This document shows positions 1-64,000 of a stretch of 64,000 bases of DNA, one piece after another. Below the pieces are notes generated by a model. That model did not search any database. It was not told the origin of the DNA and saw only the letters and a program-made list of their open reading frames with translations. The stretch lies in contig OZ024741.1 in NCBI GenBank assembly GCA_964016885.1, forward strand, positions 332,940,001-333,004,000. Direction: 5' to 3'. Position numbers and translations under genes: made by a program. The stretch comes from Eledone cirrhosa (Eukaryota). Numbering within the stretch: the first letter of the stretch is position 1; every line of letters begins with the position of its first letter.

Positions 1-1248
1 TGTGTGTGTCTGTGTGTGCACGTGTATGTGCACGTGTATGTATGTATATCTTTCATATGTTAGGAGATTTAGAAGTGAGTTTTTTCTGTTAGATAGAGTC
101 ATAGAAAGTTATCTGTGGTCAGCTTGAACATAGCTGAGATATATGATGTAGAAGAAATTATAAAAACTTTCCTTACTCGAGTTCTTAATTCAAACTCATT
201 TGCTGTGGAAATCTGTAGATTCAGCTTTCAAGTTGTCATATAAAAGCTGCATGGTGTGTTGAATATTTGTGGGTGGCCCAGGTTTGGCCAATAAATTCTA
301 CATAAAAGAGAGAGAGAATTGGTCTCCCTTAGCAAACTCTGTGCCAGAATAAAGGGTATAACAACATCACTTAATGAACATCAGTACACAGATAAGGTGA
401 CAGTTAGTGTAATGGTAACAGATAATTATCAATTCATCATCACACTGTAAAGTGGTCATTTTGGTACCACAGCTAAAGCACACAGCCTACAGCAAAAAGT
501 GATCATTTTGGAGTCATGACAAAAAGCTCCCAGTCCACACTGTAAAGTGATCGTGTTGGTGACATGACAAAAAGTGCCAAGTTTTATGATGTAAAGTTGT
601 TGATTTGGTGTCACAGCAAAGGGTGTCTAGTCCACACTGTAAATGTTGTTGGCATTAGGAAGTGCATCAGGCCAGAGAAACCAAACCAGAAACAATTCTG
701 TATGAGCAAGACATGGTCATCTGATCTGGGTTTGTCTCACAATGGGACAACTCGTCTAACCCATGCTAGCATGGGAAAATGGATGTTAAACCATGATGAG
801 GATGTATATGAAAGAATGGATGAAACTATCACTCTATATAAAACAAAGATCTTTAATCGGCCAGCATGCAACACACAGAAACTTTGTCCAGCAATGTCAG
901 TATATGAATAGTTGTTGAAAAATGTAAATCCCTTCTAATATCTGGATAGCCATTTATCACCATCCTTTCTCCCCCACCCACATATACACACATGTGAACG
1001 CACACAGACACACACATATAACATAGTTGGCATTCTGAACGACATCCAGCTGTAGAAACCAAGCCAAAATACAGATCCTCATGAGCAAGATGTGGTCACC
1101 TGGCCTGAATTTTTTCATAACATGACAACCTGTCTGACACATGCAAGCATGAAAAGTGGGCATTGGTTAAATAGCCTCGTCTCTCTCAATCCATATTTTT
1201 GTGTGTATATATATATACACACAATTCAAATTATAAGATATATGTATA

Positions 1249-1318
<70 letters not shown>

Positions 1319-1321
<3 letters not shown>

Positions 1322-1488
1322 CAAAGAGATATTTAATTTGTTGGTAATTCAACAAATTTATTTATAACAGATTCGAAGACCTCAACACTTTCCTGGAGTA
1401 TAATATCAATGATATTAATAAATGGAAAACTATATTTATAAAACCATATTTATTTTATTATATATATTTCAAGGGTACCAAAAATCAT

Positions 1489-1490
<2 letters not shown>
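1319..1490 (-). mobile_element. Truncated copy of the hammerhead-bearing (TA)n-inserted family (3' half of ribozyme only)
   Basis: Reverse complement tggtacccttGAAAtatataTAataaaataaatatggttttataaatatag matches 37555-37630; related 3' end also at ~8462-8565. Confidence 0.7.
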
Positions 1491-1553
<63 letters not shown>

Positions 1554-1556
<3 letters not shown>

Positions 1557-3915
1557 CTAGAGGCGACGGATGAGTTCTGTGGCTGGAGTAAGATCATAAG
1601 CAGGAGGAGAATGACTTGGTGGTGGAACAATAAGGTAGAAGAGGCAGTTAAGGTCAAGAGACAGGCATGGAAAGAATGAAAGAACGGGGGAAGCAGGGTA
1701 CATTACATAGAGACCAAGAGGGAAGCTAGGCGACAAGTATACTTAGCTAGGAGGGAAGCAGAGGATAGAAAATCCAAGCATGTTCTGCTACGTGAGGACC
1801 AGAAACAGGAGGTGTTCAAGATTGCGAGGCAGTGTGTTAGAGAGAATTGTGATGTTATTGGAGAGAAGTGTATCCAGAATGATAAAGGTGAGCTTGCCCT
1901 CACAAGTGCTGAGCAGAAAGATGCATGGAAAAGCCATTATGATAGATTACTAAATGAAGAGAATGCATGGGAAGAAGAGACCCTACCCCAAATTAGACCC
2001 TATAGAGGGGCCAGCAGTACAAGTCAGCAGTAGCGTAGTAAGTAAGGCAATCAAAGATATGAAGATGGTCCATTGTGTATAGCTGCCGAGATGCTGAAGG
2101 CATCTGGGTTTGTAGGTCACACTATAACAACATGTATTGTTAACCAGGTAATACTAGAAGGTGTCATACCAAAAGATTGGTGCAGTAGCATCATTGTCAA
2201 CTGCTACAAAGGTAAAGGTGATGCACTAGATAGAGGAAACTATAGCGGTATAAAGCTGATGGACCAGGTCATGCAAGTAACAGAAAGAGTTATAGCAGTT
2301 ATATTGATTAGGGACCGGGTGAAACTAGATGAGATTCAATTTGGGTTTGTACCAGGAAGAGGCACCACTGATGCTCTCTTCTTTGTGAGGCAGATACAGG
2401 AAAAGTACCTAGCTAAAAGTAAGCCACTCTACCTGGCATTCGTCGATCTTGAGAAAGCCTTTGACAGAGTTCCACGTGCTATAATCTGGTGGGCTCTTAG
2501 AAAACTAGGAGTAGATGAATGGCTTGTGAAAGCTGTACAAGACGTGTATAGAGGAGCAGTCAGCAAAAGTTGGGATTAGCAATGAGTATAGCGAGGAATT
2601 TAGCGTACAGGTTGGTGTCCACCAGGGCTCTGTTCTTAGCCCTCTCCTGTTCATCATAGTCTTGCAGGCAATAACAGAGGAGTTTAAGACCGGATGCCCA
2701 TGGGAACTCCTGTATGCAGATGACCTCGCACTTATAGCTGAATCTATGGTAGAACTAGAGAAGAAATTCCAAACTTGGAAGCAGGGACTAGAAAGAAAGG
2801 GTCTCAAAGTCAACATGACAAAGACTAAGGTCCTTGTAAGTAGCCGAGAAAACAGAACCCAGATTCCCTCAGGGAAATGGCCTTGCTCAGTATGTAGGTA
2901 GGAACTCCATTCTCTGCCCCAAATGCAAACAATGGGTACACAAGAGATGTAGCAGGATCACAGGAAGCTTAATTAAGAATATAGGCTTCACATGTAGCAG
3001 CTGTGCTGGGACAGCAAGCAGCAAACAGCCACAGGAAACAAGTGCCACCAATCTCTGGGAGGGCTCTGTAGAAACAGTAGACAGCGTCTGCTACCTAGGT
3101 GACTGAATTAACAGCGGAGGTGGGTGTTCAGAAAGTACAATAACTAGGGTAAGAACGGGATGGAAGAAGTTCAGGGAACTACTGCCACTGCTAGTTGCAA
3201 AAGGCTTCTCCCTCAAAATGAAAGACAGACTGTATGATGTGTATATACGAACAGCAATGTTACATGGTAGTGAGACCTGGGTGCTGTCTGTGGAAGACTT
3301 GCGTAAATTAGAAAGAAACGAAGCCTGCATGCTCCGATGGATGTGTAATAGTAATATACACGAACGGCAAAGCATAAACAAATTGAGAGAGTGACTGATC
3401 ATAAGAGGAATCAAATGCTGTGTGCAGGAGAGGCGGTTGCGTTGGTATGGACATGTGATGCATATGAAGGATGACAGCTGCATAAAAAGGTGCAGAGCAC
3501 TAGAAGTCGATGGAAACCGCAGAGTGGGGAGACTCAAGAAGATCTGGGATGAAGTGATAAAAGCCGACCTTACCCAATTACAGGCGATGACACATGACTG
3601 TGACCTCTGGCGTCACGCAGTAATACAGAAGACCTGATCCCCCACAGGTACAAGCCGAAGCTGAAGCATATAGACAATATGCCCCCACACCCTCCTACTG
3701 CAAAGTGGTCGTGGAGGTGCCACGGCAAAAAAGCACCCAGCACTCACTGTAAATGAGGTTGGTGTTAGGAAGGGCATCTAGCTGTAGAAATCAAGCCAGA
3801 ATCAGTTCCCGTATGAGCAAGGCATGGTCAGCCGACCGGACACTGCCCACAACAGGACAATCCGTCTAACCCATGCTAGCGTGGAAGAACGGACGTAAAA
3901 TAGTTTGATGATGAT
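1554..3915 (+). mobile_element. 5'-truncated RTE-clade LINE, decayed ORF (RT and C-terminus) plus 3' UTR and (GAT)n tail
   Basis: Frameshifted pieces TWWWN, KGKGDALDRGNYSGI, QFGFVPGRGTTDA, FVDLEKAFDRVPR, HQGSVLSPLLF, LLYADDL, RRLRWYGHV; 5' end abuts (TA)n; ends gatgatgat. Confidence 0.9.
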
Positions 3916-3921
3916 ATATAT

Positions 3922-4093
3922 AACATCACGGACGCTCAATCTCAAAATTATTTTTGAAAAGCATTAGAAATGCGCAACCGGTAAAACTTAAACCAAAACT
4001 GAATACTAACCAATACTATTACTAATTCTCACTTATTCCTAATTAAACTATTTTTCACTGTGAACAATTTGTCAGCATCTTCTTTTCCGTTTA

Positions 4094-4097
<4 letters not shown>
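3922..4097 (+). mobile_element. Penelope terminal-repeat-like fragment with hammerhead-like motif (3951-3986); second copy at ~16355-16534
   Basis: Two highly similar copies, both bounded by (TA)n; TTGAAAA-gcatt-aga-aatgc-GCAA-ccgg-TA layout parallels the motif at 46529. Confidence 0.5.
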
Positions 4098-4135
<38 letters not shown>

Positions 4136-4894
4136 TAGAGAAATTAATGTGAGCAAGAAGCCTACAGTATTTCATAATATATAAGTGACTATAACGTCAA
4201 AATGGAAAATAATTAACGTAAGATATAGGAAAAGAGTCAGGACCGCGACGGCAGAGCTCAAGCCGTTTCGACGGCTATTTCTGTCATCGGGGTCCTGACT
4301 CTTTTTCTATTACCCAAAGTATCGTGTACTCTGGTGCATTATGGTCCACCTGGTCCCTTACCACACTTCCTTCGTTATATAGGAAGGGCATCCAGCTGTA
4401 GAAATCAAGCCAAAATCAGTTCCTGTATGAGCAAGGCATGGTCAGCCGACTAGACACTGCCCATAACAGGACACCCGTCTAACCCATGCTAGCATGGAAG
4501 AACGGACGTAAAACGGTGATGATGATATATATATAGAGAGAGAGGGGGGGGAGAAAAAGCCATATATCATTAGAGAAACAGTATTTTGTAAATATATATA
4601 AAGCATATAATATTTAAGAAAAAGTACTTTAAGGTGGAAAAGTATTTTGTACCAATCTATGAACTATGAAATGGGACCGTGAGAAATATAAGAACTATTG
4701 ATGTTCTGGACAAACATCCATTGTGCTTTTCTACTGAGAAACATAATTATCATACATATTAAATATGTTATGATACCTGAACTTAGTATATACATATATA
4801 TTAATTCTTCATTGAGCCACATCGTGAATGGTTGCCAAAACACATATATATCTATGACTTTGTTTTATTGGTGTATATGTAAATCTATATATAT

Positions 4895-5246
4895 ATCATC
4901 ATCATCATCATCATCATCATTTTACGTCCGCTTTTCCCTGCTTGCAAGGGTGGGACGGGAACTGATTCTGGCATGATTTCTACAGTTGGATGCCCTTCCT
5001 AACACCAACCTCATTTACAGTGAGTGCTGGGTGCTTTTTTTTCCGTGGCACCTACACGACCACTTTGCAGCGGAATGATAGGGACTCCAGTCCCTATCAT
5101 CTCATTTCTACAGCTGAGTAAACTGGAGCAATGTGAAATAAAGTGTCTTGCTCAAGGAAACAACACATAATCACCCGGTCGGAGAATTGAACTCACAACC
5201 TTTCGATTGCAAGGCCAATGCTCTAACCACTAAGCCATGTGCCTCC
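4895..5246 (-). mobile_element. tRNA-derived CORE-type SINE with RTE-derived tail
   Basis: Head with A box tggcttagtgg and B box gagttcaattc; CORE-like ccttgagcaagacactt...cagtttactcagctgtagaaatg; tail shared with the LINE 3' UTR; (GAT)n. Confidence 0.85.
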
Positions 5247-5338
5247 ATATATATACATATATATATACATAATATGTCCCAAGGCTCTGATACCATCAAC
5301 ACCATAAACACAGAGATGACATATCTAAGAATTGACTA

Positions 5339-5394
5339 ACTGCCTGATGAGGTCATAGTCATTCAATGGCTATCATCGAAATATATATAGCAGT
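5339..5394 (+). ncRNA. Type I hammerhead ribozyme (canonical core)
   Basis: Stem I actgc/gcagt; CTGATGA 5344-5350; stem II ggt/atc enclosing atagtcat-tca-atggctat; GAAA 5378-5381; stem III ATATATAT; predicted cleavage after A5389. Confidence 0.85.
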
Positions 5395-5699
5395 AAATAT
5401 ATATATATATACATATATATATATACATATATATATACATATATATATACATATATATATACATATATATATATATAATACATATATATATATATATATA
5501 TGTACCCACCCACACATAGAAACACATGCACACACTTCTTGTCTCTCTTCTATAATTTGCTCATGTAATCTAACAATTACACTGTATTTCATTAGTCACT
5601 ACCTCCCTGGGTAGTGACTAATCTGTTTTGCCTCGTTATTATCCCATTGTCCTGTTGTTTACTTTCATCACATTTGCTGCGATAAATTTGCCAGCATGA

Positions 5700-6140
5700 C
5701 TTAAGTGCAAGAATTACAGGAGCTGATGCAGTAATGCGCTAACTTCAGCATTCGGTCATCAAAAGAAGAGAGGTAAGTGTAAAAGCCAAACTCTCTATCT
5801 TCAATTCAGTGTTCTTGCCAACCCTTACCAACAGTAATGGGTGAAAGAATATGATCACGAATACAAGCAGCCGAACTGGGTTTCCTCTGAAGGGTCTCTG
5901 GAGTAATGTTACTTGATAGAGTGCATAGCTTGGAGATCAGAGAGTTGTGCCAGGTAGAGCCACTATTTCTCCGAATTGAGAGATCACAGCTCCAATATCA
6001 CAGACATGTGGTTAGAATGTCTCAAGAAATAGTCACTGGACAGATTTTAATGGCAAAACCAATTGGTAGAAGATCCAGGAGTAGACCCCAAGCAAGATTG
6101 TTGGATAACATCCATGAGCTAAGCTGGTTTCGCTTGAGGG
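5700..6140 (+). mobile_element. RTE-clade (Rex3/Expander-like) LINE 3' ORF fragment
   Basis: KAKLSIFNSVFLPTLT, RIQAAELGFL, LDRVHSLEIRELCQVEPLFLRIERSQL, GRRSRSRPQAR. Confidence 0.75.
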
Positions 6141-6425
6141 CACTGCCACTACAACCCTTCCAGTGGGCTAAGTAGAACAAGAAGAATTTTGCCAATTACT
6201 GTGGTATATTGTAGACATTATGGTTATCATCCTTAATATTCCAAATACCAAGACATCTTTTGGGTGTCACTGTCCAAAATGGATGGCCAAAAATCAGTTA
6301 TTGTTTATTTGTTCCATTCATATTGTCTCATTCCATGTTCAATTTGATATACAAAATTTTCTTACTACAGTGTTATTTTTAAACTTGCGTACACACACAC
6401 TCACACACATACCATCATCATTTAA

Positions 6426-6643
6426 CCCTTTAACGTTCAAACCGGCCAAAACCGGCAAGAAATCTCTACCTCTTTCTGTTCAAACTGGCTGTAACAAGCC
6501 ACTCAAACTAATGTTATGGTATTGTTCTCAAAATAAATACTCAAAATCTCATAGATTCTATATTATATGAGATAATTATGTGAGATAAAGCCTTTACCAT
6601 GAAAATATAATAGTAAATATAGAGTAATGTGAATGCTAAAGGG
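6426..6643. mobile_element. TTAA-flanked (piggyBac-type) MITE; inverted relative at 56766-56986
   Basis: TTAA|cccttta ... taaaggg|TTAA termini. Confidence 0.75.
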
Positions 6644-6665
6644 TTAAGGCTTATTTCCCTATATA

Positions 6666-6798
6666 CCGTATTTCCCGGCGCACCCTAATTTTGACAACCA
6701 AAATTTGAAAAAAAAGGATAAACAACCTTCGGCCTCCAGGACACATTGAAGATTTTTGAGACTTATTTTAGAGACTTATTTGACGCCGGGAAATACGA
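6666..6798. mobile_element. Tc2/pogo-type MITE
   Basis: TIRs ccgtatttcccggcg / cgccgggaaatacga flanked by TA. Confidence 0.75.
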
Positions 6799-7058
6799 TA
6801 TATATATTTCTCCAAGATGGCTGACTCAATACACACATACTTTTTTCTTTTTTTCATAAATATATTTTTCCTGTTCTTTCCTCTTCTCACTCTCTATCTT
6901 TCTATTTCATCTTTTATTTCTCATTCCATCTAATGGTGAAGGACTAGTGTCCGAAACATTAAGAATATTTTCCTATTATACCAAACGTTAAACTAATATA
7001 TTTCTTCATTGTACTATGTTGTTTGCTTTTTTATTTCTTTTACTTTTTACACACACAC

Positions 7059-7137
<79 letters not shown>

Positions 7138-7551
7138 TGTATGTCAGTATTATAGACTTGGAAGTGCGATACATGTCATTTCGTGGAGTTGAGAGTGTTA
7201 GAGTTGTCACAGTCAGTGTATAAAGAGTGAGTGGAAGAACAAGACAGATTCTCTGATTTTCTGATTAGAATGGAAGAATTTAGATAAATCTATAGCAAAT
7301 GCTATTTTTAGAATATATGCCTCTCATTATAATATAAGGCCACTTTACTTTGGGTAAAACTAAACTCTTGTCATTCATTGCATATTCTGAAGTGTGATAC
7401 TGTGTATAGTGGATATATATGCCTGTATATATATATATGTGTATATGTATATGTATGTATATTTATATATGTCTATATGTCTATGTATATATGTGTATAT
7501 ATATATATGTATATTTAAATATTTATAAAGGTATATGTATCTCTCTCCCTT

Positions 7552-7646
<95 letters not shown>

Positions 7647-8206
7647 GTGTGTGGTTTCTGCTTTTCTGTTTAACTGTGTGTATGCTGCATGGATATTTGT
7701 CAGTGAGGAGGGTGTATGGAAGTGTTATGGTGAGAGAGAGTGACTGTCCATGTTGTTAGTTGGACCTGTGTATGTGTTTATGTATATATGTGTGTGTGTG
7801 TGTGTGTTTATTTAGAGATATGTGTATGTATGTGGACATTCGTATGTGTTTGTGTTTAGAAGTGTGTGTCTAGGTTGATGTATTTGTCTGTGTCAGTCTC
7901 TGGAAGTTATAAAGTAGTGAATGTGTGTGAGTTTTGTGTGTATGGGTGGATATGTGCCTGCAAATGTATGTGTATGTATGCATGTATGTATGCATATGTA
8001 TGAATATGTATGTATATGTATGTATATCCATGTATGTATGTATGAATGTATGTATATGTAGCTATGACTTCATCTATCTCTCTCTCTCTCTCTCCTTCCC
8101 ATTTTCTCTGTCCTTTCTCTCCTTATATATATATCATCATCATCATCATCATCTCCTTCAACGTCCATTTTTCCGTGCTGGCATGGTATATATATATATA
8201 CATACT

Positions 8207-8265
<59 letters not shown>

Positions 8266-8274
8266 TATACATAC

Positions 8275-8313
<39 letters not shown>

Positions 8314-8316
8314 CAT

Positions 8317-8365
<49 letters not shown>

Positions 8366-8372
8366 CATACAT

Positions 8373-8430
<58 letters not shown>

Positions 8431-8667
8431 ATGTATATATATATGTATATATATATATATATAAGTAGAAGGGGTATTTAATTTGTTGGAAGTCCGACAA
8501 ATATAAATGTTTATAACTGATTTAGAGCACTCAACAGATAACTGGAATAAATATTCAATAAAATATATATGTATGTATATATATGTATATATATATATAT
8601 AATATATATGGCTTGATTATTATCAAATTATTGTTATCAATATGGTGCAACAATAATACAGTGAATG

Positions 8668-8710
<43 letters not shown>

Positions 8711-8711
<1 letters not shown>

Positions 8712-8858
8712 CGCTTTTTGGAACGCATCAAAAGGTATGCTTGCTGGGAACAGCAAGAACCCTCCGATACATCCTGAATATCTGAGGCTGCAGGTAGTGG
8801 CTTGATATTCATTTCAACAAACTTTCCAGTTAACTAACATCAATGACTGAGACTCAAA

Positions 8859-8860
<2 letters not shown>
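8711..8860 (+). mobile_element. R4/Dong-like (restriction-like endonuclease) non-LTR 3' end within (TAA)n
   Basis: Alternative frame reads FGTHQKVCLLGTARTLRYILNI-stop (8783-8785); (AAT)n on both sides. Confidence 0.65.
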
Positions 8861-8879
<19 letters not shown>

Positions 8880-8898
<19 letters not shown>

Positions 8899-9505
8899 TT
8901 CTTTATTAGCCGCAAGGGCTGACATCAAGAAAAACATTACAGATGGTACAGGACGGTGCGATGTGGGTTTTGTGCGTGTAAAGATTTTTATTATTTATAA
9001 ATTGGCAGTATCGGTAGAGGGTCGGACACCATGCTTTGCAGCAAAGAGTTACGGCCCTTTATGGTCTGAGTTCAAATCCCGTCGAGGTTAACTTTACCTT
9101 TCATCCTTACGGGGTCGATAAAATAAAGTACCAGTAATGTACTGAGTAATTGCTGGCCTTGTGCCAAAAGTAGACACAATTATTTATATAAGAAACGAAA
9201 AAGAAAAAAAGACATAGAAACATATATATAAACAATAAAAATGAAAATTCAAACAATGAAAAATTCCCCAATAGGGGGGAAACCTCCGAGGGTTACTTGT
9301 GGCGAAAACCCACACAAAAGATCACGGCCACCCTGACCACCAGGGCAAGTGCCCTCTCTCAATTTTTTCCCATTCCTCAAACTACAGGCGTATATTCAGA
9401 GAGGTCCCGTTCACTCGGACCATTCTCGCTACATTCACCCACCTTTCAACAAACTTGCTAGAAGGCAGCACTTGCCTCTCCACCCGGATTTTCCTCTTCA
9501 AGTGA
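8880..9505 (-). mobile_element. Probable L1/Tx1-like LINE 3' end, interrupted by a SINE at 9001-9185
   Basis: Minus frame HLKRKIRVERQVLPSSKFVERWVNVARMVRVNGTSLNIRL-stop, then a T-rich UTR and AATAAA + (TTA)n. Confidence 0.5.
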
Positions 9506-9630
9506 TGCTGATGTAGGCTTTAAAGAATGTGGCAGGGACATAAGACTTGATTCATTTATTTGGTCTTTGATTGCTGTTATTGAGTTGAAATCTTAGGACT
9601 GTATCTTCTCTGTAGACCACTATTACATAG

Positions 9631-9685
<55 letters not shown>

Positions 9686-9772
9686 TAGAGAAACACACAT
9701 GACATAATCATAAACACATACACAGACACATTCACAAACACCTAGACACACAATCACATGCACATAACTTCA

Positions 9773-9817
<45 letters not shown>

Positions 9818-9870
9818 TCAAAAACACTCACACACCCCATTACTCACAAACATATATACTCATACCTATA

Positions 9871-10310
9871 TACTCACAAACACATGTATATATATACCCA
9901 GACAGATACACACACATATATATATATATACTCACAAACACATGTATATATACACCCAGACAGATACACACATACATATATACTCACAAACACATGTATA
10001 TATATATACCCAGACAGATACACACATACATATATACTCACAAACACATGTATATATATACCCAGACAGATACACACATACATATATACTCACAAACACA
10101 TGTATATATATACCCAGACAGATACACACATACATATATACTCACAAACACATGTATATATATACCCAGACAGATACACACGTACATATATACTCACAAA
10201 CACATGTATATATATACCCAGACAGATACACACGTACATATATACTCACAAACACATGTATATATATACCCAGACAGATACACACGTACATATATACTCA
10301 CAAACACATG
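9871..10310. repeat. 52-bp minisatellite, ~8 copies
   Basis: Unit tactcacaaacacatgtatatatatacccagacagatacacacatacatata; cccag recurs at 10061 and 10113. Confidence 0.9.
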
Positions 10311-10431
10311 TACATACCTTGATAGACACACACACTTATATATACACACACATATACACTCATACCTGTATACTCATAAACACATGTGTTGATAGACACA
10401 CACACATATACACACATATCTACATACACAT

Positions 10432-10464
<33 letters not shown>

Positions 10465-10689
10465 CTGAGAGAGAGAAAGTCATACACACACATATATACA
10501 CACATACCTACATACACATACACACACACACACATATATATATATACTGAGAGAAAGTCATACACACACACACATATACACTCATACCTATATACTCACA
10601 AACACATGTACATGCCTAGATAGACACACATATACACACACACATATATACATACACATATATACATACATATATATATATATATTTAT

Positions 10690-10776
10690 GTATATTTATG
10701 TATATATATATATACTGAGAGAGAGAAAGACACACACACACACATATATATACATACATATATATTTATGTATATT

Positions 10777-10815
<39 letters not shown>

Positions 10816-10845
10816 AGAGCGAGAAAGACTCATACATATATATAT

Positions 10846-10902
<57 letters not shown>

Positions 10903-10927
10903 GAGAGAGAAAGACACACACATATAT

Positions 10928-10962
<35 letters not shown>

Positions 10963-11063
10963 GTGAGAGAGAGAAACACACACACATATATATATATACA
11001 TACATATATATATATATATATATGTATACAGTGAGAGACAGAAACACACACACATATAGATAT

Positions 11064-11102
<39 letters not shown>

Positions 11103-11131
11103 GAGAGAAAAACACACACACACATATATAT

Positions 11132-11174
<43 letters not shown>

Positions 11175-11200
11175 GAGCGAGAAAGACACATCACATACAC
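10690..11200. repeat. Compound (TA)n/(GA)n/(CA)n higher-order repeat
   Basis: Recurrent (ta)n-gtgagagag-aaa-(ca)n units of variable length. Confidence 0.8.
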
Positions 11201-11644
11201 ATATATACACACATACCTATATACTCACAAACACATGCATTGCAAGTGCAAATTCCACAAAAGAGACCTGCTGATTGCTACCTAGATGGAAACAATACTA
11301 GTTCACTATATTTCTCTCTGCTTGTCTCACTACAGCAGCTCTGTACAGATGGACTCTATATACACAGATAAATATATAACATTTTACTGACAAACACAAA
11401 AAAAAGGGTCCATTCATAACTGGAGAAGAATTATTTATCAATACAGGTAAGCCTTTGTTTTCAATGTTTATCTTTCATGGGTTTCATTATTCATTATTCA
11501 TTAATATATTGTGTATATGAATCTTTTATTAGTTTTATGTGTTTTTTTTTTATATCTGACAAACTAATTTATCCATATTTGTATGTATGTAGGGGGACTA
11601 TATATGTATGTATGTATGTATGTATGTGGGAGTATGTATGTACA

Positions 11645-12012
11645 GTCAGTAGGCACCTCTAACAAAATACACCCCCACACCATTACCCACACCCCATCAA
11701 CACCACCCCTTTATATGTAAAGTTATGTTGGTGCCACAACATCCAGCCCAAAACAAATGAGGTCGTGTAGGTGTCACAACAAAAAAACACACAGTCCACG
11801 CTGTAATGTGGCCGTGTAGGTAACACGGTAAAAACCTCCCAGTCCACACTGTAAATGTGGTTGGTGTTAGGAAGGGCATCCAGCCGTAGAAAACCCGCCA
11901 GACAGTCCTATGCGAGTAAGACAACCACTCTTGCTTCAAGTGGGAAAACTCCCGTCCAAACCCATGCAAGCGTGGAATATGGACGTTAAACGATGATGAT
12001 GATGATGATGAT
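11645..12012 (+). mobile_element. RTE LINE 3' UTR fragment; related minus-strand copy at ~12743-13085
   Basis: Matches 42740-43139 including aaaacacacagtccacgctgtaatgtggcc and the (GAT)n tail. Confidence 0.75.
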
Positions 12013-12621
12013 GTATGTATGGATGTATGTATATGTGTGTGTATGTATATGTATGTGTATGTATGTGTGTATGTATATGTATGTATGTATTTATTATGTA
12101 TGTAGGGGGAGTATGTATGTGGGAGTATGTATGTATGTATGGATGGATATGTATATGTGTGTGTATGTATATGTATGTGTATGTATGTGTGTATGTATAT
12201 GTATGTATTTATGTATGTATGTAGGGGGAGTATGTATGTATGTGGGAGTATGTATGTATGTATGGATGTATGTATATATATGTGTGTGTGTGTATATGTA
12301 TGTGTATGTATGTGTGTATGTATATGTATGTATTTATGTATGTATATGAGTGTCTGAATGTGTATCTGTATGTATGTATGTATGTATGTGAGTGCCTGTA
12401 TGTTTGTATGCATATGTGTGTATAATTATATATATATATATAGACACATATATATGTATATACATATCTATATTTCCACACATTTATCTATCTATCTTTT
12501 TGTCTGCTTTCTTGCATGTCTATATATCGATTGATATATCTGTATCATGCATATACCCAAACACACACTAAAACTGTCTATAAATAAATAAACACATATA
12601 TTTAAGTATACATACATACAT

Positions 12622-12732
<111 letters not shown>

Positions 12733-13121
12733 TATATATATATATCATCATCATTCAACGTCCATATTCCATGTTAGTATGGGTTAGACGGGTTTGTCCC
12801 ACTTGAAGCAATATTGGTCGGGTGACCGTGTCTCGCTTGCATAGAACTGTTTCTGGCTGGTTTTCTACCGCTGGATACCCTTCCTAATGCCAACCACATT
12901 TACAGTGTAGTCTGGGAGCCCTTTTACCATGTCTCCTACGTTACCACTTTACAGTGTGGACTGGGTAATTTTTGTCGTGAAAACTACACAATCACTTCAC
13001 AGTGTAGACTGGATGTTCTGTGGTACCAACATAACTTTACAGAGAAAGGGGTGGCGTGGGTGGAAGTGGGAGGATGGAGTAGAGGGTGCATATATATATA
13101 TTTATATATATATATATGTAT

Positions 13122-13335
13122 GTGTGTAAATATATATATAGAAGTGAATATATATATATATGTATGTGTGTAAATATATATATAGAAGTGAATATATATA
13201 TATATATGTGTGTAAATATATATATAGAAGTGAATATATATATATATATGTGTGTAAATATATATATAGAAGTGAATATATATATATATATGTGTGTAAA
13301 TATATATATAGAAGTGAATATATATATATATATAT
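13122..13335. repeat. 42-bp minisatellite, 5 copies
   Basis: gaagtg at 13141, 13185, 13227, 13269, 13311. Confidence 0.9.
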
Positions 13336-13723
13336 CATCTGTGTGTGTGTAATTGTAACTATGTATGTATATATGTATGTATATATGTATATATAGGTAT
13401 GTATAAATGTATGTATGTGTGTATGTAGGTATGTATAGATTGCTTGTTTGTGGAATAAGTGCGTTTATAAATGCAAGCCTAGGACTTTATAACTCAGTTT
13501 AAGATGTCACGTGCTTCATGACAGCCTAGCAAAACACATGCATATAAGCCAATAATAAACTTAGGCAGTGAAGGTGTGAAAACAACAACAACAACAACTG
13601 GGACCTTACAATTAACATCTAAATAGTTTCATACTTGTTTCTTTTTTTCTTTAAACTTTATTTCTGCAGATTGTTCTGCAATATGCCTTAATCAGAAACC
13701 ATTATATATATGTATGTGTATAT

Positions 13724-13822
<99 letters not shown>

Positions 13823-13829
13823 TATATAC

Positions 13830-13866
<37 letters not shown>

Positions 13867-13996
13867 TATATATATATATTATATATATATATGTATATAT
13901 ATATGTATATATGTATATATATATACATATAAGTATATATATATTTTATATATATATGTGTATATATATATATGTATATGTATATGTATATATGTA

Positions 13997-14054
<58 letters not shown>

Positions 14055-14584
14055 AGTCTGTGTATATATATATTTTTTTTATATATATATGTGTGTATAT
14101 ATATATATATGTGTGTGTGTGTATGTGTATTTGTGATTATATGTGTATATATATGTTCTTATTTCAGTGTTATATGCACAGGTATTAAATACATTATGCT
14201 GGACTTTTTCTGACAAATTTCCTCATCTGTGAATATTTGCTCTTTTCATTCATAATTTAAGATATATAATATAATATATAATATATATTCAGATTAAGAT
14301 AGTGCATAATATAGATAAGAAATAATTATATACACCCAGACCCATACATAGACACAAACACAGACAAATATATATATGTGTGTAGGTGGATGTGTATACA
14401 CATATATAACTATATATAGACGGCTTGCCCTGTTTTATGTAAGTTGGATCAGGTGACCATGTCGTACTCACACAGGACTATTTCTGGCTTGGTTTCTATG
14501 GCTGGATGCCCTTCCTAATGCCAACCACATTTACAATGTGTGGTGGGTGTATATATATAAAATCCTTGCTAGCTGGGAAAGCAA

Positions 14585-14624
<40 letters not shown>

Positions 14625-14753
14625 GGAAAGTTATATTTAAATTGTTGGGTTACAACTAGTAAATATTTATAACTGATATAAAAGCACTCAACAAGTATTT
14701 GGAGTATATTTACGATATTAAATAAATGGAAACTATATTTATAAAACCATATT

Positions 14754-14819
14754 TATTTCATTATATATATTTCAGGGATATCATATTAACAATATGCTAT
14801 GCCTTCCTCAGACAAAATA
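14754..14819 (-). ncRNA. Type I hammerhead ribozyme (inverted copy of 15037-15102)
   Basis: Reverse complement matches the + copy except one base in the stem II internal loop. Confidence 0.8.
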
Positions 14820-15036
14820 CAATATAGACAGTTTTATAGATAAATAGATTTGACATACCGTTCAACATCGACTTGTATTTGAAAAGTTGATTTGGCAGTG
14901 AAAAAATTGTTTACAAAAGTTGATTTGGCAGTGAAAAAATTGTTTACAATTTTTTCACTGCCAAATCAACTTTTCAAATACAAGTCGATGTTGAACGGTA
15001 TGTCAAATCTATTTATCTATAAAACTGTCTATATTG

Positions 15037-15102
15037 TATTTTGTCTGAGGAAGGCATAGCATATTGTTAATATGATTTCCCTGAAATATATATAATGAAA
15101 TA
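15037..15102 (+). ncRNA. Type I hammerhead ribozyme
   Basis: Stem I tattttgt/atgaaata (two G-U); CTGAGGA 15045-15051; stem II agg/cct with inner catatt/aatatg; GAAA 15083-15086; stem III ATATATAT; cleavage after A15094. Confidence 0.8.
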
Positions 15103-15339
15103 AATATGGTTTTATAAATATAGTTTCCATTTATTTAATATCGTATATATATATATATATATATATATTAAAATACATACAAATATTAATAAAATAGATG
15201 TTCTTTTGATCAATTAAATTTTATTATACTCATTGAATCTTGTTTAACTCATTAATATATATATATATATGCACTAACATACTTATATATTACTTTCTTC
15301 TATTTATTTTTTTTTTACCTGTTCCAGCCATCCGGCTGA

Positions 15340-15730
15340 TATCATCATCATCATCATTTCATTTTACGTCCGCTTTTCCCTGCTTGCAAGGGTGTGACGG
15401 GAACTGATTCTGGCTTGATTTCTACAGCTGGATGCCCTTCCTAACACCAACCTCATTTACAGTGAGTGCTTGGTGCTTTTTTTCCATGGCGCCTACACGT
15501 CCACTTTACAGTGTGGGCTGGGTGCTTTTTTTTTTTGCCGTGGCACCTCCACGACCACTTTGCAGTGGAATGATAGGGACCCGAGTCCCTATCATCTCAT
15601 TTCTACAGCTGAGTAAACTGGAGCAATGTGAAATAAAGTGTCTTGCTCAAGGAAACAACACATCACCCGGTCTGAGAATTGAACTCACAACCTTTCGATT
15701 GCAAGGCCAATGCTCTAACCACTAAGCCAT
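15340..15730 (-). mobile_element. CORE-type SINE, same family
   Basis: Collinear with 4895-5246. Confidence 0.85.
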
Positions 15731-16354
15731 ATCTATATGCATATGCTAGCTTAGAAGTATGGGTTTTAAATGATGACAATTTGCCTATATATGGGGAATT
15801 GCTTGACAATTTAGGTTAAGGGCTTATGGGAGAGGGTGGCGTAAAGCCTATTAGGTAATGGGGTTGTAGTCACTGCAGGTAATAATAGATATTTAATGTC
15901 TATTCTTATACAGAAACTGCGTAATTTGATGGCTGCAGCTTGAAAAAGTCCGTCTCCCCCCTGTCTCATTTTAGGGTGAGTTAAGTGTTGGGATATACAA
16001 TTGATGTCTGAGATAACGATTTTTGGGGTTGTCTTAGCTCTAATATAAACATTTAGTTCATGATTGGCTTTGATTTTTTTAATGTAATTTTTATGAATTT
16101 GGAATCTTGTCCTCTAGATAGTTTGTTTATTGTTGGCTCTGTTTTCTGAGTACATTGTTTACATACAGGGCATTCAATGATTGCTTGCATTTGTTCTATA
16201 TATGTATATAGTGCATATATGTGTAGTATAAGCATATGAATATCTAGGGTAGTTATTGAGGTGAATAGACTGGTTGGAGCAATGATGGTCTTGTTTACAT
16301 ATATATATATATATATATAAATATTTACTTATTCCTGATAATCAGATTAGAGCA

Positions 16355-16529
16355 AACATCACGAGCGCTCTATCTCAAAATTATTTTTGAAACGCATTAG
16401 AAATGCGCAACCGGTAAAAACTTAAAACCAAAACTGAATACTAACCAATACTTATTACTAATTTTTACTTATTCCTAATTAAACTATTTTTCACTGGAAA
16501 CAATTTGTCAGCATTTTCTTTTCCTTTTA

Positions 16530-16534
<5 letters not shown>
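16355..16534 (+). mobile_element. Second copy of the 3922-4097 fragment
   Basis: Collinear near-identity with 3922-4097. Confidence 0.6.
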
Positions 16535-16580
<46 letters not shown>

Positions 16581-19500
16581 AATGATTAATAAAGCAGGTA
16601 GACATCATAAAAAGGTAATTTATTCCGAGTGTTTACAAATGTTTCTTTAGTAGTTACACAGCCTATGCAAATTGGTAGTTATTTATTTGCAGGTACTCAA
16701 TTATAAAGGATAATCCTAAGTATTTCTTGCATAACCTAATATATATATATATGCTCCAGTTTACTCAGCTGTAGAAATGAGATGATAGGGACTGGGGTCC
16801 ATATCATTCCACTGCAAAGTGGTCGTGCAGGTGCCATGGCAAAAAAGCACCCAGCACTCACTGTAAATGAGGTTGGTGTTAGGAAGGGTATCCAGCTGTA
16901 GAAATCAAGCCAAAATCAGTTCCCGTCCCACCCTTGCAAGCAGGGAAAAAGCGGATGTAAAATGAAATGATGAAATGATGATATATATGTATAGGTAAAT
17001 TGTGAGTGTCTATAGAGATAGCATATTGGCTGAGACTTTAGGGAGTGATTAATTATTAGCAGAGATGTTAGAACATAATACTAAATCCCTAGATATATTT
17101 GTTCTGTTGTTTTACGTCTGTTGAGGTCACCATTGACTTTCACCCCTTCAGTATTGATGAAATAAAGTCCCAGGGTGATGGTTTGACAAAGTTGTTAGAG
17201 TGTGGATTTGATACAGTGTATTTGTTCTGGCACTTTGCATTCTGTGTAAATGAACCTATGTAAATGGTAGTCTAAATCCATTACTCCCAACTTCCATCAT
17301 CATCATTTTCTCATCATTTTCTCCCCCCATATGACTTAGCCATCATCCACAACTCTCACCTTCAAACCCTGTGTTGCTATCCATCACCAACTCCCTACCA
17401 TGACAAACCCTTATTAATCCCCCCCCCCCACTTACCAACAACCAACATGTAGCTATTATTTTCCCTCTACCTCTCCCATCACCTTATCTTTTACTCCTTC
17501 TCACTCCTCTTCCTACCCTCTCTCTCTTCATTTAATATTTTGGCCACCACCCCCATTAAAAATTACACGCTAGGGCATCTTTGCTTTTACAGAATGGAAA
17601 TGATATATAGTAGAAAGAATTCTTTTTGCCATGTAGGGGCAAAGTAACCTCTCTAGTGTTGGCCCCATGTTAAACTGCATTCATCACTTTGTCTCACTCT
17701 CCACTTAATGCCCACTTAATGCCTGCTTACCTTGCTATATAACAAGCATGGAAATATAGATATAAAAGGACAGGATATTTAATATGGAGAAATGGAGTTG
17801 TTTGGAATTCCTTATAGTAGTTGTTTCTTGGGTCAGCAGGTGTTTTTAGGTCTTACAACTTACACTGTCATGCAGGTGACCCACATGAGCTTGATCAGAC
17901 CACAGTCTGTGTCCAAGTGACATCAATTCTACGTAACAATTTGACTATGCCTGCATCTTTTCACCCCAAAACATTCTTCAATTTGATTAACATGCTCTCA
18001 CCATCTTCAACATTCTATCACAAGCTATTTAAAATCAATAAGTATCTCTCCAAAATTAATAATATATTTATCACAATCAATGAAAATCCCTGATAATCAA
18101 TATGGTATACCTAAATATTTTGTGAAACCTTCAAGTTAACAGGTTATTTCCAATCAATAGCAATATTGGAAAAATGAAGAAATTACAGCCAAATAAAATT
18201 TTATAAAAATCTCCAAAAATCAATAACATACCCTGAAACTAATAACTAATTTCTAAAATCAATAACCTATACCTGATATAAAGTTGGTTTGTATAAGAGA
18301 TATTGTGAAGATGTATGGCTTTGTGGTTAGAGTGTTGGCTCAGGATTGTAAGGTTATTGTGACTTTGACTCGAGGCAGTGTGTTGTGTCTTTCAGCAGAG
18401 AATTTTATTTCTTGTTGCTCCAGTCCACTCCCCTGGCAAATAAGTCATACCTGTAATTCAAAGGGCGAACCTTGGTGTAATGCTTAATCAATTTTTGTTG
18501 CTCCAGTCCATTCAGCTGGATAATCAGCTGACAAAATAAATCACATCTGTAATTAAAATGGTCAGCCTTGTCACACACTGTAAAGTGGTCAGTCATGCAG
18601 GTGTCATGACAAAAAGCACCCAGTCCATACTGTAAAATGGTTGTGTAGGTGTCATGACAAAAGCACCCAGTCCATACTGTAAAATGGTTGTGTAGGTGTC
18701 ATGACAAAAGCACCCAGTCCATACTGTAAAATAGTCATGTAGGTGTCATGACAAAAAGCATTCAGTCCACGATGGAAAATGGTTGTGTAGGTGACACGGC
18801 AAAAAGCATCCAGCACACACTGTAAATATGGTTGGCACTAGGAAGGGCATCCAGCCGTAGAAACCAAGCCAAAATCAGTTCTATGTGAGTGAGTCATGGT
18901 TCTTAGACCTGGTCCCTCAAAAAGGGACAGCCCATCTTACCCATGATAGCATGGAAGATGGTTATTAAACGATGATGATGATGATCTTGTTGCCCCAGTC
19001 CACTTAGTTGGAAAAATGGATCGAACCTATAATTAAAAGGGTCAACTTTGTCACACACTGTGTTATTTTTCTCATTGCTCCAGTCCACTCACTTAGCAAA
19101 AGAAGTCGTATCTGTAATACAATAGGTCAACCTTGTCACATACAATGACATGCTTAATTATTTCTCATTGCTCCAGTCCACTCAGTTGGCAAAATGGGTC
19201 ATACCTGTAATTCAAAGGGCCAACTTTGTCACACATACTATGCCATGCTGAATATCCCTGAGAATTACATTAAAAATGCATGTGTCTGTGAAATACTCAG
19301 CCACTTGCATGTGGCTCAGTTGCTAGGGTGATCAACTCAGGATTGTAAGGTTGTGGATTCGATCCCTGGCAGCATATTGTGTCCTTGAGCAAGGCAATCT
19401 ATTTCAGGGGTCTCCAGTCCAATCAGCTGGCAAAAAGAAGTTAAAAGGGTCAACTTTGTCACATACTATGTCTTGCTAAATCTCTAAAAGAAAGAAAAAA

Positions 19501-21438
19501 AGTCTAAATTCTGTCTTGAGCCCAGAGGCTCTTCAGGTCGGTGCTTCTCCTGCAACTGAGAGTACACGACATCTCCCTAGACAGGACGCCAGTCCATTGC
19601 AGAGTCAAACCTCCAGCTATTGCTGGTACTAATTTTCATCTGAGTATACTGGAGCAGCATGAAATTAAGTATTTTTCTCAAGAACACAACTCCTTGCTAA
19701 TTAACTTCTATTTCACTTGCAGACTGTTTTGTTGTTCGAACAACTGGTACACTCATTGTTGGAACCAATAGAGGTCCATTACACACAGAAACGATATAAC
19801 AGACATTACATAATCCAAGTATTTTCTGTTTCTTTGAATTCAATATATATATTTGTGGTGATATATTTTAAAGGGAAACCTTTTACTAAAGACATTCCAA
19901 CCATAAGCAAATCATTTTTTTTTCTTTTACAAAGACAAACTGGAGCCAATGAGCTTTTCATTTTAAAGAAGTTTATGTGTGATTTGATGGATATTTGGTT
20001 GTTATTTCTAACATCCCGAATGACCACATAAAGAGCCTCTTTGTAAGTTTCTGTATGACAAATAAATTTATTAATCAGTGCAAAATCATATCATGACCAT
20101 CATCATCATCACCATTTAATGTTCATTTTTGCATGTTAGCACGGATTTGATGAGTTGTCCCATTGTGAAACAAGTCAGATCAGATGACTATGTCTTTCCC
20201 ATACAGAATCGTTTCTGGCTTGGTTTATATAGCTGAATGTCCTTCCTAACACCAACCACAATAACAGTGTGGACTGGACGCCTTTTTCTCAAGACATCAA
20301 CACAACCACTTTACAATATTGACTGGGTGCTTTTTGACATGTCACCAACATGACCACTTCACAGTGTGGACTGGGTGCTTTTTGTCACAAAAAGGACCAC
20401 TTTACAGTGTGGACTGGACACGTTTCGTCATGTTATCAAAACGACCACTTTACAGTGTGAACTGGGCACTTTTGTCATGTCACCAAAACTACCACTTTGC
20501 AGTGTGGACATATATACATGTCAATTCCAATGGGGGCATCTATATAGTTACTAAACTTGCTGGAGATAGCAATCAAATCTCCTTCAAAATATATCTTAAG
20601 ATTTTTTCTTATGGATCTTTAAACCCTGATGGAGTTTTAGGAGTGCCATCAGACCATGCAGCATGTCTTGGGCACTTTAAATCTAGTGAATTCAATCCTG
20701 TCTCCATGTCTGACCAAGATACTCTCACAGAATGACCAAATGAGGTTTAATTTTTAACCTAGTCCCTGGAAAACAACAATGCAATTATTAACAAGAAGAG
20801 ATGAAATTAATTAAAGATTTCACAGTTCTAGCATAAACTCCTTCATATGCTGAAAAGTTCATTGGCTTACGAAAATACTCTCATGAAATGACCAAATGAG
20901 GTATATTTTTCCGCATGGTACCTGGAAAGAAACAATGCAGTTATTAATAATTAATGCATGCAAGATTTCACAGCTCTAGCAACACTTCTATATAGGTAGC
21001 ATACAAACTTGTCAGCCTACCCTCGTATGTCTTAAAATATACTTGATTAAGAGTGAAATAATTTGAATCTTTACACAGACGTTATTATAAACCTATCTAA
21101 TGGAAAATTGGTTAATAAAATTTACATTGAATATTACTATTACGTTAGTTCATACAGTAAAATATACATTGATATAATTGCATTATTATATATTATATTG
21201 ATTTTTTCTGTAGGTAGAAAACTTTCAATCTATAGGGAACTAGTAATCAAAATCAGCTTGCAGACTTAGTTTGCTAAAAGATTACATCTACAGAACAGCA
21301 GCAGATAATCTGAGGATTCTTAGAGTCAGAGTTGAGAGAATGGTTATCTTTCAGATGGATTCAGTTCAGTTGATTTTTTTTCTATGCAGTTACTGATAAT
21401 GGCTGATTATTGACACAATGGCATAGATTTTGTTATGT

Positions 21439-21511
<73 letters not shown>

Positions 21512-23360
21512 TATATAGATATATATATATAGATATATATACACACATGCATGTATGTGTGTGTATGGAAATGTGTATGGATGTATATTTGTTTGTATGT
21601 ATCTATAAATGTATATATGTATGTATGCATATATGTATGTGTATGTATGTACATACGATGGTATGTATATGTGTATTTTGGTACGTGGTATCTATGCAAG
21701 TATGTATGTATGTTTATTTATGTATGTATGTTGTTTAGGCTTTATTTTTTTTAATTTATGACCAATTTAAATAAATCTAAAGAGAAATATAAAATGAATT
21801 TATAAGTTAACTTCGTTAATTAGAAGTTAATTTCAATAATTAGAAGTTAGTTTGGTGACTTTCCAGATTATAAGAATCCATTTCTATAGCTTATTTGTTT
21901 GTATACGCCAGTAACTACTTATGGAGCAATGGAGGCAGCATCCTGACATCTTGGTCACTTTCAGTCTGGTGCAATCAATTCCTTTCCTAGGTCTTCTGAC
22001 TTCAACAGGGTTTGATCTTGAATAAATTCTGTAAGAAATTTTAACCAATGGTCTATTGACTGCCAGTGCTCTTCCTGAACAAATATTTTAGGAGTTGACC
22101 TTGGAAAGATAATTGAATTTGATAGAATAACAGCTTGACAAACTCAAGATTTTTTAACCTTCCATTACCCTATTTCTAATGAAATATAGTTTTCAAATAA
22201 TTTTGAAAATAATTATGAATATGGAGGCATATGGCCTAGTTTAAATGGAAGGATTTAGTAATATAACTGATTTTCTCATTATTAAGCTAGTGTTTGGAAC
22301 ATAACTTCACAAAAAGTCTTACATAAAATTATGATGGAATGTTTTTAGATAAATATAAACACTTTAATCCTTTCATTACCATATTTCTAATAAATGACAC
22401 TGCTTATGGTTTTTAAATAATTTTGAAAATAATCAAGTATATGGAAGCATTAGAAATATGACTAAATTTCTCCTTATTAAGGTGGTGTTTAGGACATAAC
22501 AAAGGTTCTTATATAATATTATTATGGAATGTTCTGAGATAAATATAAACACTTTAAAATTTCAACTTTATACCATAGAATTAGGTGTATGTTTTGTTGT
22601 TTTGGCATCAAAAAGTTTAATAGAAAATGTTGATCATTACTATAATGAATTAACTTGTGTTGTGAGCGAAATTTGGTAGATAGAAACTGTTTGGAAGCCT
22701 GTTGAAAGGATTGTGGTTGTATATGCATCATGCTGAATCTCTCTGAAAATTACATTAAGGGTACATATGTCTGTGAAATGCTCAGCTACTTACACTATAA
22801 AATACGATAAACTGTACCTGTAATTCAAAGGGCCAGCCTTGTCACACTGTGTGTCATGCTGAACCTCTCAGAAAATTACATTAAGTGTACACATGTGTGG
22901 GAATACTGGAATGCTCAGCCACTTACACGTTAATATCATGAGCAGGCTGTTCTGTAGATCAAACAACTGAAATAATCTTTGCCAAAACTGACTGAGGACC
23001 ATTTCATTTCATTTTAACATGGATGTGACATAAGTATGAACTATGTGAAAAATTTGAAAGAACATTATTATCGACACACAAACTGAAACAGGAAATATCA
23101 ATACCATTCTTATATTACCAAAAATCTTGCATCTCTCTTCTATATTTTGGAACAATAATAATTCCCGTAACAGAATACTTTCTGTATCTCATTCTTACTT
23201 CCTCTTGAAACTTCCATATCCTGTGTGTACAATACATTTTCTGTTCACAAATATTAGCTTAAAACATTTGAATGGAATAGCCTGCTCTTAAAATTAACAT
23301 GCCACTGGCTGAATATTCCACAGACAATGTGTACTCTTAATGTACCTCTTGGAGAAAAAT

Positions 23361-23428
<68 letters not shown>

Positions 23429-25874
23429 CCTCTCTCTCATTTGCAACACCTAGTAGAAAGACCAACATGAAATAAAATATCTTGCTCAAGGACATAATGT
23501 TTTGGCCCAGTCAGGGAATTTAATCTGATTCTCTAACCACTAAGCCTCGTGCCTTCTAAAGGCAACCATAATATAACTTTATATTCTTCATATGTAGTTC
23601 AACATATTTATATATTGTCTGTCACATGTAAAAATACCTCCAGAAAATTTCTAAATAATTATTGCCTATTTCATGTTACAAGAATCTACCATTGGCATTC
23701 TATTTAGATACAAAACCAGCAAGTTTGGGAGAAAGGCAACTTAAATACTTGACTGATGATTTAACTTATCAACCCCCAACAGGATAAAATGCAAAGTTGA
23801 CCTCAGCAGGATTGGAACTCAGAATGTAAAGAGTCAGAACAAATACCACAATGATACTTTATCTGATACTATACCAATTCTGCCAATCCTAAATATTGAT
23901 TTCTAATTAAGTTATAAGACCAACAATTTTGGGAGAAGGGCAAAGTTGATTACATCAACCCCAGTTTTCGACTGGTACATTATTTTATTGGCCCGAGAAG
24001 GAGAAAAAGGAAAGTTGACTTCAGCGACATTTGAAATCATAATGTAAAAAGCCAGAACAAATACTGCAATGGCATTTCCTCCAACATTCTACCAATTCTT
24101 CCAACCCACCGCTTTTATCATGATCTGTCATTACTATGTAAAATATATTAATTTACATAAATTAAACTTTATAGGTTCTTTTTGGTTTCTCATCAACATT
24201 TATATTTAGAATTCATAAAATACAAATTAGCCTTTCATCCTTACAAGGTTGATAAAATAAAAGGTACTGGGGTCGATTCTTTCTGTATATCTCTTTCTTA
24301 CTTCTTTTTTCTCAGTCTCTCTCTCCCATTCTCTGGAAAACTCGGCTGTGTTCAGATCAAGAAAGGGGAAGGTCTGAACACAGCCAAGTTTAATAAACAT
24401 CCAAAACCTGCAGTATGTTACTACAGTGCCTCTACATACATACATTTCTATGTTCCAGCACCTTTATGACTCCATAAGGAGTTGCAGGTCAATATACACA
24501 TAGAAAATATAATTAAAAGTAAAATGGTTTAAAATTTAGAGAAAGAAAAAAATCTAATAAAGAAAAGGAAAGGCAAACTGTGCACAAAACTTAAAAGTGA
24601 ATTAACAACAGTGTAAGAAAAAATTAATAAATAACCTGGAATAGAAAATGAAAAGCTTAAATTATTTAAAAGCTGTAGCTGATAGTAAGCTGGTTAAGAC
24701 ATACTGAACAACTGTTCTTATTACTCTAAGAAATGTCCATTTTGCAGTTCTTATAGTTTATGAACTTAGGGGGTGAGTGAGAGGGAGGGAGGATTCTAGT
24801 TTGAGAACATTATTGTTTACAGGCTTAACCTTTAGACTTTAATTAAGTTTTACATCATTATTTCCTTATAATGAATGTAATAAAACTTGTTAAATTGGAT
24901 TTAGTGAAGCTCATTAGAAGATATGCAATTTACATATTATGAATGTTCATGAAAGACAGACCTGACAACCTTTGAGCAATCGGTTACTGACAAATAATTA
25001 GACTAGAGAAGGCTGTAATTAGATGCAAAGAAAACAAAATTATTATTTATTATTATCTTCCATGTTTTATCAAGCAGCAGACAGCACTTCAGTTTATTCT
25101 TTATTATTCTCAAGCAACACATAATTTTAAGATTCGTTCATTAATTATCATTTTTACCATTTTTTTTCTGTTTGCCTTTTGTTTTTGTGTTTTGTTTTTC
25201 ATACTGGCATGCATCAATCTACATAATCAATTACTTCCTGTATTTTTCAGCCCCTTAGCCATCTTCTTATCTTATACAAATTCTAACGACCTTATTCTCA
25301 ATGTACCATTTTTTCTCATCTAATTCATGCCAAATATTTTCTTGGTTATTTTTTTATTCATTTCCAAGAGAAGGTAAACAGAATAAGATTATCACAATTG
25401 TTTGTTTTGTTGTTGTTTTTAATCAATATCATGCAATGTACAGAGAAAACAATACACTAGAAAGACTTATTAACATTATAAATGTAACAAAATATTATTG
25501 AACAGGGTTTATTTTAATTCTTTCATTACCATATTTCTAATGAAAAACACTGCCTATGGCTTTAATAGAATTTTGGAAATAATCAAGAATTTGGAGGGAT
25601 TTAGTTATATAACTAACTTTCTCATTATTAAGTTAATGTTTGAAACATAACAAATTTTCTTAAATAAAATTATGGTAGAAGGTTTTTAGATAAATATAAA
25701 CACTTTAAAATACACAGCTTTGTATTCTAGAACCAAGAGGATTTCCAGGCAGTTTGATATCAAGAGAGTTAAGAAAATTTTAGAACTGCTCAAAACTCTG
25801 AAGCAAGTACCAAGACCCAGTGTTTGACATTCTCTGATTATCGCCTTGTGTCAAAAGTATAAGTAATTATCATT

Positions 25875-26500
25875 ATGGGGGATTGGCAGTATTAGTAGAA
25901 GGTCGGACGCCATGCTTTGCAGCATAGATTTACACCCCTTTATAGTCTGAGTTCAAATCTCACCGAGGTTCACTTTGCCTTTCATCCTTGCGAGGTCGTT
26001 AAAATAAAGCACCAGTAATACACTGGGATAATTGCTGGTTTGTGCCAAAAGTAGAAACAATTATTATTATTATTAATAAAAGGGCGGTGGATTGGCAGTA
26101 TCGGTAGAAGGTCAGACGCCATGCTTTGCAGCATAGAGTTATGGCTCTTTACGTTCTGAGTTCAAATCCCGCTGAGGTTAACTTTGCCTTTCATCCTTAC
26201 GGGGTTGATAAAATAAAGCACCAGTAATGCACTGGGTAATTGCTGGCCTTGTGCCAAAAAGTAGAAACAATTATTATTATTTTTAATAATTTGGCGGTGG
26301 ATTGGCAGTATTGGTAGAGTATCGGACAACATGTTTAAGGTATGTAGTTACATCCCTTACGTTCTGAGTGTAAATCCTGTCAAGGTTAGCTTTGCCTTTC
26401 CTCCTTATAAAGCACCAGTAATGCACTGGGGTTAATTTAATTGACTTTCCCCTCTCCCCAAATTGCTGGCCTTGTGTCTATAGTAGAAATCATTATTATT
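25875..26500 (+). mobile_element. Three tandem copies of a second tRNA-derived SINE (Meta-domain-like centre)
   Basis: gattggcagtatcggtaga...gagttcaaatccc...gcctttcatccttacggggtcgataaaataaagtaccag...aaacaattattatt; other copies at 9001-9185, 35477-35654, 52560-52680, 54355-54540 and older minus copies ~23700-24110, 31370-31510, 38780-38930, 43960-44110. Confidence 0.8.
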
Positions 26501-26509
26501 AATAATTTG

Positions 26510-26715
26510 ATATCTCTGTTATTGATATTATTTAACAAGAAAATTTGCCCTAACGAACATCAGGCTGCTACTTGCAGCTTCAGATATTCAGAATGTATTG
26601 GAGGGCCTTGCTGTTCCCAGTAGGCATGCCTTTTGGAGTGTTCCCCAAAAAATGGCTGTGCTAATCTTCTTTAACCAGCCTTGGAAACTCTTTGAGTTCA
26701 TATCATGCACCCCGA
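26510..26715 (-). mobile_element. Second R4/Dong-like 3' fragment
   Basis: SKSFQGWLKKI...GTLQKACLLGTAR and shared ctgaatatctga terminus with 8711-8860. Confidence 0.6.
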
Positions 26716-27214
26716 AAAACAAAAGTAAGGAAAAAAGTGAAAAACAAAAAGCATGGTATATGCTGAAGAATACAGTATATAATTTTTCTTCTAACCAGTT
26801 AAATACTGGGGGAGAGGGAAGATTTATATGACATTCCACTTTCCTCATATTGCTGGCCTTGTCCCAGTGTTAGAAAGAATTATTTGTCTTGTTTTCCTGT
26901 CTAGTCATGCTAATTCATTTAGAGTCAAGGTTGAGAATATTATAACCATAACTATAACTTATTAATAGAGCAGTTAGCATATTGATGCTATTATGTTTTA
27001 CACTACTTATCTCTCTGTTTTAAGAATTAATCAGATGCAGCTATGATATTCCTTGCTAAACTTTTCCTTCATTTGTGTATATTGTACACTGTCTATCTCA
27101 TTAATTCTTAAGTATTTGTATGTCTGACTTTGATCTAATTCTCTTATCTCTGCTTCTTTATCTCACATGACATTAATGGTTAACATGATGTTAGTGGTAG
27201 TAACATGATAGTTT

Positions 27215-27580
27215 TGGTTTATTATCATCATCACCACCATCATTGCCATTGTTATCATCATCACCACCATCATTGCCATTGTTATCATCATCATAATTAC
27301 CACCATTGCCATAATCATCATAATCACTATCATTGCCATCATCATCATCATCATCATCTCATCATCACCACCACCACCATCATGATCATCATTACCATCA
27401 CCACTGTTACCTTTATTATTATCATCATTATCATCATCACCATTACAACAACCATGACTATCATGATCATCATTACCATTATCACTACCACTACTGCCAT
27501 CACCATCACCACCACAACTGTCACCATTGTGACCGTCATTACCATCACCACCACTACTGCCATTAACATCATCATCATCA
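27215..27580. repeat. Degenerate (CAT/CAC)n trinucleotide tract
   Basis: Yields poly-His/Ile/Asp ORFs in several frames. Confidence 0.9.
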
Positions 27581-28033
27581 GACTTGTGACCTAGCAGGCT
27601 CATTAAAAGCTGGACAAAAATGTCTTGCAATATTTCATCTGGCTCTTTACGTTCTAATTTCAAATTCTACTGGGGTCAACATTGCCTTTCAAAAATTGCC
27701 TTTGATAAAATAAAGTAGCAGTTATGCACTGAGTCCAATTTAATCAACTTTTCTCTCTCCTTTAGTTATGTTCCTTTACATTCTGAGTTCAAATCCACCA
27801 AGCTCAATTCTGACTTTCATCCTTCCAAGGTTAGTGTTAGACTATCATCATCATAACAATCATCATCATTTAACATCTGTTTTTCCATGCTTGTATGGGT
27901 TAGATGGGTTGTCACCTTATGAGACAAGTCAGGTCTGGAGACCACATCTTGATCATATGGATCTGTATTTTGGGTTGGTTTCTATAGCTGGGAGTCCTTC
28001 CTAAAGCCAGTTTTATCCCACTAGTTTCCATCT

Positions 28034-28298
28034 TTAACTCTTTCATTTCCATATTTCTAATGAAAGACACTGCCTATCATTTTGAGATCGTTTTGAAAAT
28101 AATTAAGAATTAAAACAAAATTTCATAAAATTAGTAACATTTTCATTATTTATCTGGTATTTAGAGCATAACTTAACAAAGGTTCTTAGATAAAATTATG
28201 ATGGAAGGATTTTAGATAAATATAAACACTTCAAAATAAATAGCTTTGTATAATAGAACCTGAGGTAGTTTCCAGTAATTTGGTATGAAAAGGGTTAA
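28034..28298. mobile_element. Second TTAA MITE family (~260 bp); relatives ~22155-22620, 25515-25770, 30905-31140, 36104-36343, 36485-36760, 45065-45530, 63210-63360
   Basis: ttaac.ctttcattaccatatttctaatgaaa ... ggtatgaaaagggttaa with shared internal sequence. Confidence 0.7.
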
Positions 28299-28344
28299 AT
28301 CCTACCATGGGTGACTTCAATTTTCAATTTTCACACTCACAAGA

Positions 28345-28615
28345 CAATAAGGCCTAGTGGTAAGGGTGTTGGGTAATAATGATGTGGGTTCAATTCCTGG
28401 GCTGGGTTGTGTGTTGTGTTCTTGAGCAAAACACTTCATTTCATGTTGTTCCAGTATACTCAGCTGAAAATGAGTACCAGCAGTAGTTGGGAGTTTAACT
28501 CTGCAATGGTCTGACATCCTGTCCAGAGGGCAGTATTGTACTCTCAATCACTTATCGCAATGGAAACTGGGATAAGCACCGGCCCGATGAATCTGTGGGT
28601 TTCAAACAGACTTTA
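28345..28615 (+). mobile_element. CORE-SINE subfamily with a different tail; relatives at ~19505-19700(-), 38525-38760(+), 63405-63645(-)
   Basis: tRNA-like head, cttgagcaaaacacttcatttc core, tail ending cagacttt. Confidence 0.65.
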
Positions 28616-29221
28616 ATAGTATTTTAATCCATTTCATGTGATGGTGCATGGCTCAGTGGTTAGAGTATTGGGCTTACAACCATGATGCCAGTGATGTTGT
28701 CCTAAAGAAAGGCAAAGGTTGATGTAGCTTGACACCAGTGATTTTGTAAGTCATATAAATATTATATACACACAATATACTATATAGACATTATATACAC
28801 ACTATATACATTATATATACACTATATATGATTGTGTCCAAAGGAAAGGCAAAGAATTATGCAGTTTGACAATTGACTTTGCAAATAATTTCTACAGCTG
28901 AATAAACTGGAGCAATGGGAAATAAAGAGTCTTGCTCAAGGACACAATGCATCACCAGGGCTGATAATCGAACTCATACCCTCATGATGGTGAATCCAAC
29001 TTTCTAACCACTAAGCCATGTACCTTCACATACCTATGTATTTATATATTATATATTATATACATATGAATACATACATGTATATATATGTACATATATA
29101 TATATACATACATGTATATAATATATATATATATATATACATGCATGTATATATACATACATGTATATACATGTATATATACATACATGTATATATATAC
29201 ATACATGTATATATATATACA

Positions 29222-29830
29222 TGGTGGCTGCCAACTTGTTTTCGAGTATGGCCACTACTTTATATCCATGTAGGAGAACCCCTACCGATGCGCTAAACGA
29301 GTGTGACTTTTTAGTCCAGCCAGCGACTTGAAAACTCTGGTACAAACACTACACTTGTGACAATTATTGACAGATAGTGCTGGGCCCATGGTACCATGTA
29401 ATGACAAGTGCAGAGAGATCTCCAGATATAAAGCAATGCCCGTGCTGTGAAGCTTTTATAGTGAGCAAAGGCACTGCACAAAGCCAGTCCCACTCTCTTA
29501 ACCAAGATGATATTTACCAAAAAGAAGAACAAGTCAACATCATTGGATACCATCAGGGTTGCAGGTGTTATATCAGAGTTTTCCTTCTCCTAGAATTCTG
29601 CCTTGACAAAGGCTAAGGGGTCATCTCTCCCGGTGATTTTGGATGGCCATTGACTCTTAAGAGCTCCTTTTCCCTTTGACAGATTTTGTTTTTAGTCCTG
29701 CAGGATGTCCAAAGTCACCCACCTCACCAAGAAACCTTGGTGGGGTTGCCAGTTTAGTCGCCAACGACCCGACCATGGGACAAGTTGTACTGGGATACAT
29801 GTTACCAGTAGCACCAACTGGTGACCTGAT
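29222..29830 (-). mobile_element. Non-coding ~600 bp repeat resembling RTE 5' UTR-derived elements; copies at 33471-33660(+) and 51556-52045(+)
   Basis: Three collinear copies beginning caggtc...gtgctactggtaacatgta; contains ctaggagaaggaaaactctga motif typical of RTE 5' UTRs. Confidence 0.6.
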
Positions 29831-30031
29831 ACATACATGTATATATACATACATGTATATAATATATATATATATATACATACATGTATATAATATATAT
29901 ATATGGTTGCAATTAAATGCATCTGTAGGCAGTATGCCGTTTGAGCACTTGATGCTCGTGCAGAGCAGAGTATATTATTATAGATAACGAGGAATGTTTT
30001 GAATCGGATGGAATGCTTTGAATACACAAGA

Positions 30032-30121
30032 CGTATCTGAGGAACTTGCAAATGCAGAGTGGGGTTCGATCTGTAACAGATCCTGCTTTGAGCTGATTGA
30101 CGGAGAAATATATGTAATATG
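30032..30121 (+). ncRNA. Hammerhead-like motif with long stem II (possibly decayed)
   Basis: Stem I cgtat/atatg; CTGAGGA 30037-30043; GAAA 30105-30108; tatatg-TA; base of stem II poorly paired, distal hairpin well paired. Confidence 0.5.
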
Positions 30122-31687
30122 AGAATAAATTGTGTTTTGATGTATTACTGATTCCTCGTTATCCATAATATATATATATGTATATGTATATGTGTGTGTG
30201 GATATATATATATATATACACTCATGAACACACAGACATATGTATTCCCTCTTTAACATCCATTTGTCTGTGCTAGAATAGGTTGAACAAAATGTTCAGT
30301 AGAGCATATTGCTACACATTTTGATCATGTTTTAATCTCCTTTGAGGCGGAACACCCTGATAACTGATCTCACCACCTCTTCTGTTTTCACTAACTCTTA
30401 CTCTGATTACTCTTACCTTACAGTACACAACCCTTTTTATATTTGGCCCTCACCAACCTTTATTCAACATTGTGTCTCCTTATCAGTCTGGTCATCTCTT
30501 TTTCCATCAATGCCCAACAAAACACTCGCCTCATTTTAGCTTCCCCACTTTTCATGCAATATACACATTTACATCCAATAACCTTGCACCATTACACATC
30601 CCATATATCATTCTCAGTTTCTTTTCTCTCTCTTTTTCTAATCTCTGCAGATCACCCATCACCACCACCACCACCAGCACAACCACCAGCACTACCACCA
30701 TTTTCACCCAACATCAACACCACCATCATCTTCACAGCCATCATCACCACCATTGTAACCATCACCATCACTATTCAATACCCATTTCTCACTACCATTC
30801 AATATCATTTTTCTAACAATCATAAAATGATTGAGCTTTTATATGGCCTCTTGACCTGCTAGAAATATCAGCCTAATCTCCCTCAAATCAGACCTCACTC
30901 TCTTTAACCCTTTCATTATCCTATTTTTCATGAAATAAGTTATATTTGAATAAATTGCTGAAATATTTGAAGGTATTTACTAAAATTATTCCATTTATTA
31001 AGATGGTGTTTTTAATATAACAAAAGGTTCATATATAAAGTTTCATTGGAAGATTTTAACTTAAATCAGAATCATTTAAAATGGATGGTTTTGTTCCATA
31101 GCAACAGAGGTGGTTTGGGGTTTGGAGTGGGATAGAATTGAAAGGAATAACAAGGAAGGGCATACTGGATTGCGTATAGTTTTGTAAGCATGTGGTCCTG
31201 TAACTCCTGAAAGAAACGTAGGTGCTCTGTATTAACAGTGTTCCTAGGGATTTTTTTTAAAACCTGGCAGAGTTCATTTCCTCTGCAGGTCTGAATACAG
31301 CAGTTTTTTCCAGAGAAGGATAGAGAGTGAGAGAAAGGATGTGAGAAAAAGATATGGAGGAAGAATCAACCCCAGTACTAGATTGATACTTTATTTATCG
31401 ACCTCGAATGGATGAAAAGCAAAATGATCTCAGTGGGATTTGAACTCAGAGAGCAAAAATGAATACCACAAATCATTCTGTCTAATATTCTAACGACTGT
31501 GCCAATGCCCCACCTGGTTTTAGAGTAATTTGAATAACCTTAAAAAGAACTCCTTGGCCATCTATTCATGCCCTTCACCGACATATAATTTCCACATTGC
31601 TGACCAAACTATAAAGCAGAAAACTGTTAAAAATTATGTTTCAGTTCATTCATTGAAATCCTTTCCAGATGCAAACCATTTTGGGAT

Positions 31688-31754
<67 letters not shown>

Positions 31755-32002
31755 GGGAAGAAGTGCCAGGAAATCCCAGTAGAAGGAAGCCGCATTACAG
31801 GAAGATCAAGAAAGAACTGGGCAGAGGTTGTAAAAGCTGACCTCAAATCACTGAGACTCACAGAGGAGATGACGAAGGAATGTGGCAAATGGAAAGATGC
31901 TGCAGTGAGAAGGACCCATCCAACCTATGCAAGCGTGGAAAAATGGACGTAAAAATGATGATGATGATGATGACAATATATATATGTATATGTACATATA
32001 TA

Positions 32003-32052
<50 letters not shown>

Positions 32053-33428
32053 CATAAATACATATATATATATATATACACACATACACAGAAACGTGAG
32101 TGTGTCTGTATATATATATATATACATACAAACACACATGAGTGTGTCTGTGTGTCTATTTAGTGTCCCTTTGTCATCTTGTATCACATAACTTTGTGGT
32201 TTGACAAGCAGAAATCAATAAAATATCTAGCAACCTGAAATAGGTACTAGAATTAATATGATTGTATGATCAAGTAAAACCCTTGAAGGTAGTACCAGCC
32301 CTGACATTTACCACACACTGACCGATGACTGAAACCAGAGAAAGAATACAAGAATATCAATCAAAATACCTAAGAAATCAATGACTGGACTGATATTCAA
32401 TACTACCAGAACGTTCTACGATAGTATTTAAATCGAAAATCTGCCAGCCACTTTCAACAGAATACTGTGAAGAAAAAGTAAACATGTTTTGTTGTTTTGC
32501 ATGTAACCTCAGACAGAATTTACAAAATTTAACTAAGTAAACACTACTACATCATATTATAAGCATATGGTTAACTTGTAGTTAGTATCAAAACAACATT
32601 CTGCAAGTAAAAAATATTAAAAACAAATAACAAAAAAATAAAATCTAGAAAACACGAAGCAACATTAACAATGTTTTGTTGTTTTTTAAATATAGTAAAA
32701 AAAAAATAGAACCCAAACTTTGTTAGATAATACGATTCCAAATTTGAAATTTGAAATTCTTTTTCATGGTGAAAAACAAAACTATCAGAGAATATAATTC
32801 AAAATTGGAAGGTTACATAAGATAACAATGTTTCATAGAAGCATATGGCAACCAATATGAATTGGACATTGTATGTATGTTTGTTTGTCTGTACATGTGT
32901 ATGTGTGTGTATATATATATATATGTATATGAGTATGTGTGTGTATGTATGTATACCTAACTTTATAGAAACACATGGTAGCTGATATAAATTGGATATT
33001 GTGTGAATGTGTGTTTATTTGTGCACATGTGTGTGTATGGAGGTATATGTATATATATATATATATATATATACTAACCCAAGCTAGCATGGAAAATGGA
33101 CGTTAAACGAAGATGATGATGATGATGATATATATATATGTGTGTATAATATATATACATATGTATATGTATATATGTATATGTGTGTGTGTGTATATAT
33201 AAACATATATATGTATATGAATGTGTATATATATATATATAAATACCTTCCTTTATAGAAACACATGGCATCCAATATGAATTGGATATTGTGTGTATAT
33301 GTGTTTGCTTGTACATGCATGTGTATGTGCATTTGTTTGTCTATGTGTGTATGAATGTATGTATGTATATGTGTGTATATATATATGTGTTTGTGTATAT
33401 ATATATGTGTGTGCATGGGTATAGATAC

Positions 33429-33464
<36 letters not shown>

Positions 33465-33722
33465 GTGTGTCAGGTCACTCTTGAGTGCTACTGGTAACAT
33501 GTAAACCAGTACAATCTGTCGCATGGTCAGGCCGTCGGCGACTAAACTGGCAACCCCACCAAGTTTACTTGGTGAGGAGGGTGATTTTGGACACCCTGCA
33601 GGACAAAAAACAAAACCTGACAAAGGGTGGAAGAACTGATAAGAGTCAACGGCCATCTAAAAATGTGAAAATATGTATATACACATGTACATATGTATGT
33701 GTATGTATATACGCGTGTATAT

Positions 33723-34296
33723 GCCTGGGGTGTCAGGGAGGAGCATGTACCTCTGTAGGGGGGTTAGCCATGCCCTTTCCAGGACAGCTCGTCCTGCATT
33801 GGGTCCCACCTGACACTCAGCTCTCACAGGTGGCCCCAAGAAGCTGTATCATGCGATAGTGGCCACCCCCTGGTATACCGCCTTGGCTGGCGGGCCAAAC
33901 CAGGTTGAGGGTAGCCGGATGGGTCTGAAACCCCCCGGTGAGTTAGATAGGGGATCCTTGCCCCTGCATGCGAAGACTGGACCCGGAGGAGTGAGTGGAG
34001 GAGGACAACATCGTCCCAACAGTCACAAAGGTGGCGACAGCAAGCGGTGTGGAGCGCTAGGGCACAGCAAGGCACTACAGATGTCGTGGCCATCCACTGC
34101 AGCCAAGGAAGTCCCTTGTCGTGACAGTCCTCAGTACCACCGGATTCTGGCTTCTGCGGTTGAGTGAGTGGGACCGTCACTGTGCACTGGCCCTCCCTCT
34201 ATAAACCTTTCCCGCACAGGTCTCTTCTTTAGCATGCACTCCCAAAGCCCTGCGCCGATCAAGAAGATGTCATCATCGTTTACGATGGACAACCAA
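33723..34296 (+). mobile_element. GC-rich non-coding insert resembling an RTE 5' UTR (AviRTE/BovB-like)
   Basis: Sharp GC-rich island between TA tracts; ggcgggccaaaccagg.gagggtagccg.atgggtct.aaacc and catgcgaagac motifs recalled from RTE 5' UTRs. Confidence 0.5.
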
Positions 34297-34437
34297 TATA
34301 TATATATATGTATACATGCCAACACAAGAGCAAGAATGAGGCGCTCATTCTACTGATGTGGCTTTAAAAATGAGGCTTGTTTGCATAATTGCGAACAAAT
34401 CGAATATTATTATTCATATTCGAAAAACTCAGATTAC

Positions 34438-34487
<50 letters not shown>

Positions 34488-34501
34488 GTATATATATATA
34501 C

Positions 34502-34535
<34 letters not shown>

Positions 34536-35420
34536 GTAATCTGAGTTTTTAGAATATGAATAATAATTGTTTCTACTTTAGGCACAAGGCCAGCAATTAC
34601 CCAGTGCATTACTGGTACTTTATGAATAATAATATCCGATATATATATGTATGTATGTATATATATATATGTATAATAGTTAGGGTCAAATGATATAACA
34701 AGTTACACAAGTAAGTTGTCGTTCATATTGTAACTGCAATTGATAAAATAAAAACAAATTATTTTGTAAAATCTATTAAAAAAAATAACATTTTTCATGT
34801 TTCAATTACAAGTAGCTCTGTGTGTTGTTTATGAGGAATATTATCCCAAACCAATCATAAATTCTGTTTCAATCACAAATTGCTTAAACTTTGATATCGA
34901 CTCTATGACTCTATGTTTATCTTGCAGAACCAAAAAAAAAAAATAATAATAATAATAGTAATAATAATAATAATAATAATGATAAGAAGAAGAATAATAA
35001 ATGAATATGAATAAAATAAATAAATAAATGAATATAATATAAGATTTATTTCAATTTTCACATATATCCGAAAGTAATTTTTCACTGGAAAATTTGTTTA
35101 CCAACTCTGACAAGTATTATGTTTTACAATATGTTTTCATATTATTGAACGTAATGTTCTGCAGTGCCACCAGCTTTGATATGATATACTTTAATAGAGA
35201 TATAATGATTTACTATTGTTGTGTCTAACTGCAGAATTCTGCTGGGGAAAAACGCCCACTCATGATCTCCCGATAATTTAGTTAACTCTTTTGAGACCAA
35301 CACTATCCTGCCCCAAAAAGGAAAAAAAAAAAAAATGAGATTTAAAACAAATGTGGTTTCTTTGAAGAGTTTACTTTGCAGTTAAGAGAATCACAACTTT
35401 AATATTACAGGTATGTGATT

Positions 35421-35975
35421 GGTTAGAATAGGGTTCCTCTGAAAGGTCTTTGGAGTAATGTTATTTGATATAGTGCGGTGGATTGGCAGTATCAGTAGAG
35501 GGTCACGCCATGCTTTCCAGCATAGTTACGTCCCTTTACGATCTGAGTTCAGATCCTGCCGAGCTTGACTTTGCCTTTCATCCTTACGGGGTCTATAAAA
35601 TAAAGTACCAGTAATGCACTGATAATTGCTGGCCTTGTGCCTAAAGTAGAGACAGTTATTTGATATAGTGCATAGATCGGAGATAAGAGAGCCACTCCAG
35701 GTAGTGCTGCTACTTCTCTAGATTGAAACATCACAGCTCTGATTCTACGGACATGTGGTTAGAATAGGGTTCCTCTGAAGGGTCTTTAGAGTTTGGAGAC
35801 CCAGAGGTAGACCCTGAGCAAGATGATTGGATAACATCCATGAGCTCAGCTGGTCTTGCTTGGAGATCCAGCCACATCAATTGGAGCTGGTTGTATCTCA
35901 CAGGAGCTACTGGGAGGCATGTTTGAAGACCCTACCCCCCACAACACTCTCAGGAATAAGTGTGAGAAGAAGAAG
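35421..35975 (+). mobile_element. Rearranged fragment of the same Rex3-like RTE, interrupted by a SINE
   Basis: Nucleotide similarity to 5880-6140 (gggttcctctgaa.ggtct.tggagtaatgtta, ttggataacatccatgagct). Confidence 0.65.
35477..35654 (+). mobile_element. SINE insertion with 17-bp target-site duplication
   Basis: gttatttgatatagtgc at 35460-35476 and 35655-35671. Confidence 0.9.
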
Positions 35976-36991
35976 TTATTTATATATTGTTCAACTTTAT
36001 TAGTTATAGTGGCATGTAGCAATCTTGAAATGGAAATGTGATTGTAAATGCCAATATTTATTTCATATAAGATAGAGAATATTTAATAAAGTCTACATAT
36101 TGTTTAACCCTTTTGATACTAACATGTCCAAAACTAGCTTCAGTTCTGTGAAACAAAACCAACCATTTCAAAGTGTTCCAACTTAAATTAAAACTTTCCT
36201 ACATAATTTTATTTAAGAATATTTTATTATGTTACAAATACCATCTTAATAAAATTATAATTTCAGTAAATCCTTCTAAAACCCTTCAATAATTAATTAA
36301 AATACAAAGTATCTCATTAGAAATACAGTAAGGAAAAGGTTAAACTGTGATATATTCATAAACAATGAAATATTTGAGAAACAAATTGATAAGGAAGCTC
36401 ATCAGTGGAACTTTTCCTGTTGTTCCAGGGTGGTAAACTTGATTTGTGGTCCACTTCAACACCTCCACATGGCTTTGGGTGCTTTTAACTCTTTTGGTAC
36501 CATATTTCTAATGAAAGACACTGCATATGATTTTAAAATTATTTTGAAAACCATTAAGAGTTTAAAAGGATTTAGTAATGGTATAACAAACATTTTCATT
36601 ATTAAGTTGGTGTTTGGAGCATAACTTAACAAAGATTCTTACATAAAATTATGATGGAAGGTTTTTAGATAAATATAAACACCATAAAATAAATCAGTTG
36701 TAATGATGGAATGTCGTAGATAAATAAAAACACTTGAAAGCAAATATTTTTGTATCATAGTATAGGGTTTGGCTGAAAGGTTCATACGCTGACCAAGATA
36801 CTCTCATGGAATGACCAAATGAGATTTATTTTCCAACATAGTCCCTGGAAAATGATAATGCAGTTAACAGTAAGAGTTGAAATCAATGTATGAAAGATTC
36901 CACAGCACTAGCATCATTTCTTCATAGTAAGCCTATGAGCTTTTCAACCTACCCTCATGTGTGTGTGTGTGCGTATATATATATATATATG

Positions 36992-37443
36992 ATGAAGGCA
37001 CATGGCTTAGTGGTTATAGCATTGGGCTTGCAATTGAAAGGTTGCGAGTTCAATTCTCGGACCGAGTGATGTGTTGTTTCCTTAAGCAAAACACTTTATT
37101 TCACATTGCTCCAGTTTACTCAGCTGTAGAAATGAGATGATAGGGACTGGGGTCCCTATCATTCCACTGCAAAGTGGTCATGGAGGTGCCACAGCAAAAA
37201 AGCACCCAGCCCACACTGTAAAGTGGACGTGTAGACGCCATGGAAAAAAAGCACCCAGCACTCACTGTAAATGAGGTTGGTGTTAGGAAGGGCATCCAGC
37301 TGTAGAAATCAAGCCAGAATCAGTTCCCGTATGAGCAAGACAAGGTCAGCCGACTGGACACTGCCCACAACAGGACAACCCGTCTAACACATGCTAGCGT
37401 AGAAGAACGGACGTAAAACGGTGATGATGATGATGATGATGAT
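36992..37443 (+). mobile_element. CORE-type SINE, full length
   Basis: tRNA-like head, CORE, RTE tail, (GAT)n; partial relatives at ~440-800, 4381-4525, 16752-16980, 18560-18985, 20095-20510(-), 27850-28000(-). Confidence 0.85.
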
Positions 37444-37523
37444 ATATACATATCTATCCAGGAAACACTTGAACCGTTAAGATCTCCTTCCTGGATATGT
37501 CAATATTTATAAAACAAACTTTG

Positions 37524-37584
37524 TATTTTATCTGATGAGAGCATACCAAAGTGTTGGTACCCTTGAAATATATATAATAAAATA
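37524..37584 (+). ncRNA. Type I hammerhead ribozyme
   Basis: Stem I tattttat/ataaaata (8 bp); CTGATGA 37532-37538; stem II gag/ctt with inner tacca/tggta; GAAA 37565-37568; stem III ATATATAT; cleavage after A37576. Confidence 0.85.
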
Positions 37585-37770
37585 AATATTGTTTTATAAA
37601 TATAGTTTCCATTTATTAATATCATTGATATATATATGTATATATTCTGGATATATCTATATATCCAGAATATATATCCAGAATATATATATATATTCAG
37701 AAATAGCCGTCGAAACGTCTTGAGCTCTGCCGTCGGGGTCTTGAAAATTTTCCTATATATATATATATAT

Positions 37771-37960
37771 ATGAAGGTCAGCTGAGAGGTTCATAGGCTG
37801 ACCAAGATACTCTCATGGAATGACCGAATGAGGTTTATTTTTCAACATAGTTCCCTGAAAGAAACAAGTTATTAATAAGAGTTAAAATTAATACATGCAA
37901 GATTTCACAGCTTTAGCATCACTCCTTCATAGCCTATGAACTTTTCAGTCAACTCTCATA
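37771..37960. mobile_element. Mariner-type MITE (~190 bp); relatives at ~20700-21028, 36762-36958 and split copy 39270-39376/43140-43230
   Basis: Imperfect TIRs ctgaaaagttcataggct / agcctatgaacttttcag, shared interior gaccaagatactctcatggaatgacc. Confidence 0.7.
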
Positions 37961-39376
37961 GCAGGAGCAGTTTCTGGCAGGCTGGTATCAAGAGAGTTAA
38001 TGGAATCCACTCTGTTACATGTATTTGATGTAGCTCTCTAGATTGATAGCATCTTCCTTCATCCTACCAATCATGGGGAATTGTAGAGGAGTTGTGAGTC
38101 TTACTTTTCCTTTGTCTGTAAGTATGATTTGTAACTCCTGAGGGAGTCATAGGGCACTATCATGTCATACTGCATATCTTGGTATTTTTAAACCTGGTGG
38201 AGCCTATCTCCTCTCTAAGTCTGAACACAGCTGATTTCTTCCAGAGATGGGGTGAGAATGATAGAAATGTCTGGCTCCATGTGGTTTCAGTTTTTCAATT
38301 TATCACATATATGATCCATCACTTCATTACAAAAGTATTTTATTCATCATTATTGATCATTGATAGTAGCAGACAGACACAATCCTTTCCAACCCTCAGG
38401 TGATGTCATCCAGCCATCAGCAGAATTTATATCCCTAAGTGCAATTTGATCATCTCAGAATGCAAAGAGCTAGGTAGATACTGCAAGGCATCTTATCCTG
38501 TGCTTTAAACAATTTCTCCAACCTACTGGCCTAGTGGTAAGTGTGTTTGACTTACGATCATAACATCGTGGGTTTGATTCCTGGACTAGGTTGGGTATTG
38601 TGTTCTTGAGCACATGCTGCTCCAGTATACTCAGCTCAAAATGAATACCAGCAATAACTGATGTCCTATCTAGGGTGAAGTCTTGAACTCTCAGTTGTTT
38701 AACACTACAGAAACTGAGATAAGCATCAGCCTCATGAGCCTCCAGGCTCGAGACAGACTTTAGTTTTTTTTTAGAGTAGCCCAGACTTGTACTTTATTTA
38801 TCAACCCAAAGAAAATGAAAGGCAAAGTTAACCTCGGTGGAATTTGAACTGAGAATGCAAAGCAGTAAAATAAATATTGGAAGGAATTTTATTTGACACT
38901 CTAACAACTTTGATAATTTGCCACCTTTAATATAGTGTTGTTTCAGTCATGCTATTTTAAACTGCAATAGAGCAATGATTTATTATCAATCATTTTGATA
39001 TTACATTAAACTGAAAATATAGTTCTGCTGTGTCTGTCTATCTCTCACCACATTAATCAGTCAGTCATAATGTTGGGCTGCACTATAAATAAACAAATGT
39101 TAAATGAGAAAAATAATGGGCTACATGATGTGTCAGTACATTAATTGACTTTTATGTGTTAGTCTAGCATATCATTCTTGGACTCTTTTACTAGTTTCAG
39201 TCATTAGACTACGACCAAGTTGGAGCACTGCCTTGAAGGAACTTTGGCATTCATAACAACACCATCACTTATGAAAAGTTCATAAGCTGACCAAGATACT
39301 CTCATAGAATGACGAAAGGAGGTTTATTTTTTAAAATAGTCTCTAGAAGGAAACAATGCAGTTATTAATAAGAAGA

Positions 39377-42300
39377 CTGCATCTCGCTCGCTAACTTTGT
39401 AAACACTTTGCTCCTTCTCTCATACCCCCCCCCCACCTGGTCGAAAGTATAAAATAAATCTTGGTGGCTCCCAAGGACAGAATTTATCTATCTAAATTAT
39501 CTTACAGGCGATCTGTTGATTTTGAGAATGTAAGCAAATTACTTGTCTTTCTATTATCTGTAGTCTTCCCAATGAGCAGTGTTTAAACTCCTAGTTATGC
39601 CAGTCTAAAATTCAAATTCCCGTTTGTTTTTCTTGGAGTTTCAATTAATATTTTACATGTTTTTAATAATTTGTCTCATTCTGTTGGACCCTTCCTGGAA
39701 ACTAACCTTCTCCAAAATTTACCAATTTGCCGCCCTCCCACCCCAATTGCTATATGGTCCAATCATAAGTCAGCGGCTTTAGTAAGTTTCCTAACAAATC
39801 AGTATAGCAAAGCTACCGCCCCGGTTACTACTCCTTAAGTTTAGACCTGTTTGATGGGTTGACTGTGGAGATTTGGAAAGTCTAAGCACTCAATGACAAT
39901 GTCACAGATAAAGATAAATTCACCTCCCGCTGCAGGACGAGAATACAAGGACCCCTCTCTATTTCAGACATGAATGACTAACATAATTCCGTCTCCCACA
40001 CCCCTCCCTGCCCCTCCAACCCATCCATCCCACCCTCCCAACTTCAGAGTTGGTACCATGGACGTAGGCACATTGAAAGGTCGCTCAAATGAGGTTGTAG
40101 AGATGCTTGAACGTAAAGAAGTTGATGTTTGTTGTATTCAAGAGACTAGGTGGAGAGGGGGGTCTGCCAGATTCATCGTGGGTAAAAAAACGATGCTATA
40201 AACTTCTCTGGGTGGGAAATGACAACGGACAGGGTGGTGTAGGAATTATGTTAGCAGAAAAATGGGTAGATAAGGTAATTGACGTAAATAGAGTAAATGA
40301 CAGAATAATTAAAATAAGGCTAGTTCTAAATAGAACTACTGTGACAATAATATCCGCTTATGCACTCCATTCTGGTCGACCTGACGTTATAAAGGACAGG
40401 TTCTATGAGACGCTAATGCACACTACCTCCCAAATAACCGACAGCGACTACTTAATTATTGCTGGCGATCTAAATGGCCATGTTGGACAACATGGAGGCT
40501 AAGGGGTTGGAAATAGAAATGAGAAGGCTTCAGAATCCTGGAATTCTGTGACGCCAATAATCTAACTATCTGTAACACAAACTTCAAAAAACGTGAAAAC
40601 CACTTGATCACCTATAGTTCAGAGGAACACGCCAGCCAGATAGATTATATCCTTACTAGAAGACGGGACAAAGTGTCTGTTGTAAACACTAAATCCCTCC
40701 CCCCGTGAAGAATGCACCTCCCAAAATAGCCTAGTAGTTAGTTACCTCATAGGTCAGGAATAGACGTACTCGACGACAGAGGAGGCCTACCTTGAGGAGA
40801 AGAATATGGAAGTTGAAGGACCCCATAGCCAGTGACAAATTTAAAAGCTTATTACTTGATGCCTTTGACAATAAGGAAGAGCAATTAGAGACGTGCGATA
40901 TAGAGGAACAGTGGCAATTCTTGAAAGTGAACCTGCTGAAAGCAACGGATGAAATCTGTGGCTGGAGCAGATCTATTATTGGCAGGAGGAAACTAACTTG
41001 GTGGTGGAACAGTAAGGTAGAAGAGACAATCAAGGCCAAAATGCAGGCTTGGAAAGTATGGCAGGATGGGGGAAGTAGAGAGCACTATCAAGTGGCCAGA
41101 AGAGAAGCTAGGAGATAAGTGTACCTTGCAAAAAAGGTAGCAGAGGATAGAAAGTTCAAGCATGTTCTACAACGTAAGGACCAAAAACGTGAGGTGTTCA
41201 GGATTGCTAGACAATGTGTCAAAGAAAACCGTGATATTGTCGAGGAGAAGGGTGATAACGGTGTAGTTGCCCTCACAGATGCTGATAAGAAGATAGCCTG
41301 GAAGTGTCACTACGAGAGACTATTAAATGAGGAGAATAAGTAGGAAAAAGATAGTCTGCCCCAAATCGATCCAATAGAAAGACCAGTGGTGCAAGTTAAA
41401 GGTAGTATAAGTAAGGCAATCAAAGATATGAAGACAGGCAAGGCAGCTGGGAATTCGGAGATAGTTGCTGAGATGTTGCAGGCATCTGGAATGGTGGGAC
41501 ATACTATGGTCACCCGTATATTTAACCAAGTAATACAGAACGGGGTCATACCAAAAGACTGGCGTAGCATCATCATCATTAACAGCTACAAGGAAAACTA
41601 AGTGTAGATGAATGGCTTGTGAGAGCTATACAAGCTATGTATAATGAACAGTCAGTAAGGTTAGAATTAACAATGAATATTGTGAAGAATTTAGTGTAAA
41701 AGTTGGTGTCCACCAAGGCTCTGTCCTTAGCCCCCTCCTATTGATTATTGCCCTTCAGGCTATAACAGAGGAGTTCAAGACTGGCTGCCCATGGGAATTT
41801 CTATACGCAGATGATCTAACGCTCATAGCTGAATCAATGGCTGAATTAGAGAAGAATTTCCAAACATGGAAGCATGGCCTAGAATCAAAAGGCCTTAAAG
41901 TTAACTTGTCTAAAACTGAAGTCCTAGGTTGTAGAAAGGAAAATAAGGCACAGGTGCCCTCAGGGAAATGGCCATGCTCAGTGTGTAGGAAAGGAGTAGG
42001 CAGAAATTCAATTTTATGTCCCAAATGCAAAGTATGGGTACATAAAATGTAGTGGGATCACAGGTAAACTATCAAAGAACATAGACTTTATATGTGGCTG
42101 ATGCTCAGGTGCAATAGGTAGCAAGTGTCCACAGGATACTAGCTCCTTCTATTTCCCAGATGGTTCTATAGAAATAGTAGACACTTTCCGTTACCTAAAT
42201 GACGAAATCAGCAGTAGTGGAGGGTATTCTGAAAGTACAGTAGCCAGAGTCAGAACGGGATGGAAAAAGTTCAGAGAGCTTATACCGCTGTTGGCCACAA

Positions 42301-43139
42301 AAGGTTTCTCTCTAAAAATGAAAGGCAGATTGTATGATACTTGTATATGAACAGCAATGCTACATGGCAGTCAGACATGGGCATTATGTGCAGAGGACCT
42401 GCACAAACTGGAAAGGAACGAAGCATGCATGCTCCGTTGGATGTGTAGTAGTAATATATGTGAACGGCAAAGCATAAATGAACTAAGTGAGAAATGAGGA
42501 ATAAGAGGGATCAGATGCTGTTTACTTGAGAGAAGACTACGTTGGTATGGCCACGTGATGGGCATGAAAGACGACAGCTGTATAAAAAAGTGCAGGGTGA
42601 TCAAAATTGATGGTAGTTACGGAGTAGGTAGACCCAGAAAAACCTGGGACAATCTGATAAATTCTGACCTTACACACTTGCACCTCTCTAAGACAATGTC
42701 ACTGGACCGAGATCTTTGCCTATGTACAAAGCGAAACCTACAGTCAGTAAGCACTTCTTAACCAAATATACACCCCAATCCACCACCCCTACCCTATCCT
42801 CCCACTCCCACCAACATCACCCTCTCTCTGTAAAGTTAGTACCACAGGCCAAATAAATGAGATAATGAGATCGAGATCGTGTAGGTGTCACGAGAAAAAA
42901 ACACACAGTCCACGCTGTAATGTGGCCATGTAGGTAACACGGTAAAAAGTTCCCAGTTCCATACTGTAAATGTGGTTGGTGTTAGGAATTGCATCCAGCC
43001 ATAGAAAACCCGCCAGATAGTCCTATATGAGTGAGACACGGTCACCCGACCAACCTTGCCTCAAGTGGGACAACTCCCGTCTAACCCATGCTAGTGTGGA
43101 AAATTGACGTTAAACCAAGATGATGATGATGATGATGAT
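39377..43139 (+). mobile_element. Near full-length RTE-clade LINE (APE endonuclease + RT), pseudogenised, with internal RT deletion
   Basis: EN motifs VGTMDVGTL, CCIQETRW, GGVGI, ISAYA, GDLNGHVG; RT FLYADDL, HQGSVLSP; (GAT)n tail; boundaries set by the split MITE and a gaaga duplication (39372-39376, 43140-43144). Confidence 0.9.
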
Positions 43140-45806
43140 GAAGAGTTGAAATTAATGCATGCAAGATTTCACAGCTCTAGCATCATCACCTTCATAGTCA
43201 CCCTGGGAACTTTTCATCCTACCTTCATATTTCAGTTTGATATTTACTTTATTGATATCATCGTCATCATCATAATTTTAAGTCCAGTTGTCACAGACTG
43301 AATCATTAGTCATGTAGAGCTACTGACCTCTCAACGGGGCCTGAAGCCTGCATCTCGTTTACTTTCATTCTCACCCTCTACCAAGTGCTTGGGTAAGCCA
43401 GAGGCATGCAATCCTGCTTACAAAATGGTCCCACATTTTACTAAGAACATTTTATTGTGGTACCAATACTATGGATGTTGTCAGTTTTAACACAACTAAA
43501 AAGTTCTCCCAGCCCTTTGTGTGGTAGATTTTCTACAGCTGGATGCCCTTCCTATCACATATCTATTATTCAAATTGTTACATTACTACCTGCTGTACCT
43601 TTGGCAAGTACCTTCTACTATACATTCAGTTTGACCAATGCCTTGTGAGTGGGATTTGATAGACAGAAACTACAGAAGCCTGTTGTGTGTGTATCAAACT
43701 GAATATATCAAATGGGTCAGTAATCTAGTATCTATATAGCAGAGGTTCACAACCTAGGGGTCATGACCTCATTTATCAATATTTTATATAATAAATCAAA
43801 GGTATGTATTAACCCATAATTTCTGGTGGAGTTGTAAGGATGATGTATTGACATGTGGGGTTTCTTGGGCATGTTAAGCCTGATGAAGCCCATCTCCTTT
43901 CTAGGTCTAAACACAGTAGATTTCGTCCAGAGAAAGAGAGAGAGAGAGCGGAAGAACCGACTCCAGTACTAGACTGGTACTTTTTTATCAGTACAAAAAA
44001 GGATAAATGGCAAAGTTGACCGTAACAAGATTTGAACTCAGAGAGGAGAGAATTAGAATGAATACTGCAAAGCATTCTGTCTGACATTGTAACGACTCTG
44101 CCAATTCACCACCTATGCCATAGGTACAATTGTCAAAACACAACATTTATTGTAAACAAAAACTGAGGAATATTTCCCTAAAAAAGTATCCTATTGGAAT
44201 AAATATGGTGATGGAGGATTATTAATTTTAAAAAATAGGTCATAATGGTGAAGATATTTGGGAAAGTGTGTTCTTGATCTTTACCAGTCTAACAAAATCT
44301 CTCTTTCATCTTATTACTGATGGTTATCTATCGTAATACCTGTCAGATTTGACATGTCTTAAGAAAAGGTTTAGAGAAAGCAAGGTGAACTAACAATTCT
44401 ACAAACAATGAATTCACATTCTTCATCAGTATGTAGCAAATAGATACTGGTATTTCATTTGACATATTGTTTTTTTTTTCTTCATCAATTCCCTGCAATT
44501 GTCATAAAGAATAAGATTAATCTAAAGTGCAAGAGGGTGCTATAGTTTAGAAAATAGTTTGTTTCTTTTTTTCTTTTTAGAGGGCTACAGGAATGCAAAT
44601 ATGTCACAAAATGTTGAAATATCAATAAGAAAGTTTATGAGAATATGTAGGATACTCAAGTACAGAAAATAACTTCAATTACAATCAGTTGCTATAAAAT
44701 AGTTTATAAAAATTGGGTAAAGATCCTTAGAGACAGAAAAATGTTGTCAGCTGCTGCTATGAAAAATCAAACTCTGTATCTCTCAGATACTGGCTGAATG
44801 ATCTCACCCTTAAGCTAAGAGACCTCTGACAACATCCTACTATTTAAATTAAGGAGCTGAATCAAACAGCTTTTGAAAATGTAAACAATCATTGTGTGTG
44901 TAGCTTGAATTTTGAATTTCTGAAGCATAGAGGAAATGAATTTATAAGAACATTTCCTAATAAATTTATTTTGTCAGTGCTTCTTAAGTTTAAAAATTTA
45001 AAGTCTAAATTGAAGGTAGTTAATCTTTTGAATAATTTTTTGTATAATGTTTGAATTGTGCTTTTTAACCCTTTCAATATGAACCTACTGCAAACCATCC
45101 ACAGTTCTATGATACACAATTTTAACTCTTAACCTCCTGTAATAATTTAGCAGAAAATATCTAAAAATTAGTTTTTAATTCAAATGTCTATAGTACTTTT
45201 ACCAGTGGACAGGTTGTAAAATTTGCAGAAGAATAAAGTGAAGACTTTAAGATTTAATGTGATGCAGTCATAGTGATGTTTTGTTATTTTCAAGAATATC
45301 TTTCTAATGCAGTTTCATGTAATACAGGATGTTAAAAGTTTAAATGCTTAAAACATTCCAAACATTCCATTGTAATTTCATGTAAGAAACTTTGTTTAGC
45401 TGTTCTAAACACCTGCGCAATAATGAGAAAGTTATATTATTAAACCTCTTCAGATTCCTGATTATTTCCAATATTATTTGAAAATCATAAACTGTGTCTT
45501 TCATAACAAATATGGCAATGAAAGGGTTAAATCTACTAGAATGATTGTAGCAGATTTCCCAAAGATATAACATGAAGTGCTGTCTTCTTTAGAGAAGGAG
45601 GTATCCTTTCAATATGTATATGTGAGTATAATGGCACCCTAGTGCCATAACATGCCACTCATTTAAGAAAATGACTTCTTTATGATACAGTTTCTTGCTG
45701 TTATTCGGTGGTTCATGTAATACATCATACATTAACTCTCTTCCTGGCAACCATGTCACTATAGGTTTCCATTTCCTTCCCTATATATATATATATAGAG
45801 AGAGAG

Positions 45807-46221
45807 AGAGGGGAAAAGCACGGGAGAGTGTGTTTTTTCATTTACAGGATGTTAAACCACCAGCGTGAAGATAATATAAGCTAAGAGAGGTATAGGAAAA
45901 ACATTATAATTAAAAGTATAAATTAACATGAGAAACCAACTTCATAACTAAGTAACACATACAAACTCACTGGGAGATTGTTTCGCGAGATCTTTGCACA
46001 TGCTAGGCCCACTAGGCCGATTTGGAACCCACTATATGGCGAAACAATCTCCCAGTGAGTTTGTACATGTGTGACTTAGTTTTGAGGTTAGTTTCTCATT
46101 ATAATTTATACTTTTAATTATAATGTTTTTCCTATACCTCTTTTAGCTTATATTATCTTCACGCTGGTGGTTTAACATCCTGTAAATGAAAAAGCACACT
46201 CTCCTGTGTTTTTTCCCCTCT
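45807..46221. repeat. Inverted repeat, ~180 bp arms with 52-nt spacer
   Basis: 45807-45986 is the reverse complement of 46039-46221 with scattered mismatches. Confidence 0.9.
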
Positions 46222-46528
46222 ATATATTGTATTTTAAAGTGCCCAGAAAAACTCTTTCCTTTGAGCTCATTTGATTACAGGATTATACGCGAGTCCTTTA
46301 CTCCGTCATTTAACTATATATATATAAATTTATTATTATTACTATATATATATTCAAAGAACTTTGTAACGCAAACTGGCACAACATTTATTATACTTAT
46401 TCACCAACCAATCAAACTTCTTCTCTAAAAACCTGGCATTTTGAGCCACTTTTTTTCCATATAAAACAAGTAACATTCAAAGACCAACCAGATGTGAGAA
46501 AAACCACAGACCCTCCATCTCAACTCTA

Positions 46529-46564
46529 CTTTTGAAAAGCAGAAGAACTGTGAAACCGGTAAAG
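46529..46564 (+). ncRNA. Minimal hammerhead motif, U3-A8 core variant, in 5' Penelope terminal repeat
   Basis: ctt-TTGAAAA-gcag-aagaa-ctgt-GAAA-ccgg-TA-aag; palindromic stem III ACCGGT; stem I only 3 bp. Confidence 0.6.
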
Positions 46565-46724
46565 GAACCAAAGAAATATATATTTAAAAAAAAAAAGACT
46601 CCAGTTGCATTTTCGATTTCATCTTTTTTCCTTATACTTTCACTCGTGTAGGACACTTCGGTTATTTTTCATTTTGTAAAAAAACCTCACTTTTTAATAC
46701 ATACCCACCACACGAAGACTGAAA

Positions 46725-49700
46725 ATGCCACCAAAGTCTCAACAAAACGACAACTCACTGAACCAGGACATCTTAAATGAACTCGAAGAGATTTCCTCTA
46801 AACTTTCAATTTTGACCAACAAAGTGGACCAAATACATATCTATAAAAAGGACTCCATGAAGAAGCAGAAAATACCCAAGAGACGAATATTACTCCAGCA
46901 TTAACTAAACTAATTGAAACCATTGAAACAGCATTGAAAAACTGGAACAACCGTTAGAACCTAATCTACGAGATGTTCACTCAGTGAAAAAACACCCTGA
47001 TTAATATATGGACTCAAAAGCTCACAGCCCAAGTCCAACGAAGAAAAATTCAAGTCACTCGACCAACAGATGGAATCTCAAGGCACTCTGAAGGCCTACT
47101 CTATGAAAAAAACCTTAAAACTTTGGAAAGAAAATTGTGAGGATGAAGAACTAACATCCCTCCAGCGATGGGAAAAAAACGCCACCTGGTTCAACAACTA
47201 CGAAATGGATTTCAAAACTGAACAACATACAGGTAACCCATATTTAAAACAAACTAAAACTCACACACCACACGCACAACAAATAACAAAAAAAGTAACA
47301 AAACGGCCAACATACCCCCAGCAAAACTATGACGATAATCCCAGAACCCATAGACAAAACTATAACCCTACTAACAAAAACCGAAGATCCCCCAACACAA
47401 GACAGGACCCGATCCGCAGATCACAACCCACACAAAATCTATTCCAAAACCGTAGACCCCAACCCACACAGAACCTGTTCCAAAATCGTAGATCCCAACC
47501 TACACAAAGGAACAAAATCTACAACCCGGACTATCAACAAACCGAACCTCAATACGTCCGAAACTTCTATACAAGATCACACAACAACAGGGGAAATGCC
47601 ACTAGATATAATAATACCCATGAAAAAACAATTCAGAAAATCAATTTTTAGACCAAGGCTACAGGACCCAGGACACCCGGTGGCACAAACCGATTTTGAA
47701 AAACCGAAAATAATCATCCTTTCAAATACAAACTTCTCAGTCCAACAAATTAAAATCATCTCCAAAGGACTGAAATTCACACCAACACCACAATACTCTA
47801 ACCTCAATGAGATAAATGACGATATCTCACACTTTTGTAGAAAATTACTTCTCACAGAGGAATTTTTTGACAAGGAGAATAACAACTAATCAATTGTACA
47901 GAATAAAAGCAGCTACAACCCCAAAAAGGGTAGAAACAGAGTTCTGGACAAATTTTGTGACCACATAACAATTTTTCCATACTATGAACTACCGCAACCT
48001 AAACCCAAACCCAACACGAGTCGAAGGGAATGGGAGATTATCCATGAACTAAAAAACAATACGGACATTATAATTAAGGAAGCGGACAAGGGAAGTACTG
48101 TCGTCATTATGGATGCTGAACAATATAAAAATTCTATGTTCTCTCTCTTACAAAATACTAACTACTATGAAAGAGTAAAAAACTACCAGCACTCAAAAAA
48201 CGATGACCAGATTAAACACATTCATTTGTCGATACCAGGAAGACTTAACTAAAAAGGAACGCGATTATTTAACACATTTTGAATACAAAACCAGCAACTT
48301 TTCCGGACTTCCGAAGATCCACAAGTGTAAAATAATTAACGATCCACCTCAACCTACCTGAACACACAATACCCCACATACCTTAAATTAAAACCAATTG
48401 TAGCAGGCCCACAATGTGAAAGACACAGACTAAGCAACTTTATAGACATATTACTAAAACCAATTCTCAAACACATACCAAGCCTTGTAAGAGACGATCT
48501 GGACCTCTTAAACCACCTCCCCAAACATGTCAACAACGACACTATTATTGTATCTTTCGATGTAGTGAATCTCTACACAACGATCCCACACCAATAGGGA
48601 CTAGAAGCAATAGGATTCTGGCTAGAGAAATATCCCAATGAGATACCCGACAGAATAGAAAAAGCTTCGTCACCGAGGGATTAAAATTTATTTTACAGAA
48701 CAACTTTTTTGATTTCGATGGCAGTACTTACAAGCAAATATCGGGGACTGCGACGGGTACAAAAGCCGCTCCAACTGATGCCAACTTAGTCATAGTATAC
48801 TTGGAAGTCCAGATATATGAACAGTCCAAATCAAAATACGGATTGAACTTCCACAAATATTTATCAGAGAATTGGAAACGCTACTTGGATGATTATCTCA
48901 TTCTTTCGTCTCACACACTTGACCAACTAAATGATTTCAAAAATTTAATTAACGGCATCAATAACCACATCCAATTCACAATGGAATGCAGCCAAGATCA
49001 ACTCCCATTTCTGGACATCTTAAACTTAAACAAAGACATAAATATTGAAACTGACATACACTACAAACCAACAGATTCCAAACAATACCTGCTATTCACC
49101 TCCAACCATCCAAAGCACACGAAGACGAACATCCCTTTTAACCTAGCAAGAAGAATTTGCACTATTGTCTCCAATTATGAAACGCGAAATAAAAGACTTC
49201 AAGAATTAAAAGAAATTCTACTCGAAAGACAGTACTCACCATTACTAATAAATAATGGAATAGAAAGGGCTAAAGCAATTGGCATTGATGAGTTACGAAA
49301 ACAGTAACAAATTCAAGGTACGTCCAATATTCTATCATATATTTCAACACACAACCCAAGAAATGCGGAAGCTTACAACACTATTCACAAGAACATCCCA
49401 CTATTGAAACAAAACCCAAGAATGAAAAAAGCCCTTGAAACACACAAAATAATCAAAAGCAAAAGAACCGAAATCACTAAAAACATTACTCACCAATGCC
49501 AAATTACCTACCACAAACCCACAACCAACTGTCAAAAAATGTGGTCGCTCTAATTGTGGAACTTGCACTCACCTCATTGAATGCAACACGTATACATTTC
49601 AATCAGGACAAAATTTTGCTGTAAAAAATCACTTCACTTGGTCATCAAAAAATCTAGTTTATGCCATTAAATGTAAAGGATGCAATGAAGACTATATAGG

Positions 49701-49919
49701 ACAAACTAAACTCACACTCAGAAACAGAATGACAGTTCATCGCCAACAATTACGAGATCCAACCACGAGACAGATACCACTAAGTGCACATCTAGACATA
49801 TGCGCAAGTAATAAGACACCTACATTTTTCTTTGCGCTGACAATACAACAGAACAAATACGAATAAATAAGGAAAATATGTTTATTCAAAAATATAGACC
49901 AGCATTAAATATAGTTTAA
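46725..49919 (+). pseudogene. Disrupted Penelope-like polyprotein: N-terminal Q/N/R-rich region, reverse transcriptase, Cys linker, GIY-YIG endonuclease
   Basis: SKGLKFTPTP, IIIKEADKGSTVVIMD, GLPKIHK, SFDVVNLYT, QISGTATG, WKRYLDD, LPFLDI, YKPTDS..SNHP, CGRSNCGTC, NLVYAIKCKGCNEDYIGQT, PALN; several stops and frameshifts. Confidence 0.88.
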
Positions 49920-50401
49920 TATACATTATGTCAACACCATAACATGCTAACCATCCAAACAGACACATACATACACACATAACACCTTCTACTTTAGAAA
50001 ATAAGAACCAGAACTAAATAAACCTTAACATACGTTAATACTCTAACACCTTAACATGCTAACCACACACCCCCACACACACATAACTCCCTCCCCCATT
50101 TCTACTAACGGAATCCGTTTTCCTACACACACACACACACAACTCCCTCCCCAATTTCCACTAATAGAATCACTTTCCTACACACACACACACACACACA
50201 CAATATATATATTCTCTCCATCTTAACGTGCCAACCATACTCCCACGCACACATACACACACAGACATAACACATACACACACACAAAAATATATATGCT
50301 CTCCATCTTAACATGCTAACCATACTCCCACACTCACACATAACACCCATACACACACACACACAAATCCTTCCCCCATTTCTACTAATCGAATCATCTT
50401 C

Positions 50402-50474
<73 letters not shown>

Positions 50475-51278
50475 TAAACATACATATCTCTACTTTTTTT
50501 ATTTCAATAGAAAGTCTAAATTCTGACACCCCAGCCATATTCACTGAACCAGAACAATTCTCCCCATCCCATTTCTCTTGACCATTATCTTTTGTTTGGC
50601 ACAAAATTCTCTAAAAGGCTACAAAATAAATTCTCAAATATGGGTGCGAAATTTAATGAACTTGTTCACGTGACAGTCATAATTTCATTTATAACCAATC
50701 AAATTACATTTCAGCCTATCAGTCATACTCAGAAAAACTCTCTCCATCCCTTTTACTTGACCATTATCTTTTGTTTAGTACCAGTAATGCACTGGGTAAT
50801 TGCTGGCCTTGTGCCTAACGTAGAAACAATTATCTTTTGTTTGGCACAAAATTCTGTAAATGGCTATAAAAAAATTCCAAAATACGGGGTGAATTTAATG
50901 TACTTATTCACGTGACAGTCATAATTTCATTTATAACCAATCAAATTACGTTTATAAAAAAAAGCCTTCGTGAGCCACTTTTTTTTTAAGTAAAAAAAAA
51001 TTCAAACACAAACTGGCATGAAGCTGATGTGCTTATTCACGTGACTGCATCAACCAACCAAACTTCACTCACATATGAAAAAACAACCTGAGCCCCCTCT
51101 TTGTTTGAAGAACTTTGTAATGCGAACTGGCACAAAATTTATTATACTTATTCACCAACCAATCAAACTACTTCTCTAAAAACCTGGTATTTTGAGCCAC
51201 TTTTTTCCATATAAAACAAGTAACGTTCAAAGACCAACAAGATGTGAGAAAAACCACAGACCCTCCATCTCAACTCTA

Positions 51279-51314
51279 CTTTTGAAAAGCAGAAGAACTG
51301 CGAAACCGGTAAAG
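51279..51314 (+). ncRNA. Minimal hammerhead motif, U3-A8 core variant, in 3' Penelope terminal repeat
   Basis: ctt-TTGAAAA-gcag-aagaa-ctgc-GAAA-ccgg-TA-aag; stem II fully Watson-Crick. Confidence 0.65.
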
Positions 51315-51405
51315 GAACCAAAGAAATATATATATATTTAAAAAAAAAGACTCCAGTTGCATTTTCGATTTCATCTTTTTTCCTTATATATATATACATA
51401 GATAA

Positions 51406-51436
<31 letters not shown>

Positions 51437-52303
51437 TAGATATAGATATAGATAGATAGATAGATAATAGATAGAAAGATAGATTTATAGATATGTGCAT
51501 GTGTGTTTGTATGTATACATGTGTCTGTGTCTATGTATATGTGTATGTATATGACAGGTCGTTCTTCAGTGCTACTGGTAACATGTAACCCAGTAACCTG
51601 TGCATGGTCCAGTAGTCGGCAACTAAACCAGCAACGCCACAAAGCTTATTTGGTGAGGAGGGTGAATTTGGACACCCTGTGGGATGAAAAACACAACCTG
51701 TCAAAGGGCAGAGGAAGTCAGGAGAGTCAACGGCCATCCAATAAATTTGTTTAAATAATTTTCTTTTTGTGGAGTGAGAGACTCCTAGCTTTCTTAAGAC
51801 ATTTCTCTAGGAAAAGGTCACTCTGATATAAAACCTGCAGCTTCATTTGCATTCAATGATGTAGACTAGTTCTTTTGGGGCAAATACATTTGATGTTCAA
51901 AGAGTGGGATTGGCCCCATGCAAAACCTTTCCTCACTTAAAAATGCTTCAAGTACAGGCATCGCTTGATATGTGACATATTTTGTGATGTGTGGCATTTC
52001 TGGTCATAGGCAAGTCCATAGCATGACTAAAAAGTCACATCTGTGATGCTCATTGCTCATGCTTAAGTATCAATTACTCGAAATTTTATTGCAGCCAACA
52101 TATATAGATATAATGTCAAGAGTTTCTGTATTCAAGATAAAGGAAAAAGAATTCTCTATGTTAAGTACAGAGCTAAAGTATATCATTATAAATAAATTCT
52201 CAACACAGTTGCATGCTACCTAAGGTTTCAAAGTCTACACTAGCATAGGTTTTTGAGAGAGTATATCTGCTAGTGCTACTTATCTTTCAGGCAATACCAA
52301 GAT

Positions 52304-52339
<36 letters not shown>

Positions 52340-53789
52340 GTGTGTGTATATGTATATATATATATATTTGTCTGTGTTTATGTTTGTATCTATGTTTGTG
52401 TTTATGTCCCATAACTTAGGGTTTTGACAAAAAAGGGATCAATAAAATAAGAACGAGATTGAGGTTGGTATGATTAACTGAATTTAAACAGTACCCCAGC
52501 ATGGCCAGTCATACGACTGAGACCATTAGGAGAATAGAACAGAATATACACCATTATTTTCTGAGTTCAAATCCCGCCGAGGTGGACTTTGCCTTTCATC
52601 CTTACGGGGACGATAAAATAAAGTACCAGTAATGCACTGGGTAATTGCTGGCCTTGTGCTAAAAGTAGAAACAATTATTTTCTGTCAACCATATTTTACA
52701 AACAAAAGTCATAGAATGATGGAAATATTAAAAAGAGGTAAAAACAAAATTAAGTAACAAAAAAAGGGGAAGGGGCAAAGAAGGGCAAATCTCACTCCAC
52801 TTCACAATTCACTTTGGAGTCACATGGGCACTGTTTATGCAGCTGTCTTGATCAAATATCTACATAGCATTCAAAATTTCATATTATTTACACACACAGT
52901 TCGCATCCATTCTATAAATAAAAATTCCTTTTACTCTGACCCAATCAAAACAAATGTTTGTCTTATAACCGATGACATTTCTTCATTCAACAGATAATAT
53001 ATTTATAGCTCATTATATTTATTTCATATTTCAAATGTCAGAAAAATATATCTGTTACTGAGTTGTTAATTTTCTTTTCACAAAAAAACTTTGCTCAACA
53101 TTTCAATGTTATTTAGAATATTGATTACTTCAGTTTTGGGCGATATTTTGCAACTGTTTTAGTTCATTATTATCATCATTGTCGTTCTAACATTCACTTT
53201 CTCTACTAGCAAGTGTTAGACGAGTTAACAGAGATAAAATCAGTACTAATCCCCCAGAAAATGCCAAATATATATATATTATATATAAATATTATATATA
53301 TATATTATATATATATTATATATATATTAAACAACAATAGAAGGCTGGACTGGAAAATTTGCTTTAAAATTCTAATTCCGTGAAATCACTATACATATTT
53401 TGATGACCCAGCTCCATCATCCAATTATGATGCAAGACATGATAATAGGGAGAAGAAAATATAAAATTGAAAATTCAATTTGAAGACTGATGCATAAAAT
53501 TTTATATATATATATACACACACACACATATATATATGGGCGGAGGTGGTGAGAGCAGACCTCAGATCACTGAAGCTCACAGAGAAGATGACGAAGGACG
53601 AGACAAGTGGAGAGATGCTGTGCTGAATAGGACCCGTCCCACCATTGCAAGCAGGGAAAAGCAGACGTAAAATGATGATGTTGATGATGAAATATATATA
53701 TATATTTATATAATATACAATGTGTACATAATATTCATATACACATTCTCAAAGTCTCATTACTGTCTCTTTATATATACTATAATATT

Positions 53790-54205
53790 ACATAATATAT
53801 ACATCAACCTGAAGACGTCTTCTTGTGAACATGACCTGGGCATTATTGTCAACAGAGATATACATTGGACAAAGGACATCTCTAAAATTGTCAAAAAGGC
53901 TGAGGATGTCTTAACATCACTTTGTAAGACCTTTGTCAGCTGCTCTCTATTTCTCTATTTAAAGCTGTATATAGCTTTGGTGTATACATACTTAGAATTT
54001 GCATCACCAGTCTGGAAGCCCTATCTTGCACAGAATATTGATCACTTGGAAACTATTGAGAGATGTGCAACCAAACAAATATCCCCCATCAGGCATCTAC
54101 CATACTCTGAATGGCTTGTTTCCCTGGGCATGGATACATTAAAGCTCCAGTGTCTGGCAACTGACTTGGTAGACACCTACAAGATTATTAACCATCTTTC
54201 CAACA
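53790..54205 (+). mobile_element. CR1-group LINE RT C-terminal fragment
   Basis: EHDLGIIV, LYIALV..LEFASPVWKPY, IDHLETIERCATK, LPYSEWL, DLVDTYKII. Confidence 0.8.
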
Positions 54206-55244
54206 CCAATATATATAATATATATATTGGTGTGTGAGGGCATTCATGCCTATATTTATGTAAATTTCTGTATCTGCATTGAAATCCTGTAACTTAGTGG
54301 TTATTAATTATATATGTACCAGAAAGAAAATATAAAAACTGTTGGTTTGATATTATGAATTGGCAGTATCGGTAGAGGGTTGGACGCCATGCTTTCTAGC
54401 ATAGTTACGTCCCTTTACAGTCTGAGTTCAAATCCCGCCGAGGTTAACTTTGCCTTTCATCCTTACGGGGTCGATAAAATAAAGTACCAGTAATGTACTG
54501 GGTAATTGCTGGCCTTGTGCCTAAAGTAGAAACAATTATTGACTAAATCAAAACAGTACCCCAGCATGGCCACAGTTTAATGACTAAAATAAGTAAAACA
54601 ATAAAAGAATACACACACACACACCCACTCCCATACATAACTTTTTCCTTAGAAAAGATTCTAACAAGACATCTTACCAAATGAAGGCAGTGCGTCAACA
54701 TGGCCACAGTCAAATAACTAAAACGAGTAAAAGAAGATACACACATATTCAAATCTATTTCCTTAGAGTGGTGAGCATTAAGAAGAGTATCTAACCAATT
54801 GCTTTACCAAATAAACATGTCCATACAATTTTTACCAGAATGGAAAAAGCATGTTCTTGTTTTGATTGATGTCAACTTTTAATACTTTTCTTTGTTTAGA
54901 CAATGACAACAGTTTCAAGAAATGGTGGGATGGGGATGAGAGAGAGGAGGCCTCTGATTAAGTGGTAAGATCATCTTAGATAAACCCTCTCTCTCTCTCT
55001 CAATATATATATATATATATATATATATCATGTTTAATATAGAAATGACTTCTACAGGACTAGAACTGTTTTATTCAAAACAAATCATCAGGAAAGCCTG
55101 TTTTTTTTTTGAATGAAAGTTCTAGTCTTGTAGGAGCCACTTCTATATTAAACATGATGTTTACACTCTACTAACGTACTGAGAAACTTAATTACCATGG
55201 TTACCCCCGATTGAACCCAACACACACACACATATATATATATA

Positions 55245-56548
55245 TCTGTATATATATAAAATTAAGTATGTGTGTGTGTGTCTGTGTATTACCTATAGGG
55301 GCCTACATCTTACGACCGATTTTCATGAAACTTTTCAGGCTCATAGATTAGTCATCGGGGAGTGTTTTCTATATATCAGCGTATCGTTTTTTTTTATTCC
55401 GGGGTCATTCTGTATACAAAAATCGATATGGGGGGGGGGGGGGGATCAACTTTTTTTAGGTATCGAAAAATAAGTTTTTTGCTCTAGCTCCCACATTTTG
55501 CCACCGATTTCGTTCAAATTTTAAAGCAAAATAGAATTTATCATTGCACATCCTGTAATAGCTTTATATTTTGCATTTGTTGTTCAGGGACGGCGTGGCA
55601 GCCGCCGCTTAAATATTAAAAAATACCACTTTTAGACTCAAATTTCCACTTTTTCGGCTCTAGCTCCCACATTAATCAACCTACTTTGTTCAAATTTTAC
55701 ACTACGCTAGATCTGATTATTTCACGTCTTAAAGTGGCTTTACATTTTGGATTTTTTGTTCAGGAACGGCGTGGCGGCCGCTTAAATATTCGAAAATACT
55801 ACCTTTTCGCTCAAATTTCCGCATTTTCAGCTCTAGTTCCCACATTTTTCAACCGATTTCGTTCAAATTCGAAACTTCGGCTCCACCTCACACATAAATC
55901 CATTTATTTGGTTCGACTTTTATACTACGATAGAACCTATCATTAGCTCCCACATTTTCCAACCGATTTCGTTCAAATTCGAAACTTCAGCTCCACCTCA
56001 CACATAAATCAATTTATTCGGTTCAACTTTTAAACTACGATGGAACCTATCATTGCACATCTTATAGTAGCTTTACACTTTGCATTTTTTGTTCAGGGAC
56101 GGCGACCTATCATTAGCTCCCACATTTTTCAACCGATTTCGTTCAAATTCGAAACTTCGGCTCCACCTCACACATAAATCAATTTATTTGGTTCAACTTT
56201 TATACTACGATAGAACCTATCATTGCGCATCTTATAGATGGTCAAAGGCAAAACGATGGCCACTGACGTGATCTGACCTTTTAGTTGTGTATTTGAGAAT
56301 TCATCGGTTTCCAATCAAGTAGCGTGAGGAAATTTGGCTTAGTGTTAGAGGTCATTACCTCCCCCCCCCAGCGTGCCCCTTCGTCAGTCACCCACGTTTC
56401 TCAGTGATAGAGGTCATCACCACCCTCCTCCACATAGCCTGTGTGTGGCCATAGATAAGTCATCGAGAAGCAGTACCTAAGATCAACACCTTTTCATCAA
56501 AGCAGATATTATTTTACCTACCCAGGCAACACTGGGTACTGCTGCTAG
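55245..56548 (+). mobile_element. Non-autonomous Helitron with internal ~110 bp repeats
   Basis: A|TC start at 55245, CTAG|T end at 56548, subterminal hairpin tacccag-gcaaca-ctgggta (56519-56538), 5' GT/GTCT microsatellite and accgattttcatgaaactt motif, no TSD. Confidence 0.8.
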
Positions 56549-56765
56549 TATATACATAAAACTCATAATGCTTGAATTAACCAGATATTATAATAAATGA
56601 TACTTATCACAGATTCCAAATACTGGGATGGAACGTAGAACCTCTCAATTGGAAAATAAACATTTTAAGCAGCGGACCACTTCTGCATCCAAATAATAAA
56701 CCAATGATATATATATATATGGGTGTGTGTGTGTGCGTGTGTAAACATTAATTGAAAAGGTTTAA

Positions 56766-56986
56766 CCCTTTAGCATTTACATTACTTTATATATACTATT
56801 TTATTTTCATGCTAAAGGCTTTATCTTACAAAATTATCTGACATAATATGGAAACTACTAGATTTTGATGATATTTATTTTGAGAGCAATGTCTTAACAT
56901 AAGTATGAGCAGCCGGTTATGGCTGGTTTGAACAGAAAGAGTCGAGAGAATTCTGGCCGGATATGGCCAGTTTATGTGCTAAAGGG
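56766..56986. mobile_element. TTAA-flanked MITE
   Basis: TTAA|ccctttagca ... tgctaaaggg|TTAA. Confidence 0.8.
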
Positions 56987-57184
56987 TTAAAATGGTGAGT
57001 GTATATGAATTTTCATAAAACTATAGGAATCTCAGTGTGGGTAGCTGAAAACAGCTGATTGCTCTGTGCATAGCAAAAAGTTGGGTTAAGATATAAACAG
57101 ATATTGAGCGGAAGAATAGAGAAAGGGAGTGAATGGAAGAAAGAGTGTCTAAAGCATGAGATGAGAAATGAAAGGGGTACACTT

Positions 57185-57670
57185 CTGATTACCGAATTAT
57201 GAAGCTGTCACATCACTGCACCAGCTCCTGCAATTCTTGCACTTAATTCAGCCTCCTGTCTTCTATCACTCACGAACATGGCCCTGAGATGCTTGAAATT
57301 CTCCACTTGTTTCAGTGAAACTCCATTCACATGTAGAGGCCTTCCTTGAGAGGACGAGTGTCTCAGTTTTCACAGCACTGATTTTCATTTCAGCCATGCA
57401 ACACTTGACATCAAACTTATCAAGTGCTAGTGGGAGATCACCTTCATTTGAGTTAAGTAACATCATGTCCTCTGCAAATTCTAGCCGACTGAATTTTACA
57501 CCTGCCAGTCATAATACCACTTCCACAATCCAGCTGCACATATCAATCCTACTCATGAAAATAATGATTAGGAGAGGTGACAGTACGCACCCTTGGCTGA
57601 GTCGACTCCCACATTGAATAGTTTTGATTTAGTACCATTTATCCGAACACAAATACTTGGACATTAGCAT
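57185..57670 (-). mobile_element. Rex3-like RTE RT fragment
   Basis: Minus-strand QGCVLSPLL, LEFAEDMMLL (FADD-like), MKISAVKTETLVLSRK. Confidence 0.75.
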
Positions 57671-57989
57671 AGATGAGGCAAGTAAAGGCGACCTCTAAAA
57701 TAGCCTAGTCTTTGTGGGTTTAAGAAAGTACCAGATTGATGACTGGTGACAATAAGACCACCAAAACTACAATATGGTGAGAGGTACGAAAAAGAACCAT
57801 ACCACATAGTCCTTCAGTTTTAAAAATGGATACATTCAGACCTTAGGTAGAAGGGCTTGTTTGAAAAATTATTGCAGTTTCCATTTCATGCCATTAAACT
57901 GGCGATGAGCTTGCAAACTGTCCTGGGAGGCATAGGATGGATGCAGAAAGATTGCATATCCTGAGACCAAAAGAAGGTTCAGAAGGGAG

Positions 57990-58375
57990 CAAAACTTGAC
58001 AATTGGTACCTGGAACATAACATCTTTTACAAGTAAGGAGTAGGAACTAGTGGAGGAGACTAGATGTTACTAGCTAGATATAGTCAGGTTTCCTTAACAA
58101 AGTTCCATGACTCTGATACTGTAGATACGAATGGAGGATGGAAACTCCATTAATCAGGTGTGGTTCCAGAAATGACTGCACAGGCAGGTGTGGGGATACT
58201 CACAAGCTACCAGCTGTCAGATTGTGTTATGGACTGGATCCCATTAGGAGGGAAGATTTGTCTCTTGAAGCTTAGGCTGGACGATATGTCTCTGTTAGTG
58301 GTGCAAGTTTATGTATCAAACGTGGTGTCCAAGTACAGATCCTTCTTTGATGAAATCACTGCAGCTGTCCACTGA
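57990..58375 (+). mobile_element. RTE APE-endonuclease fragment
   Basis: IGTWNITS, AQAGVGIL, LLKLRL, VVQVY motifs with in-frame stops. Confidence 0.75.
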
Positions 58376-58614
58376 TCACCATCCAGTTATTTGCAGCTTG
58401 AGACTACCAGATAAATAATGGCTTCTGATTCAGGCACAAAGCCAAGAGTTTTGTGGTGGGCAAAGCCGATTAAATTGATGATTAATAATAAGAATGTTAT
58501 ATTACTAAATCTTGCCATTTTCTTGATTATTTGCAAATTACTACATTAAAATAATAGATTACATTTAATATTATATTTTCAATGCCTTTTATTCATAAAT
58601 TTTATTACTAATAA

Positions 58615-58637
58615 CTGTTTGTTTTGTTTTATTTCAG
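58615..58637 (+). other. Probable 3' splice acceptor opening the protocadherin exon (about 326 nt of 5' UTR before the ATG)
   Basis: U-rich tract ctgtttgttttgttttatttCAG|G ending at 58637. Confidence 0.5.
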
Positions 58638-58963
58638 GAATGTTTAGAATGATGAAAGTAACTGGATGTAAATTCTTCTTCAACATTTCTACAAGTAGAA
58701 TTAAAACATAGTTTGTTTTAATGTACGATATGCTGGTACTAGTATTATAGTACAGTCTCAAGAAGACAACTTAGCAGGATACAATAGCACCAATGTTATT
58801 ATGTAAAGCTCTCTATCTACCAGAAGAAAGATGGCTATGTTTGCAGTGATGTTATGTAACAAACCCCTTTGATACTAATGATATGTAACAGACAACAGGG
58901 CATCAACATAGGATATGTTAGAACTAAAAATATATAACAGTCGGCAAAATAAGAAGAGAGGAT

Positions 58964-61348
58964 ATGTTGGCATTAATATTATTAATTTTTTCCATTACTT
59001 CTTATACGTTTTGTATCGACTTGATTTACCACGTCGAAGAAGAACAGACTTCTGGCACCTATATAGGTAACATTGTGGCTGACAGTAAAATATTTGACTC
59101 TCTGCCCTCCATTGACCATAGATTAATATGGTTCAGTTTAATACAACAAAGATTATCTGATAACTCTCAGTTATTTAATGTCAGTAAAACTGGCAAACTC
59201 TACACCACTCAGTTACTGGATGCTGAATCAATTTGTTCCTATGGAAAACAATGTTTCAAGGTTGTGAAAGTTGCTGTCCGACAATCAAAGATGTTTATGA
59301 AAATACTAAAGCTGAAAATCGTAATTGAAGATATCAATGACCACGCACCAGAATTTAGTGATAAACGAATACATCTACAGTTTTCAGAAGGGGACTGGAA
59401 AGGGATGAAGAAATCTATTCCCAATGCTATTGATAATGATATAACTGTCCACAATTCAGAAATAACTTATGAACTTCAAGAAAACCTAAACAAACCATTT
59501 GCACTGTCAGTATCAAAAAGTGTTGATGGAAATTCAGAATTGGGGATATATTTGAAAGAAATGCTAGACAGGGAAAAACAGGAAGTGTATGAGATTAAAA
59601 TTATTGCAAAAGATGCTGGAAATCCTTCAAAGCAGGGAATTTTAATGGTTCATATATCAGTAAGTGATGTCAATGATAATGCTCCTGTTTTCTCTCAAGA
59701 TATTTATAATATTTCTATTAAAAATGATCAAAGTCTGTTATCTCCAGTTGTTGTTATGTCTGCCAGTGATTTAGATTCTAATGAAAATGGAATGGTTTCC
59801 TATTATTTCAGTTCAAAAACATCAGAAATAGCTAAAAGACATGTTATGTTAAATGAAGAAACAGGTGAAATATTTCTGAAAGAAACTTTTGCCTCAATTG
59901 AAAAGCAAATCATTGAATTATTTGTGAGAGCAAGTGATAGAGGAAAGCCTCCATTAAGTTCAGCTGCTTTGGTTCTAATAAATTTTATTAACCAACAAAA
60001 CAATTACCCAACTATCAATGTGAATTTTGTATCTCCTCTCAGTGAGAGCTCAGCAACTATCTCAGAAGATACAGATGTTGGTAGTTTTATTGCATATGTC
60101 ATGGTGACTGATAATGATCCTGGATCGAATGGAGAAGTGGCATGTGAACTTGAACACAGTAAATTCCAGCTTTTAATGCTGGGATCAAAGGAATACAAGA
60201 TTATCTTGAAAAATCCAGTTGACCGGGAGACAAAAGATCATTATACTATTACGATTATATGTCAAGACAAAGGAAGTCCTCCATTAGAAATTATACAGAA
60301 ATTCTCTATTGAAGTAATGGATGTGAATGATGTTCAGCCAAAATTTACAAAGAATATATTTAAGTTTTTGATCTACGAGAATGAAAAACCTTATTTTCCT
60401 GTTGGTTTTATCAATGCTACAGACTCTGATCTTGGACTTGGAGGTCAGCTGACATTTTCTTTGTTAGCTACTAATAAATATAGACTTCCTTTCCAAATTA
60501 CAAGCTATGGATTTGTATCCACAAATCAATCAGTTGATCATGAATTGCAGAATGTATATAAATTCCAAGTAATGGTTAATGATAATGGTATACCGAAACT
60601 TGAAAATGTTGGTGATGTCATTGTTGAGGTTATTGATCAAAACGATAATGCTCCATATTTTACATTTCCTAGTGTCAATCCATTCGTTCTAGATGTCCAC
60701 TACCACCCACAGAGTAAGAGTGACATCACCACATTAAGAGCCTCTGACAGGGACAGTCATGTGAATGCTTTCCTCAGATATGAAATAGTTGGAGGCAATA
60801 ACAAACAGCTATTTACTGTTAACCCTTATACAGGAGTGTTGTCCTTCTCTCGTACAGTTTATCAAAATGATGCTGGGTCATATGATATAAGACTGGCTGT
60901 CAAAGACAGTGGTACACCAGTTTTGTCAGCTACAACTAAATTGTCTTTGACATTAACTGTTAGCAATACAACTTCAATCTTGTTTACTGGCTCACATTCC
61001 AAATCTGGAAGTATGCTAGATATAAACATTGTGATAATTATTGTTGTTATTGCTGTTGTTGTCTCTATATCTTTAGTAGTATTTATTACAATATGTATAG
61101 TTCGGCACAATAATCAACGAAGTTTAACAAACAGTCCCTCGTTGAATGCATCAGTCCAGCCTTGGAGAGAAATGAGACATTTGATTTCACAAACAAACAA
61201 CCTCGTCATTATAACAAAGAACCCTGATGACATCAAACATAAAAACATGCAGCTAGTAGATTTGGAAAGTCAACTTGTTCCGGAAGTTGAGCTCAACAAA
61301 CAATGGAAGTCTTCAACTCTTAGTAGAGATTTTTCTTCAGCAAGTCAG
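58964..61348 (+). CDS. Protocadherin (cephalopod-type), large exon encoding signal peptide, six cadherin repeats, TM helix and start of cytoplasmic tail; unspliced ORF runs on to stop at 61369
   Basis: 801-aa ORF with hydrophobic N-terminus, linkers DINDHAPEF, DVNDNAPVF, NQQNNYPTI, DVNDVQPKF, DQNDNAPYF, LDAE/LDRE/VDRE/VDHE and AxDxGxP motifs, TM IVIIIVVIAVVVSISLVVFITICIV. CAG|GTAAAT donor at 61348/61349 in phase 0 after Q795. Confidence 0.95.
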
Positions 61349-62186
61349 GTAAATACAGAATCTCTTTGATCTTTGAATTATCTTTATTTCTCTATATATT
61401 CCCCCACCCTCTCTCCCACCATTACCATCCTCTCTTCTACTATTGTCTTTCATGCACAGATTTACATCATTACATTTCATAAGAAATTTACTCTCTTTCA
61501 GTCTTCTTCCAATCAAACTACTGAAATTATCGTTGTTGCTATTATTATTATTACTATGTCTACTTTATGTAAACCCTTGTGGTTAATAAAGAAAACATTA
61601 TTACTATTATTATTATTACTATTATTGTTATTATCATTATTATTATTGTTGTTGTTGTTGTTACTAATATTATTATTATCATTTCATTCTACTAGCTTGC
61701 ATGTTCTCTTTCATCTTTTCTTCATTTCCAGAGTCATTTATTCTCGTTCAATATCTGTATAAATAATTATAAACAGTATCCTACATAGGGCTTGCGTGAT
61801 ACACATTGTGCACTGTGAGATATCAAATACAAGAAAAACCGATACACACAGACACATACATACACACATACATACAAACATATACATACATATATAAACA
61901 TACATACATATATATAAACATACATACCAACAAACATACAGTCATACCTACCTACCTCCATACATATACACATACACACATATGCACATACTTACCTATA
62001 TATATACATGCACACATGCATACATATATACATATATACACACATACGCATATACATTCATATGTACATACATACACATACATACATATACACATACATG
62101 CACACACACATACATACACACATACATGGATACATACATACATATATATGCATACATACATACACACATACATACAAACATGCATG

Positions 62187-62229
<43 letters not shown>

Positions 62230-64000
62230 AGCCTAAGATGGTAAATGATGTGAACAATATACAGTAATTGCTATGATGGTTGTTTATATTTTTTTTATAT
62301 AGTATAATGATTTCTTAAATATTCACAAAGCATTTGATTCATAAGAAGATTAAAAGAGATTGTGAGATATTCATGTTTTTTTTTTTAATTTATTTATTAA
62401 TGGTCTGGTGTTGAGGAAGTCACTGTGTCCATGGTCTCTGCATGAAATCTAAGACCAATGGGGTCACTCTGGTTAAGGTTCTTTTTGATCAATTGTATAT
62501 GAAAGACTGTAAGGAAATAAATGTGAACAATGATATAATTCCAGAGGGAGGAAAAATATTGTGTGAGCGTGAGGAAGAATGGTTAGTGTACTGCCTGGCA
62601 CTGGGTAGATAGACTATGTATAAGAAGAAGAGGTGAGGTGAATAAGATGGTCCTAAAACATTGTGGAAAGGAAGGAATAAGAAGAATGGTTAGTGATGAA
62701 CCTGGTAGTGGTGGGTAGACCCCCTTCAACTTATTCACGGAGAAGAGGAGAGATGAATAGGTTGATGAGGTCATAAGACAAGGTTTATTTTAAAGAAAAT
62801 TTAAAACTACCCAAATGTTTGAGGCAGGTACCATGACTCAGTGTTTTATATTCTTTGAGATGAGAAGCATTTCTAATAGCTATTTTGAACATTTTACCAG
62901 TGCTTTATGTCTTTTAACAATACAATCATTTGCTATGTAAGTGCATGTAGTGTCTGACACAAATGTAAACGTTCTGCACAAAATTAGGTTTAGAATAGCA
63001 CATAATCAGCCATTGAAAATCAGCCTTCACATGGTCACTTCACCCGTTAGAAATAGCAGTCAAACTGTTTTAATTATATCCCTATCCACTTAAATATGGA
63101 AATTATCATAATTCTAATACCCACAAAACCACAACACGGACTCAGCACAGCTAAAATAATACTATTAATAATTGATCACAACATATTAATGACCAGACAT
63201 AAAACTGTTAACTTTTCGTTACCATATTTCGTATGATTTTTATACAAAAAATCGATCAAGAGCTTAAAGGCAAATAACTAACTTTCTCATTATTTATCTA
63301 GTGCTGGAACATAACTTAAAGGTTTTAACATACAAAACAGTTTAGTATGAAAAAGGTTAACAATGTGGAAAGAACAGATCAGAGCAAATCCCATTTTTAA
63401 AATCTAAAGTCTGTCTTGAGCCTGGTGGCTCATCAGACCAGTGTTTCCCTTGATTTTGAGAGTACAAGTATGCCAGTCCACCACAGAATTAAACCCTCAG
63501 ATATTGCTGGTACTCATTTTCAGCTGAGTGTAGTGGAGCAATGTGAAATAAAGGGTTTTGCTCAAGATCACAAACACAACCCAGTCCAGGAATTGAACCT
63601 ATGTCATTATGACTATAAGTCCAACATACTAGGCCATGCATCTCCACCATTTGTTATACAGAAGTCTTATATACAAATATATCCCATTTATATATTGTAA
63701 ATTGATTATTATATGATTATAGAAGATTCTACTCAAACTATGACACTCATATTGTAGTTTGACAAAATCCTTAAATGAAGTGTTTTTAATGACATCAGTG
63801 TGAAAGAAGAATCTGTCTAGAGGAGACACAAGAATCTAAGAATTCTTTTATACATATGGAAAAGAAAGTCCATCCTTAATAGAAAATTACAAAAAGAATT
63901 GGAAAAGCTTTTATTCATCTCAATAACAAGTTGCTCTATCAACAGACATAGAGAAGGAGAATTAAATAAAAGCTGCTATTCTGAAATTTATACTTAAGAC

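What the first reader, a model, noticed from the sequence alone, without database searches (positions are those of the whole stretch)
46529..51314. Paired U3-A8 minimal hammerheads bracket the whole Penelope ORF
Both terminal repeats have core UUGAAAA instead of CUGANGA. The two changes (C3U, G8A) are exactly the compensatory swap of the known 3-8 tertiary pair, so standard pattern searches would miss them. Palindromic ACCGGT stem III allows the two copies to form a dimer; cleavage after GUA at 46561 and 51311 would excise a 4750-nt unit RNA holding the full RT/GIY-YIG frame, which could circularise.
Basis: partly seen in the sequence, partly recalled or inferred. Interest (0 to 1): 0.75.

Follow-up and report, generated by a model that had tools for sequence, protein, structure and literature searches.

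The report
Penelope hammerheads copied from uncut RNA
This is a broken copy of a known kind of animal jumping gene with a hammerhead-shaped RNA motif in each end repeat; the swapped U-A core pair is already published, and its sister copies begin and end well away from the predicted cut site, so the element is likely copied from uncut RNA rather than from a cut-out linear unit.

Summary
Both U3-A8 hammerhead motifs are real: 46532-46561 and 51282-51311, 4750 nt apart, in 95%-identical repeats of a Neptune-type Penelope-like element. Stems I and II covary across seven aligned motifs. The U3-A8 core, the dimer model and the circle idea are published (PMC4209133). The 'full frame' is wrong: this copy has 3 stops and many indels, and intact copies have two ORFs overlapping at a U UUU UUA site. 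The 5' motif has lost G10.1-C11.1, and stem I is only 3 bp. Against excision: 0 of 60 sampled copies end at the cut and 0 of 60 begin there. Ends fall at about +75 and +145, starts pile up at -72. The template is therefore likely uncut RNA starting at -72 and primed internally, as shown in vitro for an anole element (PMC11167929). A circle as template for the long copies is not excluded. No RNA run was listed. This scan noted U3-A8 motifs, run-off copies and the frameshift before on other DNA.

The parts
46357..46636 (+). 5' pseudo-LTR (direct repeat); starts 204 nt before the predicted cut, next to a (TA)n tract, and runs on into the element body
46490..46499 (+). Inferred RNA start (-72 from the cut); short family copies begin here
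   Evidence: loose ends at 46491-46492
46529..46564 (+). 5' U3-A8 minimal hammerhead motif; G10.1-U11.1 variant, 3-bp stem I, predicted cut 46561|46562
46629..46636 (+). First family end point (about +75): inferred reverse-transcription start 1
46696..46703 (+). Second family end point (about +140): inferred reverse-transcription start 2; the stretch between the two points is the optional PLE 'tail'
46725..47713 (+). Remnant of ORF1 (409 aa stop to stop in intact copies); broken by indels here
47644..47650 (+). Position of the U UUU UUA heptamer of intact copies in the ORF1/ORF2 overlap; changed in this copy
47624..49919 (+). Remnant of ORF2: RT (DKG 48085, SFDV 48553, YLDD 48882), Cx4CxxC linker (49540) and GIY-YIG endonuclease; 3 in-frame stops and several frameshifts
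   Evidence: (GIY-YIG E 9e-6; RVT_1 E 0.034 only)
49920..51107 (+). 3' untranslated region with (CA)n tracts and short tandem modules
51108..51388 (+). 3' pseudo-LTR; ends 77 nt past the predicted cut, at the first family end point, in (TA)n(GATA)n
51279..51314 (+). 3' U3-A8 minimal hammerhead motif with intact G10.1-C11.1 and 3-bp stem I; predicted cut 51311|51312

Best explanation
The stretch is a decayed copy of a two-ORF, Neptune-type Penelope-like retrotransposon whose two end repeats each carry a U3-A8 minimal hammerhead motif that is predicted to cut only as a pair and weakly, and the family is likely copied from RNA in which that motif is uncut. Shown: the motif, its covarying stems, the broken frame, and where family copies start and end. 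Inferred: transcription starts 72 nt before the cut site; the RT-endonuclease nicks (TA)n and starts DNA synthesis inside the RNA at about +75 or +145; many cDNAs run off the RNA start and insert as 150-220-nt copies, often two head to head, one from each start. Long copies such as this one run without a seam through -72, so they need a template that continues there: most likely a jump of the run-off cDNA to the same sequence in the downstream repeat, or read-through of a tandem array. The hammerhead would then act, if at all, outside the copying step (trimming or turning over read-through RNA).
For: 3' ends: 0 of 30 loci found with an upstream-only query end at the cut; 28 end +65 to +152 and 2 run into the ORF (2 are the window's own repeats). 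0 of 30 position-ordered motif hits end at the cut; 9 end at +79 and 16 at +146 to +149. 5' starts: 0 of 30 and 0 of 30 (young subfamily) loci found with post-cut queries begin at the cut; 16 and 6 begin at -74 to -67. Among 212 motif instances 48 start at -74 to -67 and none at -88 to -75. 9 of 10 head-to-head pairs have one long and one short end. Contigs of runs X1-X3 (one sample, kind not recorded) show depth steps near 46490, 46636 and 46703 and loose ends at 46491-46492 and 46633-46636. PMC11167929 (parts 1-2 of 4 read): two internal RT starts give the tail, hammerhead mutants insert normally, no reads end at the cut. About two thirds of contig depth carries the weak 3-bp stem I (rows 46527-46528).
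Against: No RNA evidence for the start site or for cleavage. Samples are the best-scoring or first-listed 30 loci each, include paired arms and 3 self hits among the post-cut sets, and are not independent: a few percent of cut-site starts could be missed. The motif is kept with compensatory changes across families, and the young subfamily has a 4-bp stem I with the active dimer 1.4 kcal/mol from the minimum, so cleavage is probably selected for something. No full-length copy among 19 fetched starts at -72, which the simplest linear model predicts. No recombinant haplotype located a jump point. Contig depth is no copy number, and it dips at 46564-46586 over a variable A/T tract.
Confidence: 0.65

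Rival explanations
1. Two pools: uncut linear RNA gives the short copies, while double cleavage and ligation give a unit-length circle that templates the long, more-than-unit copies.
For: A circle leaves no scar at the cut and explains seamless 5' repeats longer than -72 (window -204; L081 -110; L089, L091, L093 over 1 kb). The young subfamily folds close to the active dimer. Proposed in PMC4209133.
Against: No junction data. The short copies show that uncut RNA is an efficient template. PMC11167929 found cleavage dispensable in vitro. It cannot apply to this copy as a coding RNA, and its own dimer is unfavourable.
Confidence: 0.2
2. The motif no longer cleaves in this family and persists as a protein-binding or passively copied fold.
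For: The majority subfamily has a 3-bp stem I; stem I probability is 0.05-0.06; no scar at the cut. PMC8557442 (passages) suggests hammerheads may simply parasitise PLEs.
Against: Every catalytic position is invariant across 7 motifs whose stems differ; the young subfamily has the longer stem I; the anole hammerhead cuts when the element's protein is added (PMC11167929).
Confidence: 0.12
3. The motif lies in a 5' UTR intron, so splicing and cleavage are alternative fates of the RNA.
For: A pyrimidine tract and AG at 46650-46651 precede the ATG at 46725; GT donors could be GTGAGA (46494) or the cut triplet itself, GTAAAG (46559). D. virilis Penelope has a 5' UTR intron (PMC2377424, passages) that ends at helix I (PMC4209133).
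Against: The GT at the cut is required by the hammerhead anyway and is a weak donor; the other donor is 4 nt from the inferred start; no joint from either donor to 46651, whose runs look like DNA.
Confidence: 0.15

Closest known systems
U3-A8 minimal hammerheads of Schistosoma mansoni Cercyon PLEs (Cervera and de la Pena 2014, PMC4209133; parts 1-2 of 4 read, supplements not seen)
   Same: Type I motif in both pLTRs, U3-A8 core, G10.1-C11.1, palindromic 15.2-16.2, dimer predicted, most copies solo.
   Different: Stem II is 4 bp (7-8 there), stem I 3-4 bp (4-5 there), there is no extra base between 9 and 10.1, and stem III has the 4-nt CCGG loop, like the Drosophila and shrimp variants of that paper.
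Neptune-type EN+ Penelope-like elements (Craig et al. 2021, PMC8557442; passages read, figures not seen)
   Same: RT, CX2-5CxxC linker, C-terminal GIY-YIG, DKG motif, (TA)n targets, partial tandems, inverted pLTRs, tail at one end.
   Different: Two ORFs overlapping in the -1 frame at U UUU UUA, where the abstract describes a single ORF; the Fig. 1 legend mentions an ORF1 frameshift with a pseudoknot, for a clade I could not see.
Poseidon PAc of Anolis carolinensis (Frangieh et al. 2024, PMC11167929; parts 1-2 of 4 read)
   Same: Two internal RT starts downstream of the hammerhead, AT-rich targets, no ends at the cut.
   Different: C3-G8 core overlapping the start codon there; here both starts lie before ORF1, about 70 nt apart, and the copies also mark a fixed 5' start.

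Membership tests
Type I minimal hammerhead of PLEs | Core with paired 3-8 positions, G5 A6 A9, G12 A13 A14, A15.1-U16.1, H17 | tested here: met
   U3-A8; all core positions invariant in 7 aligned motifs except 7 and 17
Type I minimal hammerhead of PLEs | Stem II closed by G10.1-C11.1, supported by covariation | tested here: met
   100% of stem II cells paired, 3 of 4 pairs change on both sides; the window's 5' copy has G-U. The 7 rows were picked by a pattern fixing the core, and are related.
Type I minimal hammerhead of PLEs | Stem I of 4-5 bp | tested here: inconclusive
   3 bp in the window's subfamily, 4 in the young one, up to 5 in sister motifs; 82.9% of cells paired, 4 of 5 pairs change on both sides
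Type I minimal hammerhead of PLEs | Palindromic stem III allowing a dimer | tested here: met
   ACCGGU duplex at probability 0.66-1.0 in 6 of 6 co-folds
Type I minimal hammerhead of PLEs | Extra unpaired base between 9 and 10.1 (common trait in PMC4209133) | tested here: not met
   Absent in 7 of 7 aligned motifs; a frequent trait, not part of the catalytic core
Type I minimal hammerhead of PLEs | Self-cleavage | not testable with these tools
   Needs an assay; no genomic scar at the cut
EN+ Penelope-like element, Neptune type | RT followed by C-terminal GIY-YIG | tested here: met
EN+ Penelope-like element, Neptune type | CX2-5CxxC linker before the endonuclease | tested here: met
   Cx4CxxC at 49540
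EN+ Penelope-like element, Neptune type | pLTRs, inverted arms, optional tail, (TA)n targets | tested here: met
EN+ Penelope-like element, Neptune type | RT phylogeny within Neptune rather than Nematis | not tested
   No reference set fetched; type assigned from linker and targets only
EN+ Penelope-like element, Neptune type | Single ORF | tested here: not met
   Two ORFs in different frames in L081, L084, L085, L089, L091, L095; one fused 938-aa frame in L093, which has an extra T in the run

The most novel reading that the evidence does not exclude
The family's thousands of short copies are strong-stop-like cDNAs, and long copies arise when such a cDNA jumps from the RNA start to the matching sequence in the downstream repeat. 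A hammerhead cut there would define the RNA's 3' end and leave a 72-nt terminal redundancy, as a retroviral R region does. That would explain how PLEs rebuild their pseudo-LTRs, in an element that also makes its enzyme by a -1 ribosomal frameshift.
Probability: 0.2. Interest if true: 0.7.

Novelty: new member of a known kind. Interest (0 to 1): 0.28.

Why it matters
The motif as flagged is in print and this copy is dead, so the finding itself is ordinary. The family is useful as a test bed. It has over 11,000 motif copies, intact young members, two natural stem I versions, and sharp start and end points. These bear on two open questions: what PLE hammerheads do (called unclear in PMC8557442) and how pseudo-LTRs are rebuilt ('no obvious mechanism', PMC2377424). 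The genomic record here agrees with the one in vitro study that uncut RNA is the template.

Tried and rejected
No RNA holder listed; runs X1-X3 are contigs of one sample of unrecorded kind with genomic-looking flanks, so they say nothing on splicing, cleavage or circles. Rfam: no hammerhead; the miRNA hits are microsatellite or foldback matches below gathering score. The upstream-only query from the young subfamily returned nothing (uninformative). Haplotypes of 117 copies spanning -200 to +68 gave a stepwise series of subfamilies and no clear recombinants, so circle (switch at the cut) and jump (switch at -72) could not be told apart. Positive control for the scar test in the sister family: by eye about 3 of 30 (L243, L253, L264) and 1 of 30 (L274; L277 unreadable in a tandem run) loci start within 7 nt of the cut, too few to call. 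My first guess of a +1 shifty stop at 47651 was dropped: it comes from decay in this copy. No pseudoknot found after the heptamer, only a hairpin 7 nt downstream. L087 was an off-target fetch and was dropped (19 of 20 regions used); L128 and L173 aligned poorly and are kept in the counts; L260's ORF hit resembles the window's own family and was not used to link the sister family. Lunse et al. 2017 (PMC5785218) is not held and was not read; it may hold cleavage data on U3-A8 PLE motifs. Paper searches: 'hammerhead U3-A8' gave only PMC4209133; 'C3U G8A' gave nothing relevant; 'Penelope-like, frameshift, slippery, Neptune' and 'Penelope-like, strong-stop, template switch, tail' listed no paper describing those features in EN+ PLEs.

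Full report
Observation. Each reads stem I strand, UUGAAAA, GCAG-AAGAA-CUG(U/C), GAA, ACCGGU, A, stem I strand, with the predicted cut after 46561 and 51311, 4750 nt apart. They lie in direct repeats 46357-46636 and 51108-51388 that are 95.4% identical. A descriptor written for the motif gives these 2 matches and none in 100 shuffles. Rfam misses them.

The element. Between the repeats lie remnants of an RT and a GIY-YIG domain. The frame is not intact: compared with one intact copy (L084, 94.2% identical) there are 15 alignment gaps and three in-frame stops. A search of the genome with the RT piece listed 150 matches, many in 775-aa open frames. Of 20 regions fetched, 19 were on target. Six show a complete ORF1 of 409-410 aa and an ORF2 of 775 aa in the -1 frame, overlapping by about 90 nt. 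ORF2 has no Met before the DKG motif, and the overlap holds U UUU UUA followed after 7 nt by a predicted hairpin. A -1 frameshift is therefore likely; it is untested. The Cx4CxxC linker and (TA)n targets make the element Neptune-type by the traits in PMC8557442; no tree was built.

Is it a hammerhead? The exact 30-nt motif occurs 11,810 times (control 0). A U3-A8 pattern that excludes the family's usual base 7 finds 1,288 places against 6 for the control, mostly copies of a few other repeat families. One of these sister families is linked to a PLE ORF 39-63% identical to ORF2 (L246, L254, L261, L283, L290, L295). Seven aligned motifs keep the core and ACCGGU invariant while stems I and II change on both sides: 91.4% of cells paired, covariation 0.63 against 0.25 shuffled and at most 0.16 slid; the two pair-count measures were reached by 55-57 of 500 shuffles. 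The rows are few, related and chosen by a core pattern, so this supports the fold without proving it.

Would it cut? As monomers the active folds are unfavourable (+4.7 and +2.4 kcal/mol). The active dimer of the window's two motifs is -13.2 against a minimum of -18.4, with stem I at probability about 0.05 and the 5' stem II at 0.04 because of its C11.1U change. The young subfamily has a 4-bp stem I and an active dimer of -21.1 against -22.5. Cleavage is thus plausible for young members and doubtful for this copy. These are secondary-structure estimates only.

What do the copies record? A cut linear RNA used as template should leave copies that start or end at the cut. None was seen. With a query wholly upstream of the motif, 0 of 30 loci end at the cut and 28 end 65-152 nt past it. 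Among the first 30 motif hits in genome order, 0 end at the cut, 9 at +79 and 16 at +146 to +149 (numbering of the young copy, including TA microhomology). With post-cut queries, 0 of 30 and 0 of 30 loci start at the cut, while 16 and 6 start at -74 to -67. Of 212 motif instances, 48 start at -74 to -67 and none at -88 to -75. In 9 of 10 head-to-head pairs one arm has the long end and the other the short end. Contigs of one public sample show matching depth steps and loose ends, with the caveat that depth is no copy number. The samples are small and not independent, so a few percent of cut-site ends cannot be excluded.

Mechanism. The simplest reading is an RNA that starts at -72 (a C|A start; inferred), keeps the hammerhead uncut, and is reverse transcribed from two internal points onto nicked (TA)n. 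This matches the in vitro behaviour of the anole element, where two internal starts make the tail and hammerhead mutants insert normally (PMC11167929). Long copies pass -72 without a seam: the window's 5' repeat starts at -204, and none of the full-length copies fetched starts at -72. They need a cDNA jump between repeats, read-through of a tandem array, or a circle. A haplotype test could not separate these. I favour the jump or read-through because uncut linear RNA is already shown by the short copies to be a good template; the circle remains the main rival.

Comparison. PMC4209133 reports U3-A8 minimal hammerheads in PLE repeats, their low activity as dimers (tested on a Schistosoma motif whose core type the text I read does not state) and the circle proposal. 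The finding is a new member of that kind. Also seen: PMC6765202 (passages), bioRxiv 10.64898/2026.07.22.740005 (parts 1-2 of 5), PMC3846280, PMC2377424 and PMC7151607 (passages). The C3-G8 tertiary pair is taken from PMC11167929 and from recall. Earlier notes of this scan report the same U3-A8 motifs, run-off copies and frameshift in this and other genomes. Two notes report copies that break at the cut in other families; that does not hold for this family.

Verdict. Motif real, variant known, this copy non-coding, excision model unsupported by the family's ends. Interest 0.28.

Noticed in passing
window 47644-47650; L081-L100 around 2975-2981: ORF1 and ORF2 overlap in the -1 frame with U UUU UUA in intact copies and no early Met in ORF2: likely programmed frameshift. 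L093 has one more T and a fused 938-aa frame.
   Followed up: partly
window 46494-46499, 46559-46564 and 46611-46651: Two donor-like GT sites (one is the cut triplet) and a pyrimidine tract with AG before the ORF1 ATG: possible 5' UTR intron containing or overlapping the hammerhead.
   Followed up: partly
L131-L159 (e.g. G000:C1:6519946-6521556): A 316-nt tandem, often head-to-head repeat with a U3-A8 hammerhead and longer stem III; retrozyme-like; it dominates the listing.
   Followed up: no
L221, L227, L239-L298: Sister PLE family with a U3-A8 core, GAUG/CAUC stem II and the same ACCGGU; a few copies start near the cut.
   Followed up: partly
window 45810-46217: Foldback with 151-nt arms, 93% complementary, just upstream of the element; no hammerhead core pattern in it; the MIR8562 match is below gathering score.
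   Followed up: partly
window 14879-14977: Head-to-head pair of UUGAAAA-like cores with a weak stem II and no palindromic stem III.
   Followed up: no
window 50550-51050: Short tandem modules with CACGTGAC and CCAAT-like words upstream of the 3' repeat; possible promoter array.
   Followed up: no
window 53671-54237: Open stretch resembling the C-terminal part of a LINE reverse transcriptase (resemblance recalled, not tested).
   Followed up: no
L099 (G000:C4:28496500-28506400): A 3,912-bp unit holding an inverted arm and an intact ORF2 is duplicated in tandem, both copies sharing one variant.
   Followed up: no
window 50777-50840 and 52622-52685: A 64-nt segment of the 3' UTR recurs outside the element at 92% identity.
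   Followed up: no
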